A DNA stretch of 64,000 nt from Bugula neritina (lineage: Eukaryota > Animalia > Bryozoa): assembly GCA_964035545.1 (NCBI GenBank), contig OZ037769.1:17328633-17392632 (forward strand), in the 5' to 3' direction. The translations under genes were made by a program, and so were the position numbers. The notes beneath the pieces are model-generated. The model made no database searches. It was not told the DNA's origin and was given only the letters and a program-made list of their open reading frames with translations. Below are positions 1 through 64,000 of this stretch, one piece after another (position 1 is the first letter of the stretch; every line of letters starts with the position of its first letter).

Positions 1-566
1 CGAACCGGTTCCGAAAGTGCAAACCCTCACGGAGGGAGGGGCTCCATCCAGAGAACAGGAAAAAGTAACCACTACCGGTGAATTAGAAGCGCCACCAGAG
101 GCCCCTACTAGCCGGTGAGTGCGCCACCTCCCCTAGAGTGGGGACAACGTACGAGGCAACCCCCATCATATTCAAAAGATTTCGTATGTGACTGCATGCA
201 AAGCGGCGCGTATGAAAGTCTAGAGGGGAACCATACGAGAAAAGTATCGAGCAATTGTAGGAATTGTCAGCACCACGGGAATATCAACTTTTGCATCGGC
301 GGATTTAGAAATAAAATTCATTCGCCGAGTGTGCAAAGTCCTAGTCACGCACCCCAACCATGTTGCTCGATCTTTTCTCACGCTGATGCAGTCAAGAGCA
401 GACGTGCTTCTAGTCACTAGTACAAACCATTCACAAACATTCAGTACGTCATACAATACCGGATCGTGGGGTGAGTTAGCTATGTTCCTGATATGGAAAC
501 TAGATTGCATCACTCAGCTCTGACTCGACTGAGTCAATCGAGCTGGAGATAGGCTAGTGAACTGTA

Positions 567-1489
567 GTGGTAGGAACTCAGATTGACTTAGAGATTTCAC
601 GATCTCACTGCAGTATGTGTTCTCTTCCAACTATTCACTACCGTAAATCTCTGCGAGTGTTAACCGAACGGGAAGTTGTCAGGCTGTTTAAGGCCGACAA
701 CACTACAGTGTATGTTACTAATGCTGTTGAAACTCTTTCAGGTTCCACTCGGCCCGCTACAACCAGGGTACGGGATAGAGCACCTCCCGCTCCGCACCAC
801 GAGGAGAATGTCAATGACAGACTACCCGGGCCACTGCGCCGCCGCTGGCGGTGGGTGTCGCCAGAGACGGAGAGGAAAATAGAGGCTGCATGGGGACCCA
901 AAGAGAGTACACAGTGCCAACTCTGTTATGAGGATAGCCCGTCTCACCGCGCACTAAGCTTACACGTGGACGCCCACTACCTCCTGACATTCTGCCCCTG
1001 TGGACACCACGACATTTATCCATACCCCGTTATTAGACATCGAGCAGCTGGATGCTTTCCGGGGGAAAACTACGTGGTGGATGCTGATCTATACCCGAAA
1101 TTCTTAGTACTAATACGGCCTTTTGTGAGGAAAGCGATGCTGTTGGCCGTTTTGACTGCCGGGTTCCAGCATGTGATAAAATACGCTCGACAACAATCCT
1201 CGATGGTATCGGACAGACCCAGATTACATACACCCCTGAAAAAATCACCTACTCGGATGCGGAAGAGGAAGTCACACCTCCCCCTCGTAAAGTCCCGACC
1301 CCATCTCCAGACCGTACTCGTCTTGCTACTGTAGAGGAGCGGCTCCTTCGGCGACAGGCTGAATTTACTCAGTTAGCACCAGACCTACTCAGTACCACAA
1401 CAGGACTTTATCAATTAAAGGGCTCCGTGGGCCAGATTAAACGGAAATTACGTGCCCGTCGAGCCAAACATCGGCTCTTCAAACCCTGA
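567..1489 (+). pseudogene. Frameshifted accessory ORF of the LTR element, with C2H2-like zinc finger and basic/coiled C-terminus
   Basis: ORF 567-1334 contains CQLC-x12-HVDAH and CPCGH. Frame +2 from ~1220 continues QITYTPEK...RKLRARRAKHRLFKP* to TGA 1487-1489. Confidence 0.55.
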
Positions 1490-1784
1490 CTCTGGTTCTC
1501 TTGCCTGGAATGATTCGTAAGCCTTACCCTCTTGGAAGTGCTTGACTACAACGCTGTGATTGTGTAAATGCTCGACAGCTCATCTTCCTTGTCCGCTACC
1601 ACAGCTAGCGCTACTCTCTCTATAGCTAGCCAATTGTATGTGACGTACTGTTATAATGATTATGTCTGTCATTGTTATATATATATATATCTGTCTGTAT
1701 TTTTATGTTTTGGTCTACTGATATTATGTGCGCTGATTTTAAAATTTTTGTATCAGAAAGAGGGCTTTCTGCTGGTGGGGGCGG

Positions 1785-2132
1785 TGTGGTGGCTCGCGGA
1801 GCTACCAGCAGCGTAATAACGGGGAAATGTTATTTCCCCCACGAGTGCAGCACGGGGTCATTGAGATGACCCGGAACAGCAGACAACCAATCGGCGTGAC
1901 TGACAGTTTTGGTAGTCGTAATTTCCCGCTGTTTAGTTAGTAGAGTTTAGACTGGTGAACTGTATAGACCGTATCAATTAGCTGAATGTATTTGTGTTAC
2001 TATAGTTTTTGTGATGTATTCTTGTGTGTAAAATATATTAGTGTTAACTCGAATTATCCTGGCGAAGTTTCTTTAGCATAATAAATAGACTCTCGTGATT
2101 GCACACCAACCCAAATTCTGGAAATTATAACA
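1785..2132 (+). repeat. Putative 3' LTR (~348 bp)
   Basis: TG...CA termini, upstream G-rich tract, internal polyA signal; the partner LTR is outside the window. Confidence 0.6.
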
Positions 2133-2358
2133 ATATTGAGGTTTTGCATCATTTCTAAAGCATATATATACTAATACAGCTGGCAAATTGCATCAGTAGA
2201 GATATATTACAGAAATGGCAAAAGCTAATGTCTCACAAACTAAATTCCAGTGTTTTATGATGTTTATAGTTTAAAGGAACTAATCTAAATAAGATGGTTG
2301 TTGGATATGAGAATAAAGACTATTGAATACGACTACAGCCGTAACCAGTGACTACAGG

Positions 2359-5300
2359 ATGGGTCAACTCATTTCTGTCCTCAGACGCAAACCAAGTAAG
2401 TAAATCATATAAATATAAATACCACTTAACTAGTGACTACAGAACTTGTATATTCTACTTGTATGTGTGTTGACTTTTGAGGTGCAGTAGTGGAGAAAAT
2501 GAGCTAGCATAAGTTCCTTTATTTTCTTAGCAAATTTGAGGATGGGTGCTGGTTGAAATTCAGAACATAACTTCTTTTGCTCTTTCCTGATTTGGAAACA
2601 CAGGCTTTCTCACTTTTATGCGTTATATATTACCTCTGTTTTCATCACAGCTGAGTATTATGTTGCTTGTCCTCACCTATATCCTCACCTATCTCCGCTC
2701 TTTCCTGTTCAGGTAGCGGGTTGCTGCCGGAGGCCTAGCTCAATTCGGCTGCTCAACCTAACCCTGTCCCGAGCATCCTCTTCATTGACGGAGCACGATT
2801 GGAGATTTTTTCTGATTGTATTCTGCCATCCATGCTTTGGGCGTCCCCGGTCTCTCTTTCCTCGAATTCTCAACTCATGCACTCTTCTGATATCATCCTT
2901 TTAATTTCTCTCTTTTGCATAATATAAGTCCAAACCACTGCAACTTTCTTCTCATCAATTCTAACACATTCATTACTTTCACTTTTTACCTTATGCTCTT
3001 GTTTAGTTTTTTTAAGACTTTCTTGTAGCATAGCACCGCGGTCAGCTCTCTACATTTATCCCAGGCTCTGCCAATTCGCACTTATACGTCTGTCCTGCAT
3101 CTTCCTGGTGGATTGTAGTTCCCAGATCATCTGCAAACAGCAAGCTCTATGGTGTGTCTTCAACATTGTCATCCGAGATAACATCCATTATAATTATAAA
3201 AAGGAAAGGGCTTAGGGCTGAGCCCTGGTGTAGTCCAACTTCCAGTCTTATTTCTCCTGTCTCTCCCGCATTTGTTACTACTATTGCTGTTGAGTCCTTG
3301 TACATATCCTTGATGATACTGATGTAAGCTTTGAGTACATAGTATTTCCTTAAACAACCTTGCTTGTGTTTATTACATAATGTTGTATATTAACTTATAT
3401 TATACTACACTATAGCTGTTAGATACTGACCTATATTATACTATACTAATATTAATATACTTATATTATAATATACTATAACTATTAAGCTAACCTATAT
3501 CGTACTCTATTTATATGTATTATATTATATTACGTTATACTATATACAATCAATTGTAATATTATATTACAACGCAGAGAATTATAAAAACATGGCCGCA
3601 CCTTTTTACCTGTCATCTGCTGTAGTTGAAGTCTGCACCAGCTACAAGGTTGAGTCATACTGTTAGGTTATAGTCTGACAACTTAGTGGGTATACATTCA
3701 GATTATGTCACAGGATTTGGTTTGGAGTTATAAAATCTCAAAGTTTACTTCAATACTGTTTATAGTGTGGAGACATATATTCTGTTATTTGATATCAATG
3801 TTATTATTCATATAGTGGTGAATATTTTGTAGAGAAGTACAAGGTGTGGTTCAACACATCCAGTATAGATGGAGCTTATGATGAGTGGATGGAGAGAATG
3901 ACTACATCCTACACTATAGAAAAGATCAAGAAGAGAACTAGACATCATACAGTGACTCATGTTAGACTGGAGGATGATATTCCTCCAAATATGAACACAC
4001 TGTTTCCTCATCTCACACATCTGAGGGTATCTAGAGTACACAGAAATGCTGACTGGACCAGGTATACTAGTGTCATAACATAAAGCTATATTCAATAAGT
4101 GACATATTATCTAATTGTAGTAGAATGTGGAGTAATCTCCCCTCACAATAACACTACCTTTAGTAACAACTGTTGTATTGTTTGCCTGGGTTATTATATT
4201 TCTATTTATTATTCAATTCAGTTTAATGGTAATGAATCTCATTCAAACTAATATGTGATTTAAATTATATTATAGAGTACGTTGAATACTGCAATACCTG
4301 TGTGTTATGTTACAGTATATGTTCACTGAAGAATCTTGAGGTATTGAATATATCATATAATAACCTATCTGAAGGTTTACCTGACAATATATTCACATCC
4401 TTACTATCATTGAGAGAGTTGAATATGAGGGCCTGTAAACTTCCAACTCTACCAAACAGGTGTGTATTATATTATAGTGTAGAATGGTACTGTAATAAGT
4501 ATAAGTTATAAATATATTATAGATATGATTAGGTAGGAGTGTATGGTATTTTTAATATAAAACATTTCACACCTGTGTGCTATGTTACAGCATATCTTCA
4601 CTGAAGAATCTTGAAGTATTGCATATATATGGGATTAACCTATCGGAAGGTCAACTTGACACTATATTCACATCCTTACTATCATTGAGAGAGTTGGACA
4701 TGTGGAACTGTAAACTACCAACTCTACCAAACAGGTGTGTGTTATATTATACATTATGAAGTTGTCTGCACTATCTTTATTGAGTCAACTAGACTCTGTG
4801 TATACGACACGTCATAAGACAACTATTCTATTCTATCAGATGTACTCAGATAGAAATGGTACCACAACTTCTCACTTATTACTCTAATAAATTCATTGAT
4901 AATTAAATTGTTTTGTTACAAAATGAACTCTATTGAGACTTACCTGAGAGTTGTATATTGTAAGGTATAGAATTTTTAGAGAACGTAATGAATAGAAGAG
5001 AACTAACAAAATAATCATTTTCAGCCGTAATTATGAAACTCTCATAGATTTAGATACTGAGATATAATATAATATTATACTGAGATATATTATAATATAT
5101 TATACTGAGATATATTATAATGTTAAATACTGATATATATTATAATACTATACTGAGATAGATATATAATATTATAATGTTATACTGAGATATATTATAA
5201 TATTATACTGAGATATATTATAATATTATACTGAGATATATTATAATATTATACTGAGATATATTATAATATTATATACTGAGATATAATATGGCAGTCA

Positions 5301-8300
5301 ATCAACTGTTACCTAGTGATGCATTGTATCATTTACCTACTCTTTTGTATCAAATAACTGGGAGTAGAACTCCTAACAGCTAGAAAATATTATTGTTTTT
5401 ATACTATGCATTGCACAATCTTATATATTTATTATAATTATGAATTGTATTATGGAACTCCAATGTTTATTTTTGTGCAAACCCCATATTTGAAACATCA
5501 AATATATTTTATATTTATTAGCATGCAGAGTCTACAGAAGTTAGAGAAACTGAACATATCAGATCACAACTTCACCAGTTTACCATCTCCTGTGTACTCA
5601 CTGAGTAGTCTGCAGGAACTGGATATCTCTCGTAATTACTCCCTGACATCCTTAGATTCTGAGATACTACAGCTAACTCAGCTTCATACACTGCATGTTG
5701 AAAGATGTGATGCTCTCGCATCTCCTCCACTAGAAGTATGTGAGAGAGGAGTAGATGCTGTGAGACAATATTACACAGACTTAGCTAAAGGTGCTGGTAG
5801 AAGTCTACCATTTGCTACTATAGCTGTGCTGGGTAATACGATGGCCGGAAAGACCAGTCTAATCAGAACATTACAGAATGCTGACAGAAAGAGAGTTCTG
5901 ACCAACAGAGGTCCAGATGCTGTGAGAGATGAGACAACAAAGGTGTTTAATGTTGAAGAGGTGGAGGTGGATGGTACAGTACTCCGTGTCATTGATATGG
6001 GAGGCCAGGAGGTCTACCATATCACCTATCAACTGACACTGAGACAGAATTGCATCCCAGTCATAGTAGTCAACATGGAGCAGTATGATAAGATTTCAAA
6101 TAAATCAACACACAGAGAAGCTGCTAGAAGATTAGCATTTGATTACATGTCTCACCTCTATCTGGCTAACCCAACTCTTGGTCCACCAAAACTTATCTTC
6201 ACCCATAAAGATAAGTTTCAAAGTACAGAGTTTCAGAAGCTTAAAGAAAACTTTCTAGAAACTTCAAATCGACTGTGTGAGGAGATGATTAAGGAAGAGA
6301 AAGCATTGGGTGGAGAATTTGCTCGAATCAAACATTTCAGTGAAGCAACTGATGGAGTCTTTCTTGGTGAGGACATTTATGAGCTGGGAAAGGATGATAA
6401 GTATGAAGTGTTTGACCTGATCAAGAAGTCTCTTCTTCGAAGCAGTCAACATTTTGTAAAACCTTTACCTCTTATCTGGGAGAAAGTGAATGAAAAAGTG
6501 CTGTCTATTCCCTCTGTGTACAGCACCTTTGATGAGACACTAAAGTACGTACAAACAGAACTTCAACACATTGAGTCAAGTCAGCTGGACATAATCCTCA
6601 CATACATGCATGACTGCGGCAAAGTCTTGTGGTATAAAGATATCAGCTGTCTCAGGCCATACCTATTCCACAAGATTTCAGAAGTCACCAAACTCCTCTG
6701 TGTCTTGTATCATCATGATCCTAAGATCTGGCAGAGTAGAGTTGACCAGTTCGAGCCATACTATTCACAGACTGAAGTACGTGTCGAGAAGCAAGACTTT
6801 GAGAAATCTGTCAATAATTTCACTGACACTTGTTTGATGATGCAGTCACTTCTTTTTTATTTCATTGAAAATGAGACATCATTCAGTAGCTCCAAGGATG
6901 TAGAAGTTGCCGTCTGCTTACTCCAGACGTTTCGTTTGCTGCACGGTCCAATACATGGCGAGTCTGAAGAGCCGTGGTTCATTGTACCTCAGTTTGCTAA
7001 AAACTACTACAGCACCTCCTACTCCTCACCCAAAGACATGCGTCTTCAAGTGGAGACACAGTTCAATGGTCTAGCCCTGCCACAATATGTCTACCACCAG
7101 ATGACGGTCGGTTTGTTGGAATCGTTCCCAGATGAGTTTGCTGTGATGGAAGTGAAGAGAAACGGAGCCAATGTCTATCAAGATGGAATCTACACACAGC
7201 TGGTACATGATTACAAATCTAGAAAAGTGTCACTCCACGTGTCATCCAATGCTGCCAACATCAGCAGAATGTGGGAGAGACTCATCACGACCAACAACAA
7301 CATCCTTAGACATGTTCTAGAAACCTGGACAGCAAGTAGAGCAGTCACTACATGCTACTGTGCTCACTGCCTTTTGCTAGGACTTCCTTGTCCTAAGAAA
7401 GTACTCCATCCTCCGTGGTGTCTTCGCTCCTTGAAACATCCCACACCAAGTCCCAGACTGTGTGGTGGATCTTCAACAACTCTGTGTGGTGATGAGGAGA
7501 TACTGAGTGCTCTTCTCTATCCATGTATGTTTGGTTACATTATGGTGCAGTGCGTGTAATAGCTTTTATTTCACTCTAATTTACCACATAATTTAGAATT
7601 GAATTGAGTTAATCCTCCCCATTCCTTGGTATAATTGGGGTTAGAAAAATATAGTGAGTTGGAATTATTTATTATATTTTCAAGTATTTCAAAATTTTAG
7701 GTAAAACACTGTCCGAGAAAGAAGCTGATAAGTTTGAGAAGTTTGTGAAGGAACTGAATCTTCGAGGAGCTCAAGGAAAATTAGCTAATTCTGGTAAATA
7801 CCAAGTTAGCAGCTTGTGCAAGCGTGTGTTTTTTAAATGTTAATTAATTTCAACTTGAGCGATGAATTATTCTACTGCATTTTATTTCATACCATGTCAA
7901 CAGTTTTTTTAGGAATGTGTATAATTTAAAAATTTAACTTTATTTTGCAAATTAATGAAAGCATTTAGTTTTATATAGTGAAGCAATGAAAGCATATTAC
8001 TGAATTACAGCTGAGTACTAATTTGCCAATCTTTGTATTTCTTATTTATTCCATGATGTGATATGAATTTGTACTTTATAGTTGCCAACAGTAGCCAATC
8101 AGATCTCCCGACCTCCACAATAACAGCCAATGATGATCTCAGTGATCTCTCTGATGATGATGAGAATCTGTACCCTGATAGAAAGGAAGTTGAAAATATG
8201 AAGTTTATAAGACTCAGACTGAATCCCACCAGTAACCCAAAGATAAGACAGCTGTTCTCAAACACTGACAAGGTGATCACTTCTAATGTCTATGTCCTTT

Positions 8301-10016
8301 CTTCTTGCTGGTTGTTTAGTTCAGCAGTGACACGTATTTCTCTGTTACATCCAGGTGTTTACTATGACTAGAAAAAGAGGAAGAGCTCTGATAATAAACA
8401 ACATAAACTTTGAGAAGAGACCAGATTTGTGTAGGAAAGGTTCAGATGTGGATGTAGAGAATTTGTCCACCATGTTGAAATATCTCAAGTTTGATGTTGT
8501 GACACACACAGATCTGAAGGCTGAGGTATTTCTTGTTGCTGTTTACTTATCAAGTTAAAAACTTACTCCTCTGTTAGTTTACAAACTCTACATATGTATA
8601 CAGAATACGATTTAAGGGTTTACAGTTCTTACAGTTTTCATGAATTTCAAAAAGATGTTCAATTTAACATAGGACTTCCGCCATCCCAATTTCATTATTT
8701 TACTTCCTGTTGTAGAAGATGCTGTCTGCTGTAAAATCTGAGGTGAAAAAAGAGGAACACGAAGATCTGGGATGTCATGTGTTGGTTATCATGACTCATG
8801 GAGGGCTGAACAACCACATCTATGGTACAGACCTGAAACGAGTGAAACTAACAGATGTGTATGACCTTCTGACCCCTTTGAACTTCCCTGGAATGGCTGG
8901 CAAACCAAAGGTTGTTATACTGGAAGTCTGTAGTGGAGGTAATGAATTTATAAAACATTTGTGGTCACTGCAGAGTTGTGTTCTCTTGACTGTTGAGTAA
9001 TTCTTACATGTTTGACACTGTTTATGTTCATTATATGAAGTAAATATAAATGTTTTTATATCTCTCACAGAGAGGAGTGATTATGGCCAAAGAGGTATAG
9101 ACAGATTTGATATCGGAGAATCACAGAAGGAGGGGGAGAGTATCTCACCTTCACTTGCTAAAGTTCCAGGAGACAAAAATGCTGAGGCTATGAATAGACT
9201 GAACTATGATGACCTGCTAGTAGTGAAATCTAGCATGGAGTGTAAGTAAGACACATGTAATGGAGTACAAGTTACTGGATCCATGGTATTATTCTGTATA
9301 ACTAGTCAACTAGTTGTATTTCCAATAGTTGAATAATTTATATGATTGATTCTACTTGTAGCATTCATATCAAAAAGTCACCCTGAGTATGGATCTCTAA
9401 TGGTTAGAGCTCTTGTATCTTCCATGTATAAACATGCCTGTCACCATGACCTCTACACTATATTCAAACAGGTTAATGTATTGCACTTTGTTACACTTAT
9501 AAGCATAGAGAACTGATGAAATTGAAAATGGCGCAAAATAATATTAGCTGTTGGCCAACTTGAATAATTTTAGGAGTAAATATTTATAATTATTTTACAG
9601 TTTGTTGTAGAGTATTCACAGTTTACTTGTGTTATAGTGTAGGTATTTTTATGGTGTAGGTACTGTTATAGTGTAGGTATTGTTATAGTGTAGGTATTGT
9701 TATAGTGAAGGTATTGTTATAGTGTAGGTATTGTTATAGTGTAGGTAATGTTATAGTGTAGGTATTGTTACAGTGTAGGTATTGTTATAGTGTAGGTATT
9801 GGCTATTTAGAATAATATGGTATGGAATAGTAATAAGATTTCACTGTTTATTTGCTTAACATTCTTCAGGTACAGACTAAAGTGAGAAAACTGTGTTTAG
9901 ATAAAAATCTAGAGAGTGGAGGACAGCTGGTTGTAGTCTGGGATACTCTCACTCATATGAGAAAACTTTACCTGTTTCCTGGGTTTAATGGCTACTCAAG
10001 AGAAGATGACTCTTAG
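2359..10016 (+). CDS. LRR-ROC-COR (ROCO) protein fused to a C-terminal caspase (peptidase C14) domain, ~1220 aa, 12 coding exons
   Basis: Exons 2359-2395, 3833-4061, 4316-4459, 4591-4734, 5522-7524, 7701-7793, 8082-8272, 8355-8525, 8716-8938, 9071-9241, 9362-9471, 9870-10016 are all GT-AG and phase-compatible (3663 nt). ROC: GNTMAGKT, IDMGGQEVY, THKD. COR-like: YMHDCGKVLWY, FIVPQ. Caspase: RGRALIINN, RKGSDVD, IMTHG, GKPKVVILEVCSG, YGS, KLYLFPG. Confidence 0.88.
2670..3365 (-). mobile_element. Decayed RTE-type LINE 3' fragment in the first coding intron of the ROCO-caspase gene
   Basis: The minus strand encodes remnants such as GKRDRGRPKAWMAE. Its 3' end (...RIELGLRQ..., ATAGGTGAGG tail) parallels the RTE copy at 18760-19975. 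Confidence 0.6.
5052..5292. repeat. Intronic AT-rich minisatellite (~22 bp, TATACTGAGATATATTATAATAT)
   Basis: Direct tandem copies visible. Confidence 0.85.
9630..9800. repeat. Intronic 17-bp tandem repeat (GTTATAGTGTAGGTATT)
   Basis: Direct tandem copies. Confidence 0.85.
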
Positions 10017-10664
10017 AGTAGACTATGGATCGAGAAAATGACAATTTAAATATAAATTTATACTTTTTGTTTATCTTAGCCCCATAAATATGCCTGTACG
10101 CAAATATATTGTATGCAGTCCTTCTAGTTTAGATCTGTCGTTGTGACACTACAGATTAGTTTATACACAACAATGTTATATTATATACAGGTATACAGTG
10201 TTATACTATTATTCTGTTTTACTTCTGTTTACTAGTTCAAAATGTATTATAATCTGAGAGATATACTAGTAGCTCTCAGGTTATTCTACCATGTGTGATA
10301 CTCCATGTGTTACTAATAGAGTTTGTATGTAGGAGTTGTGTTCCTATGACATCACTAGAGAGAGACTTGCTAAATCAGATATCAGCCTAGTTATGCAATC
10401 ACGTAATAATATGCATTATAAACATAATAAATCACCAATCTTCTTATTTTATTATTATTTTTAATATATTAACAGGGAAATATTATACTTATTCAACTTG
10501 TAGTGTTTCGTTGATGGTTAAAGTTAATGTTTTTGCGTAGTTTGTTTATAAGTGAACTATTAATATATAGATACACATATCATATATGACATAAAGAAAT
10601 ATATATCTATAATATATATGTATTTGTCATAGCGTACTCCATATTTGTTTAGCCTGAGATCTAA

Positions 10665-12969
10665 TTACAAACTGACTAGTATTCTTACGAGTCTCTCCAT
10701 ACTCAGTGATAGATGAATATCTTTTAACTTATAGTTCAGCCCATGGAAATCAATCTACAAACACCATGTAGTGCAAGTTGTAGTACATTATGATTAGATA
10801 TATCACAGGGGAAGGGAAGACAATTCTAAGTTCTAAGAAGTAAAACCTACGGCTCTGTGTATTCAGTAAAGTAAACTATAGCACACAAGTAAATGCTGTA
10901 TGCTGCGTAGTAACGATTATAAGGCTAAAGAACTCATGCTTTGTATTACTTAAACATAAAATAATACTATATCTTATATACCTGCGTATAGCAGCTGACT
11001 GAGTAAGTTAGTCTGAGAAATATGGCTTTACCTGCTCCATCAGCTCTTTGGGGTACTTTCTAGGTCTACTATTCAACTCGAGTATTTGAGTCACGGAGAT
11101 TTTATTCTCTAGTTTAACTCTGTTTCTCTCCACCTATTAAACGCAAACAGGAGAGTACTATTCACTCTGACACATGTGACTGAACAGATGGTGTCATGTG
11201 ACTGAACAGATGGTGTCATGTGACTGAAGAGATGGTGTCATGTGACTGAACAGATGGTGTCATGTGACCTCACAGCTTCTCACCTCCTTCACCAAGTGTT
11301 TCTCGCTGTCACTGACATCTACAGTCACATTGATCTCTGTGTGTAGTAACTCACTCTCCAGCTGAGCTTTGTCTTTGTACACATTAGCGGAGATCTTTCT
11401 GGCCGTCTTCTCCATGGCTGCCCGTTGCTATAAAATACCAACTGCTGGTTACTGGAGTTACGAGGACATCAGAATACGCTGCCGACAGCACAGGAAGTGA
11501 CACTCACCAGAGACTGCTGATGTACTTGCTCTCGCTCTCTCTGCTCGGACCGACTCTTCAGTTGAACCTCACGCTCTCTCAGAGTGATGTACGTTGTGTA
11601 GTCTGCTTCTAGACGCTGCTCGTTCTCCCACCTGCACAGGATATACATTTAGTATACAGATGCACACTTAGTATACAGACGTACACTTAGTACACAGACG
11701 TACACTTAGTATACAGACAGACATGTAGAAGAAAGGCTCACCAAGATTCCATGTAACTCGGGTCAAAAAGTCTTTCTGCCAGGGCCGCCTGACCCATAAA
11801 CATTTTGAAAGTAATTTTGATGGTTTCTTCGAGTTCATAGCAGAGTATCCCGTGTATGTAGTAGTTGAGGGACGAGTCAGATGGACTGAAGGACCTTGAG
11901 GTCACTGAGAAGGTACAAACAGCTTTCAACGCTTTCTTTAATTTCTAGAGAAACGGAATAAACCAGGTTTATAAAGCAGACCTGATTGAAAGAAGCTTTT
12001 AATGATGAGCTAGAGTTTCAACAGGCGTGTGACCTATATCTAACAAGTGTGTGACCTATATGTGATAATCATATGACCTATATCTGAATAGCATTTGACC
12101 TATATGTGACGAGTGTGTTACTCATATATGATAATAATATGACCTATATCTGACAAGCGTGTGACCTATAACCGACAGGCATGTGACCCATATCTAACAA
12201 GGGAGTGACCTATATCTGATAAGTGTATGACCTATATCTCATGAGTGTGACCTATATCTGACCAGCAAATGACCTATATATCTGACCAGCATTTGACCTA
12301 CTTCTAGAGAGTCTATGCCATCTGCTTTAATATCCTTATGTTTGGTATACTGTCTGTGGTAAAGTAACTTCTTCACCCGAGAGGTGATGACGCAGTACTT
12401 GGCGAGGTAGTCTACGGGAGTCAGTTCGGAGAGGGTCTCTAGGTTGATGGGCATTTCAAACCTCGGCAGCTCCACAAATCCCTTCGGCAGCCATTCCGAG
12501 GGTTGCTACAGTAGAGACAGCAGAGGGTGAAGTTATGTAATATGAGCACAGCAAGTCATGTCTATTATAATTCCTTATCAAATAAGGAGTTGTGTTCTCC
12601 TAAAGTGGTTTGAATTACTTGGTTTAATTGTGAAACTAGATGGTTAGGTCTCAGACTAGGGAGCTCTGATTTATTGAGGAGACATTTTCATGATGCGTAT
12701 ATTTATATCCATAATAATGGTCTAACAGCATTGCTAGTTGAGTCACATGTCACAGTCACTGTGAATTCAAAGTGATGGTGTGTTCAGTCAAAACTTCTAG
12801 CCTGTGATCCAACAGTTCAACTCACTCTGCTGGTGTGGGGTTCTTGTGAAGGCTCCGTTCTGTGTTGAGTCTTCTGGGGCCTGAGTCTTCCACTGAGATG
12901 AGTCAGCGATGAGGAGTACTGCGGGACAGTCTTGTAGCTGCTGACTCCAGCGTCAGCGTCTTGGGGCAT
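10665..12969 (-). CDS. Uncharacterised multi-exon protein with a degenerate EF-hand-like region and a coiled-coil segment
   Basis: Seven phase-compatible exons (~12826-12969, 12302-12505, 11743-11944, 11508-11631, 11284-11427, 11032-11133, 10665-10754) give MPQDADAG...LTPVDYLAKYCVI...KITFKMFMGQAALAERLF...ELMEQ|IDFHGLNYKLKDIHLSLSMERLVRILVSL*. A probable non-coding exon lies at ~13302-13430. Confidence 0.7.
12028..12300. repeat. Degenerate ~20-bp intronic repeat (GTGACCTATATCTGAC core)
   Basis: Diverged tandem copies adjoining a splice donor. Confidence 0.7.
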
Positions 12970-13911
12970 GGCAGCAGCTGAAACCAACTGAACATGGGAT
13001 CACAACTGAATTTAAAATTTGAAAGGTAATTTTGAGCCTAAGCACATTGGCTACATTTTTCATGTGGAACACATGCTTCCCTTCCTTTACTGTGTCCACC
13101 TCTAACTTAGTAGATGAACTTGTATATTCACTAGACAAAGTAGAATTCTGCAAGTAATTACGTAGATACAGTCAATAAATAGTACAAGTTTCCATGACAC
13201 ACGTAACCATATCATCATATCACAGAAGCTGTACATATATATATCTGATACTGAATGTATGTGGAGGTAAGGCACATTTCACCATATTCTACTCAACTCA
13301 CAGTGATATGTGTAGAGATGTGTTCCAGGAGGTTCAAACAAGACAAGATGAGGAGCTGCTGAAGTCTAGAGATCTGATCATAGCTGAGTCAGCGAGTACT
13401 GCTGCCGAGACGAACTGAACTATGCTGACTCTAGTTTAATCAAATCATAAAGTCTCTCATGCAGTGACAATACAAAGCAGACTTCTTAACTTGTAAGATT
13501 ATATCACAACTCAACTGCTCAGTTAATTAGCTGATGTATTGTTAGTATGACTGAGTTGTAAAAGACTTGTGTTTGTGTAACATATAAATTAAGTAACACT
13601 GAACAAGTCATTTGTTTTTCTGTATTGAGCTTAGAGTGATGTGTAAACAATGGGTTACAGATACAGCTGATAAAGTTGATTACATTCACTGGCTGGCAAG
13701 TTAGTTAGTATGAAAGACATGTGGGCTGTTTTGTAGAGTGGGCGTACCTTAGAGCTGTCCTGTGACGTCAGCTACCTTCTTCAGGTCAATGAACTGCTGA
13801 CTTTCAGCAAATTGATTTTGGTAAATAAATACAAGACGAGGAATTATCTGCTCAGTATACAAATTAAGAAGGCATACTAGACTGAGTGATAACTGTAATT
13901 TTCGACGCATA

Positions 13912-14290
13912 AGTGTCAGCTAGGTATCAGCCATGTGTCAGCTAAGTACCAACTATGTGTCATCTAGATATAAACTAAGTGTCATCTAGGTATAAACTAA
14001 GTGTCATCTAGGTATAAACTAAGTGTCAGCTAGGTATCAACTAAGTGTCATCCATGTGTCAGCTAGGTGGTAATTATGACTATCAAGTATAACTGAACGG
14101 TATAACTTCGTACTTCTCTTTTTCTTTTGTAACCTGCACATACCTGTCTACTACTATAACCTGTGAATACCTATATATTACTATAACCTGTACACACCTG
14201 TCTACTGCTGTAACCTGTACATACCTGTCTACTACTGTAACCTGCACATACCTGTCTACTACTGTAGCCTGTACATACCTGTCTACTACT
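13912..14290. repeat. Two short intergenic minisatellites (~21 bp and ~29 bp units)
   Basis: AAGTGTCATCTAGGTATAAACT-like copies at 13912-14070; AACCTGTACATACCTGTCTACTACTGT-like copies at 14128-14290. Confidence 0.7.
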
Positions 14291-15472
14291 ATTTTATTTT
14301 CATCAATATTTGGTATTTACTTAGGATAGTGTGGATGATTTACATTGTTTTGTTAGGTGCATGTTATGGTGTAAAGTACATTTAAATTAAATGCTTAAAA
14401 TAATGATTTACATAAATTATTATGCCTTATGTAAACAGTATTAGTGTGGGGATCTAGAATATTATCATATTGATATTATCACTATACTATTATTACTAAT
14501 ATAGTAATATATTATTATCCTATTGATATTACTGTATATTATAGTATTATGGTCAATAATATAAACATATTATAGTAAAACAATATATAATATAAGTAAT
14601 ACAGCATATTAATATTCTAATCTAATGCATAAATAACTACAAGTAGAAGTATTATAGTCTGTACCATAAGAAATACAATTCAACTTTACAGAATAAAATT
14701 ATATATTACATTAGTATACATAACTATGTACCAGAACTGTTGGGAATTACATTATATTCCTATAGCTTTCTCTCCATAATACAATCCATATTCTCTCTCC
14801 ATGCTATACACAACGTATATCCAACACAACGTACCCAACACAACGTACCCAACACAACGTATAAGAGACACAAATAAAACACACAATGTACTTTGCAAAG
14901 AGAATTCCCAGGGGGAATATTCATATGTTGGTATGTTGAATAACTTTGCTGTACTAATGTCCTATTAATATTTGTAAATCTGCACTAGATCCATCAACTG
15001 AGAGCTCTTCAAGTAATACTAGAACATAGCATCAGTACCATACTAAAACATAGCCCCTATACCATGCTAAAACATAGCCTCAGTACCATGCTAAAACATA
15101 GCCCCAGAGCTGTATTGCAGTTACACTACTATATTCAGATGACATCATGGCTTGAAATTTATTGATATGAATATATTCACAGCAAATTCCATAGCTATAG
15201 TAATGTGTAGTATTATATTTATGTCACAAGGAGTTATAAATGGTATTCTGTAGACTAAGTTGGGAATTATCACCTCTAAAATAGAGGAGAGATAACTTCA
15301 AGATACACAGTTTCATTCCAGTTGGTGTCTATAAAATATATAACACAGTGTCAGTGAGTTAAGCTCCTATTTGAGTCTACGAGAATCTGTCAGTATACAC
15401 TTAGTCTTTCTACCTCCCAGTAGAGAGAGCGCTTGTACAGCTCAGAGGAGCTTAGGTCAAGGTCACTTAAGG

Positions 15473-18086
15473 TCAACGTTTCTGTATGCTTCGTAGCTGC
15501 TTCTTTCGCATTCTTTTCAGTTTGGCAACATTTTTGATCTAAAACATGGAGATTAGATGAGCTAGTTATCACTGACTCGGTGTATACTAGACTAATCAGC
15601 TGTTTGACTCAGTATAATATCAATATAGTAATATAATAATATTGTATTGTAATATATTACTTTAGCAATACTACAATATAATAAAATAATAACATAATAT
15701 AATATATGCAACAGTCCATTTCTACTTACTGGTACAACAATTTCATTTTTCTTCTCATTTTCCAACTTCCGCTTTTTATTCTCAGCGATTCTTTCCCGTT
15801 CAGCCTAGAAAATAACACAAGAAAGCGTTGAGAGACTCATAGCACAGCAGGTTTAAAAACTAACTTCTTCAGCCAAACATAATAACACCATAAAAATACA
15901 CGACTAAATACATTACAGAATCTGTAGGGATACAAACTACGTCTAACCTTCTGACGCTCTAATTTCTCCTCCTTCAACTCCTGGGCGAATGATTTGATAG
16001 CCTTGTGATCAGACTTCTTGTTTAGTTTGTCTTGCCATGTCGTAGAGTCTGGCTTATCATTTCTAATCCGAGAAAACCTGTATGATGTATATAGTGCTAT
16101 AGAGATATGGTGTATATAGTGCTATAGAGATATGGTGTATATAGTGCTATAGAGATATGATGTATATAGTGTTATAGAAATATGGTGTATATAGTGCTAT
16201 AGAGATATGATGTATATAATGCTATAGAGATATGATGTATATAGTGCTATAGAGATATGATGTATATAGTGCTATAGAGATATGATGTATATAGTGCTAT
16301 AGGGATATGATGTATATAGTGCTATAGAGATATGATGTATATAATGCTATAGAGATATGGTGTATATAGTGATATAGAGATATGATGTATATAGTGCTAT
16401 AGAGATATGATGTATATAGTGCTATAGAGATATGATGTATATAGTGCTATAGAGATATGATGTATATAGTGCTATAGAGATATGATGTATATAATGCTAT
16501 AGAGATATGATGTATATAGTGATATAGAGATATGATGTATATAGTGCTATAGAGATATGATGTATATAGTGCTATAGAGATATGGTGTATATAGTGCTAT
16601 AGAGATATGCAGGAACACAACAAACCTAAACAGAGCGAAACATAACATTGAACCGTAAAAAGCATGAAGAACAATAAAATATTATAATTAAAAGTTCTTA
16701 GATACAGCTTGTGCAATGTATTATATTTAATACAGCCAAATGGCAATAACTTGCATCAATAAGCAAGCATTGACCTTTGTGAACGAACTCGTTTCCATAT
16801 TCTTCCAGACTTAGGAACTCCTCGATTCCCACTCGTAGCTCTAACGTCTGCAACTACCCTCGGAGCTGCATCAGAGTTAGCAACGATGCTTAGTGTGTTG
16901 GAGTCAGTGTCCATAGAAGTGGGCCTGGTGTGCGAGTCTGAAACATCATCATAATAATATAATAATAATAATAATCAATACCAATATTATGATTACCACT
17001 GATAATACCACAGTAGGCTACCACTACGGCCATTACCGCCATACTGATTACTATTGCAGTTATGAGGTCTTGCAGTACTACTAGTAGTAGTACAGGTACG
17101 GCTAGATAATCATAATGATATTGAAATTTAATTTAAAATTAATGTTAAAACTTATATTGAAGTAAAAATATTACTTTATAATAAATAATTGTTGTGTTTT
17201 AATATAAGAAAGTAGCAAGACGAATAACGTTACCTCATAAGTTATAAATGTAAGTGTAGTTGCAAGTTGCAAGACACAAGAGTAAAGATAAGTGAAAATG
17301 TTGAGTTTTTATACCAGTCAAAAAGGTTGGCTATTGTGTAGTAGTCACAATCATAATGAGTATAATATACTTATAGCTTGCATAACTGTGATGATACATG
17401 AAAAGCTATAAGTTAAATCATAATAAATTAGAGAAAAGCTTCCCCAGCTTATGTAAAGTCCCAACAAATACAATAATAATATTAAATATAATATTTGTAT
17501 TTATGAAAATAAAGTTAATAATGAATATGAAAATGAAATTGAATATCACGATCGTCATTATCATTATGATTATCATAATCAGATAATGATTATTATCATT
17601 ATGATTATAATTATAATTAAATTATTAATACTATGTTTAATATCAATAATATTAAATTTAATTATAATTATGTTAAATTTAATACTATACAAAATTCAAT
17701 ATCAATGTGAATATATATAACAATTATATATTAATATAGTAAATATTATTTAATATTTATATTTTATAATTATTTAATTATATAATAATGCTAATAGTAT
17801 TACATTTACTATTAGTAATAGTAGTGGCAACTCAAACTGTAAGTCTCAGTCTGAGTTTAACTCTAAATCAAAATGAAATGAGTAATCACTAATAGTAATA
17901 CTAATAGTAATATTAAGTCTAATAGTAATCACTATTCACATTCACTGATTACTGATTAGTGATTAGTAATCAGTTAACCTAGTCAGTTAGTGACTTACTA
18001 TTGTCATTGTGATTGGGCTCGGCATCTGGAAGTGTGAGCTTTAATCTAGAAGATCTGAGAAGTTCCAACACACCGTCCTTTTTCAT
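15473..18086 (-). CDS. CCDC86: Coiled-coil domain-containing protein 86 / Cgr1-family ribosome biogenesis factor
   Basis: Five exons (~17999-18086, 16775-16937, 15948-16077, 15730-15804, 15473-15538) give RGVPKSGRIWK...RKLENEKKNEIVVPIKNVAKLKRMRKKQLRSIQKR*, the Cgr1/CCDC86 signature. Confidence 0.88.
16082..16608. repeat. 25-bp intronic minisatellite (GATGTATATAGTGCTATAGAGATAT)
   Basis: About 21 tandem copies abutting a CCDC86 splice acceptor. Confidence 0.9.
17190..17466. mobile_element. Solo-LTR-like ~280-bp repeat, copy 1
   Basis: TGTTG...CAACA termini; colinear similarity to 25482-25766 (e.g. CCCAGCTTATGTAA..CCCAACA). Confidence 0.5.
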
Positions 18087-18759
18087 GGCGAAAATGTATA
18101 ATTTTAGCAAAGATAAAACAGATAAAATTGTAAACGTCTACACTTGAGGTATAATATCGTTAGAAATTAAAAATAAATGTTGACATTATTTTCACGTGTC
18201 TAGGAATCAAAACCGGACGTACTTATTGCCTTCCAACGGTTAAAGTTCACACTCGTTGTCAAATTATATTAAATCTTAAGCTAGGGCGTCAAAGTATTTC
18301 CATCAAGCTAGGTTAAGGTTATTTACTAACTAGATATTTATAGTTTTTCAAAAAAGAGTTTAAAATGTACATTTTTTACATATCTGATATCTAGGTGACT
18401 AATAATAATTATGTTGCATTAACAATTTGTATCATTATGTGCAACTTATGTTGCTTTTGGCGTTATGATTATCAAGTAATAGAGTATCTGTTATCAGTAT
18501 CACTCTCACTGTACACTGGTGACCTGACCAGTGACTGTACTGTGTACACTCAACACTGTACAGTGTGAGTGTATGAGACTGAGTATCACTATCAGTAAGA
18601 GTATCAGTATCACTATCAGTTATCAGTATTACTAAATGACTAATACTATCACTATGGTACTGGTAGTAACTATGATATAACATTAGACTTAGTTATTAGT
18701 GTTATAAAAATCTTTATATTAGTTATTACTATTAGTATTAGTATTACTATGAGTATTAG

Positions 18760-19975
18760 TGGAGAATAGGATTAGAGGCTTGGTAAAAATATCAGACAGG
18801 CAATATGGATTCCAACCCGGAAAGTCAACAGTACAACCAATGTTCTGCCTCCGGATGTTACAGGAGAAGATGAGAGAATATCAAACAGACCTCCACATGG
18901 TATTCGTTGATCTTGAAAAAGCGTACGACACGGTGCCACGAGACCTCATATGGTACTGTTTAAGAAAAAAAAGTGTACCAGAGCAGTATGTTAGGATTAT
19001 TCGGGATATGTACAAGAACTGCACTACATCAGTTACAACCAGCGAAGGAGCAACAGAAGAGATAGACATCGAAGTGAGGTTGCACTCGGGATCTGCGTTG
19101 AGTCCTTTCCTGTTCATAGTCATATTGGATGTAATCTCAGAAAAAATAGACGAGAAAATACCGTGGGCAATGCTCTTTGCAGATGACCTAGTTATCTGCG
19201 ATAGAGAGGGAGAAAGGGTAGAAGAGAGATTAGAGGCATGGCGTGGACATCTAGAGGACGCAGGTCTCAAGGTGAGCCGGAAGAAAACAGAGCATCTTCC
19301 ACCAAGGGAAAGCACCACCAGGATCAGAATGAAAAGATATGACCAGGAGGACTACACTGAGCTACAAATAAGTTCAAGTATCTGGGGACAGTGATAGATC
19401 AGGATGGAGGCTGTGAGGCTGAAGTCACAAGAAGAATAAGTGCAGCGTGGGATAGATGGAGGGACCTATCAGGAGTTATGTGTGATAAAAAAGTGCCTAA
19501 ACAACTGAAGGTATTACTCTACAAAACAATCATAAAACCAACACTGATATATGGCAATGAAACATGGCCCATCACCCAGAGGCAAGAACAAAGGATAGAG
19601 GCAACCGAAATGCGAATGCTCAGACACATATATAGAATAAACTGGGAGGATCATGTTGGGAATGAAGACATAAGAAGCGAAGCTAAGGTTAAACCTGTGT
19701 CTAGGTATATGAGGAAGAGAAGACTCCAGTGGTATGGTCATGTGCAGAGGAGAGATAGTGAAGAGGATATTAAATATGTGACTGAGTTGAAAATAGTGGG
19801 GAAGAGAAAGAGAGGACGACCCAAACGAAGATGGATGGACACGATAGGAGATGACATGAAGCGATGGGATCTTAAACCGGAGGAGGCAGAAGACCGGGAA
19901 AGATGGCAGACGCTGATAGAGATTGGAAACCTGCAGACCGGTCACCCGTACAGGACTATGACCGCATAGGTGTGA
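18760..19975 (+). mobile_element. 5'-truncated RTE-clade non-LTR retrotransposon (RT fragment, one frameshift) with 17-bp TSD
   Basis: RT motifs QYGFQPGKST, FVDLEKAYD, GSALSPFLF, LFADD; C-terminal RLQWYGHV and GKRKRGRPKRRW. Frameshift near 19370. TSD ATTACTATGAGTATTAG at 18743-18759 and 19976-19992. Confidence 0.92.
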
Positions 19976-20570
19976 ATTACTATGAGTATTAGCATTAGTA
20001 TTAGTATAAGTATTACTATTACTATTAGTATTAGATTTCAATTTATTGCATTTACTTTTAGTTTTCCTGGTTTACTTTTGTCTTTCAGTTTCAGTTTTAT
20101 CAAATATAAATATAATTCTTAGTATTAATATCCACAATAATATTTATTTTATCTACTTTTAGTTATCTATTAGATATAAAAAACCACAGTCTTACCGAGT
20201 CTAAAATGTTGTTGTAAATTTATACTTTTACTTCGCTAGACATGAAAAGGGTATAAGTATAACGGATAATATTGATTTACGAATATAATAAATTTTTATT
20301 TTAGTAGATACTAATAAGTTTTAGCAAACATCATTTAAATGTTCGTAAAATTTAATGATTGAAGGCTTAAATTAATCACTTAATTTTTTATTTGTGTCAC
20401 TTTTGCGACTCAACTATAGTTAGTAATAATTTATATGAATTCTAGAAGATTCCAATTACATTACCATAGTGTGCATGGTAGTCTAAGTCTATGGGTCTTG
20501 ATAGAAAATTAGTTTCATTGAATTGAAGAATCTTTTTCTAATCAAGTTTTCTATACAAAGGAACTCCGTA

Positions 20571-21820
20571 ATGTGTGATAACCAAGGAGAGAGTGACTGG
20601 GAAACTGATGAGGTAATTTCTCTGTTATGTTATGTTGAGTATCTAAACATTGATTTGCACATTCAGAAACTCACTAAAAAACTGGCCATCAAATATATAG
20701 CAGACAATGACCATTTTATCAATAGCTTTCTGAGTCAATGCCCTTCTGGAAGATAACGAACCATCAAATATAGAGGGGCATGGGGCAGAGATAGCTTCTT
20801 GCGACATCTTGTAAATACTTTAAATGAGCTTCTATTTTAGATAATCCAACAGAGTTTTGACTTTTTCTCCCATTTTTGTTCCTTCCTACTTATATTATAG
20901 CCAGTATTTACACTGATTTTTGCAACGTGTTGTCATGTACGTGATATGCAATCAATCAATAAATCAATACGAAATAGTAACAAAAAATTAGTATATCCTG
21001 TTTTATATTTGCTCCTTGAAGACTACCCTATTGTATTCTTTTGCTATTTTAATGCATTATGCTACAGGAAACTGATATTGTCGTGAAGCTGTCCGGGGTT
21101 ATTCGTGATGATTTTGTGAAAAGCATGACGGCAGATAGCAAGCCCAAATGTGTTGCGTTGGTATGAACCATACTTGGTCTTCTAATATGTTGCTGATAAT
21201 GTTTAGCCTGTGATCCTGCATTGATATCTCTGTTTATCTCTTACACGTGTTTATGATCTGACTCTGCAGGGTCTGATGACTGAGAACCCAATGTTACAGT
21301 TTGGGACTCAACTCTTTCAGGGCTCCTACTCTCAGCCCACAGGAACTCATCTTCTGCTCAAAGAATCTCGGGCTAAAGGTGGGAATCGCTGACATCAGTG
21401 CTATTCAGATACTATTCATTGTATTTGATGAGATGAATCACTGTATTTAGTTGCTATGTTTTGTTTGCTCAGATGGCGGCGTAACACTGAAGTATCATTG
21501 TAACACGTATCAGCAGCTGGATATGAAGAAGCTTTATGTGCAGGAGAAGATACTAGCCAATGGTGAGTTAATAACATGTCCAAGTTCTCTTCAACTGAAT
21601 TACTGCTGTACGAAATTGACTTTCACAAAGTGCCATGAATTTCCTCATAAGGGAAGACAATTACTGTTTAGAGTTCCAGAAAGAAACTCCGCTGCAAGAA
21701 GGTGTTGCCCAGGAAGCAGACCAACCTTCAAGTTCCACGACTGAAGAGTCGGTGAAAGAAGCAGACAACACACAGGAAGGCGAAGTGCAGAAGGATGGCA
21801 GTGAAAAGATGGAGACGTGA
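20571..21820 (+). CDS. GTF3C6: General transcription factor IIIC subunit 6-like
   Basis: Exons 20571-20612, 21068-21160, 21270-21378, 21473-21562, 21672-21820 give ESDWETDEETDIVVKLSGVI...LGLMTENPMLQFGTQLFQGSYSQPTGTHLLL...LKYHCNT, plus an acidic tail. Confidence 0.8.
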
Positions 21821-22358
21821 GAAATAGCAGTTTGTAGAGGATGAGAAAGAGTAGAGCTGCTACCTGTTGAACTGAAGAGACGGTCTGAGCAGTTACTCTG
21901 GGATAACTCCGAATACTGCTGCTTATACTCGCACTCAGTGCAAGTTTATATCACTATATTTGTGTTTTTATTGAGTTGATACACACTGTTGGAAATTATG
22001 TATAGAATAAACATGTTTGTTATAGTAACGTGGAATGAGTTTTATTCAAAACATATATAAAACAACCAGGTATATAAAAACTTCAACATCATATTATTAG
22101 GTAGGGTAAAGCCTGCATAAGTAACAACTCTGTAGAAATCATGTAGATAGAATATAATACACAAACTACAAACTACTACTCCCAAAAATATTGCCAAAAG
22201 ACTAGCAAATATATAAGTAGAACTGTGTGTCATTTCACACCATCGCTGAGTTGCAGTGTAACTATAGCAATGGTAACCGTGGTGATGTATCATAGCCCTA
22301 GCAACAGTAGTCATGGTGACAGGAGGTATCTATAGCAACAGTGACTCGTGTTGAGGAA

Positions 22359-25300
22359 TCATTGGAGTGGGGAGAATGGAGTAGGAATGAGTATTCTGGA
22401 GCGAAGCGACTTGATTAACGGCACTGTAACATATGAGTATGCACTACTGTAACATATGAGTATACACTACTGTAACATATGAGTATACACTACTGTAACA
22501 CATGAGTATACACTACTGTAACATATGAGTATACACTACTGTAACATATGAGTATACACTACTGTAACACATGAGTATATACTACTGTAACACATGAGTA
22601 TACACTACTGTAACATATGAGTATACACTACTGTAACACATGAGTATACACTACTGTAACACATGAGTATACACTACTGTAACATATGAGTATACACTAC
22701 TGTAACATATGAGTATACACTACTGTAACATATGAGTATACACTACTGTAACACATGAGTATACACTACTGTAACATATGAGTATACACTACTGTAACAT
22801 ATGAGTATATACTACTGTAACATATGAGTATACACTACTGTAACATATGAGTATACACTACTGTAACATATGAGTATACACTACTGTAACATATGAGTAT
22901 ACACTACTCTAACACATGCGTATACACTACTGTAACACATGAGTATACACTACTGTAACATATGAGTATATACTACTGTAACATATGAGTATACACTACT
23001 GTAACATATGAGTATACACTACTGTAACACATGAGTATACACTACTGTAACATATGAGTATATACTACTCTAACATATGAGTATACACTACTGTAACATA
23101 TGAGTATACACTACTGTAACATATGAGTATACACTACTGTAACATATGAGTATACACTACTGTAACATATGAGTATATACTACTGTAACATATGAGTATA
23201 CACTACTGTAACACATGAGTATATACTACTGTAACACATGAGTATACACTACTGTAACATATGAGTATACACTACTGTAACATATGAGTATACACTACTG
23301 TAACACATGAGTATACACTACTGTAACATATGAGTATACACTACTGTAACATATGAGTATATACTACTGGGTCATTCCGTGTCAAATCAACCAAATTTCA
23401 GAAAGTCCCACGCCTTTGCGTCTCAGATTTTGTTCATATTTACACCAAATGGACCTACACATGTCCTGAGTACTATTCTTCAATATTTCTGGCTTGACAC
23501 AAAAACTTTTTGAGAAATGACTATTTTCATGAACAAAGGTTGGGAAAAATTTTGAAGAAAATTTGCGAATTTTACTTTTAGACCAATTTGTAAACGTCCA
23601 TATCTCCATTATTTTTCTAGACTGAGCCTTAAAATTTGGTGTGTGATTTGATAACACCTATCAATTTGCACTAGTAATAACATATACTGCAGAATACTTT
23701 GTGTGCATATATGCTAAGCCATTGAATATTGGCAAATTTTTATAAATTTTGAAAAAATTCGAATATTTGCCACATCACAAAAGGCGTCAATTTTTATTTT
23801 ACTTCCATGAATTTTTATCTATAAACAGTTGATTATGGTGACTTTATACTCCTTAATTTGTGTAATTTTGAAAATAATATTTTCCGAGATATAGACACCC
23901 AAAGTGAAGAAAATGTGAAAATTCGCCCAACTTCACAAGGATGTAACCTGATGTTTGAATACAGTAAAATCTTTCAAACAAGCATTTTCTGCAACGTCAT
24001 TTAGTGTATTTTGTAGATTCATAAATTTGAACATCCTTATATTGTCCAAACTTGAAGTAAATCGCACGGGAAAATGGTATGTGTATGAAAATCGGCAAAA
24101 TGCAATTTTTCAATATAATATGTTGGGATCATACATTTTTTATCATTCATATTGTTCAAAATATCAAGTAGATACATATATGTTTCCTATATATGTCAAA
24201 TCTACTGAAGATTACAATAAAATCTGATTTGTGTGTAATATCATAAGAAAAATTCTGCCAATTGGCATTATATGATATTCCCATTAAGTTTCAGGTAGCA
24301 ATTGTTATTTCTGTGAGTGAATGGTGTGAAACAGCTGAAATCTTGCTGGAATCAAGTACATTAAGTAGCTGAGGCAAGGAAGGCTTCAAAAAGCATACCC
24401 AAATATAACACCATGGTTCTGAATACAATAGGCCGAATTAGATCAACGTGGGGGTTACTGCATGCTGGAAACAATTGTGGCTTTTGAAACAGACCGTGTC
24501 TAAATATAGCAGAATGGTCCTAACCTCACCCTAATCAAGTTAGTAATTTGCCCAGGCTAAGAATAATATTCATCATCCTGAAAAAATCTACAACTTTTTT
24601 TTTTAAATGTAGAGAGAATGGTCTTCCAACTTTACCATCTCGTTCAAACAGAATTTCCTTTGCTGTTTTCTGGCTTGCTGGGCCAGGTAATTGTTTGCTC
24701 CAAATTCTATGGCTGTTCTATCGATGGTCCAGCTTTTTGTGCTAATGTCAATAACTAGACCCTTTCTAGTCACAAGAAAACTTCCGTGTCCTTATTCAAG
24801 GATCATACTAATTTGTTCAAATCTTTATGATTACTACGCTTCATACAGACATCTGTTGCTTCTGGGTGGAGTTCTTCTTCATCTATACCCTAGACTGTTT
24901 CTACCTTTTCAGTAATGACCTCCTGCACTTTCTTTCATTTTCTTTTCCTATAGCTCACTTTACTGGATGGGCTAATTTTGCAGCTTTCAAGGGAGAAGTT
25001 TCCAATTCTGTCATTCCAGTGTTTAGTGTCTGTGCTTCCTTAATTCTCAACTTCAAGAAATGCATCATATTTCACTTTTAGTTTCCTGAGAGTATTCTGA
25101 GAGCTCAGGTTTTTTAAAGCAATTAATATTGCACAGTTTCTCTCAGATTCTACAGTTCAAAAGAGTAGAATTATACCAAGAAAGCCCCAAAAATTAGCCC
25201 TTCCAGTAAAGTGAACTATGGGGAAAAAGCATAATCTAGTGGAGGAGGTCATTGCTAAGAAGGTTGCCACAGTTGCAAGTATAGAGGGAGAGGAACTCCA

Positions 25301-28300
25301 CCCAGAAGCAACAAATGCCTGTATAAAGCCTATTAATCATAAAGATTTGAACATAATAATAATATGTTCCTTGAATAAGGTGAAAGTTTCTTTGGGACAA
25401 AAGAAGGTTCAGTCATTGACATTGGCACCAGAAATATGGACCATTGATAAGGCATCTATAGAATTTGGAGTAAACAATTATCGTTGTGTTTCAAGTTAGA
25501 AAAATAAATATTTAATATAGTAGCAGACTGAAGAAATAACAACGTAAAAAAAGGTTATCTCATGAGTTACAAGTTGCCAGTACAAGTGTGAAAAGCAAGT
25601 CTGGATAAGAAAAAAACTGCTGGGTTTTTATAGTCGTAAAAAAGTTAGCTTCTGTGTATTAGCTATAATGAAAATGGAAAAGCATAATAATTATAGCTGA
25701 GATGACATGTGAAAAGCTATCATGTATTAGGAAAAAAACTTTCCCAGCTTATGTAAGAACCCAACAATTACCTAGCACAGCAAGCCAGCAGACTGCAAAA
25801 AGAGTTCTGTCTGAATCAGATACTAAAGTTGGAAGACCATTGCTTCCAGCTATGAAAAAGAGAGTTGTAAATTTTTTAAGGATGATGAACATTAGACATG
25901 GCATGACGCCAATTACTTGATTCTTTAACCAGTACTAACCAAATTAGGGCGAGGTTAGGGCCATTGTGCTATATTTAGGCCCATCTGTTTCAAAAGCCAC
26001 AATTATTTTCGGCATGTATTAAACACCACCGTCATCGAATTAATTAGGCCTATTGTGTTCAGGGCCATGTTGATATATTTGGGTATGCTTTTGAAGCCTT
26101 CCTTGCCTCAGCTACTTAATGTACTTGATTCCAGCAAGATTTCAGCTGTTTCACACCATTCACTCACAGAAATAACAGTTGCTACCTGAAACTTAATGGG
26201 AATATCATATAATGCCAATCGGCAGAATTTTTCTTACGATATTACACACAAATCAGATTTTATTGTAATCTTCAGTAGATTTGACATATATAGGAAACAT
26301 ATATGTATCTACTTGATATTTTGAACAATATGAATAATAAAATATGTATGATCCCAACATATTATATTGAAAAATTGCAATTTGCCGATTTTCGTACACA
26401 TACCATTTTTCCGTGCGATTTACTTCAAGTTTGGACAATATAAGGACATTTAAATTTATGAATCTACAAAATACACTAAATGACGTTACAGAAAATGCTT
26501 GTTTGAAAGATTTTAATGTATTCAAACATCGGGTTACATCCTTGTGAAGTTGGGCGAATTTTCACATTTTCTTCACTTTGGGTGTCTATATCTCGGAAAA
26601 TATTATTTTTAAAATTACAAAAATTAAGGAGTATAAAGTAACCATAATCAACTATTTATGGATAAAAATTCATGGAAGTAAAATAAAAATTAACGCCTTT
26701 TGTGATGTGGCAAATATTCAAAATTTTTCAAAATTCATAAAAATTTGCCAATGTTCAATGGCTTAGCATATATGCACACAAAGTATTCTGCAGTATGTGT
26801 TACTACTAGTGCAAATTGATAGGTGTTATCAAATCACACACCAAATTTTAAGGCTCAGTCTAGAAAAATAATGGAGATATGGACGTTTACAAATTGGTCT
26901 AAAAGTAAAAGTCGCAAATTTTCCTCAAAATTTTTCCCAACCTTTGTTCATAGAAATAGTCATTTCTCAAAAACTTTTTGTGTCAGGCCAGAAATATTCA
27001 AGAAAAGTACTCAGAACATGTGTAGGTCTATTTGGTGTAAATATGAACAAAATCTGAGACGCAAAGGCGTGGGCCATTGGTTGAGTTGACGCGGAATGAC
27101 CCTACTGTAACATATGAGTATATACTACTGTAACACATGAGTATACACTACTGTAACATATGAGTATATACTACTGTAACATATGAGTATACACTACTGT
27201 AACACATGAGTATATACTACTGTAACATATGAGTATACACTACTGTAACATATGAGTATACACTACTGTAACATATGAGTATACACTACTGTAACATATG
27301 AGTATATACTACTGTAACACATGAGTATACACTACTGTAACATATGAGTATATACTACTCTAACATATGAGTATACACTACTGTAACATATGAGTATACA
27401 CTACTGTAACATATGAGTATACACTACTGTAACATATGAGTATATACTACTGTAACACATGAGTATACACTACTGTAACACATGAGTATACACTACTGTA
27501 ACATATGAGTATACCCTACTGTAACACATGAGTATACACTACTGTAACACATGAGTATATACTACTGTAACATATGAGTATACACTACTGTAACATATGA
27601 GTACGCACTACTGTAACATATGAGTATACACTACTGTAACACATGAGTATATACTACTGTAACACATGAGTATACACTACTGTAACATATGAGTATACAC
27701 TACTGTAACACATGAGTATGCACTACTCTAACACATGAGTATACACTACTGTAACATATGAGTATACACTACTGTAACATATGAGTATATACTACTGTAA
27801 CACATGAGTATATACTACTGTAACATATGAGTATACACTACTGTAACATATGAGTATACACTACTGTAACATATGAGTATACACTACTCTAACATATGAG
27901 TATACACTACTGTAACACATGAGTATACACTACTGTAACACATGAGTATACACTACTCTAACACATGAGTATACACTACTCTAACACATGAGTATACACT
28001 ACTGTAACACATGAGTATACACTACTGTAACATATGAGTATATACTACTGTAACATATGAGTATACACTACTCTAACATATGAGTATACACTACTGTAAC
28101 ATATGAGTATACACTACTGTAACATATGAGTATACACTACTGTAACACATGGATATACACTTGGTTGGAAATAGCTACCCAGGTTACCAAACTAGTCATA
28201 CAGGCTGAGTGGACTCAACTACCCCTTACCGGTGTATCTGACGTTTTCATCCCAGCCAGGTCGAGACCATGCTGCTTCCCTGGTGTCCTTTCTGCTCTGG

Positions 28301-30593
28301 AGGTCCTGATAGGCCCACAGGTGGTGGCACATGTTCACCTTACCAATGTGAGAGAAGAATCCACACACCGGGGCGTTGTTCTCCTGTCTGTATTTGAGAG
28401 CCCGGGCCCAGTGGTTCCCCCACTCTATCGTGGAGCCAGGCTACAAAGCGGAGACATACATTGCTACAAGAGATGAGAACCCTAGAGGAGAGAACTAAGT
28501 AAGTGAACATGACAAACTAATCAATACTTACAAATACTACTCAATACTCACAATAACTACTCAATACTCACAAATACTAATCAATACTTACAAATACTAC
28601 TCAATACTCACAAATACTACTCAATACTCACAAATAATACTCTATACTCACACGTAACTCATAACTTCTCATCTCAAATATGTTTCCCGGCTCTCGCTGT
28701 TTCTGAAACTCCCAGAATGCAAAGCGCAAGAGTATCTGATTGTACCTTGACCTCAGCATAGCATTTCTTTTCTGTCTGTATTCGATGATTTCCTGCAAGT
28801 GTACCAGCTTATGGAGAGCCTGAACAAATGGAGAAAGAGAGAGAGAGTTGTGCTGTGTTACTAGAGCTTACCGGGTCAGTTCTGTATATCTGCATGGAGG
28901 TGTTGTAGGAGGGATATCCCCCCTCGTAGGCCCACAAGTGAACCGCCTCGTCCTGGTCTCCAATCAGACAAGTCCAGCTACCAGCCAACTTCGCACCAGT
29001 GTCCTTCTCCTGCATCAACTCCACGAACTTGGCACTGCAATAGCACCGGCCTTGTGTATGCGTGTGGTGATACAGTGTTAGACTTATGTATGTATGTGGT
29101 GATACAGTACTAGCTTTATGTATGTATGTGGTGATACAGTACTAGCCTTATGTATGCGTGTGGTGATACAGTACTAGCTTTATGTATGTATGTGGTGATA
29201 CAGTACTAGCCTTATGTATGCGTGTGGTGATACAGTACTAGCTTTATGTATGTATGTGGTGATACAGTGCTAGACTCATGTATGCGTGTGTAGCAATGCC
29301 ACATTGACATTGTTGCGAAAATTCAGTATTACATTTTATACACGTGTAACAATGCAATACCAAGCTGCGATGTCTATCACATAGCAATAACTAACAGGGA
29401 AATAATTTAGCAATACTAGAATACATCATGTTGTAAAAATATGTTAGAAGATATGACTACACAATATAATTATAAGATAAAATGTGACTAGACAATACCA
29501 CTGTTACATACCATTGCTCTAAATAACCGTGCATCTTGGATGGCTGTACCCTGTGAACTAACAAATATAAGAAAATCAATCAACAGTCAAGCATTACTAA
29601 TTGCTTCTATACTACTTTGATTGAACTGATATAAAGTTGTTACACAAGAATGAAGTGAAAAGACACACAAGTTATTTACTGCAAGACATTTGCACACTTA
29701 CACTGAAGTTCATATACACACTCCATGTCTGATAGCAAAGTCGACTGGGTTTTACTTGGCGTATCTAACTTCTCTACTTTCATAAGTTTCTGGAACCACC
29801 AATCATCTTGCTTGCATGTCGCAGCAGACATGTGTAAATGTGATCTGCATAAGCCAATAACTAGATATATTTCACAATACAGCATCACAACTAGTAGTGA
29901 ACTAGAGCCACCTATCATTGACCCTTTGCATTCTTAGCAATTATCAAGTCTAGAAATTTATTGCTATTATTACTACCATTTGGCAGGTATTGAATCGATA
30001 ATTCTAATATTCACAATTTTATTAATTAAATTTAATAATTGCTAATTAATATTATTATTACTATTATTATTATATGTTCACATTGCGATTGTGCTTGAAA
30101 TTAAAGTTAATTATTAAAAATATTCAAATTCAAATGGTGCTCACACTTTGCCTTGTTGTGTAGTGATACTCCTACAGGTACAGCTACTTATCACTATGGC
30201 ATTGAACTTGATTATGAAATTAAATATAATAACAATTATTGTTGTCTATTAATATTCATATTGTACTTAAACTTATAGTAGTTGTTGGTAAAATTAAATA
30301 AATATCAAAAACAGTTATATTACTTCTAATATTAACAGTAACAGCAACATTAACACACTACCAAGTGTAACTCTACGACTAAAAGTAAGAGTAAGTGAAA
30401 CTCAAACTGTGAAGTGAATAGTAATACTAATAGTTATAGTATACTGAAAATGAATAACTTACTATCACTATCACAGTATCAGTATTACTATTATAATTAT
30501 TATTATAATTATTTTATTATACCTGGCTAACTTTGAAGCATTATCTTTAAATTTCACTGTCTGCACAAACAAAAATGAACGACGTAAAAACAT
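22359..30593 (-). CDS. NIPSNAP: NipSnap family mitochondrial protein
   Basis: Exons ~30523-30593, 29701-29830, 29512-29557, 28873-29035, 28653-28792, 28230-28440, 22359-22423. Motifs [64 protein letters not shown]. Confidence 0.92.
23369..27102. mobile_element. Non-autonomous foldback DNA transposon, Sola2-like (GGG...CCC termini, 4-bp TSD TACT, >1-kb inverted arms, decayed transposase fragments)
   Basis: Starts GGGTCATTCCG and ends CGGAATGACCC; TACT is duplicated relative to the repeat unit. Mirror ORFs 23382-23657/26823-27089 and 23955-24227/26253-26525. Inner remnants [26 protein letters not shown] and VVDFFQDDEY resemble the Sola2 transposase N-terminus. Confidence 0.8.
25482..25766. mobile_element. 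Solo-LTR-like ~285-bp insertion nested in the right arm of the foldback element, copy 2
   Basis: Absent from the mirror position of the left arm. Flanked by ATTAT/ATTAC (imperfect 5-bp TSD); ends CAACA; similar to 17190-17466. Confidence 0.6.
29052..29292. repeat. 33-bp intronic tandem repeat
   Basis: TTATGTATGTATGTGGTGATACAGTACTAGC-like copies. Confidence 0.8.
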
Positions 30594-31250
30594 TCTCTTT
30601 GACTTTAGTTTGTCTAAACCTGGAAGGATTATAATGACCCAAAGAGACAACTATTGCTAACTATAAAAATTACCACTTTATAATTTTTGCAACTACTAAT
30701 GCAAAAACTTTGTCAGTGAGACTACGGATACAGCGTGTATATTACATATAAGACACCAGTTTGTAAGAGAACTAAGCGACTACTGACTGGTTTGTTGGTG
30801 GAGTAACACTACACTATAGCCTCAAGTTGATATTATATTAAGTAAAACTGTTACAAACTGACATACGCTTTATGTTTATATTTATGCGAAAGAAAAACAA
30901 GTTGTGGTTTAGTCTCCAAAGATTATGCTCAATAAAAAATTTGTAAAAAGTTGTGTTTAAATTTTTATATTTTAATTTTAACATTTTTAAATAAAAATAA
31001 AAACAAAACAATTTCTAAATAATATTTTATATATAAAAAATAACTTTTTGAGGCTTTTCACCATAACAACTCTTTAATATCCGGTAGAAATTAAAGTTCA
31101 AGTGCGACTTGATGATTTGAGTTTGAGTTTAGACTATTAAATTTTATGTTCCAGATTTTAGTGTGTAAATGATATAAATTGCATAAATAATTTTTTTAAT
31201 TTTAATATAAATTTTTAGTTTATCCTGCAATCTAATTAGATACAATCGCA

Positions 31251-34200
31251 ATGGCCCTGAATTTAGAAGATTACTTCAAAACCACTTTTGAAGATAAGCT
31301 CTTGGTGTAAGTTTCAGTATTTTAGTACAAATTTGAAATCTTAAGTATATATCAGTGACGAAACGTTTTGTTAGAGTAAAAACAAGTAGTTGTTTGATAG
31401 GTTTTATGTGATAAAAGTGGCTATAGGACTCAGAACGAATGCCATCGTCTCGATAATTGTGTATAGAAGCAAATAAAGTGTACAAGAGCATACAGCATAG
31501 TAATAGCCCAAGCATAGATTTCATCTTGATGCAAAGCTGCACTGTTTGGATTAGTTACAAATACGCTCATGCTGACGATGAGTTGATTATTATTTGAAAC
31601 AATTCTTCTCACCTGTCTATATTGAATCGACAAATGTGCATCTTGCTTACAGAGGCAGATACCTTTTCAGGTTTAACTTATCACAAAAAAATTGTCGAGT
31701 ATTGTGTGGAGGATGAATTATATATGAGTCTAAATGCTATGCAATTTTATTTTTAACATATTTTTTGTTCTGACAGTTTTTACTAGAATTGTTTAAAATA
31801 GAGGTCACTAATACATTTCTTTAGGAAGATGCCAGAGCGTGAAGATGATCATCTTACACCAGCTACTAGACTCTTAGAGAAACGGAGAGAAATGCAGGAA
31901 GTGGAACAGGCATTAGCAGCTCAGAAAGAAGTACGATAAAATGCTCTTGAAATTTTTTTTTAGTGAAGTTCTTTAATAAATGTTAATTTCCATGTCAAGT
32001 TTCTAAACCTTATAGCTTTTTTTCAGTATGTTTCTTGTGTGCATATTATGATATAACTTTAGGAATTTCAAATGAAAATGGAAAGCTTACAACAGCGGAG
32101 AGATGAACTTGAGAAAAAGGAATTTTCACTCAAAGAACATTTACTCAAATTTGATCATTTCTTAAAGGTATGTTCGCAATTCTACCTCTTACAGCTGTAT
32201 AATACTTGCAACAGAAGCTGAGTATAGTTTGTGTTTTTGTATGCATTTCCTAATTATTTACATTGTTTTAGTGATTGATTCAATTTTATTTAGACTCTTC
32301 TAACAGGATGCTGTAGAGTAACTACTGTAGAGTAGCACTAGACAACTTTGTCAGATTAGTTTATTTACTGAAACATGAAATGCATTCGTCTAAAGATTTA
32401 TATGGTGTTATTAATTATTGATAATCAAAAGGAAAATGATGCCAAAAGATTGCGTGCACTAAGGAAAGCAGGGGAAGAAAAGGAGTTGAAGAAAGTTAAA
32501 GAAACAGAAATTTATAAGTAAGTAACTTTTAGAACACTTTACTAAACCTAGTTATTCTAGTAGTAGTAGTAGTGGTAGTGGTATTAGTATTAGTAGTTGT
32601 GTTAGTACTAGTAGTTGTGTTAGTACTAGTCGTTGTGTTAGTACTAGTACTAGTAGTTGTGTTAGTACTAGTCGTTGTGTTAGTACTAGTACTAGTAGTT
32701 GTGTTAGTACTAGTAGTTGTGTTAGTACTAGTAGTTGTGTTAGTACTAGTACTAGTAGTTGTGTTAGTACTAGTAGTTGTGTTAGTACTAGTAGTTGTGT
32801 TAGTACTAGTAGCTGTGTTAGTACTAGTACTAGTAGCTGTGTTAGTACTAGTAGCTGTGTTAGTACTAGTACTAGTAGCTGTGTTAGTACTAGTAGCTGT
32901 GTTAGTACTAGTACTAGTAGCTGTGTTAGTACTAGTACTAGTAGCTGTGTTAGTACTAGTAGTTGTGTTAGTACTAGTAGCTGTGTTAGTACTAGTACTA
33001 GTAGCTGTGTTAGTACTAGTACTAGTAGCTGTGTTAGTACTAGTACTAGTAGTTGTGTTAGTACTAGTACCAGTTTTACAGAATAAAAGATGAATGCGAT
33101 GAGCAAGTCGCCGCAAGGGAGAAAGTGAAAGCCAAAATAGACAGACTTGTTGTCTATCAGAAATATTTAGAGAAAGTAGTAGAATCTGCGGAGGAGTTTC
33201 ATGAGATTAGAGAAATATTGTCTCGACACGACACATTGACGTCTACATACCAGGTAAGACAAACCATTGACCTCTACATACCAGGTAAGACAAACCATTG
33301 ACCTCTACATACCAGGTAAAGAAAACCATTGACCTCTACATACCAGGTAAAACATACCATTGACCTCTACATACCAGGTAAAGAAAACCATTGACCTCTA
33401 CATACCAGGTAAAACAAACCATTGACCTCTACATACCAGGTAAGGGAAGCTTTATTCTATACAGTTAGGTTATTCACATCTGATCATAATGTTGTGCCTT
33501 TGAAAGTATCAGGGAAACATTTACGTTATGCTATGTTGAAAATTTCCAAGTTTGAAGGAAATGTACTGTTTTTCTAAAAATGTCATAAGCTTGGCGTTAC
33601 AGTGTCACAGAACACTGTGGTTGATCTTTTCAAACAGACTAGTTCTAAAGCAGGAGATCTTTATGAATTGTTATCGTAGTTCTGAGTTTGTGTTCCTGTT
33701 ACTCACTAGCCTGTGTTACTGTGATTTATTAGCCTGTGTTCCTGTGATTTACTAGGATTTGATGGATAGAGATCAATTAAATCAAGAAAAAATAGACGCA
33801 GAAAAGTCCAAACTGTCTAAATACACAGAAGATAAAAACACAGAGATACTCGGCTATAACAATCAGGTTAGCCTCATTACTTTCTCACGTTTCATAGCAT
33901 GTGAATTACCATGGCACACAAACACTTTAATATGCCAGTCTGTATTCCTTATCACTTGTTTTATCTTCTCTCCACCACAGCTGTCTGGTCTCCAAACAAA
34001 GTTTGACAAAGCTCAGAGTGAGGCAGCACATTGGGAGTCTCAGTGGACGCACATCAAGAACACGGCAGCGTCAAAGACCCTTGAGTTGGGGAAAATAAAA
34101 ATGTAAGGAGAAGAGTAGCTAACTCCAAACTTAAACAAGTTTGTTTAAAATTATTGTGAATAGAAATGAAATAAAGCTGTAAAAGCCAGTCTTTCTTTAG

Positions 34201-35478
34201 TGTTCATGACCCTGTACTACTAGTTACTCTGTGCTACTAGTTACTCTGTGCTACTAGTTACTCTGTACTACTAGTTACTCTGTACTACTAGTTACTCTGT
34301 ACTAATAGTTACTGTGTACTACTAGTTACTCTGTACTACTAGTTACTCTGTACTACTAGATACTCTGTACTACTAGTTACTCTGTATTACTAGTTACTCT
34401 GTACTACTAGTTACTCTGTACTACTAGTTACTCTGTACTAATAGTTACTGTGTACTACTAGTTACTCTGTACTACTAGTTACTCTGTACTACTAGATACT
34501 CTGTACTACTAGTTACTCTGTATTACTGGTTACTCAGTACTACTAGTTACTCTGTACTACTAGTTACTCTGTATTACTGGTTACTATGTACTACTAGTTA
34601 CTATGTACTACTAGTTACTCAGTACTACTAGTTACTCTGTACTGCTAGTTACTCTGTACTACTAGTTACTCTGTACTACTAGTTACTCTGTACTACTAGT
34701 TACTCTGTACTACTAGTTACTGTGTACTACTAGTTACTCTGTACTACTGGTTACTCTGTACTACTAGTTACTGTGTACTACTAGTTACTCTGTACTACTA
34801 GTTACTGTGTACTACTAGTTACTCTGTACTACTGGTTACTCTGTACTACTAGTTACTCTGTACTACTAGTTACTGTGTACTACTAGTTACTCTGTCTGGT
34901 TGCAGGGCGACACACAACTTGTATCTTCTAGTGATGAACAGACAGCGTGGAAGTTTAGCTGAGCAAGTGGATGATACATCAGAACAGCTTGATAAGGTAG
35001 GGTAAGGTGGGGTATGGTGGGATATGGTGGGGTATGGTGGGATATGGTGGGGTATGGTGGGATATGGTGGGGTAAGGTAGGGTAAGGTAGGATATGGTGG
35101 GGTAAGGTGGGATAAGGTAGGGTAAAGTAGGGTAAGGTGGGATAAGGTAGGGTAAGGTAGGATATGGTGGGGTAAGGTGGGATAAGGTAGGGTAAAGTAG
35201 GGTAAGGTGGGATAAGGTAGGGTAAGGTGGGGATATGGTGGGGTAAGGTGGGCCAGTGTGTAGGTGACTCTTTATGACATAATATACTTGGCACATTACT
35301 GAAGATATAATATGACAGGTACATATTGCATGTTTAGAATGGAATGATAACTCCCGTATGACTGAGTTTTGCATTATTCCAGATACAAGTGTTCATTCAA
35401 GACCTGAATAAGATTACAGAAGAAATAAAGAGATCAGACATTGCGGCTACAAGTATGGCAGCCACTTCCAGTCACTAA
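31251..35478 (+). CDS. CCDC42: CCDC42/CFAP73-family (DUF4200) ciliary coiled-coil protein
   Basis: Spliced product [18 protein letters not shown]...[16 protein letters not shown]...[15 protein letters not shown]...[31 protein letters not shown]...[12 protein letters not shown]; stop 35476-35478. Confidence 0.88.
32557..33070. repeat. Intronic 18/24-bp repeat (GTACTAGTAGTTGTGTTA)
   Basis: Tandem copies; source of spurious low-complexity ORFs. Confidence 0.9.
33234..33445 (+). repeat. 31-bp tandem repeat of an exon end plus splice donor
   Basis: CATTGACCTCTACATACCAG|GTAAGACAAAC; seven CAG|GTAA donors from 33254 to 33440. Confidence 0.9.
34213..34895. repeat. 17-bp intronic minisatellite (TTACTCTGTACTACTAG)
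   Basis: About 40 tandem copies ending next to an acceptor. Confidence 0.9.
34992..35250. repeat. G-rich 10-bp-based repeat starting at a splice donor (GGTAAGGTAG/GGATATGGTG)
   Basis: Tandem copies directly after GATAAG|GTAGGG. Confidence 0.8.
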
Positions 35479-36659
35479 CCCCTCTGCTCAGTCAACATGA
35501 CTTCTCTAGTAACCTGACTCCATTACTAGTAACACTCCTCACTAAACTCTAACTGAGTCTTACTCCTGCATATAAACTGAGTGACTTGTGTCGCTAAAAA
35601 CCCTCAGATGCGCCCCCCTCCTCCCTGAAGTAGATCAACGGCTTGAGTGACTTGCGATATTCACTGCAGCACTTCTATCCCTCCATTGGCTGACTGATTT
35701 CCTGTAAGATCCCTCTATTGGCTGACTGATTTCCTGTAAGGTGTACATGTTGCTCTCATTGATGTCTAGGTTTCATCTGGTAGTAGATCACTAGGCTAGT
35801 ACGAAGAGACGCCAGGTCAGGCCTCTATAGTGACGTCGAGCTGTATTCAACTCGTATGCAGTCTCTGTATAACACTGTTGGATATTCCACTTGATTTTTA
35901 AGACTTTGTCTATTTTTATTACAGTTTTTTGGTAACCAAAATTTAATATATATTTTAAATTCAATCTCTGTTATGAAACTTTGTTTTACAGTCTTTACAT
36001 TTTTGTATTAGTTATAATTTTATAATAAAAATAGGCCATATAAAAATAATTTATCAGATTGTCACAGACAAGTTAAAAGCTCAGTTATATTATATGTGGG
36101 CGCTCGTTACGGAGTACCTCGGTATTCAATATATCAAACTGGTAGAACACAGGCCAAGCTTCTGCATATCTCATTGGTTTAGCTACTCATGAAGACTCAA
36201 TTTAGTAATTTAGTAAAATAAATTAAATCACAGGACAAGTTTATGTAAAGGATATGAAAATATAACACAACCAAATAAATTAACATGTATGAAAATATTT
36301 CCATTAATTTACGGTTTGAGTCTGTCATAGAGATTTGGGTTTACACTTCAACTAGTAGGGTGGAGATGCACAGAATAACTCCTTTACTTTAGAAAAGCTC
36401 CGGAAAGACTCAAAGAATAATTAGTTGCACCAGGAATACACACAAACATCAGCACCAGCTCAGCTCTAGAATGTAAGGATGAGAATCAGAATACTGTTGC
36501 AGCCCTAAGAATAGCCTGTGCTCACAGCTCACAGGCTGGGCTAGTACAGTTATATAAAGCATAGCCTGTGCTCTCAGGCTGGGCTAGTATAGTTATATAA
36601 AGCATAGCCTGTGCTCTCAGGCTGGGCTAGTACAGTTATATAAAACATAGCCTGTGCTC

Positions 36660-39600
36660 TCAACTCTGCAGATGTTTCTGAATGAGTATTTTGAGGTTGT
36701 AGTTGGGGAGGAGGATGTTTGCTGTCAGAGGAGCGTTAGTCATCGGACTGGATGTCTTTCCGGCAGCCATCCAAGACAGCATGGCACTTTTCTCATACGA
36801 ATATCCGTCTACAAGAAAGTATCGCAGTAAATGTACCTCTTCAGTGCGAGAGTATTACACCAACACTCAGTGGACATGTGGAGTTGTCACCTACCTGAAG
36901 CTACCACTGGCTCCTTCATTATCTCATGAGTGATTGGACAAGTGAACTCGTGAGCAGTATCACGGGTGGGGGTCACGCCGTCCCCTACTGCACTGCTTTG
37001 GGTTAGTAACTGGTCTAAACCTCTCATGATTTTGTTCCTGGCTCCATACGCACCTGGTGGAAGTATATCGTATCATATATGTGTGATACTTATGATATGT
37101 GTAATACTTATGATATGTGTAATACTTATGATATGTGTAATACTTATGATATGTAATACTTATGATGTGTAATACTTATGATATGTAATACTTATGATAT
37201 GTGTAATACTTATGATATGTGTAATACTTATGATGTGTGTAATACTTATGATATGTAATACTTATGATGTGTAATACTTATGATATGTAATAGCTATGAT
37301 ATGTGTAATACTTATGATATGTGATACTTATGATATGTGTAATACTTATGATGTGTGATACTTATGATATGTAATACTTATGATATGTAATACTTATGAT
37401 ATGTGATACTTATGATATGTGATACTTATGATATGTGTAATACTTATGATATGTGTAATACTTATGATATGTAATACTTATGATATGTAATACTTATGAT
37501 ATGTGATACTTATGATATGTGATACTTATGATATGTGTAATACTTATGATATGTAATACTTATGATATGTGTAATACTTATGATATGTAATACTTATGAT
37601 ATGTGATACTTATGATATGTGTAATACTTATGATATGTAATACTTATGATATGTGTAATACTTATGATGTATATATTACTGATAGGAAGTACGAATGATT
37701 TATCCATTCATAATGACAGAATAAGTTACTGATCAGAGTCGTCACACCAATATACATAGAAAATATTCCCTAAAGCTTTCTACATCAAAAAGCTAAACTG
37801 TGATTGCGTCAGTTTCCGTAGAGCCTACACGGTAGGGGTGGGAGAGCTCGCCAACCTACCAACGCCAATCTCCGTCTCCAGCACCTCTTTAGTCAGATGC
37901 TGCAGTTCGCTGCCGTCTATGTCGTGCTGCCGGAAACTGCCGGTATGTTTACCCAGTCCGAGACTGCTCAGCCAGTGGCAGACGTCCTCTACAGACCATG
38001 TGGTCAGGTCAGCTGCAGGAGCCAATGGCTGGCTGGTCCCATGACTCACAGTGACTGCTGATTGGCTGGAAGTTAGTGTGTCTGTTTGCTGATTGGCTGG
38101 TTGGCCCAACTGAATGAGGTTAGGGGTCACACCTGCAGGAGATAGGAAGAGTTAATAGGCGAGAGTTGGTACAGACAGGGGGGGGGAGAGACAATACTTA
38201 GAGCATGTATTATAAACATGAGAAAATGTATAAACAGTATCTCCGTTGATAACAAATATACACTGAGAATTTCTATCTATTCCACTTTAAATTGCTTTGC
38301 TTTCACCTGATTCTTGTTCCTGTTCAGTTGGCAGAGAAAAAGAAAATCGAATACATAGAGAAGTTCAAGGATTATGATTCAATAAACAGGCAGTAAATGG
38401 GGTGTAAACAGGTTAATGACTAACAACATACCATTATTCACCAGCTTTTATATTATAATGGTATGTTAGAGCAGTTGGCAGTTGCTATGGCAACACATCT
38501 TTATTATTATTTATTGCAGTTGAAGATCAGTCAAGGAAATACATGACACAGTAGAGTATAGGGTGAGCATAGCAAGCAACAGGACTGAGAGAGAGAGAGT
38601 TGGTGCTAAGTGAGTTAGGTGAGTTATGTACAGCTTTCATAGGTGTAGCTTTGTAACGACACACCTGATACAGAGGTGGCATTGCGATGGTACACATGAT
38701 ATAAAGGTGATAAGGTAGTGTTACGGTGATACATACAGAGATGGAAATATACCTGATAATACCACATCAATTATTCTCCAATTATTTCAAGTCAACTATG
38801 TTGCCTGAACAACATTTTTCGAGGAGCAAATATTTTCAGGATAAGTCATCTTTAACATGTGATAACTTCTTAAATATATGACATGGCACTGCATTTACAC
38901 AAGAGAGTTATGTTTCTACAATGACCACAAGTTTTATCCATTATCCGTCTTATTGATTTGCGATCATGGCTGAATTGAATGGCTGAATAGGTGATTGTCT
39001 TTACTCAAAGCACTTTTTACCCTGCCCTATTCAGCCTTTATAAATATTATATGCTGCTGTTGTTATGCTTTAGTTGGCCTGTAACTTGATCTGTGGCTGT
39101 AAGCAATTGTCACGTGACAGTGCGGGTACATGACTATAAGTTAATAAGTACCAGCACAATATGACCCTCTGGTCCATATGTTACGCACCAGCAGTGGGAC
39201 TTGAGATCAATTCACACAAATGTTACAGCTCAGACTAGTTTATATCTAACGGCATTATTATAAAGGTTAGTATTTCAAGTCTGTTGTATTGAGAAATGTC
39301 AGTGTATAGAGATTGTCATCTACTAGGGTTGTAGTGTCTGTGTAGTAATTAGCTGCATGTTATATCTCTACACTGTCTCCTCATACTTGTACATGTCTTG
39401 GATTTACTTCTTTCAGTTCACCAGACTGAGCTGAGGAGTGAGCAGTTGAGTGCCATCTACAGCGTGAAAGTAGACAGTGGACAGGCAGCAGTGGAAAGGC
39501 GGTGGCAGCAGAGCTAGCAGTGTGCTCTGCGATGTTAAAGAGTCTAACTAGTAATGTCACCTATAAATAAATTCAACCAGTTAGTCACGGTTGAGATAAT

Positions 39601-42600
39601 CACCTTTCTCTTCTGCTTCACTATTCCGATTATTCAGTTCGCCGTACAAGACCTCCTCTACGTGAAACTCTGTCTCCAGAACGAGAACACCACCGACAGT
39701 CTGTGTCACGATAGACAATGGATAAACAAACACAAAGAAACCGAAGGGAAGACATCTTTGTGGATCATGTATATCAACATCGCTATCGTAATACCTGCCA
39801 TCATTTCTTCCATATTCCAGGGAAGCTATATTGACAGGTTCGGCTTCAGTTTGCCAACACGTCTACCACTGGTTGGAATCACCATAGCCTGTGGGGTGTC
39901 AGCAATTGTAGCCTTGACAAACGTGCGGCACGAGCTCCTTATTGTAGGCATGGTCTTGATGGGGGCGTGCGGACACACCCCCGCCTTTATGATGGCGGCA
40001 AATGCGTATGTAGTGAAAGACGCAAGTGGTGAGAAAAATAAGACACTACGCCTAGCCATAGTTGGCTCGTGTCTTGCCATAGGCATATCTGCGGGGACAG
40101 CCGTGATTGGACCAATCTCAGACCATCTAGGACTATACTGGGTGTTTCTGATTGGTCTGTTTAGTTCATTACTAGCTCTACTAGACAGTGTGCTGAGAGT
40201 GAGACCTCCGAGACATCAGCCACCAGCACCACATGGCAAACACTTTCTCACTAAACTGAAGGAAACGTTTGAACTACGGACCATGAAATCCTACATCAAG
40301 GTGATGACTAGAAGTAGAGAACATTCCAGAAGGTTACACATGCATCTGATGACTCTAGTATTTGTGATCTCCTTCTGTGCCCTCATAGGGGTGGTGGACG
40401 TGGAGTTCTTGTACCTAACAAAGGAGAAAGGCTTCACCACCACCCAGGCTAGTATATTCATGAGTGTAGCCATGCTGCTCATGTTCTTTGGTAAAACTCT
40501 CGGTACGTATGTACTTAGCTCCAAACTCGGACTGAATCTCATTTACATAACAATGATTGGCTCCCTCAGTGCAGTAATAAACTATACCGGCTTTTCATTG
40601 GCTAACTCTTTCGCAGCTCTGTGGGCCTCAAATGTGTTCAAAATGTTCAGTGGCTTGAACTCAGTAATGACAAGATCGTACGTGAGTGGATGCGTGGAGA
40701 TGAACGAGCAAGGAACCATTATTTCATTCATGTCGGTCACGGAGGCCATATTCAAACTGATAGCATCGTTTGTGTTCAACGGACTATACCCACTTACGCT
40801 GACAACGTGGCCGGGAGCCATGTTCATGGTGGCAGCAGTGCTGTGTGTCAGCGGAATACCTGTACTCGGCTTCATCAGGTGGCATGAGCTGGGAACAGGT
40901 GCTAAGTACGTCATAATGAGTGAAGACGGGCAGATGATGGTGGATGATAACTCCAACTCCAAGTCTGATTCCAACTCAAAGTCTGACGATATTGAAATAC
41001 AAACTTTGTAGAGTACTAGCACTGCTAGTAGTAGTACTGTTAGTATTAGTACTGATAGTATTAGTACTGTTAGTATTAGTACTGTTAGTATTAGTACTGT
41101 TAGTATTAGTACTGTTAGTAGTAGTACTGTTAGTAGTAGTACTGTTAGTATTAGCACTGCTAGTATTAGTACTGTGAGTATTAGTACTCATAATACTAGT
41201 GGTATTAGTACTAGTACTGTTAGTATTAGTACTGTTAGTACTAGTACTGTTAGTATTAGTACTGTTGGTATTAGTACTGTTAGTATTAGTACTGTTGGTA
41301 TTAGTACTGTTAGTATTAGTACTGTTAGTACTAGTACTGTTAGTATTAGTACTGTTGGTATTAGTACTGTTAGTATTAGTACTGTTAGTACTAGTACTCA
41401 CACTAGTAAGTACTCGGATTACAAATACTATTATCACTGAACTCTCAAAGAATAAACTGAAATATAGATGTGTTAGTTAAATCTTGAAATACTCACCTCT
41501 GAGGTTGAGGGTGTCGGTGATCCCCCACACCTTTACTGTCCTGTCACAGGAACACGTGTATATCTGCTTGTCGTCTGCGCTGAATGCCAAACTGTTGATG
41601 AAACTGCAAGATATTCACAGGAAATCTTAGAGTAGAGTTAGCATAGTCTCTAAGAGATAACTCGTAATATATGAACTTGTTTATAATTAGAATCTCTCTA
41701 TTTATGTGCTTATTCATGTCCTTTATATCAGAGATACTGTTTTATATCAGAGAAACTGTTTTATATCAGAGATACTGTTTTATATCAGAGCGAATATTTT
41801 TGTAACAAACCATAAAAATATTGATGAAAAACATAAACCCGTGAAATACATTCCTCCACTGCTCAGGAAAAAGATACTATTAAGGGAACAGTAGAGTTGG
41901 TGTAGCATTTGTTACTATAACTACACTATAATATATTACCTCAGTAGCCAAAGAGCCAGCTGTTACATTATGACATGCTACAAACTGATAGTATTGACTT
42001 CAGCTGAGAGGTGCAAGTATATACAACATATCGTGTGTAAGACTAAACACAGTGCTACACAATACAACTGGTAGGGGGGGGGGGGTATGTAGGGGTGGAT
42101 ATGTAGGGGAGGGAGAGGGGGATACGTAGGGGTGGATGTGTAGGAGGGGAGGGGGATACGTAGGGGTGGATATGTAGGGGTGGATATGTAGGGGAGGGAG
42201 AGGGGGATATGTAGGGGTGGATATGTAGGGGAGGGAGAGGGGGATATGTAGGGGTGGATATGTAGGGAGGGAGAGGGGGATACATAGGTTATCATCTCAA
42301 CTTATACAACTAATACAAAGCAGCAAAAGTGACACAAAATGCTGCCTGTCGCATATAGCGGAGGACCAATAGTGATAGTTGAACATGTACGGGGCGTGGA
42401 GCACCCCTCTCCCTCCCAACTCGCTGTGTTCTACTGACTCCACGGAATATAGAAAAGCAGAGCAGTACAGAAGAGATAAGAAAATTTCAAGTGGTCTTCG
42501 ATAGTAGAATTAGTTGTGTAACAGAGAAGTTATTCCCCCTTGACAATACTAGTGTGCCTAGTCATATGCAAACCTTTGATCTACGTGAATGTTTGTAAGG

Positions 42601-45600
42601 TTCTCAGTCTAAACACAGCATAGAGTAGTCTAGACTTACCTAGTGTGAGCCTCTACGTTCACAAAGATACATTCACCATCCTGGATAAAATAGACATCAT
42701 TGTGAGTATATGATAGAATAGACATCATTGTGAGTATATGATAGAATAGACATCATTGAGTATATGATAGTATAGAGATCATTGTGAGTATATGATAGAA
42801 TAGACATCATTGTGAGTATATGATAGTATAGATATCATTGTGAGTATATGATAGTATAGACATCATTGTGAGTATATGATAGTATAGATATAATGTAGAG
42901 AACACAACTTCAACTAGTAGAGTGATGCAGGTTAATATTTATAACTTTAATCAAAGAGCAGAAAACTGCCTCAAACACTGCAGAATGCTCTATTTAATGC
43001 GCAAAATATAATATATTTTAGCACAGTATACTAGAAATATGGGAATGCATACATATTAAATGAGCAATTTCCTCATGTGAAATCAGGATAACAGGTAGAT
43101 AAACAGGTGAAATCAGGATAACAGGTAGATAAACAGGTGAAATCAGGATAACAGGTAGATAAACAGGTGAAATCAGGGTAACAGGTAGATGAACAGGTGA
43201 AATCAGGATAACAGGTAGATGAACATGTGAAATAATTGACATGCTGAGTTGAATAAAGGAATGATTCAAGTGTGTGGGTGTGCTAGTCATCAGGGAGTAG
43301 TGATGGTGATACCCGTTGGACAGTGAGTGAGACTGAGTGAGTACAGAGTGAGTAGTGAGAGAGAAGTGACTGAGACTGAGAGAGAGAGTGAGACTGAGAG
43401 AGAGTGAGACTGAGAGAGAGTGAGACTGAGAGAGAGTGAGACTGAGAGAGAGTGAGACTGAGAGAGAGTGAGACTGAGAGAGAGTGGGACTGTACCCACC
43501 ATATTCCACAGACGCACAGTGAAATCTCCCCCACAGCTAGCCAGAGTCTCTCCGGTACTGTTATACTTGACGCAGTAGACGGGCCCCGTGTGTCCCACTA
43601 AAGTGTTGAGCTTACTCAGTCTAGGGGAAGTGACATCATCGTAGGAGATGCTCCAGATGTGTATGAGACAATCGGCACCTCCAGACACGAACTGCACCCC
43701 GTCATTGCTCTCGCCTGTGAGAGGTAGACATAACTCTACATACACATGTGAATCTACTCGACTCAGCTGGTCTTATCTAAATGAAATCTGCAGCAGAAAC
43801 TATCAATAGTCAAACTGCTTACCTGGTTTTCCCTTGTATTTGGGTGATATCTGCAGGAATTGTGTTCCCATCTCATGCGCTGTCATCTGCACGGCAGCGG
43901 GTTTGTTGGAGAGGTACTGGGCATTCCACACCCTGATGTCTCCAGTCACACTGTGACCTGACAGCAGCCAGTGGGTGTCGGGAGTGAAGCAGAGGGCGAG
44001 TATGGTCTCATCGTCATTTACACTCATAGTCCTAGAATATACACTCATAGTCCTAGAATATACACTCATAGTCCTAGAATATACACTCATAGTCCTAGAA
44101 TATACACACTCATAGTCCTAGAATATACACTCATAGTCCTAGAATATACATTCATAGTCCTAGAATATACATTCATAGTCCTAGAATATACACTCATAGT
44201 CCTAGAATATACACTCATAGTCCTAGAATATACACTCATAGTCCTAGAATATACACTCATAGTCCTAGAATATACATTCATAGTCGTAGAATATACACTC
44301 ATAGTCCTAGAATATACACACTCATAGTCCTAGAATATACATTCATAGTCGTAGAATATACACTCATAGTCCTAGAATATACACTCATAGTCCTAGAGTA
44401 TACACAGTATACTAGAGTATACACAGTACTTGAGAGTCTTGTAGCTGTCCATCTCCATGATAGCGATGGTGCCGTCACACGCCCCGAAAGCTGCCAGATG
44501 ATCGTAGCCTGAGAGACAGGCTGCTCTCATTCCCACGTCACTCGGCTGCTGGTGGTACGCCAACAACCGCCCCGTCTGTGTGTCCACCACCGAGGCCTAC
44601 AGGTAATATACTGATATAATATACTGATAGAATATACTGATATAATATACTGTGTAATATACTGATATAATATACTGATATAATATACTAATATAATATA
44701 CTGTATAATATACTGTATAATATACTGTGTAATATACTGTATAATATACTGTATAATATACTGATATAATATACTGATATAATATACTGTATAATATACT
44801 GTGTAATATACTGTATAATATACTGTGTAATATACTGTGTAATATACTGTATAATATACTGATATAATATACTGATATAATATACTGTATAATATACTGT
44901 ATAATATACTGATATAATATACCGTATAATATACTGTATAATATACTGTATAATATACTGATATAATATACTGATACAATATACTGACATATAGTATTGA
45001 GAGAGTGTACCTTGCCGTCCATTGACGTAGCGACAAGACGACTTCCATCAGAGGTGAGAGCGCAGTGTATGACATGGTATTTGTGTATCTGTAGAGGGCT
45101 GTACGATTTCTCCGTGTAATCAGGGCCATTGAACACTCGGATTATCTGTTTGTATATACAGTATATACAGTATGTGTGTAAGTATATACAGTATGTGTGT
45201 AAGTATATACAGTAGGTGTGTAAGTATATACAGTATATGTGACCAGTCGCGACAAAACCGGGGATGTGGCGGCGTTTATAAAGTGTAGTAAATGAAGGTT
45301 TAATTTGGATATACTTAAATTTGAAATTAATTTTCAGTTTTTAGGTTTTGAACTTTTCTAATACAAAAAAATCCAAGGATTTCAAAAATCATACTTTCGC
45401 AAGCATTTGATGATTCCTTCAGCTTCAAAATTGCATTTAAAGTTGGTAACTAAGGCATTCAATTTTTTAAATGGTGAAAAATTTGCGAAGTTATCAAATG
45501 AAGAAAGAAGACAATTTTAGTCATTTTCATAGCGTGAGATCTTGCAAATTTATTTTTTATCAAATGAATTTAGCTTACACCTCTTTCTTCGCATTGTCAG

Positions 45601-48600
45601 AAGCATCGTATTTAAAATCGCAGGCTAGTTTTAGTTTTTCATCGTGCTCCACCCAAAGTTAGCTTTTAAGTTACAGAGCTGTTTTGCCCTTTGGTGATAA
45701 ATGCTAAACTTAATTTTTATCTTTAGCGTTCAAGCTTAAAAATCACAACAATACAGGTAATTATACTTAAAACCATCCTTTACGCTATTAACTTAGAATT
45801 GTTGCCAGGATTATTTGTAGTTATCAATTTATTTATATTCATACTATCACTAGGACTGGAGTATGTCTATTCTTATTCTATACTAGTAACTATTTCAATG
45901 ACTCTCACTATGACTCACAGTTTGAGGTACGGTTACTCATAATGATAATCATAATGAATATTATTCATGATTTACTGGTACAGGTATTTGGCAGTAAAAC
46001 TAAATGTAGCTCATCAATATTAATAGTATAACTATAAGTAATAATTAATAATTATAAATTCACTATTTGAGTCTGACTCTGAGTTTCACCTTCGGTCCTA
46101 AAACTTGATACTTATAGTATTATATTTATTAATTTATTCTATAGTTGATATTTAAATTTACTTTGGACTTATTCTTAGTAACTTTTAGCCCCTGTCTTAG
46201 ATTTTGTGAATACAGTTACTGATTACTATTACTATTAGTATTACTATTAGTATTAACGTTAGGCCTACTAGTCAAGCTACCGTTTCCTTTTGTGATTTTC
46301 AAATTAGCTCAAAGTTTGATTTAAAATATAATGATAAAATCTTTATCACATTATGCAGGCTTACAGTTACTGTCAAAACTCAATTGGTAATCCTATTTAT
46401 ATTGATAAAAGCATCACCTATAACCAAATTGAAATGGTAAATGTGATTAAATGTAAAGGAGTATAATGATGAAATATTAATGTGAGTTCATATTGATTCT
46501 ATAGTTGACTGACTTAGTTCTTCAGTAAGTTACTTTTAGTCTTATTTAGTGAATAGTAACACTAACTGAATGCATAAATAGTCTAAACTTTTTAATTTTA
46601 TTATAAAGGATGAGCAAAAGTTTATTCATATTTTAAAGTAATTTATTGAATTCAAATTGATTTCATAGTAAATGTCTTTAATATATTCAGTTGCATTTAG
46701 CTAGCTTTTTTACTCAATTAAATGCCTGAGTGGTTAATAGTTATCGAAAGACATTGCTTCAAAATTGCCAATTGCAGATATGCTAGATATTCAAGTGCAT
46801 AATGTGTAATTTTACTGATAATACTATGTTAATATAGAATAATACGATATTCTGTACATTTTAGAAAGTGGGCTTATGAGAACATTAGAGTGAAGACTTA
46901 TACCTACACAACTCTACTACCTATCAATCTAACACTCCTAATGTAAACACTCTGAATTTTGGCTTGCAAGGTTATGGCTTGTGCTTATTTCATTCATAAA
47001 AAGGTTTGCAGTCTTTTAATGATGTGCTTAAAAATTTTCAACAATTTTTTTTATTTAAATTGTTCTGTTTAAATGTTGATAAAATGCAGGATAACAATTA
47101 ACTGCTGCCATAATAGTACCACAAGACTGTTTAACCAACTAATTTTTTATAATATAACTGCGTATAGTTTCTAATCAAGCTACCGTTTTCTTTTGTTATT
47201 TAAAAAAGTCAACATTGTACTTGCAGCTCTGAAATAGACAATAGATGGGTAGATTGGCAGAATAGATGTCAAGTAGCGGCATCTATAATTGCTAGAAAAT
47301 CAGCTGATGATAGTGATGAAGCTTTTGCCACATACATGATGTTATGTGTCCATACTCTGTAAACTCATATTATGAAGACCAAGGAAGTAGAAAGATGAAA
47401 AGTGCCTTTTTTGCAAAAACCGTAGAAGCTACCTAATTTTCTTTTCTTGATAAGAGTTAATTCAAGCATAATGGTTGTATCCAGGCTCGATTTGTTACTG
47501 CATTTAATTACTTTTTTTAAAATAATGTATTTGATGTTTTAAATGTGAATATTAATGCCTAATAAAACTCAAAAGTTCTAATCGCTGATTTTATGTTTAT
47601 ATTTTCAACATCAATTGCTAAATTTAATTGCCGTTAGAGATTATAAAGATATTTATGAATGAATCTCGAATGATCTCATAATAGTCAAATGATTTTCTCA
47701 TAAGTGTTCTAATCATTAAGCAATAACTATGAAACAGCACAGCTCAATAGCTGCAGTTTGATATATTACACAATATATTAGAGGAGAGGAAGATATTCAA
47801 TGTATAACAGGAAGCAGCTGCCATTTTGTTTTATATGACTTCCTGCTAACTTAGATGCCCAATTTAAATATCTCAACACACAAATTTGCTGAAACATCCT
47901 CCTCTTTGCTGGAATTGTTGAACCTTTCAATCATTAAACAAAGTAAAAAGCAAATTGACAAATAAATTAGACAAAAAGTTTGGCGGCCATATTTGACCTA
48001 ATTTTATGTTGAGGCAGCATGAAATTTAGTTTAACAGAAAGCCCAAACTTTCACAATTATTTTGGTACCAAATTTGTCACTATTCCTATTATACAAAGAC
48101 CCGTTGCTAAGGCTTGTAAATTGTAAACAAATAATTCTCAATTTATTCTAGAGTTGCCAACTTAAACTCGATTTTCTCGAAACAGTAATTTAGAAATTCT
48201 AAAAACGTTAAAGTTTTTAAATACTGATATCTCGAGTTCTATTTATGCTAGAGACTTCAAATAAAGTGCAAAATGTTCAAAAAAGTCTGCTCTATCACTC
48301 TATAGTAATAACTAAGTTTTCAACATTTTATATACATCCCTTGCTTTGTGGTGCCAGGTCACATATGTGTGTAAGTATGTATACAGTATATACAGTATAT
48401 GTGTGTAAGTATGTATACAGTATATACAGTATGTGTGTAAGTATATACAGTATGTGTGTAAGTATATACAGCATGTGTGTAAGTATATACAGTATGTGTG
48501 TAAGTATGTACAGTATGTGTGTAAGTATATACAGTATGTGTGTAAGTATATACAGTATGTGTGTAAGTGTATACAGTATGTGTGTAAGTATATACAGTAT

Positions 48601-51600
48601 GTGTGTAAGTATATACAGTAGGTGTGTAAGTGTATACAGTATGTGTGTAAGTATATACAGTATGTGTGTAAGTATATACAGTATGTGTGTAAGTGTATAC
48701 AGTGTGTGTGTAAGTATAGCTAACAGTATATACAGTATGTGTGTAAGTATATACAGTATGTGTGTAAGTATGTATACAGTATATACAGCATGTGTGTAAG
48801 TATATACAGTATGTGTGTAAGTATGTACAGTATGTGTGTAAGTATATACAGTATGTGTGTAAGTATATACAGTATGTGTGTAAGTGTATACAGTGTGTGC
48901 GTAAGTATATACAGTATGTGTGTAAGTATATACAGTATGTGTGTAAGTGTATACAGTATGTGTGTAAGTATATACAGTATGTGTGTAAGTGTATACAGTA
49001 TGTGTGTAAGTATATACAGTATGTGTGTAAGTATATACAGTATGTGTGTAAGTATATACAGTAGGTGTGTAAGTGTATACAGTATGTGTGTAAGTATATA
49101 CAGTATGTGTGTAAGTATATACAGTATGTGTGTAAGTGTATACAGTGTGTGTGTAAGTATAGCTAACAGTATATACAGTATGTGTGTAAGTATATACAGT
49201 ATGTGTGTAAGTATATACAGTATGTGTGTAAGTATATACAGTATGTGTGTAAGTATATACAGTATGTGTGTAAGTGTATACAGTGTGTGCGTAAGTATAG
49301 CTAACAGTATATACAGTATGTGTGTAACTTGTACAATTAACAGCAAACGCTTTCTCAACTTCTAATAACTTTTAAATTGTTACATTAATTTAAATATTCA
49401 AGGTTTGACTAGTGAAGTTGAGAGGTACAACTGGTAATCATCAGTGAAACTCTACTAAAGTTGGAAACTTTATAAAACTTTTATATTCAAGGTTTGCTGC
49501 AGCTTTACATGCCATAACTGGTACCAGAGTATTATATCAGTAGTTGCTGCTGCTGCTGCCTTGTATAGACTGGAATATTACATGACATCATGTTACACAA
49601 CACTATTTAATTAATTGACACAACATTACATCAATTTGTACAGTTCAACATCAAGAATTATTGATTGGAATTCATTTTATAGAATCTAGTAATATACACT
49701 GGTGTGTAGTAATATACAGTGTAGGTGTAGTAATATACAGTGATGTGTAGTAATATACAGTGGTGTGTAGTAATATACAGTGAGGTGTAGTAATATATAC
49801 TGGTGTGTAGTAATATACACTGGTGTGTAGTAATATACAGTGGTGTGTAGTAATATACAGTGATGTGTAGTAATATACAGTGGTGTGTAGTAATATACAG
49901 TGATGTGTAGTAATATACACTGGTGTGTAGTAATATACACTGATGTGTAGTAATATACACTGGTGTGTAGTAATATACAGTGATGTGTAGTAATATATAC
50001 TGGTGTGTAGTAATATACACTGGTGTGTAGTAATATACAGTGATGTGTAGTAATATACAGTGGTGTGTAGTAATATACAGCGGTGTGTAGTAATATACAG
50101 TGATGTGTAGTAATATACAGTGGTGTGTAGTAATATACAGTGATGTGTAGTAATATACAGTGGTGTGTAGTAATATACAGTGATGTGTAGTAATATACAC
50201 TGGTGTGTAGTAATATACACTGATGTGTAGTAATATACACTGGTGTGTAGTAATATACAGTGATGTGTAGTAATATACAGTGATGTGTAGTAATATACAG
50301 TGATGTGTAGTAATATACAGTGAGGTGTAGTAATATACACTGGTGTGTAGTAATATACACTGGTGTGTAGTAATATACAGTGTAAGTGTAGTAATATACA
50401 GTGATGTGTAGTAATATACAGTGATGTGTAGTAATATACAGTGATGTGTAGTAATATACAGTGATGTGTAGTAATATACAGTGAGGTGTAGTAATATACA
50501 CTGGTGTGTAGTAATATACACTGGTGTGTAGTAATATACAGTGACGTGTAGTAATATACACTGATGTGTAGTAATATACAGTGACGTGTAGGAATATACA
50601 CTGATGTGTAGTAATATACACTGGTGTGTAGTAATATACAGTGGTGTGTAGTAATATACAGTGATGTGTAGTAATATACAGTGGTGTGTAGTAATATACA
50701 GTGGTGTGTAGTAATATACAGTGGTGTGTAGTAATATACAGTGAGGTGTAGTAATATACAGTGGTGTGTAGTAATATACAGTGATGTGTAGTAATATACA
50801 CTGATGTGTAGTAATATACACTGGTGTGTAGTAATATACAGTGATGTGTAGTAATATATACTGGTGTGTAGTAATATACAGTGATGTGTAGTAATATACA
50901 CTGGCTTGTAGTAATATACAGTGGTGTGTAGTAATATACAGTGTAGGTGTAGTAATATACACTGGTGTGTAGTAATATATACTGATGTGTAGTAATATAC
51001 ACTGGTGTGTAGTAATATACAGTGGTGTGTAGTAATATATACTGATGTGTAGTAATATACACTGATGTGTAGTAATATATACTGGTGTGTAGTAATATAC
51101 AGTGATGTGTAGTAATATACACTGGTGTGTAGTAATATATACTGGTGTGTAGTAATATACACTGATGTGTAGTAATATACACTGATGTGTAGTAATATAC
51201 AGTGGTGTGTAGTAATATACAGTGTAGGTGTAGTAATATACACTGGTGTGTAGTAATATATACTGATGTGTAGTAATATACAGTGGTGTGTAGTAATATA
51301 CAGTGGTGTGTAGTAATATACACTGATGTGTAGTAATATACAGTGACGTGTAGTAATATACACTGGTGTGTAGTAATATACATTGGCAGCGTTCAACAGC
51401 CTCTGTTGATGCCTTAACTTGACGTGGGAGGATACTACAGAGTGTTGACTCATTTATGAACAAACTTTGACCCTAACAATTGTAAGTTATAATAGTGGAG
51501 TAAGTAGTGTAAGTTATAATAGTAAAGTAAGTAGTGTAAGTTATAATAGTAGAGTAAGTAGTGTAAGTTATAATAGTAAAGTAAGTAGTGTAGGTTATAA

Positions 51601-52557
51601 TAGTAGAGTAAGTAGTGTAAGTTATAATAGTAGAGTAAGTAGTGTAGGTTATAATAGTAGAGTAAGTAGTGTAGGTTATAATAGTAGAGTAAGTAGTGTA
51701 AGTTATAATAGTAGAGTAAGTAGTGTAGGTTATAATAGTAGAGTAAGTAGTGTAGGTTATAATAGTAGAGTAAGTAGTGTAGGTTATAATAGTAGAGTAA
51801 GTAGTGTAGGTTATAATAGTATAGTAAGTAGTGTAGGTTATAATAGTAGAGTAAGTAGTGTAGGTTATAATAGTATAGTAAGTAGTGTAGGTTATAATAG
51901 TAGAGTAAGTAGTGTAAGTTATAATAGTAGAGTAAGTAGTGTAGGTTATAATAGTAGAGTAAGTAGTGTAGGTTATAATAGTAGAGTAAGTAGTGTAGGT
52001 TATAATAGTAAAGTAAGTAGTGTAAGTTACAATAGTAAAGTAAGTAGTGTAAGTTATAATAGTAGAGTAAGTAGTGTAAGTTATAATAGTAGAGTAAGTA
52101 GTGTAAGTTATAATAGTAGAGTAAGTAGTGTAGGTTATAATAGTAAAGTAAGTAGTGTAAGTTATAATAGTAGAGTAAGTAGTGTAAGTTATAATAGTAG
52201 AGTAAGTAGTGTAAGTTATAATAGTAGAGTAAGTAGTGTAAGTTATAATAGTAGAGTAAGTAGTGTAGGTTATAATAGTAGAGTAAGTAGTGTAGGTTAT
52301 AATAGTAGAGTAAGTAGTGTAGGTTATAATAGTAGAGTAAGTAGTGTAGGTTATAATAGTAGAGTAAGTAGTGCAAGTTATAATAGTAGAGTAAGTAGTG
52401 TAAGTTATAATAGTAGAGTAAGTATTAGTAATTAGTTACTTACAGAGCTACCGGAAGTAGTTACAATGACATCTCTATGCACAGCTATACAGTGGATGTC
52501 ACCAGAATGAAGAGGTAGAGTACTTTGCAGTTCCATCACAGTAGTTGAGTCTATCAT
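36660..52557 (-). CDS. WDSUB1: WD repeat, SAM and U-box domain-containing protein 1
   Basis: WD40 exons (~52444-52557, 45011-45145, 44430-44596, 43823-44031, 43499-43714, 42641-42681, 41498-41603), SAM exon ~37859-38132 (WSVEDVCHWLSSLGL...HDIDGSEL) and U-box exons (EFTCPITHEIMKEPVVAS|DGYSYE...SPMTN...PNYNLK). The start exon is less certain. Confidence 0.88.
37078..37670. repeat. 16/18-bp intronic repeat (TAATACTTATGATATGTG)
   Basis: Tandem copies. Confidence 0.9.
38481..38494. promoter_or_regulatory. RFX X-box-like palindrome GTTGCTATGGCAAC
   Basis: One mismatch to the canonical GTTGCCATGGCAAC; ~1.1 kb upstream of the nested transporter ATG. Function untested. Confidence 0.35.
39109..39118. 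promoter_or_regulatory. CLEAR/MiT-TFE-type E-box GTCACGTGAC
   Basis: Exact 10-bp consensus ~435 bp upstream of the SLC46-like ATG. Confidence 0.45.
39554..41011 (+). CDS. SLC46/PCFT-like MFS transporter, single coding exon, nested antisense in a WDSUB1 intron
   Basis: 485-aa ORF with about 12 hydrophobic segments, a Cys-bounded glycosylated first loop (KLC..NTT..C), GSYIDRFG motif A, RSYVSGCVEMNEQG and FNGLYPLT..WPGAMF typical of SLC46. Confidence 0.88.
   Translation: MSPINKFNQLVTVEIITFLFCFTIPIIQFAVQDLLYVKLCLQNENTTDSLCHDRQWINKHKETEGKTSLWIMYINIAIVIPAIISSIFQGSYIDRFGFSLPTRLPLVGITIACGVSAIVALTNVRHELLIVGMVLMGACGHTPAFMMAANAYVVKDASGEKNKTLRLAIVGSCLAIGISAGTAVIGPISDHLGLYWVFLIGLFSSLLALLDSVLRVRPPRHQPPAPHGKHFLTKLKETFELRTMKSYIKVMTRSREHSRRLHMHLMTLVFVISFCALIGVVDVEFLYLTKEKGFTTTQASIFMSVAMLLMFFGKTLGTYVLSSKLGLNLIYITMIGSLSAVINYTGFSLANSFAALWASNVFKMFSGLNSVMTRSYVSGCVEMNEQGTIISFMSVTEAIFKLIASFVFNGLYPLTLTTWPGAMFMVAAVLCVSGIPVLGFIRWHELGTGAKYVIMSEDGQMMVDDNSNSKSDSNSKSDDIEIQTL
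41030..41400. repeat. 15-bp repeat (TAGTATTAGTACTGT) immediately 3' of the transporter stop
   Basis: Tandem copies. Confidence 0.9.
42073..43490. repeat. Cluster of intronic repeats (G-rich 42073-42285; 31-bp 42690-42890; 30-bp 43078-43230; 18-bp 43370-43490)
   Basis: Tandem copies visible in each block. Confidence 0.8.
44019..44396 (-). repeat. 21-bp tandem repeat of a splice acceptor plus exon start (TATTCTAG|GACTATGAGTGTA)
   Basis: The last unit forms the start of the WDSUB1 exon at 44031. Confidence 0.88.
44603..44990. repeat. 12/13-bp intronic repeat (ATAATATACTGT/GAT)
   Basis: Tandem copies. Confidence 0.88.
45237..48364. mobile_element. ~3.1-kb non-autonomous TIR element inserted in a 21-bp minisatellite
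   Basis: Left end ATGTGACCAGTCGCGACAAAACCGGGGATGT matches the reverse complement of the right end, ATGTGACCTGGCACCACAAAGCAAGGGATGT. The array resumes in register (AT TSD, or no TSD if the termini are TATGTGACC). No transposase ORF. Confidence 0.72.
48365..49327. repeat. 21-bp minisatellite (AGTATATACAGTATGTGTGTA); its left part lies at 45153-45236
   Basis: Tandem copies. Confidence 0.92.
49688..51382. repeat. 20-bp minisatellite (GTGTAGTAATATACAGTGAT)
   Basis: About 85 tandem copies with point variants. Confidence 0.95.
51481..52425. repeat. 24-bp minisatellite (GTTATAATAGTAGAGTAAGTAGTGTA-like unit)
   Basis: About 39 tandem copies adjoining the first WDSUB1 donor. Confidence 0.95.
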
Positions 52558-54299
52558 TTCAAAACTCTGTAACACAACAGTGCTTCTCGTAACAGAAAAC
52601 AAGACCTATCGGAGAGAGTAATCTATCTAGGCTCAGAAATCCGCCACTATCTCCCCCCCCCCCCCCCCCGTAAGGAGCTCCCAGACAGTGCGCAACAGGA
52701 AACCCTGCAGGTACAGGCTGGAGTTGTAGGCTATAGCATTGAAGGTGTCAATACGAGTATTCATGTTATCGGTGGAGGATTTCACAGATTGAAGGGTGTT
52801 ATATAGGGTTGGAAATAAACCTTCATTAGCAGTAATATGGCACAACAACAAAATTCCCCATGCTTTCTTAAGGTTTCTAAGTCTAGGTCAAATTTGGCAT
52901 CGTTACTGATACTTCTCTACCCTTCAAATTTTTAATGAACCGCCCTATTTTGAGACCATTCTAATTTTGTTATTAGATTCTTATTGCAAGGGTCCCATAC
53001 CTCAGCAGCATAATAAGATATATTTCGTTTCATCATATTTCTAACTTCAAAGCTAAAGCTCAAGTTAATTTCAGTCTTCAATTTCAGTAGCAACTCAATT
53101 TGATGAATAAAGTGTTATAAAATTAAATAAGAAAATATTATTATATTAATATAATCATAACCATAACCGTAACGATTAAGGCTAATCACTAATGACAATC
53201 CTAAATATTATCATTCAATAAAATAATAATTGTATACACTTACACTTTGACTTACAAGTTACAAGTTACAGAAGACCTATAAGTATAATAATTACTATAA
53301 ACATAGTTAATAAAAATAAAAATAATAAACCAGATGATGAGCTTTAGCCTAAAAATGACTCAGTGTGAGTGTGAGAGCAAGTCTCAGGACCAGGCACTGA
53401 CAATTACAATGACTATGAAAGTCAGAGTGAGGCTGAGAGTCAAAGTCAAAGTGAGAGTGAGAGACTCAGCACGGATTTCCATTCACTAAATAAAAATGCG
53501 AAATAATAATAGAAAAACAGATTTATAGGTAAGACGTATTATTTCAAAATATTACCACTAATTTTTTTAGTAGAAGAACAGACTCATATTCATAAGCAAT
53601 CACAACAGTTGTTGTCACTATTCATCGTTTTAGTAAATCACCAAAGTAAAATAAATGTTTATATAGATCATGTGACAATTGGAATGGATAACGCAACCGA
53701 ATAACAAGTAGCATAGTAACCTCAAGGCAGACTAGGGCGGTGTGGTTACAGTCCCGTTTGGAAATCTGTATAAAAATGCACTTGGGTTATTGCGAAGAAG
53801 CTGACAACTGCAACTTGTATACAGGTCCTTATCACGATTCGTTATCAATCATTAAAGCAAATTTTGTAAGCTCAGGTAGAGATGAGTATGCATAGAGAAA
53901 TTCATAATTTTATTGACTTGAAATGTTTCAACAGTGTTAAAACTTTCAGAAACACATAGTTAATAGCACAAGAATATAATCACCAAATTGCATCAATTCA
54001 AAAACAATTGAGCGCAATTAGAAGAACTAACGCACTTTTCTATTGGATAAAATTGGATCAACTAATATTTCAAACAAAAACATATTTTATTACATATCAA
54101 TATAAATTAATATACGATAATTCTCATATAGTCTTGAGTAAAAATTAAAAAATAACAAGAAATGCAAGATTATCCGATGAGATTGCTACGACCATGTGGA
54201 AGGCACGGTTTCTCATGAGGCAGTACGTGCACCTCGGCCATCTTGACACTAGAGCCTCTCTTTGACATACAGGAACTACCGGAGCAGACTCTAAGTTAT

Positions 54300-57200
54300 T
54301 CAGTCAGCTGAACTATCTTCACTGTCGGAGTAATTACCTGTACACAGGTGAAATAAACTCAACAATGATTCCGTATGATGACTCAACAGTGAACGAATCA
54401 TAGAATAGGAAACCACAACACGCTATAGCTCGATCAATAATTAACTTTTTATAAAATTATATAATAAAATACACATGAAGCTGAACAGGTTGTGTTTTCA
54501 TCTAAAAATATGAAATAAAATAGAAAGTTTCATCTTATTATCAAACAGTGAGCGATACAGCAGTTGTCTCCCCTATGAAAGAAGTAGCAGCATGTCTGGT
54601 GGTAGTTGATAGATAAAGTATATGTGAAGTGTAGTGAAGGATTACCTATTCCAGGGAGGAGTGCGGAAACTCCACTCTGTCTGGTAGTTGCAGGCGTGTC
54701 TACTTCTGATGCTCCTTCAACACACGGAAATATGCAGAACTATGAGTCATGTTAGGGTTATGAGTCGTGTTAGAGTTATGAGTCGTGTTAGAGTTATGAG
54801 TCGTGTTAGAGTTATGAGTCATGTTAGAATTATGAGTCGTGTTAGAGTTATGAGTCATGTTAGAGTTATGAGTCATGTTAGAGTTATGAGTCATGTTAGA
54901 GTTATGAGTCGTGTTAGAGTTATGAGTCATGTTATAGAACATAAAGTATCTGACCTTGACATTTAGTAAAGAGCTAGTAGCCAGAATAGGGCATACAGTA
55001 AGTTCTAGTAATAATATTGTGCTATCAACATCAAGATAATAAAAACATACTTTGAAAAGATATAATAAAAGTAAACTTATATATTATATTTTATTGCGCA
55101 GTCTGATAGCTATAAGCAGAAGACTGGTAACTCACCATTAGATGAATGTCCCTCTAAACTGCTCCTGGGTTTCTTCTCTCTAGCGTCTCCCTTGTCGTCT
55201 GACGAGCTGAATACAACAACAGAAAACAAACTGAGCACATATAGCCTGAGAATATTAGTAAAAACACATTACCTGCAGAGATGTCTAGAGTTAGTGAGCC
55301 ACTGACCTCTTGCGTTTGATCACACCAGCAAGTAGAGATCGCTGACTCTTGGATGTAGTTTGTTGTTGTTTTGCTTTGGGTCTGGCGAGAACCGAGGACA
55401 ACTCCTGTTCTTGTTCTGCCGTGATGTCGCGCACTAGAGATGACTAGAAGAGAGAGTATTACAGGATATAGTATAGAGAGGATAGAAGAGAGAGTATTAC
55501 AGGATATAGTATAGAGAGGATAGAAGAGAGAGTATTACAGGATATAGTATAGAGAGGATAGAAGAGAGAGTATTACAGGATATAGTATAGAGAGGATAGA
55601 AGAGAGAGTATTACAGGATATAGTATAGAGAGGATAGAAGAGAGAGTATTACAGGATATAGTATAGAGATGATAGAAGAGAGAGTATTACAGGATATAGT
55701 ATAGAGAGGATAGAAGAGAGAGTATTACAGGATACAGTATAGAGAGGATAGAAGAGAGAGTATTACAGGATATAGTATAGAGAGGATAGAAGAGAGAGTA
55801 TTACAGGATATAGTATAGAGAGGATAGAAGAGAGAGTATTACAGGATATAGTATAGAGAGGATAGAAGAGAGAGTATTACAGGATACAGTATAGAGAGGA
55901 TAGAAGAGAGAGTATTACAGGATATAGTATAGAGAGGATAGAAGAGAGAGTATTACAGGATACAGTATAGAAAGGATAGAAGAGAGAGTATTACAGGATA
56001 TAGTATAGAGAGGATAGAAGAGAGAGTATTACAGGATATAGTATAGAGAGGATAGAAGAGAGAGTATTACAGGATATAGTATAGAGAGGATAGATAGAAG
56101 AGAGAGTATTACAAGATATAGTATAGAGAGGATAGATAGAAGAGAGAGTATTACAGGATATAGTATAGAGAGGATAGAAGAGAGAGTATTACAGGATATA
56201 GTATAGAGAGGATAGAAGAGAGAGTATTACAGGATATAGTATAGAGAGGATAGAAGAGAGAGTATTACAGGATATAGTATAGAGAGGATAGAAGAGAGAG
56301 TATTACAGGATATAGTATAGAGAGGATAGAAGAGAGAGTATTACAGGATATAGTATAGAGAGGATAGAAGAGAGAGTATTACAGGATATAGTATAGAGAT
56401 GACTAGAAGAGAGAGTATTACAGGATATAGTATAGAGAGGATAGAAGAGAGAGTATTACAGGATATAGTATAGAGAGGATAGAAGAGAGAGTATTACAGG
56501 ATATAGTATAGAGAGGGTAGAAGAGAGAGTATTACAGGATATAGTATAGAGAGGATAGAAGAGAGAGTATTACAGGATATAGTATAGAGAGGATAGAAGA
56601 GAGAGTATTACAGGATATAGTATAGAGAGGATAGAAGAGAAAGTATTACAGGATGTAGTATAGAGAGGATGGAAGAGAGAGTATTACAGGATATAGTATA
56701 GAGAGGATAGAAGAGAGAGTATTACAGGATATAGTATAGAGAGGATAGAAGAGAGAGTATTACAGGATATAGTATGGAGAGGATAGAAGAGAGAGTATTA
56801 CAGGATATAGTATAGAGAGGATAGAAGAGAGAGTATTACAGGATATAGTATAGAGAGGATAGAAGAGAGAGTATTACAGGATATAGTATGGAGAGGATAG
56901 AAGAGAGGGTATTACAGGATATAGTATAGAGAGGATAGAAGAGAGAGTATTACAGGATATAGTATAGAGAGGATAGAAGAGAGAGTATTACAGGATATAG
57001 TATAGAGAGGATAGAAGAGAAAGTATTACAGGATGTAGTATAGAGAGGATGGAAGAGAGAGTATTACAGGATATAGTATAGAGAGGATAGAAGAGAGAGT
57101 ATTACAGGATATAGTATAGAGAGGATAGAAGAGAGAGTATTACAGGATATAGTATGGAGAGGATAGAAGAGAGAGTATTACAGGATATAGTATAGAGAGG

Positions 57201-58809
57201 ATAGAAGAGAGAGTATTACAGGATATAGTATAGAGAGGATAGAAGAGAGAGTATTACAGGATATAGTATAGAGAGGATAGAAGAGAGAGTATTACAGGAT
57301 ATAGTAGAGAGAGGATAGAAGAGAGAGTATTACAGGATATAGTATGGAGAGGATAGAAGAGAGGGTATTACAGGATATAGTATAGAGAGGATAGAAGAGA
57401 GAGTATTACAGGATATAGTATAGAGAGGATAGAAGAGAGAGTATTACAGGATATAGTATAGAGAGGATAGAAGAGAGAGTATTACAGGATATAGTATAGA
57501 GAGGATAGAAGAGAGAGTATTACAGGATATAGTATAGAGAGGATAGAAGAGAGAGTATTACAGGATACAGTATAGAGAGGATAGAAGAGAGAGTATTACA
57601 GGATATAGTATAGAGAGGATAGAAGAGAGAGTATTACAGGATATAGTATAGAGAGGATAGAAGAGAGAGTATTACAGGATATAGTATAGAGAGGATAGAA
57701 GAGAGAGTATTACAGGATATAGTATAGAGAGGATAGAAGAGAGAGTATTACAGGATATAGTATAGAGAGGATAGAAGAGAGAGTATTACAGGATATAGTA
57801 TAGAGAGGATAGAAGAGAGAGTATTACAGGATATAGTATAGAGAGGATAGAAGAGAGAGTATTACAGGATATAGTATAGAGAGGATAGAAGAGAGAGTAT
57901 TACAGGATATAGTAGAGAGAGGATAGAAGAGAGAGTATTACAGGATATAGTATAGAGATGACTAGGTGAGAGAGGTCACCTTATATTCAGCCAATAGGAC
58001 TCTCTCTTCTATTTCTTTCTCTATTTCCTGTTTCTCTTTCAGCTGAGACACTTGCTCGAGGAACTCAATCTCATCATTCTCCAGACCTTTCACCATGTTC
58101 TCTGTATTCATCAACATTACACTCTGTGTACTATTACTATGTATACTCTGTGTACTAGTTACTGATACACTATCACCACTACTATCATACTACTACTTAT
58201 GAACTATGAGGTAGTGATGTCTCATGTATGATAATTACTCAAGCGGTGGGCCTCGTCAAATTCTTCTTGTTTCTTCAGACGGTTGGCTTCCAGTCTTTCA
58301 AATAGACTCCTCGGATCATATTCTTCCTCAGGTGCTTCTGTGAACATCAAGTAGAATAGCATACCATTATATAACATCATGTACTAACGTATATTACTAT
58401 GTAATAGCATATGTTACTCTACATTATTATATATGTTATATAATAATGCATAATATTTCATGTTATCTTGAAAATATAATAAAACATAGTAAAACATAAA
58501 AGTAATTTTATTAAGATTTAAAAGCAAAGTTCTCCCTTGTATCCAATAAACAGATAGATATTATGACCACACATATGCTCACTATAATAACACACAACTG
58601 TAAGTGCTGCCGATATGACCACACATATGCTCACTATAATAACACACAACTGTAAGTGCTGCCTATGCCTTAGTCACAGACTAAGGAGCCGAACCTTCTG
58701 GCTGATCCGGTCGTCTCACTTTCTCCCACTCTTCCTGGCGCTTCTTCTTAGCAGCCTCAATGTCATCCTCAGAAACAAACTTTTTAAAGTTTGGTAGTTG
58801 TGCTTCCAT
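54300..58809 (-). CDS. PSME3IP1: PSME3-interacting protein (FAM192A/NIP30)
   Basis: Seven exons give [46 protein letters not shown]...KNMVKGLENDEIEFL...SQRSLLAGVIKRK...LPGIGNYSDSEDSSAD*. Confidence 0.92.
54740..54935. repeat. 18-bp intronic repeat (TTATGAGTCATGTTAGAG)
   Basis: Tandem copies. Confidence 0.85.
55436..57964. repeat. 33-bp minisatellite forming nearly the whole third PSME3IP1 coding intron
   Basis: About 76 copies of AGAAGAGAGAGTATTACAGGATATAGTATAGAGAGGAT-like unit. Confidence 0.95.
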
Positions 58810-60904
58810 GACCCTGAGAAGGATTTTAGTATAAGAGTTAATAAGAGGACACGTTTATCAATTCTAGATATTAATTATTTAAATTCTAACATAAACAACT
58901 TTTTACATCTAAAAACTAAGCAGCTTAAACTACTAGTATTACTATTACTAAAACTAAATAAAATTCAAACTAATGAAATACTTTTCTGCAAACCATTAGA
59001 CTTGGTGGATAGTCATTACATTTTGATTTACTGACTAGTGATTGATTACTCACCATTTATTGACAATCACAATGTGAATGTTTAGATTTAATAAAACAAT
59101 TAATAAATTGATTCTTTAAATGTCATATTATTGATAATCATCATCATAATCATTATGATTATCATTATAATGATTATTTATTTATTAGAATAATTTAAAT
59201 TTTAATTTAAATTTTAATTTATGATCCGGTTAAAAATTTATACAGTACAAAAAATTTAAGTCGACCAATATAACTTTCTAAAACATTTTTATTATAATAC
59301 TTGCTAGTAAGTAATAACTTTTGGTAACCAGTTCCAATTTGCAACTGGTGACTAGTCACTGGAACTAGCTTACGATCACTGTGATATTCATAAAGATTTT
59401 TACTACTCGAATTGGATTGTTTCTGAAAAATTAAATAAGAAATTAAATTGTGCAACTCGCTAGACTTAAACGAGCCAGTGTTTGCGCCGTATTGTCATTG
59501 TTCAGCGTGAATAGAGGTTGAGCCCGCAATATTTTTGTTCCCTTCTACAATGTAATAAAACTCGCTACCGGAGTCACACGACCAAGTAGTTGGCAGGTCT
59601 GTTTAATAACCTCGTTGTTCAATAATAACATAACAGCGGAAGGGTGCTATTGTATACTCCCGTTAAACGACTATCACCATCACCGAAGAATTCCGGCTTG
59701 ACTGCAGTAGGGTACAGCTAGAAGGAAATTATTAATCTGTCGTAGGTTGGTGCAGCAGACAGCAAATATTCCAGGCTTCGGGTGCAGTGTGAGTATCTGA
59801 TATGGTGATTGCAGCAGATTCACCGACTTGCTGATGTAATTTTGTACTTAAAAAGTATATGATTTCATTTATTTGTTAGTATGGGTGCTAGACGCTAGTG
59901 TGAGACAGTTCAACTTCTAGGCAGATTGTCATTGTATTTGTTGTTTTATCCATTAATTTTAAATTTAATATCATTTTTATATTATTACTATTACAGTAAT
60001 ACGATTAGTATAATAAATATAATTAATAGTAGTTATAGGCATAGTCATAATGATAGTTGTACTATTACTAAATGTATTATTATTTGTATTTATTTGAATA
60101 ACTGTGAGATGTTTTATGAAGAACGAAGAAACACTTTATGATTATCCAATTGCATAACTTAGCTTTACAGTAGTTACATCAATTTTATTGGAGTTTAATT
60201 TATACCTTCTACTTGTTGCTGTAAATGAAGGAACCCTTATCTTGGTCGTTTACCACCTTGTGACGGTCTTCACCTCTCCTTGACATGACATGTTACCTCT
60301 TGTCTATTTATAAACCATGTAGGAGCTTACCATCTATTAGTGATATATTTTCATACCTCCTACAACCAGCTGTTAATGTATTCACACCATAACCTGTGCC
60401 AGTTTGAATAATTCTGGCAATCTTATTCCTTGTGCTATTGATTTATTGTTGAACTCAAACACTTCTAACCCTTGCAATTATTTATACTTGCCAGTGAAAG
60501 GAGGCAATCAAAGTGATTTCACCTCCTAGAATCACACATTCTCTACATAATATGTACTACCTAGAAAATATATTGTATGTATACTATAGGTATGTGTACA
60601 TATTGGATATAATAGCTATTACAGATGCGTGTCACATAATATTAATATATATGTTGCAAAACATGTCAGTATTTCATCAGTAAATGTATTGCAAGTCTAA
60701 ATTAAGTTGTTGAAATGTGAGGGAAATATAGTTCTCCCAAATTTACACATAGATAATATCATTGAGAAATATCTAGTGCCTATATATTATATTTAATTGT
60801 TCTAACGTTCAAAGTATATATATATTATATATATTATATATATTATATATATATATATATATATCATATATATCATATATATCATATATATATATATATA
60901 TTAT

Positions 60905-61057
60905 ATATAATGTAGTGTGTTCAGATTGTTAATGATACATATATATATAACACCTGACGAGTGCAGTTTACTGTACGAAACTATATAGTTGTGTGAGATT
61001 TTTTTAAATAAAAAAATATATATGTATCATTAACAATCTGAACACACTACATTATAT
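60905..61057. repeat. Perfect ~42-bp inverted repeat with ~70-bp spacer (MITE-like or hairpin)
   Basis: ATAATGTAGTGTGTTCAGATTGTTAATGATACATAT ... ATATGTATCATTAACAATCTGAACACACTACATTAT, embedded in TA-rich sequence. Confidence 0.75.
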
Positions 61058-61127
61058 TAGCTCTGTCACCCGTGATATCGAGCACTTTACTTTGCTGGAA
61101 CTCCAACTAGATTGACAATCAGCATAC

Positions 61128-61735
<608 letters not shown>

Positions 61736-62435
61736 GTTAACTCTCACCACAACTTAATGTTCATTTAAGACCTATACTATATAAATGAGATCTCTTGAAG
61801 TCTCAAAGTAAGAATACAGCTTCAACATACTATCTCTGTGAAGATATCATTGTTGTAAGAAGTGCAGAGCTTATAGTTGTATAAAAGCTTTTCCTAGGCT
61901 TGACTTCAGTAGAGGAGATTATCTGGCAATATTGGTATTTTTTGCACTCCAAACACTTTTTACAAAAAAGTATGTAATTGTTTTTCAAAGTGGCTTTCAT
62001 TGTTTTGGTTTTCTGGTATTTCTGTTGTATTGGAATGAAGTATTGTTTTGCTAAGCTTGAGATTACCTTGTCTCATTTGCATGCTGATGAGATGAAAGGG
62101 GTTGTACTGCCTAGTAACATCATCTATACCGTGTTTACTGCTTCTACTTTCTAAATCCTACTAATCTAGTGACTAGAGGTAAAAGTTGCCTCATATCTGT
62201 TTAGGTAATCCCATCAGTTCCATTACGTAGACTGTAGAGTGTTTGAGAATAAACTGCACTCATCAGAACTCAAATTATTTATTATCTAAAACAACATTAA
62301 TCATCATTACTTTGTAATCACTTAAACATTTATTCTATGATTATTATTCACAATCTTAGGATGGTGATTGCCTGCTACAAGCTCTGATAAATCACTTATC
62401 TTGTAGAGTAGAGAGAGTAGAGAGAGTATGCCAGC

Positions 62436-63869
62436 ATGTCTTTCACTGAGAAGAGTAATACCACTAAATCAGCTGGAGACAAGATGGCCGACGTACAACT
62501 CAACACGTCCTATCTGATACCGTTAGTCAGCGCTCTAGGTGGAGTAGTGTTGGTGCTATCTGTAGTGCTGGCTGTCATATTCTGTCGAAGATACACGAGA
62601 AGCAGACGTATGAGAGAAGCAGATGACATCAAGGTGAAGGTCATCAAATCAACTCTCTCTGACAATCATTTGGAGTCTTCAGACCGACTTAGTAGTTTCT
62701 CAAGTTCGTCAACTACAGTAAATGAAGACAGTTCGTTGTCCTTAGGGCGTAGGAATGAGCAGCCCCAGAAGTTAATAAATCATGCCCCAGTTCCCGGGCT
62801 ACATAACATCCCGGTGAGACAGAATTCTTCCCCTGAGAGCCCCAAGTCTCCTTCCTGTGAGTTGATGATTGGAGGAGACGACTACGTGAACGACACGAGT
62901 TTTGCATTGCGCATTGTCCCGCCTCCACCGGACTCTAAATGTCCTTCACCTCCGACACCACCTGACGTGACTGTATCAGACTCGACGGCTGTCTTATCCA
63001 CTCCCGATCTCCCAAGAATCAAGGGTCGGAGGTCAAAAAATGGGCCACTCTCGCCTAGTTTACTCGCTAACAAGGAGGCAACGCTACAGAGAGCTTCCGG
63101 TCTCTTCCGCTCCGACACAAAGGCACACGAGTTCTACACCAAGACTATCACCAACTACGAGATGAACAGAAGTCAGCTGCAGTCTGTTAGGATGATCGGG
63201 AAGGGTCACTTCGGCTGCGTGTATTCTGGGAAGGCGAGTAAAGTGCCGAACTCGAGACAGAGGAATCTGAAGGTGGCCATTAAGACGATGAAAAATTCCT
63301 CCCCGGACAGTGAGAAGCAGGAGTTCCTGTACGAGGTGGAGATAATGAAGTTGGTGACGTCACTCAACCACCCCAACATCATCAAACTCCTGGGCTGCGT
63401 GACTAAGACTCAACCTTACCTCATTGTGCTCGAACTCATGAGTAATGGCAACCTGCAGCGATTTCTCCGCGACACGAAGACAGGGGATGTGTATTACAAC
63501 TTACATGATGATAGTGACAGTATTACTGAGCAACACCTAGTCAAGTTTGCTCTGGACATATCCAAAGGTATGGAGGGAATAGCCGACCTTCAGCTCCTTC
63601 ACCGTGACCTCGCTTGCCGGAACATTCTCATAGACCAGCACTTGACCTGTAAGGTGGCCGACTTTGGGTTTGCCAAAGACGTGCTGAACAAGCCGGAGTA
63701 TCAGAGCAAGTCGGTATTCCAGAGACCCCGCCCCACAAGATGGCTGCCCCCAGAGTCTCTCTTCACCTTCAAACACTCTATTCAAAGTGATGTCTGGTCT
63801 TATGGGGTCGTGTTGTGGGAGATTGTGACGCTAGGCAACCTTCCCTACCCACAGATGAGCTGTAAAGAG
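62436..63869 (+). CDS. Single-pass receptor-type tyrosine kinase with minimal ectodomain (first coding exon; continues beyond the window)
   Basis: TM segment LIPLVSALGGVVLVLSVVLAVIFC followed by RR; GKGHFG, VAIK, HRDLACRN, DFG, RWLPPES, SDVWSYGV. Donor GAG|GTAGGT at 63869/63870. Confidence 0.9.
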
Positions 63870-64000
63870 GTAGGTTCTTAGACTATGTAGTGTAAACAGC
63901 TAAGTTCTTGGTAAGAATGCATAAAATTGATACCTTACTGGGTAATATTGGTCGTGATGGAAATGAGATTTGTTTTGTGTGAATATTTTAAGACCGTACA

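What the first reader, a model, noticed from the sequence alone, without database searches (positions are those of the whole stretch)
2359..10016. One polypeptide joining LRR sensor, ROC-COR GTPase switch and caspase protease: candidate adaptor-free inflammasome/PIDDosome-like system
Seen: 12 GT-AG exons splice in frame, with no stop, from LRRs through an intact ROC (P-loop, D-x-G-G-Q, THKD) and COR into a full p20+p10 caspase fold with His (MTHG) and Cys (EVCSG). The ~100-aa linker has no recognisable CARD/DED/death domain. Known: COR domains mediate nucleotide-regulated dimerisation in ROCO proteins (LRRK2, bacterial Roco); initiator caspases are activated by induced dimerisation; caspase-2 (KLYLFPG C-terminus, as here) is normally recruited by the LRR protein PIDD via RAIDD. 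Inference: ligand binding or GTP state could dimerise and activate the protease directly, making a single-chain immune/death receptor. I do not know of a described animal ROCO-caspase fusion but cannot search for one. The ORF track shows only disconnected pieces, so automated annotation could split it.
Basis: partly seen in the sequence, partly recalled or inferred. Interest (0 to 1): 0.95.

Follow-up and report, generated by a model that had tools for sequence, protein, structure and literature searches.

The report
LRR-Roc-COR GTPase fused to caspase
This is a real, expressed animal gene (most likely bryozoan) that joins a leucine-rich-repeat sensor, a Roc-COR GTPase switch and a caspase-type protease in one 1,220-residue protein. 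It is one of at least 66 such genes in this genome, but the same design already sits unremarked in amphioxus and Watersipora gene sets and has been described in bacteria.

Summary
Twelve GT-AG exons (2359-10016, + strand; four boundaries corrected by 1-35 nt) give one 3,663-nt frame of 1,220 aa. Exon 5 folds confidently (pLDDT 91.6) as LRR-Roc-COR; its best structural matches are LRRK1, C. tepidum Roco and LRRK2. Exons 8-12 are an animal-type caspase with His and Cys present.

RNA-like contigs show five splice joints, including 7793/8082. The key joint 7524/7701 was not displayed. It is supported indirectly:
- The 93-nt mini-exon has conserved AG/GT sites and is open in the predicted frame in 15/15 paralogues.
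- Its dN/dS is 0.48, and this copy has no ATG in it.
- 61 of 66 paralogous Roc-COR exons have a caspase exon within 4.3 kb downstream on the same strand.
- RefSeq models of Watersipora subatra and three amphioxus species encode the same fusion.

The architecture is therefore not new. Amphioxus 'LRRs-caspase' genes were reported in 2008 and bacterial LRR-Roc-COR-caspase proteins in 2021. I found no paper on the bryozoan expansion, and no member has been tested.

The S1 pocket is non-canonical (EVCSG; the Arg341 equivalent is Ser), so Asp specificity is doubtful. The caspase-2/PIDD link is unsupported, and the dimerisation mechanism remains inference. The scan had already found this family on other DNA of this genome.

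The parts
2359..2395 (+). Exon 1: start codon and 12 codons (MGQLIS...), phase-1 donor. MG-x-x-x-S fits the N-myristoylation consensus.
   Evidence: Frame check. The exon with about 60 nt upstream recurs in at least 20 copies in the genome. ATG-GGN-CAA, the sixth-codon Ser and the donor are identical in 8/8 aligned copies.
3833..4061 (+). Exon 2: family-specific N-terminal region running into the first LRR; phase-2 donor.
   Evidence: 73 copies in the genome at E<=1e-3, lying upstream of Roc-COR exons at variable distances. No Pfam family.
4316..4459 (+). Exon 3: 144-nt symmetric (phase 2/2) LRR cassette exon.
   Evidence: Pfam LRR_1, LRR_8 and LRR_4; frame.
4591..4734 (+). Exon 4: second 144-nt LRR cassette, a tandem duplicate of exon 3.
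   Evidence: Pfam LRR_4. 11 of 47 residues differ from exon 3, clustered on the x positions of LxxLxLxxN.
5522..7524 (+). Exon 5 (2,003 nt): three LRRs, Roc GTPase, COR-A, COR-B and a Cys-rich tail ending ...YPC; phase-1 donor GTATGT.
   Evidence: Pfam Roc and LRR. AlphaFold2 pLDDT 91.6, pTM 0.91. Foldseek: LRRK1 8e05 (1.5e-22), C. tepidum LRR-Roc-COR 6hlu (7e-22), RocCOR 3dpu, LRRK2, COR 3dpt. At least 66 full-length copies in the genome. An RNA loose end before 5520 reads like the end of an LRR exon.
5832..5855 (+). Roc P-loop (G1) GNTMAGKT.
   Evidence: Sequence. G104, G109 and K110 are invariant or nearly invariant in 54 relatives.
5994..6008 (+). Roc switch II (G3) DMGGQ.
   Evidence: Sequence. 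D158, G160 and G161 are nearly invariant.
6201..6212 (+). Roc G4 motif THKD.
   Evidence: Sequence. T227 and D230 are nearly invariant.
7701..7793 (+). Exon 6: 93-nt symmetric (phase 1/1) linker mini-exon with no in-frame ATG in this copy.
   Evidence: RNA joint 7793/8082 in X2. AG/GT conserved and the frame open in 15/15 paralogues, with stops in both other frames in 15/15; only 3-nt indels; dN/dS 0.48.
8082..8272 (+). Exon 7: acidic, Ser-rich linker leading to the caspase domain.
   Evidence: RNA joints 7793/8082 and 8272/8355. No Pfam family. 69-95% identical in the 14 type-A loci L001-L014.
8355..8525 (+). Exon 8: start of caspase p20, with the Arg179 equivalent (CRKGSDVD).
   Evidence: Pfam Peptidase_C14, 4.4e-10. 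Alignment to the ancestral caspase-3/6/7 and to a chain deposited as 'Caspase' (3sip); caspase-7 is in the hit table.
8716..8938 (+). Exon 9: caspase p20 core with catalytic His (8797-8799, MTHG) and Cys (8929-8931, EVCSG).
   Evidence: Pfam Peptidase_C14, 8.4e-11. Alignment to CED-3 and caspase-8 puts EVCSG on QACRG/QACQG. RNA joints on both sides.
9071..9241 (+). Exon 10: inter-subunit linker region.
   Evidence: RNA joints 8938/9071 and 9241/9362. 75-98% identical in the 12 of L001-L014 where it was found.
9362..9471 (+). Exon 11: caspase p10 part. ISKSHP aligns to caspase-1 VSWRHP, so Trp340 becomes Lys and Arg341 becomes Ser.
   Evidence: Weak Pfam hit (0.027). Caspase-1 p10 alignment at E 0.04. 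Paralogues carry S, R, V or I at this site.
9870..10016 (+). Exon 12: end of p10 (…KLYLFPG…) and the stop codon TAG at 10014-10016.
   Evidence: Collinear with the C-termini of the Watersipora fusion proteins. An RNA loose end behind 9473 reads like a paralogous copy of this exon. No solved caspase matches it on its own.

Best explanation
Shown: positions 2359-10016 (+) hold one 12-exon gene for a 1,220-aa cytosolic protein. In order it carries an N-terminal MGxxxS motif (probably a myristoyl membrane anchor), a short LRR arm (two cassette exons plus three repeats), a Roc GTPase with intact G1/G3/G4 motifs, COR-A/COR-B, a roughly 95-aa acidic linker without a death fold, and a caspase-fold protease (p20+p10) with the His-Cys dyad. 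It belongs to a family of at least 66 genes in this genome, which is most likely bryozoan. The same architecture occurs in Watersipora, amphioxus and bacteria.

Inferred: it works as a one-chain sensor-switch-protease. The LRR arm binds a ligand or guards a target. The Roc-COR module turns that into a nucleotide-dependent change of conformation or oligomeric state. That change brings or releases the C-terminal protease domains for proximity-induced activation, with no CARD/DED/DD adaptor. The likely output is cell death or proteolytic signalling in immunity or self/non-self reactions. Because Gln283 is replaced by Glu and Arg341 by Ser in the S1 pocket, the substrates are probably not cut after Asp as they are by canonical caspases.
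For: Gene structure:
- In-frame GT-AG model.
- Five splice joints in RNA-like contigs, including mini-exon to exon 7.
- Homology among paralogous ORFs stops exactly at ...PC, where the conserved GTATGT donor lies.
- The mini-exon is a conserved, gap-free island between indel-rich introns. It is open in frame in 15/15 copies, has dN/dS 0.48, and has no ATG in this copy.
- 61/66 Roc-COR exons have a caspase exon within 4.3 kb downstream on the same strand, and 66/66 within 16 kb.
- Watersipora RefSeq fusion proteins are collinear with the window; for XP_067948342.1 the COR-to-caspase gap is 95 aa in both.
- Amphioxus proteins run LRR-Roc-COR-B-Peptidase_C14.

Domains:
- Pfam hits exon by exon.
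- High-confidence model and Foldseek matches to LRRK1, CtRoco and LRRK2.
- GTPase motif residues are nearly invariant in 54 relatives.
- The caspase dyad aligns to CED-3 and caspase-8, and Arg179 is kept.
- MGxxxS is conserved in 8/8 copies.

Immune-receptor-like evolution:
- Large lineage-specific expansion.
- Variable number of LRR cassettes.
- Cassette differences fall on the LxxLxLxxN x positions.
- Caspase modules are exchanged between near-identical Roc-COR exons.

Precedent for the concept: PMC2575513 and PMC8195603.
Against: - The joint 7524/7701 was not among the RNA joints displayed, and no spliced cDNA-derived protein crossing it was found.
- In run X1 the mini-exon has no contig at all.
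- No biochemical or genetic data exist for any member.
- The COR homodimer prediction gave no verdict.
- In the bacterial Roco paradigm (my knowledge of the literature, not tested here), GTP binding favours monomers. The direction of any GTP control of protease proximity is therefore open.
- The S1 pocket is altered, and the Arg341 site varies among paralogues. This could also mean relaxed constraint.
- Contigs laid at 95-99% identity may come from paralogues or other strains, so expression of exactly this copy is not proven.
Confidence: 0.7

Rival explanations
1. There are two adjacent genes. A ROCO gene ends at the stop 7557-7559, and a separate caspase gene starts downstream, for example from the ATG at 8063 or the ATG inside exon 7. 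The apparent fusion would then be an artefact of frame-compatible neighbours that duplicated together.
For: The 7524/7701 joint was not displayed in the RNA contigs. The exon-5 ORF does run 11 codons further to a stop. An ATG at 8063 is in frame with exon 7.
Against: - RNA joins the mini-exon 7701-7793 to exon 7, so the caspase transcript starts upstream of 8063.
- The mini-exon evolves as coding sequence in the frame set by exon 5, and this copy has no ATG in it.
- The ATG at 8063 is absent from most paralogues.
- The read-through tails are unrelated between paralogues.
- Independent RefSeq models in Watersipora and amphioxus are fused.
Confidence: 0.05
2. It is a single fused gene, but in this copy the protease module is no longer a working death protease. 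With Gln283 changed to Glu and Arg341 to Ser it would act as a decoy, a regulator or a scaffold (as cFLIP does for caspase-8), or it would be a young paralogue drifting towards loss.
For: EVCSG replaces QACxG, and Ser sits at the Arg341 position. That position is S, R, V or I among close paralogues. Two relatives (L016, L017) have lost the catalytic Cys. This copy has only two LRR cassette exons, while paralogues have far longer arms.
Against: All 12 exons are intact over 3.6 kb. His, Cys and Arg179 are kept. Glu at the Gln283 position is conserved in 18 of 20 loci examined, which looks like a fixed change rather than decay. RNA-like contigs cover the exons.
Confidence: 0.15
3. It is a single fused, active protein, but its role is developmental or housekeeping rather than immune. 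Examples would be the cyclic degeneration and regeneration of zooids, metamorphosis, or membrane-trafficking control as in other ROCO proteins.
For: Caspases drive metamorphosis and tissue turnover in many invertebrates, and animal ROCO proteins (LRRK1/2, MFHAS1, DAPK1) have non-immune roles (general knowledge). No infection or allorecognition data were available.
Against: Several features are typical of conflict or immune genes and not of housekeeping genes: at least 66 paralogues, variable LRR cassette number, differences concentrated on the predicted binding face and effector-module swapping. The bacterial counterparts are interpreted as counter-invader systems.
Confidence: 0.1

Closest known systems
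Amphioxus LRR-Roc-COR-caspase proteins (the 'LRRs-caspase' hybrid genes of Zhang et al. 2008, PMC2575513; RefSeq/UniProt 'MFHAS1 homolog' or 'SHOC-2' entries of B. belcheri, B. floridae and B. lanceolatum)
   Same: The domain order is the same: LRR, Roc, COR, then Peptidase_C14 at the C-terminus with no death-fold adaptor. They were proposed as direct connectors between recognition and apoptosis. They belong to a family with interchangeable C-terminal effectors.
   Different: The amphioxus proteins keep the canonical QACRG and have long LRR arms. Their caspase parts are only 25-30% identical to those of the Watersipora relative. Whether the two phyla share one ancestral fusion or fused independently was not tested. 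The 2008 paper does not name Roc-COR.
Watersipora subatra (bryozoan) RefSeq models, e.g. XP_067947674.1 and XP_067948342.1
   Same: Closest annotated relatives. LRR-Roc-COR-caspase is collinear with the window exon by exon, with the same linker length. Several start with MG.
   Different: Only 30-38% identical in Roc-COR. They have QACSG/QACGG rather than E[VAT]CSG. They are automatic annotations with no publication found.
Bacterial LRR-AP-GTPase(Roc)-COR proteins with C-terminal effector domains, including caspase (Kaur, Iyer, Burroughs, Aravind 2021, PMC8195603)
   Same: Same three-part logic: a rapidly evolving LRR, a Roc-COR switch and a variable C-terminal effector that can be a caspase-like peptidase. 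A genome carries several paralogues.
   Different: They are prokaryotic, and I did not compare their caspase-like effector domains with this one. Here the protease exons match CED-3, caspase-8 and the effector caspases, and the gene is built from spliced exons with phase-compatible introns.
Animal ROCO proteins MFHAS1, LRRK1/LRRK2 and DAPK1, and C. tepidum Roco
   Same: The LRR-Roc-COR core has the same fold and the same G motifs.
   Different: Their output domain is a kinase (LRRK, DAPK1) or absent (MFHAS1), not a protease.
NLR inflammasomes, the apoptosome and the PIDDosome
   Same: The proposed logic is shared: a repeat sensor, a nucleotide switch and proximity-activated caspase.
   Different: Those use a STAND ATPase (NACHT/NB-ARC), or PIDD autoprocessing, and they recruit the caspase in trans through CARD/PYD/DD adaptors. 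Here the switch is a Ras-like GTPase, the protease is in cis, and no death-fold domain was detected.
Brown-algal LRR-ROCO candidate immune receptors (PMC11378527)
   Same: LRR-Roc-COR genes with exon-shuffled LRR cassettes, proposed as immune receptors (abstract seen).
   Different: I saw only the title and abstract, which describe no caspase effector; I did not read the paper's domain lists. They come from a different kingdom.

Membership tests
ROCO proteins | Roc (Ras-of-complex) GTPase domain | tested here: met
   Pfam PF08477, 31.5 bits against a cut-off of 27. P-loop, DxxGQ and THKD are present and nearly invariant in relatives.
ROCO proteins | COR domain directly after Roc (Roc-COR tandem) | tested here: met
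   Pfam COR-A is only 13.4 bits, below the cut-off. The pLDDT-91.6 model, however, matches LRR-Roc-COR of C. tepidum (6hlu, 7e-22), RocCOR 3dpu, the COR domain 3dpt (8.9e-11), LRRK1 and LRRK2.
ROCO proteins | Guanine-nucleotide binding, and COR-mediated dimerisation | tested here: inconclusive
   Nucleotide binding cannot be tested with these tools. The COR homodimer prediction gave no verdict.
Caspases (peptidase family C14A) | Caspase fold with p20 and p10 parts | tested here: met
   Peptidase_C14 on exons 8 and 9 (40.1 and 42.4 bits, cut-off 21.4) and weakly on exon 11. PDB sequence matches to CED-3, caspase-8/-7/-6/-3 and caspase-1 p10. Collinear with complete C14 domains of the Watersipora proteins. 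The joined domain itself was not folded, because it has no reference.
Caspases (peptidase family C14A) | Catalytic His-Cys dyad | tested here: met
   MTHG and EVCSG align to SHG and QAC(R/Q)G of CED-3 and caspase-8. Both are kept in 18 of 20 loci examined.
Caspases (peptidase family C14A) | QACxG pentapeptide and the Asp-binding S1 triad (Arg179, Gln283, Arg341, caspase-1 numbering) | tested here: not met
   Arg179 is kept. Gln283 is Glu. Arg341 is Ser, by a weak alignment at E 0.04. It is therefore caspase-fold, but Asp specificity cannot be assumed.
Inflammasome / PIDDosome / apoptosome components | STAND ATPase (NACHT/NB-ARC) or PIDD-type ZU5-UPA-DD, with a death-fold adaptor domain (CARD, PYD, DED, DD) | tested here: not met
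   None of these families appears on any exon scanned. The 30-aa mini-exon was not scanned, and the linker is about 95 aa and largely low-complexity. The resemblance is functional analogy only.
   Caspase-2 ranks below CED-3 and caspase-8/-6/-9 for the active-site exon. The C-terminal exon hits no solved caspase. There is no CARD.

The most novel reading that the evidence does not exclude
The bryozoan family could be a combinatorial germline repertoire of one-chain death or immune receptors. Variable LRR arms and alternative protease modules would be re-assorted by recombination in the phase-compatible introns. The breakpoint seen here lies right after exon 5. In the sub-family of this gene the protease has a rebuilt S1 pocket (Glu for Gln283, with a diversifying residue at Arg341). 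The effectors themselves would then have diverged in cleavage specificity, perhaps away from Asp. Such a system could underlie pathogen sensing or colony allorecognition in a phylum whose immunity is almost unknown.
Probability: 0.2. Interest if true: 0.8.

Novelty: new member of a known kind. Interest (0 to 1): 0.55.

Why it matters
Proximity-activated caspases are normally recruited through death-fold adaptors onto ATP-driven platforms. A protein that wires a repeat sensor and a Ras-like GTPase switch directly to the protease is a minimal natural version of that logic. No member has been tested in any organism.

This gene is short for the family, with only two LRR cassette exons and 1,220 aa. 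It is intact and lies under RNA contigs, so it is a convenient construct for asking three questions:
- Does Roc-COR nucleotide state control a protease?
- What does a caspase with Glu in place of the S1 Gln cut?
- What does the LRR arm bind?

The expansion to at least 66 genes also gives a handle on bryozoan innate immunity or allorecognition. The finding does not reveal a new architecture, because that already exists in databases and papers for amphioxus and bacteria.

Tried and rejected
- My first guess, a sponge (Amphimedon), came from the run labels and was dropped. The nearest annotated relatives are bryozoan (Watersipora subatra). I did not determine the species myself.
- My first exon model was out of frame at four borders. 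It was corrected.
- The search for homologous proteins on the end of exon 5 returned only genomic exon-5 ORFs from JGI metagenome contigs. No spliced cDNA-derived protein crossed the junction.
- Complex prediction on two copies of COR (residues 290-667 of exon 5) scored 0.00. This is no verdict, and it is not evidence for or against dimerisation.
- The C-terminal exon alone gave no solved-structure match, so the 'caspase-2-like KLYLFPG' argument was dropped.
- The ROCO reviews I searched (PMC6337361, PMC4104024) do not mention protease fusions. The amphioxus caspase paper PMC3196919 mentions neither LRR nor Roc.
It was assembled only inside local scripts to check frame continuity and exon phases. 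All searches were run exon by exon, by reference. As a result, the caspase domain of this copy was not folded.

Full report
**What is in the sequence**

Positions 2359-10016 of the + strand carry twelve exons with GT-AG borders. Joined, they give one open frame of 3,663 nt (1,220 aa) with a single stop at 10014-10016. My boundaries are 2359-2395, 3833-4061, 4316-4459, 4591-4734, 5522-7524, 7701-7793, 8082-8272, 8355-8525, 8716-8938, 9071-9241, 9362-9471 and 9870-10016. A first hand-drawn version was out of frame at four borders.

I assembled the joined protein only inside local scripts, to check frame and phases.

Pfam, run exon by exon, gives the following:
- LRR families on exons 3, 4 and 5.
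- Roc on exon 5 (31.5 bits against a cut-off of 27), with only a weak COR-A hit there.
- Peptidase_C14 on exons 8 and 9 (40.1 and 42.4 bits against 21.4), and weakly on exon 11.
- Nothing on linker exon 7.

**The Roc-COR core is genuine**

I built an alignment of 54 relatives. With it, exon 5 (667 aa) folds with mean pLDDT 91.6 and pTM 0.91. Its best structural matches are dimeric LRRK1 (1.5e-22), the LRR-Roc-COR crystal structure of Chlorobium tepidum Roco (7e-22), the RocCOR tandem 3dpu, many LRRK2 structures and the isolated COR domain 3dpt.

The P-loop (GNTMAGKT), switch II (DMGGQ) and G4 (THKD) residues are invariant or nearly invariant across the 54 relatives. This copy therefore looks competent to bind nucleotide. 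Binding itself cannot be tested here.

**The protease is an animal-type caspase fold with an unusual pocket**

The active-site exon matches CED-3, caspase-8, an ancestral caspase-3/6/7, caspase-6 and caspase-9 better than it matches caspase-2. The alignment places MTHG on the catalytic His and EVCSG on QACRG/QACQG.

The three S1-pocket residues, in caspase-1 numbering, fare as follows:
- The Arg179 equivalent is kept, in CRKGSD.
- Gln283 is replaced by Glu.
- In the p10 exon, ISKSHP aligns with caspase-1 VSWRHP, so Arg341 becomes Ser. This alignment is weak (E 0.04).

In 20 paralogous loci, Glu at the Gln283 position is present in 18. The Arg341 position is S, R, V or I. Two relatives have lost the Cys. 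The Watersipora and amphioxus relatives keep QAC[SGR]G.

From established caspase structural biology, two of the three Asp-binding S1 residues are therefore changed. This makes it a caspase-fold protease whose Asp specificity cannot be assumed.

**Is it really one gene? Direct RNA evidence**

Four public runs were laid on 5380-9600. Two (X15, X16) behave as DNA and cover the introns. Two (X1, X2, labelled RNA-Seq of a symbiont metagenome) leave introns empty; X1 has no contig in 7636-8058.

The RNA-like runs show GT..AG joints at 7793/8082, 8272/8355, 8525/8716, 8938/9071 and 9241/9362. A loose end in front of 5520 reads like the end of an LRR exon.

Contigs at 95-99% identity may also come from paralogues or other strains.

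**Is it really one gene? Comparative evidence**

The comparative evidence is strong.
- Database ORFs of paralogues share homology up to a conserved C-x2-C...W-C...P-C tail. They diverge into unrelated, variable-length tails exactly after ...PC, where all 15 aligned copies carry a GTA[TA]GT donor.
- The 93-nt mini-exon is a gap-free conserved island between indel-rich introns.
- Its AG and GT are conserved in 15/15 copies, and its length is 93 or 96 nt.
- It is open in the predicted frame in 15/15 copies, while both other frames have stops in 15/15.
- Its dN/dS is 0.48. Its p-distance is 0.28, against 0.43 in the introns.
- This copy has no in-frame ATG in the mini-exon, so translation must enter it from upstream. 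Exon 5 supplies the matching phase-1 donor.
- RNA joins the mini-exon to exon 7, which rules out a start at the ATG at 8063. That ATG is also not conserved.
- Genome-wide, at least 66 full-length copies of exon 5 were scored out of 158 candidates; 64 have no stop.
- By coordinates, 61 of the 66 have a homologue of caspase exon 9 within 4.3 kb downstream on the same strand. The count is 63 within 7.5 kb and 66 within 16 kb.
- RefSeq models of the bryozoan Watersipora subatra encode LRR-Roc-COR-Peptidase_C14 in one protein (XP_067947674.1 at 1,419 aa, XP_067948342.1 at 1,413 aa, and others). They are collinear with the window exons. For XP_067948342.1 the gap between the end of COR and the start of the caspase is 95 aa, the same as mini-exon plus exon 7 here.

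I put the two-gene alternative at about 5%.

**The 5' end**

Exon 2 recurs in 73 copies upstream of Roc-COR exons, at distances from about 1.7 kb (this gene) to more than 20 kb. The LRR arm therefore varies greatly in length, and this gene has one of the short arms.

Exon 1 with its upstream 60 nt recurs in at least 20 copies, about 950 nt before exon 2. Here the intron is longer because it holds a reverse-transcriptase fragment.

ATG-GGN-CAA, a Ser at codon 6 and the donor are identical in 8/8 aligned copies. MGxxxS is the N-myristoylation consensus, and several Watersipora relatives also start MGxxxS or MGC. A membrane anchor is therefore a reasonable but untested inference.

**How it probably works**

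Shown:
- The domain order.
- The intact GTPase motifs.
- The catalytic dyad.
- The absence of a detectable death-fold domain.
- The family expansion.

Inferred: the LRR arm senses a ligand or a guarded host target. Roc-COR converts this into a nucleotide-dependent conformational or oligomeric change. The C-terminal protease domains are activated by induced proximity or release from auto-inhibition, in cis and without an adaptor.

The direction of GTP control is open. A homodimer prediction for the COR part gave no verdict.

Four evolutionary features point to a conflict or immune role (or allorecognition) rather than housekeeping:
- The large lineage-specific expansion.
- The variable LRR cassette number.
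- Cassette differences that sit on the x positions of LxxLxLxxN (11 of 47 residues differ between exons 3 and 4, overall dN/dS 0.63).
- The exchange of protease modules, described next.

**Module exchange**

Roc-COR exons 82-86% identical to this one are followed either by a caspase exon 92-97% identical to this gene's, or by one only 44-47% identical. In locus L015 the tail of exon 5 is 90% identical, no mini-exon homologue is found, and the caspase carries QACSG. The exchange point therefore lies in the phase-1 intron right after exon 5, the same junction that creates the fusion.

**Comparison with what is known**

The architecture is not new.
- Amphioxus 'LRRs-caspase' hybrid genes were reported in 2008 as direct connectors between recognition and apoptosis, with QACxG intact (PMC2575513).
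- Present-day RefSeq and UniProt entries of B. belcheri, B. floridae and B. lanceolatum show LRR-Roc-COR-B-Peptidase_C14. These sit beside sister proteins that carry glycosyltransferase, OTU or death domains instead.
- Bacterial LRR-AP-GTPase(Roc)-COR proteins with C-terminal caspase, TIR, trypsin and other effectors were described as counter-invader systems in 2021 (PMC8195603).
- Two ROCO reviews do not mention protease fusions.
- I found no paper on the bryozoan family.
- Earlier follow-ups of this scan had already reported the family on other DNA of this genome, with the same count of 66. Another first-reader note had reported the S1 change on this very stretch. I re-derived both independently.

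**Verdict**

This is a real, intact gene that is probably expressed. It is a new member, in a new phylum and with a re-modelled S1 pocket, of a known but functionally untested kind of one-chain sensor-GTPase-protease.

It is interesting as an experimental entry point: it is short and complete, and it poses clear questions about GTPase control and cleavage specificity.

Noticed in passing
window 2709-3357 (- strand), inside intron 1: Fragmented reverse-transcriptase ORFs (RVT_1 on 3147-3302). This retroelement remnant explains why intron 1 is about 500 nt longer here than in paralogues (about 950 nt between exons 1 and 2).
   Followed up: partly
window 7359-7523: Conserved Cys-rich tail at the end of COR-B (C-x-H-C ... 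P-x-W-C ... C ... P-C). C613 and C616 of exon 5 are at least 90% conserved in 54 relatives, and the model has short strands there. It may be a small metal-binding element just before the protease linker. Not examined further.
   Followed up: no
L015 (G000:C1:33999201-34006401) and L016 (G000:C1:32582349-32591546): Roc-COR exons 84-86% identical to this gene's are joined to a different caspase type (44-47% identical, QACSG in L015). No mini-exon homologue is present. Effector modules are therefore exchanged at the intron after exon 5.
   Followed up: partly
L016 and L017 (G000:C8:8277527-8286724): These two family members have lost the catalytic Cys (ETYKG and EAASG in place of E[VAT]CSG). They are possible pseudo-protease or decoy members.
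   Followed up: no
window 7525-7556: The first 30 nt or so of intron 5 are almost as conserved among paralogues as the flanking exon (p-distance 0.30, against 0.43 for the rest of the intron). This could be a splicing signal or a short alternative read-through tail.
   Followed up: no
window 5040-5290 and 9620-9800: AT-rich tandem repeats inside introns 4 and 11. I kept them out of the stretch given to read laying.
   Followed up: no
window 1-1500: A GC-rich block (49-53% GC, against about 32% around the gene) directly upstream of the gene. It is probably a foreign or mobile insert. Not examined.
   Followed up: no
window 18759-19394, 39554-41011 and 62436-63881 (all +): Other large ORFs in the window: a reverse transcriptase (RVT_1), a major-facilitator transporter (MFS_1) and a protein kinase domain (PK_Tyr_Ser-Thr). 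No second ROCO-caspase copy lies in the window. The nearest one is about 20 kb upstream (L001, 91% identical in exon 5).
   Followed up: partly
P0159-P0190 (Branchiostoma proteins): In amphioxus the same LRR-Roc-COR-B chassis carries a caspase, a GT4 glycosyltransferase, an OTU or a death domain at the C-terminus. This is the same interchangeable-effector pattern that PMC8195603 describes for bacteria.
   Followed up: no
P0158 (Logan contig): A 1,028-aa ankyrin-repeat / RING / caspase protein turned up as a distant hit. It is another adaptor-free caspase fusion design, also noted by earlier agents in this genome.
   Followed up: no

Follow-up and report, generated by a model that had tools for sequence, protein, structure and literature searches.

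The closest published parallel to the gene described here is the brown-algal LRR-ROCO family of Ectocarpus and Saccharina, in which the LRR arm is encoded by 72-bp exons flanked by phase-2 introns, each specifying a single LRR (Zambounis et al. 2012, PMC3341825; Teng et al. 2024, PMC11378527). Four codons of the concave face are under positive selection there and the cassettes are alternatively spliced; the number of repeats varies between clustered paralogues, and a role as immune receptors has been proposed (PMC3341825; PMC11378527). A first-pass annotation of a locus of the bryozoan Bugula neritina had pointed to these algal genes for comparison, and the parallel is apt (PMC3341825; PMC11378527). 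As in the algae, the LRR arm lies 5′ of Roc and a putative COR, its exons are phase-2 units of equal size and variable number, and dN/dS on the concave face exceeds 1 among paralogues; unlike in the algae, the unit is 144 nt long and encodes two LRRs, and the gene, which comes from an animal, has a predicted caspase as the last domain of its product. The two cassette systems are probably independent in origin.

Other systems share fewer of these traits. A VLR gene is put together in somatic cells, its germline copy being incomplete and flanked by cassettes that have no splice sites. The bryozoan cassettes resemble them in being LRR modules of 24 residues with a closely similar consensus, in the hypervariability of the concave sheet and in the size of the genomic cassette pool, but they are normal AG/GT exons lying in frame in a complete germline gene. 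Because that gene is complete and every cassette carries canonical splice sites, membership in the VLR type, and with it somatic assembly of that kind, is excluded. In plants, NLR and receptor-like LRRs form clustered families that evolve by birth and death and by unequal crossing-over, and the x residues of their xxLxLxx segments are positively selected. The bryozoan genes are like them in forming a clustered multigene family, in turnover, in apparent unequal crossing-over and in selection on x residues; however, plant arms are usually not built from one exon per unit, the plant switch is NB-ARC instead of Roc-COR, and plants have no fused caspase. The ROCO proteins of animals (LRRK1/2, MFHAS1, DAPK1) are low-copy, carry kinase or death domains, and have no hypervariable LRR arm built from cassettes; they share the LRR-Roc core, and putatively COR, with the bryozoan protein, whose family, in contrast, has many members and whose predicted effector is a caspase. 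No paper was found in the literature on bryozoan Roco-caspases, and we are not aware that a set of variable receptors for immunity or self-recognition has been described in bryozoans.

The window, that is, the whole stretch of 64,000 nucleotides that was analysed, corresponds to contig C5, 17328633-17392632; the gene and all its features given below, in window coordinates, lie on the + strand. A tentative first coding exon (2359-2395) starts with MGQLIS... and ends in phase 1, which fits exon 2, with a GTAAGT donor; its assignment is tentative because no exon resembling it was found in the sampled paralogue DNA. A retroelement fragment is present within intron 1. Exon 2 (3833-4061), which starts in phase 1 and ends in phase 2, encodes an N-terminal region with an LRR-like cap at its end; it is 70-77% conserved in the paralogues, where it lies just 5′ of the first cassette. 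Two LRR cassettes follow, A (4316-4459) and B (4591-4734), and then an intron (4735-5521) containing a 23-25-nt minisatellite at 5054-5288, in which a search returned no further cassette. The large exon (5522-7524), an intact frame of 666 codons, encodes three fixed LRRs, a Roc GTPase with the P-loop GNTMAGKTS (PF08477, 31.6 bits versus a cut-off of 27) and a COR-like region; no Pfam model for COR passed for the window protein itself, and PF16095 (COR) is recorded for remoter homologues of the same large exon. Compared with its paralogues this exon has an omega of 0.22-0.37 at a dS of 0.17-0.37 and is under purifying selection. Downstream, open-frame pieces at 8355-9000, with approximate exon ends, match the caspase domain Peptidase_C14 (PF00656; 8355-8558 with E 4e-10 and 8719-9000 with E 8e-11).

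Cassettes A and B are each 144 nt long, have phase-2 introns on both sides and encode two 24-residue LRRs. AG precedes and GT follows both of them, within flanks that they have in common: upstream about 19 nt ending in ...GTTACAG (ahead of A, the conserved 3′ end of the intron at 4297-4315, CCTGTGTGTTATGTTACAG) and downstream GTGTGT; across 72 cassettes the last 10 nt of the intron 5′ of the cassette are 92-100% conserved. A and B can be read through in only one frame, where base 1 finishes a codon from the exon before and the terminal AG starts the next, so that the introns on both sides must be of phase 2. The intron between them (4460-4590, 131 nt) has homologues, at a mean divergence of about 10%, between the cassettes of the C5 paralogues, and exon plus intron make up a repeat unit of 275 nt, the offset from A to B. 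A repeat search returned the two exons as a direct repeat of 181 nt with 87% identity at this 275-nt offset, hence their likeness is not due to chance. Pfam LRR_1, LRR_8 and LRR_4 match both exons, the LRR cores being L7..L17 and L32..L42, and in phmmer cassette A aligns with the 24-residue repeats of solved LRRTM, VLR and repebody chains, with E down to 3e-15.

Between A and B, 21 of the 144 nucleotides are different. Eleven of the 47 in-frame residues are replaced (positions 2, 11, 13, 14, 15, 21, 22, 24, 36, 38 and 39), against three in-frame codons in which all change is silent (8, 18 and 42), or four if the split Ser codon, AGT versus AGC, is counted. Six of the replacements (11, 13, 14, 36, 38 and 39) affect an x residue of LxxLxLxx (Fisher p=0.006). 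Five require changes of 2-3 nt, and the stretch IFTSLLSLREL is the same in both even in the DNA. The first-pass annotation had reported two exons of 144 nt, phase 2-2, with near-identical flanks, 11 replacements versus 4 silent codons, six of the former at exposed x positions and several by multi-nucleotide change, and an invariant IFTSLLSLREL; boundaries, frame and counts are all confirmed. Its broader statement that the differences concentrate on the strand, which it takes to bind ligands, agrees in position with the family, the eight most variable codons of which are all x positions (see below), but less so with the pair, where the scaffold outside the strand accounts for five of the 11 replacements. 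Four of these five are rare or private changes of cassette B: among the 72 cassettes N15I and N24T are unique, L21Q occurs in 2 and P22L in 5. N15 is the Asn of the asparagine ladder, in place of which B has Ile, and constraint on a cassette without the ladder Asn may perhaps be relaxed; S13Y of cassette B is also unique among the 72, and B, the best match of which is 130/144, ranks within the six most deviant. For the pair alone omega is 0.59 (Nei-Gojobori), and its ten x codons hold just 5.3 silent sites, too few for a rate estimate; A and B on their own are no evidence of diversifying selection.

The two exons belong to a large family. A genome-wide search for the cassette and its copy number, as suggested in the first-pass annotation, was run: the genome gave 69 scored matches to the 449-nt stretch that holds both exons, and when ≤3 mismatches were allowed the 33-nt framework core matched at 142 places (at 83 perfectly), versus 0 for the reversed control. 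There are thus at least 142 cassettes, on contigs C1, C3 and C5, hence the cassette is not single-copy. The paralogues are clustered at 33.8-35.0 Mb of C1, where many of the matches fall, and at 14.6, 14.7 and 17.3 Mb of C5; arrays with a period of 275 nt are found 25 kb upstream and at 14.58 and 14.74 Mb of C5. The cassettes analysed are 72 of the at least 142, recruited by similarity from 284 kb of sampled genome. In these 284 kb, 72 of 74 matches are exactly 144 nt long, bounded by AG/GT and open in frame, and nhmmer on the sampled DNA added one further full cassette; the 72 encode 71 distinct peptides. Where both ends of an array, from exon 2 to the large exon, were sampled, it contains 2, 2, 4, 4 or 4 cassettes; in arrays sampled at fewer than both ends the number is at least 5, at least 7 or at least 8. 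The array of the window gene, with two cassettes, is the shortest seen, and one other paralogue also has two. The proposal of modular, frame-neutral LRR cassettes has therefore held up, with 144-nt AG/GT exons in numbers from 2 to at least 8 per paralogue. Over the 72 cassettes the framework is 96-100% conserved column by column, even at silent positions, as are the first 16 bases of the downstream intron, and variation is limited to small patches. The same 144-nt design is present in a related lineage, represented by metagenome contigs.

The patches coincide with the positions at which an LRR is predicted to expose side chains on its concave face. Twelve x positions were fixed beforehand from the LRR consensus LxxLxLxxNxL (x2, 3, 5, 7, 8 and 10 of each repeat), and the eight most variable codons (14, 39, 38, 36, 41, 11, 16 and 34) are all among them; the enrichment of variable codons at x positions is significant over the 72 cassettes (hypergeometric p=1.6e-6; Mann-Whitney p=7e-5). 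One cassette was modelled with AlphaFold from the 72-row alignment, at moderate confidence (mean pLDDT 74.9); the model has strands at residues 9-11 and 34-36 and a helix at 23-28. The strands adjoin the variable residues, and the variable codons are predicted to lie on the concave face, in its beta-strand and ascending loop.

Several estimates bear on how fast these codons change among paralogous cassettes. Parsimony assigns 249 non-silent and 18 silent changes to the x positions (binomial p=1.5e-6), versus 96.5 and 56.5, respectively, to the other positions. A codon model on the ML tree gives an omega_x of 7.7-8.0 and an omega_rest of 0.8-1.1 and rejects omega_x=1 with a likelihood-ratio statistic of 229-258 (ML partition), these being tree-based values that recombination among cassettes inflates; the dN/dS ratio at exposed sites across paralogues, a check named in the first-pass annotation, is in this partition model not below 1. 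Pairwise comparison, which needs no tree, yields a dN_x of 0.348 versus an exon-wide dS of 0.079. As silent sites are perhaps atypical, introns were taken as a neutral yardstick too, using a MAFFT alignment of the homologous 127-140-nt inter-cassette introns of ten C5 units, that of A included; ungapped intron profiles, which overstated intron divergence, were dropped in favour of this alignment. In the C5 units the interior intron diverges by K=0.107 and the ten strict x codons by a dN of 0.26, giving a dN_x/K_intron of 2.45 (bootstrap 1.70-3.91), while the remaining codons evolve at 0.26 of the intron rate. In the six pairs of units with introns less than 6% apart, base differences amount to 27.8% in the variable codons of the neighbouring repeat versus 3.6% in the intron (7.8-fold).

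An orthologous comparison was possible for one metagenome contig of the related lineage (L045), which is colinear with C1 at 22.72 Mb at 91% identity, introns included, and has five cassettes in the same order. In these five cassettes, which belong to a different and more diverged member of the family, pN at the 12 x positions is 0.127 versus an intron p of 0.092 (K=0.098), an approximately 1.3-fold difference that is not significant (p=0.19); for the remaining codons the value is 0.040. Silent divergence of the orthologous cassettes (0.093-0.133) equals that of the introns (0.092). Among the paralogues, silent divergence between cassettes is 0.08-0.09, even when C1 is compared with C5, whereas the Roc-COR exon of the same paralogues has a dS of 0.17-0.37, which indicates that the cassettes are much younger than their host genes or have been exchanged among them; since orthologous cassettes have normal silent divergence, the low values would reflect recent shared ancestry and not constraint on silent sites. 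Judged by these rates, an excess over neutrality at the x positions appears clear among paralogous cassettes, and is not yet so between orthologues. The diversifying selection claimed in the first-pass annotation thus finds support in the paralogues (omega_x 7.7-8.0, dN_x/K 2.45) but not in the pair from which it was read (omega 0.59) and not significantly in the orthologues (about 1.3). Among the related-lineage contigs no orthologue of the window gene was found (best protein identity 82-88%), nor were orthologues of the other related-lineage contigs found in the sampled 284 kb, which agrees with either a turnover of genes by birth and death or gaps in the sampling. A Logan contig with a relative (L043) was considered as a cDNA and rejected, as it has the same spacing as genomic contigs.

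We regard as reasonably probable an explanation in which A and B are two members of a genome-wide pool of frame-neutral LRR cassettes in LRR-Roc-COR-caspase genes, the length of the arrays being set by unequal recombination and the x codons of the concave face changing faster than neutral DNA, in what would be a ligand-sensing arm. In the window gene A and B would then constitute the entire variable section of the LRR arm. As the exon is 144 nt long and the introns on both sides are of phase 2, any number of cassettes fits in frame between exon 2 and the LRR-Roc-COR exon; unequal recombination between units of exon plus intron (275 nt on C5) would alter the length of the array, whereby arms gain or lose two-LRR cassettes in frame. 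The near-uniformity of the framework, extending to silent sites and splice flanks, would be owed to recent shared ancestry or homogenisation, together with purifying selection, and some 8-10 codons at the x positions of LxxLxLxxNxL would have diverged several times faster than the neutral DNA next to them. What the data show directly is the exon anatomy, the number of copies, the differing lengths of the arrays and the contrasts in rate. The variable face may bind ligands, and binding may control the Roc-COR switch and the fused caspase, similar to an immune or death sensor contained in one chain.

The same pattern of rates could in principle arise without diversifying selection or any special role in recognition, if the x positions were merely relaxed and drifted neutrally while conversion and purifying selection kept framework and flanks alike. 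We consider this unlikely. It would accommodate the omega of the A/B pair (0.59) and the orthologous rate at x positions, which at about 1.3 times that of introns does not differ significantly from it; also, variable-site distance among the C5 units does not scale with intron distance, and variable-site divergence levels off at about 0.35 in every comparison, which resembles the gene-level dS of distant paralogues. As C1 and C5 paralogues differ by 0.21-0.37 at silent sites of the Roc-COR exon, this plateau leaves some room for old neutral variation next to a homogenised framework. However, conversion acting over an exon of 144 nt should level the variable patches as well, unless selection preserves them, and mere drift does not fit a 7.8-fold excess of differences in the variable codons of units with near-identical introns, a dN_x/K_intron of 2.45 with a lower bound of 1.7, the rejection of omega_x=1 by the likelihood-ratio test, or the fact that 71 of 72 cassettes encode distinct peptides.

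Two further explanations concern the window gene more than the family. That one exon was recently duplicated in tandem within this gene and its copies then diverged rapidly is suggested by the adjacency of A and B and by their equal length, phase and flanks, yet it is very improbable in view of their kinship. The two are identical at 123/144 nt, below the family mean of 130/144, and among the 71 other cassettes they rank each other only 68th and 56th. A matches best, at 134/144, with cassettes that C5 and C1 carry in other genes, and A and B each have relatives outside this gene, even on a different contig, that are closer than the neighbouring exon. In a tree A groups with the first-position cassettes of other C5 genes and B stands alone on a long branch, and they are separated by an intron of the usual family kind. 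By this evidence A looks like a standard first-position cassette and B like an unusually diverged last one; the pair is not a recent duplicate, and "tandemly duplicated", the wording of the first-pass annotation, holds for the history of the family but not for A and B as a fresh pair. B, or the gene as a whole, might instead be losing its function, the array of two being the remnant of a longer one. The deviations of B (N15I, N24T and S13Y, each unique, L21Q in 2/72, P22L in 5/72), which place it among the six most deviant cassettes, would agree with such decay, as would the shortness of the array and the retroelement fragment in intron 1; but A and B both retain open frames and canonical AG/GT, the large exon is intact with 666 codons and an omega of 0.22-0.37, the caspase pieces are open, and another paralogue likewise has two cassettes, all of which makes decay improbable.

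If the favoured explanation of a genome-wide cassette pool is correct, it points to a large, clustered bryozoan family with fast turnover, in which a predicted binding face made of swap-ready two-LRR exons is joined in one chain with a GTPase switch and a caspase. Such a family, as read here solely from the evolution of its sequences, would be the animal counterpart of the brown-algal ROCO cassettes and would represent a new coupling of recognition directly to cell death. The window locus would be its minimal, two-cassette form and a natural short-arm variant for probing the effects of arm length and of the variable residues.

It is also conceivable that the cassettes are used combinatorially at the level of RNA, with a candidate intronic element pairing with the same or a neighbouring donor and thereby picking the cassettes that are spliced; we give this only a slim chance. 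If it were so, one germline gene could give rise to several arms, four in the case of a two-cassette gene and hundreds in the case of a nine-cassette gene. A conserved intronic element (...ACCTGT...) is located approximately 12-23 nt 5′ of each cassette acceptor and is complementary to the shared donor ACAG|GTGTGT. In the minimum free energy fold of the inter-cassette intron the donor and acceptor-proximal elements are paired, at a z of only -1.03, and the runs of pairing between donor and element measure 8.6 nt versus 7.0 nt in shuffles, which is a lead only.

At its far end the window also encodes a receptor tyrosine kinase, the best named relative of which is from Watersipora subatra with 67% identity, the next named one having about 45%.

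A possible case of exchange between cassettes, the 144-nt phase-2 LRR exons of the LRR-Roc-COR-caspase family, is seen in the neighbouring gene on contig C5, where one cassette (L002:1245-1385, in the sampled DNA of that gene; G000:C5:17307829) has a first variable patch that is that of the next cassette and a second patch that is that of the preceding one; in that gene, two consecutive introns are identical. Judged from this arrangement of patches and introns, the cassette looks like the product of an unequal crossover within the exon.

An element is conserved 12-23 nt upstream of every cassette acceptor, reading …CACACCTGTGTG… on C5 and …ATACCTGTATGT… on contig C1, and the shared cassette donor, ACAG|GTGTGT, is complementary to it (window:4556-4582 with 4450-4476 and 4725-4751). 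Over the 72 cassettes, contiguous pairing between element and donor averages 8.6 nt, as compared to 7.0 nt in shuffles; in the intron between cassettes A and B this helix closes the minimum-energy fold, the z of which is only -1.03. Such complementarity could be relevant to exon choice. The intron that separates cassette B from the large exon carries an AT-rich minisatellite with a unit of 23-25 nt in about 9.5 copies (window:5054-5288).

The tentative first exon of the gene (window:2359-2395) begins with MGQLIS, after which comes RRKPK; this stretch is similar to an N-myristoylation signal plus a basic patch and, should the exon be genuine, would anchor the protein in the membrane. Among the sampled paralogues, nothing similar to this exon was seen. 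Within intron 1, on the minus strand, opposite to the gene, lies a reverse-transcriptase fragment (window:2709-3357) with a weak match to RVT_1.

On both C5 and C1 the family clusters are close to contig ends: the window is situated at 17.33 Mb of the 17.72-Mb contig C5, and the C1 cluster at 33.8-35.0 Mb of a 35.64-Mb contig; these positions may be subtelomeric.

A metagenome contig with five cassettes (L045), which comes from JGI samples 3300002729 and 3300003318, matches this genome at G000:C1:22716814-22725027 (L047) in colinear order and with 91% identity; for the other family contigs of these two samples (L044, L050-L053) no orthologue was found in the sampled genome DNA. For a kinase of the window, JGI and Logan data contain a protein of 98% identity. 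Taken together, these comparisons point to a sibling lineage whose family content differs.

The window also holds a Cad96Ca-like receptor tyrosine kinase in a single ORF (window:62436-63881), its best named match being from Watersipora subatra (67%). Elsewhere in the window, long overlapping frames of up to 601 aa are open on both strands (window:49658-52435) and have no Pfam match; a further single ORF encodes an MFS transporter (window:39554-41011), and there is a reverse-transcriptase ORF (window:18759-19394).
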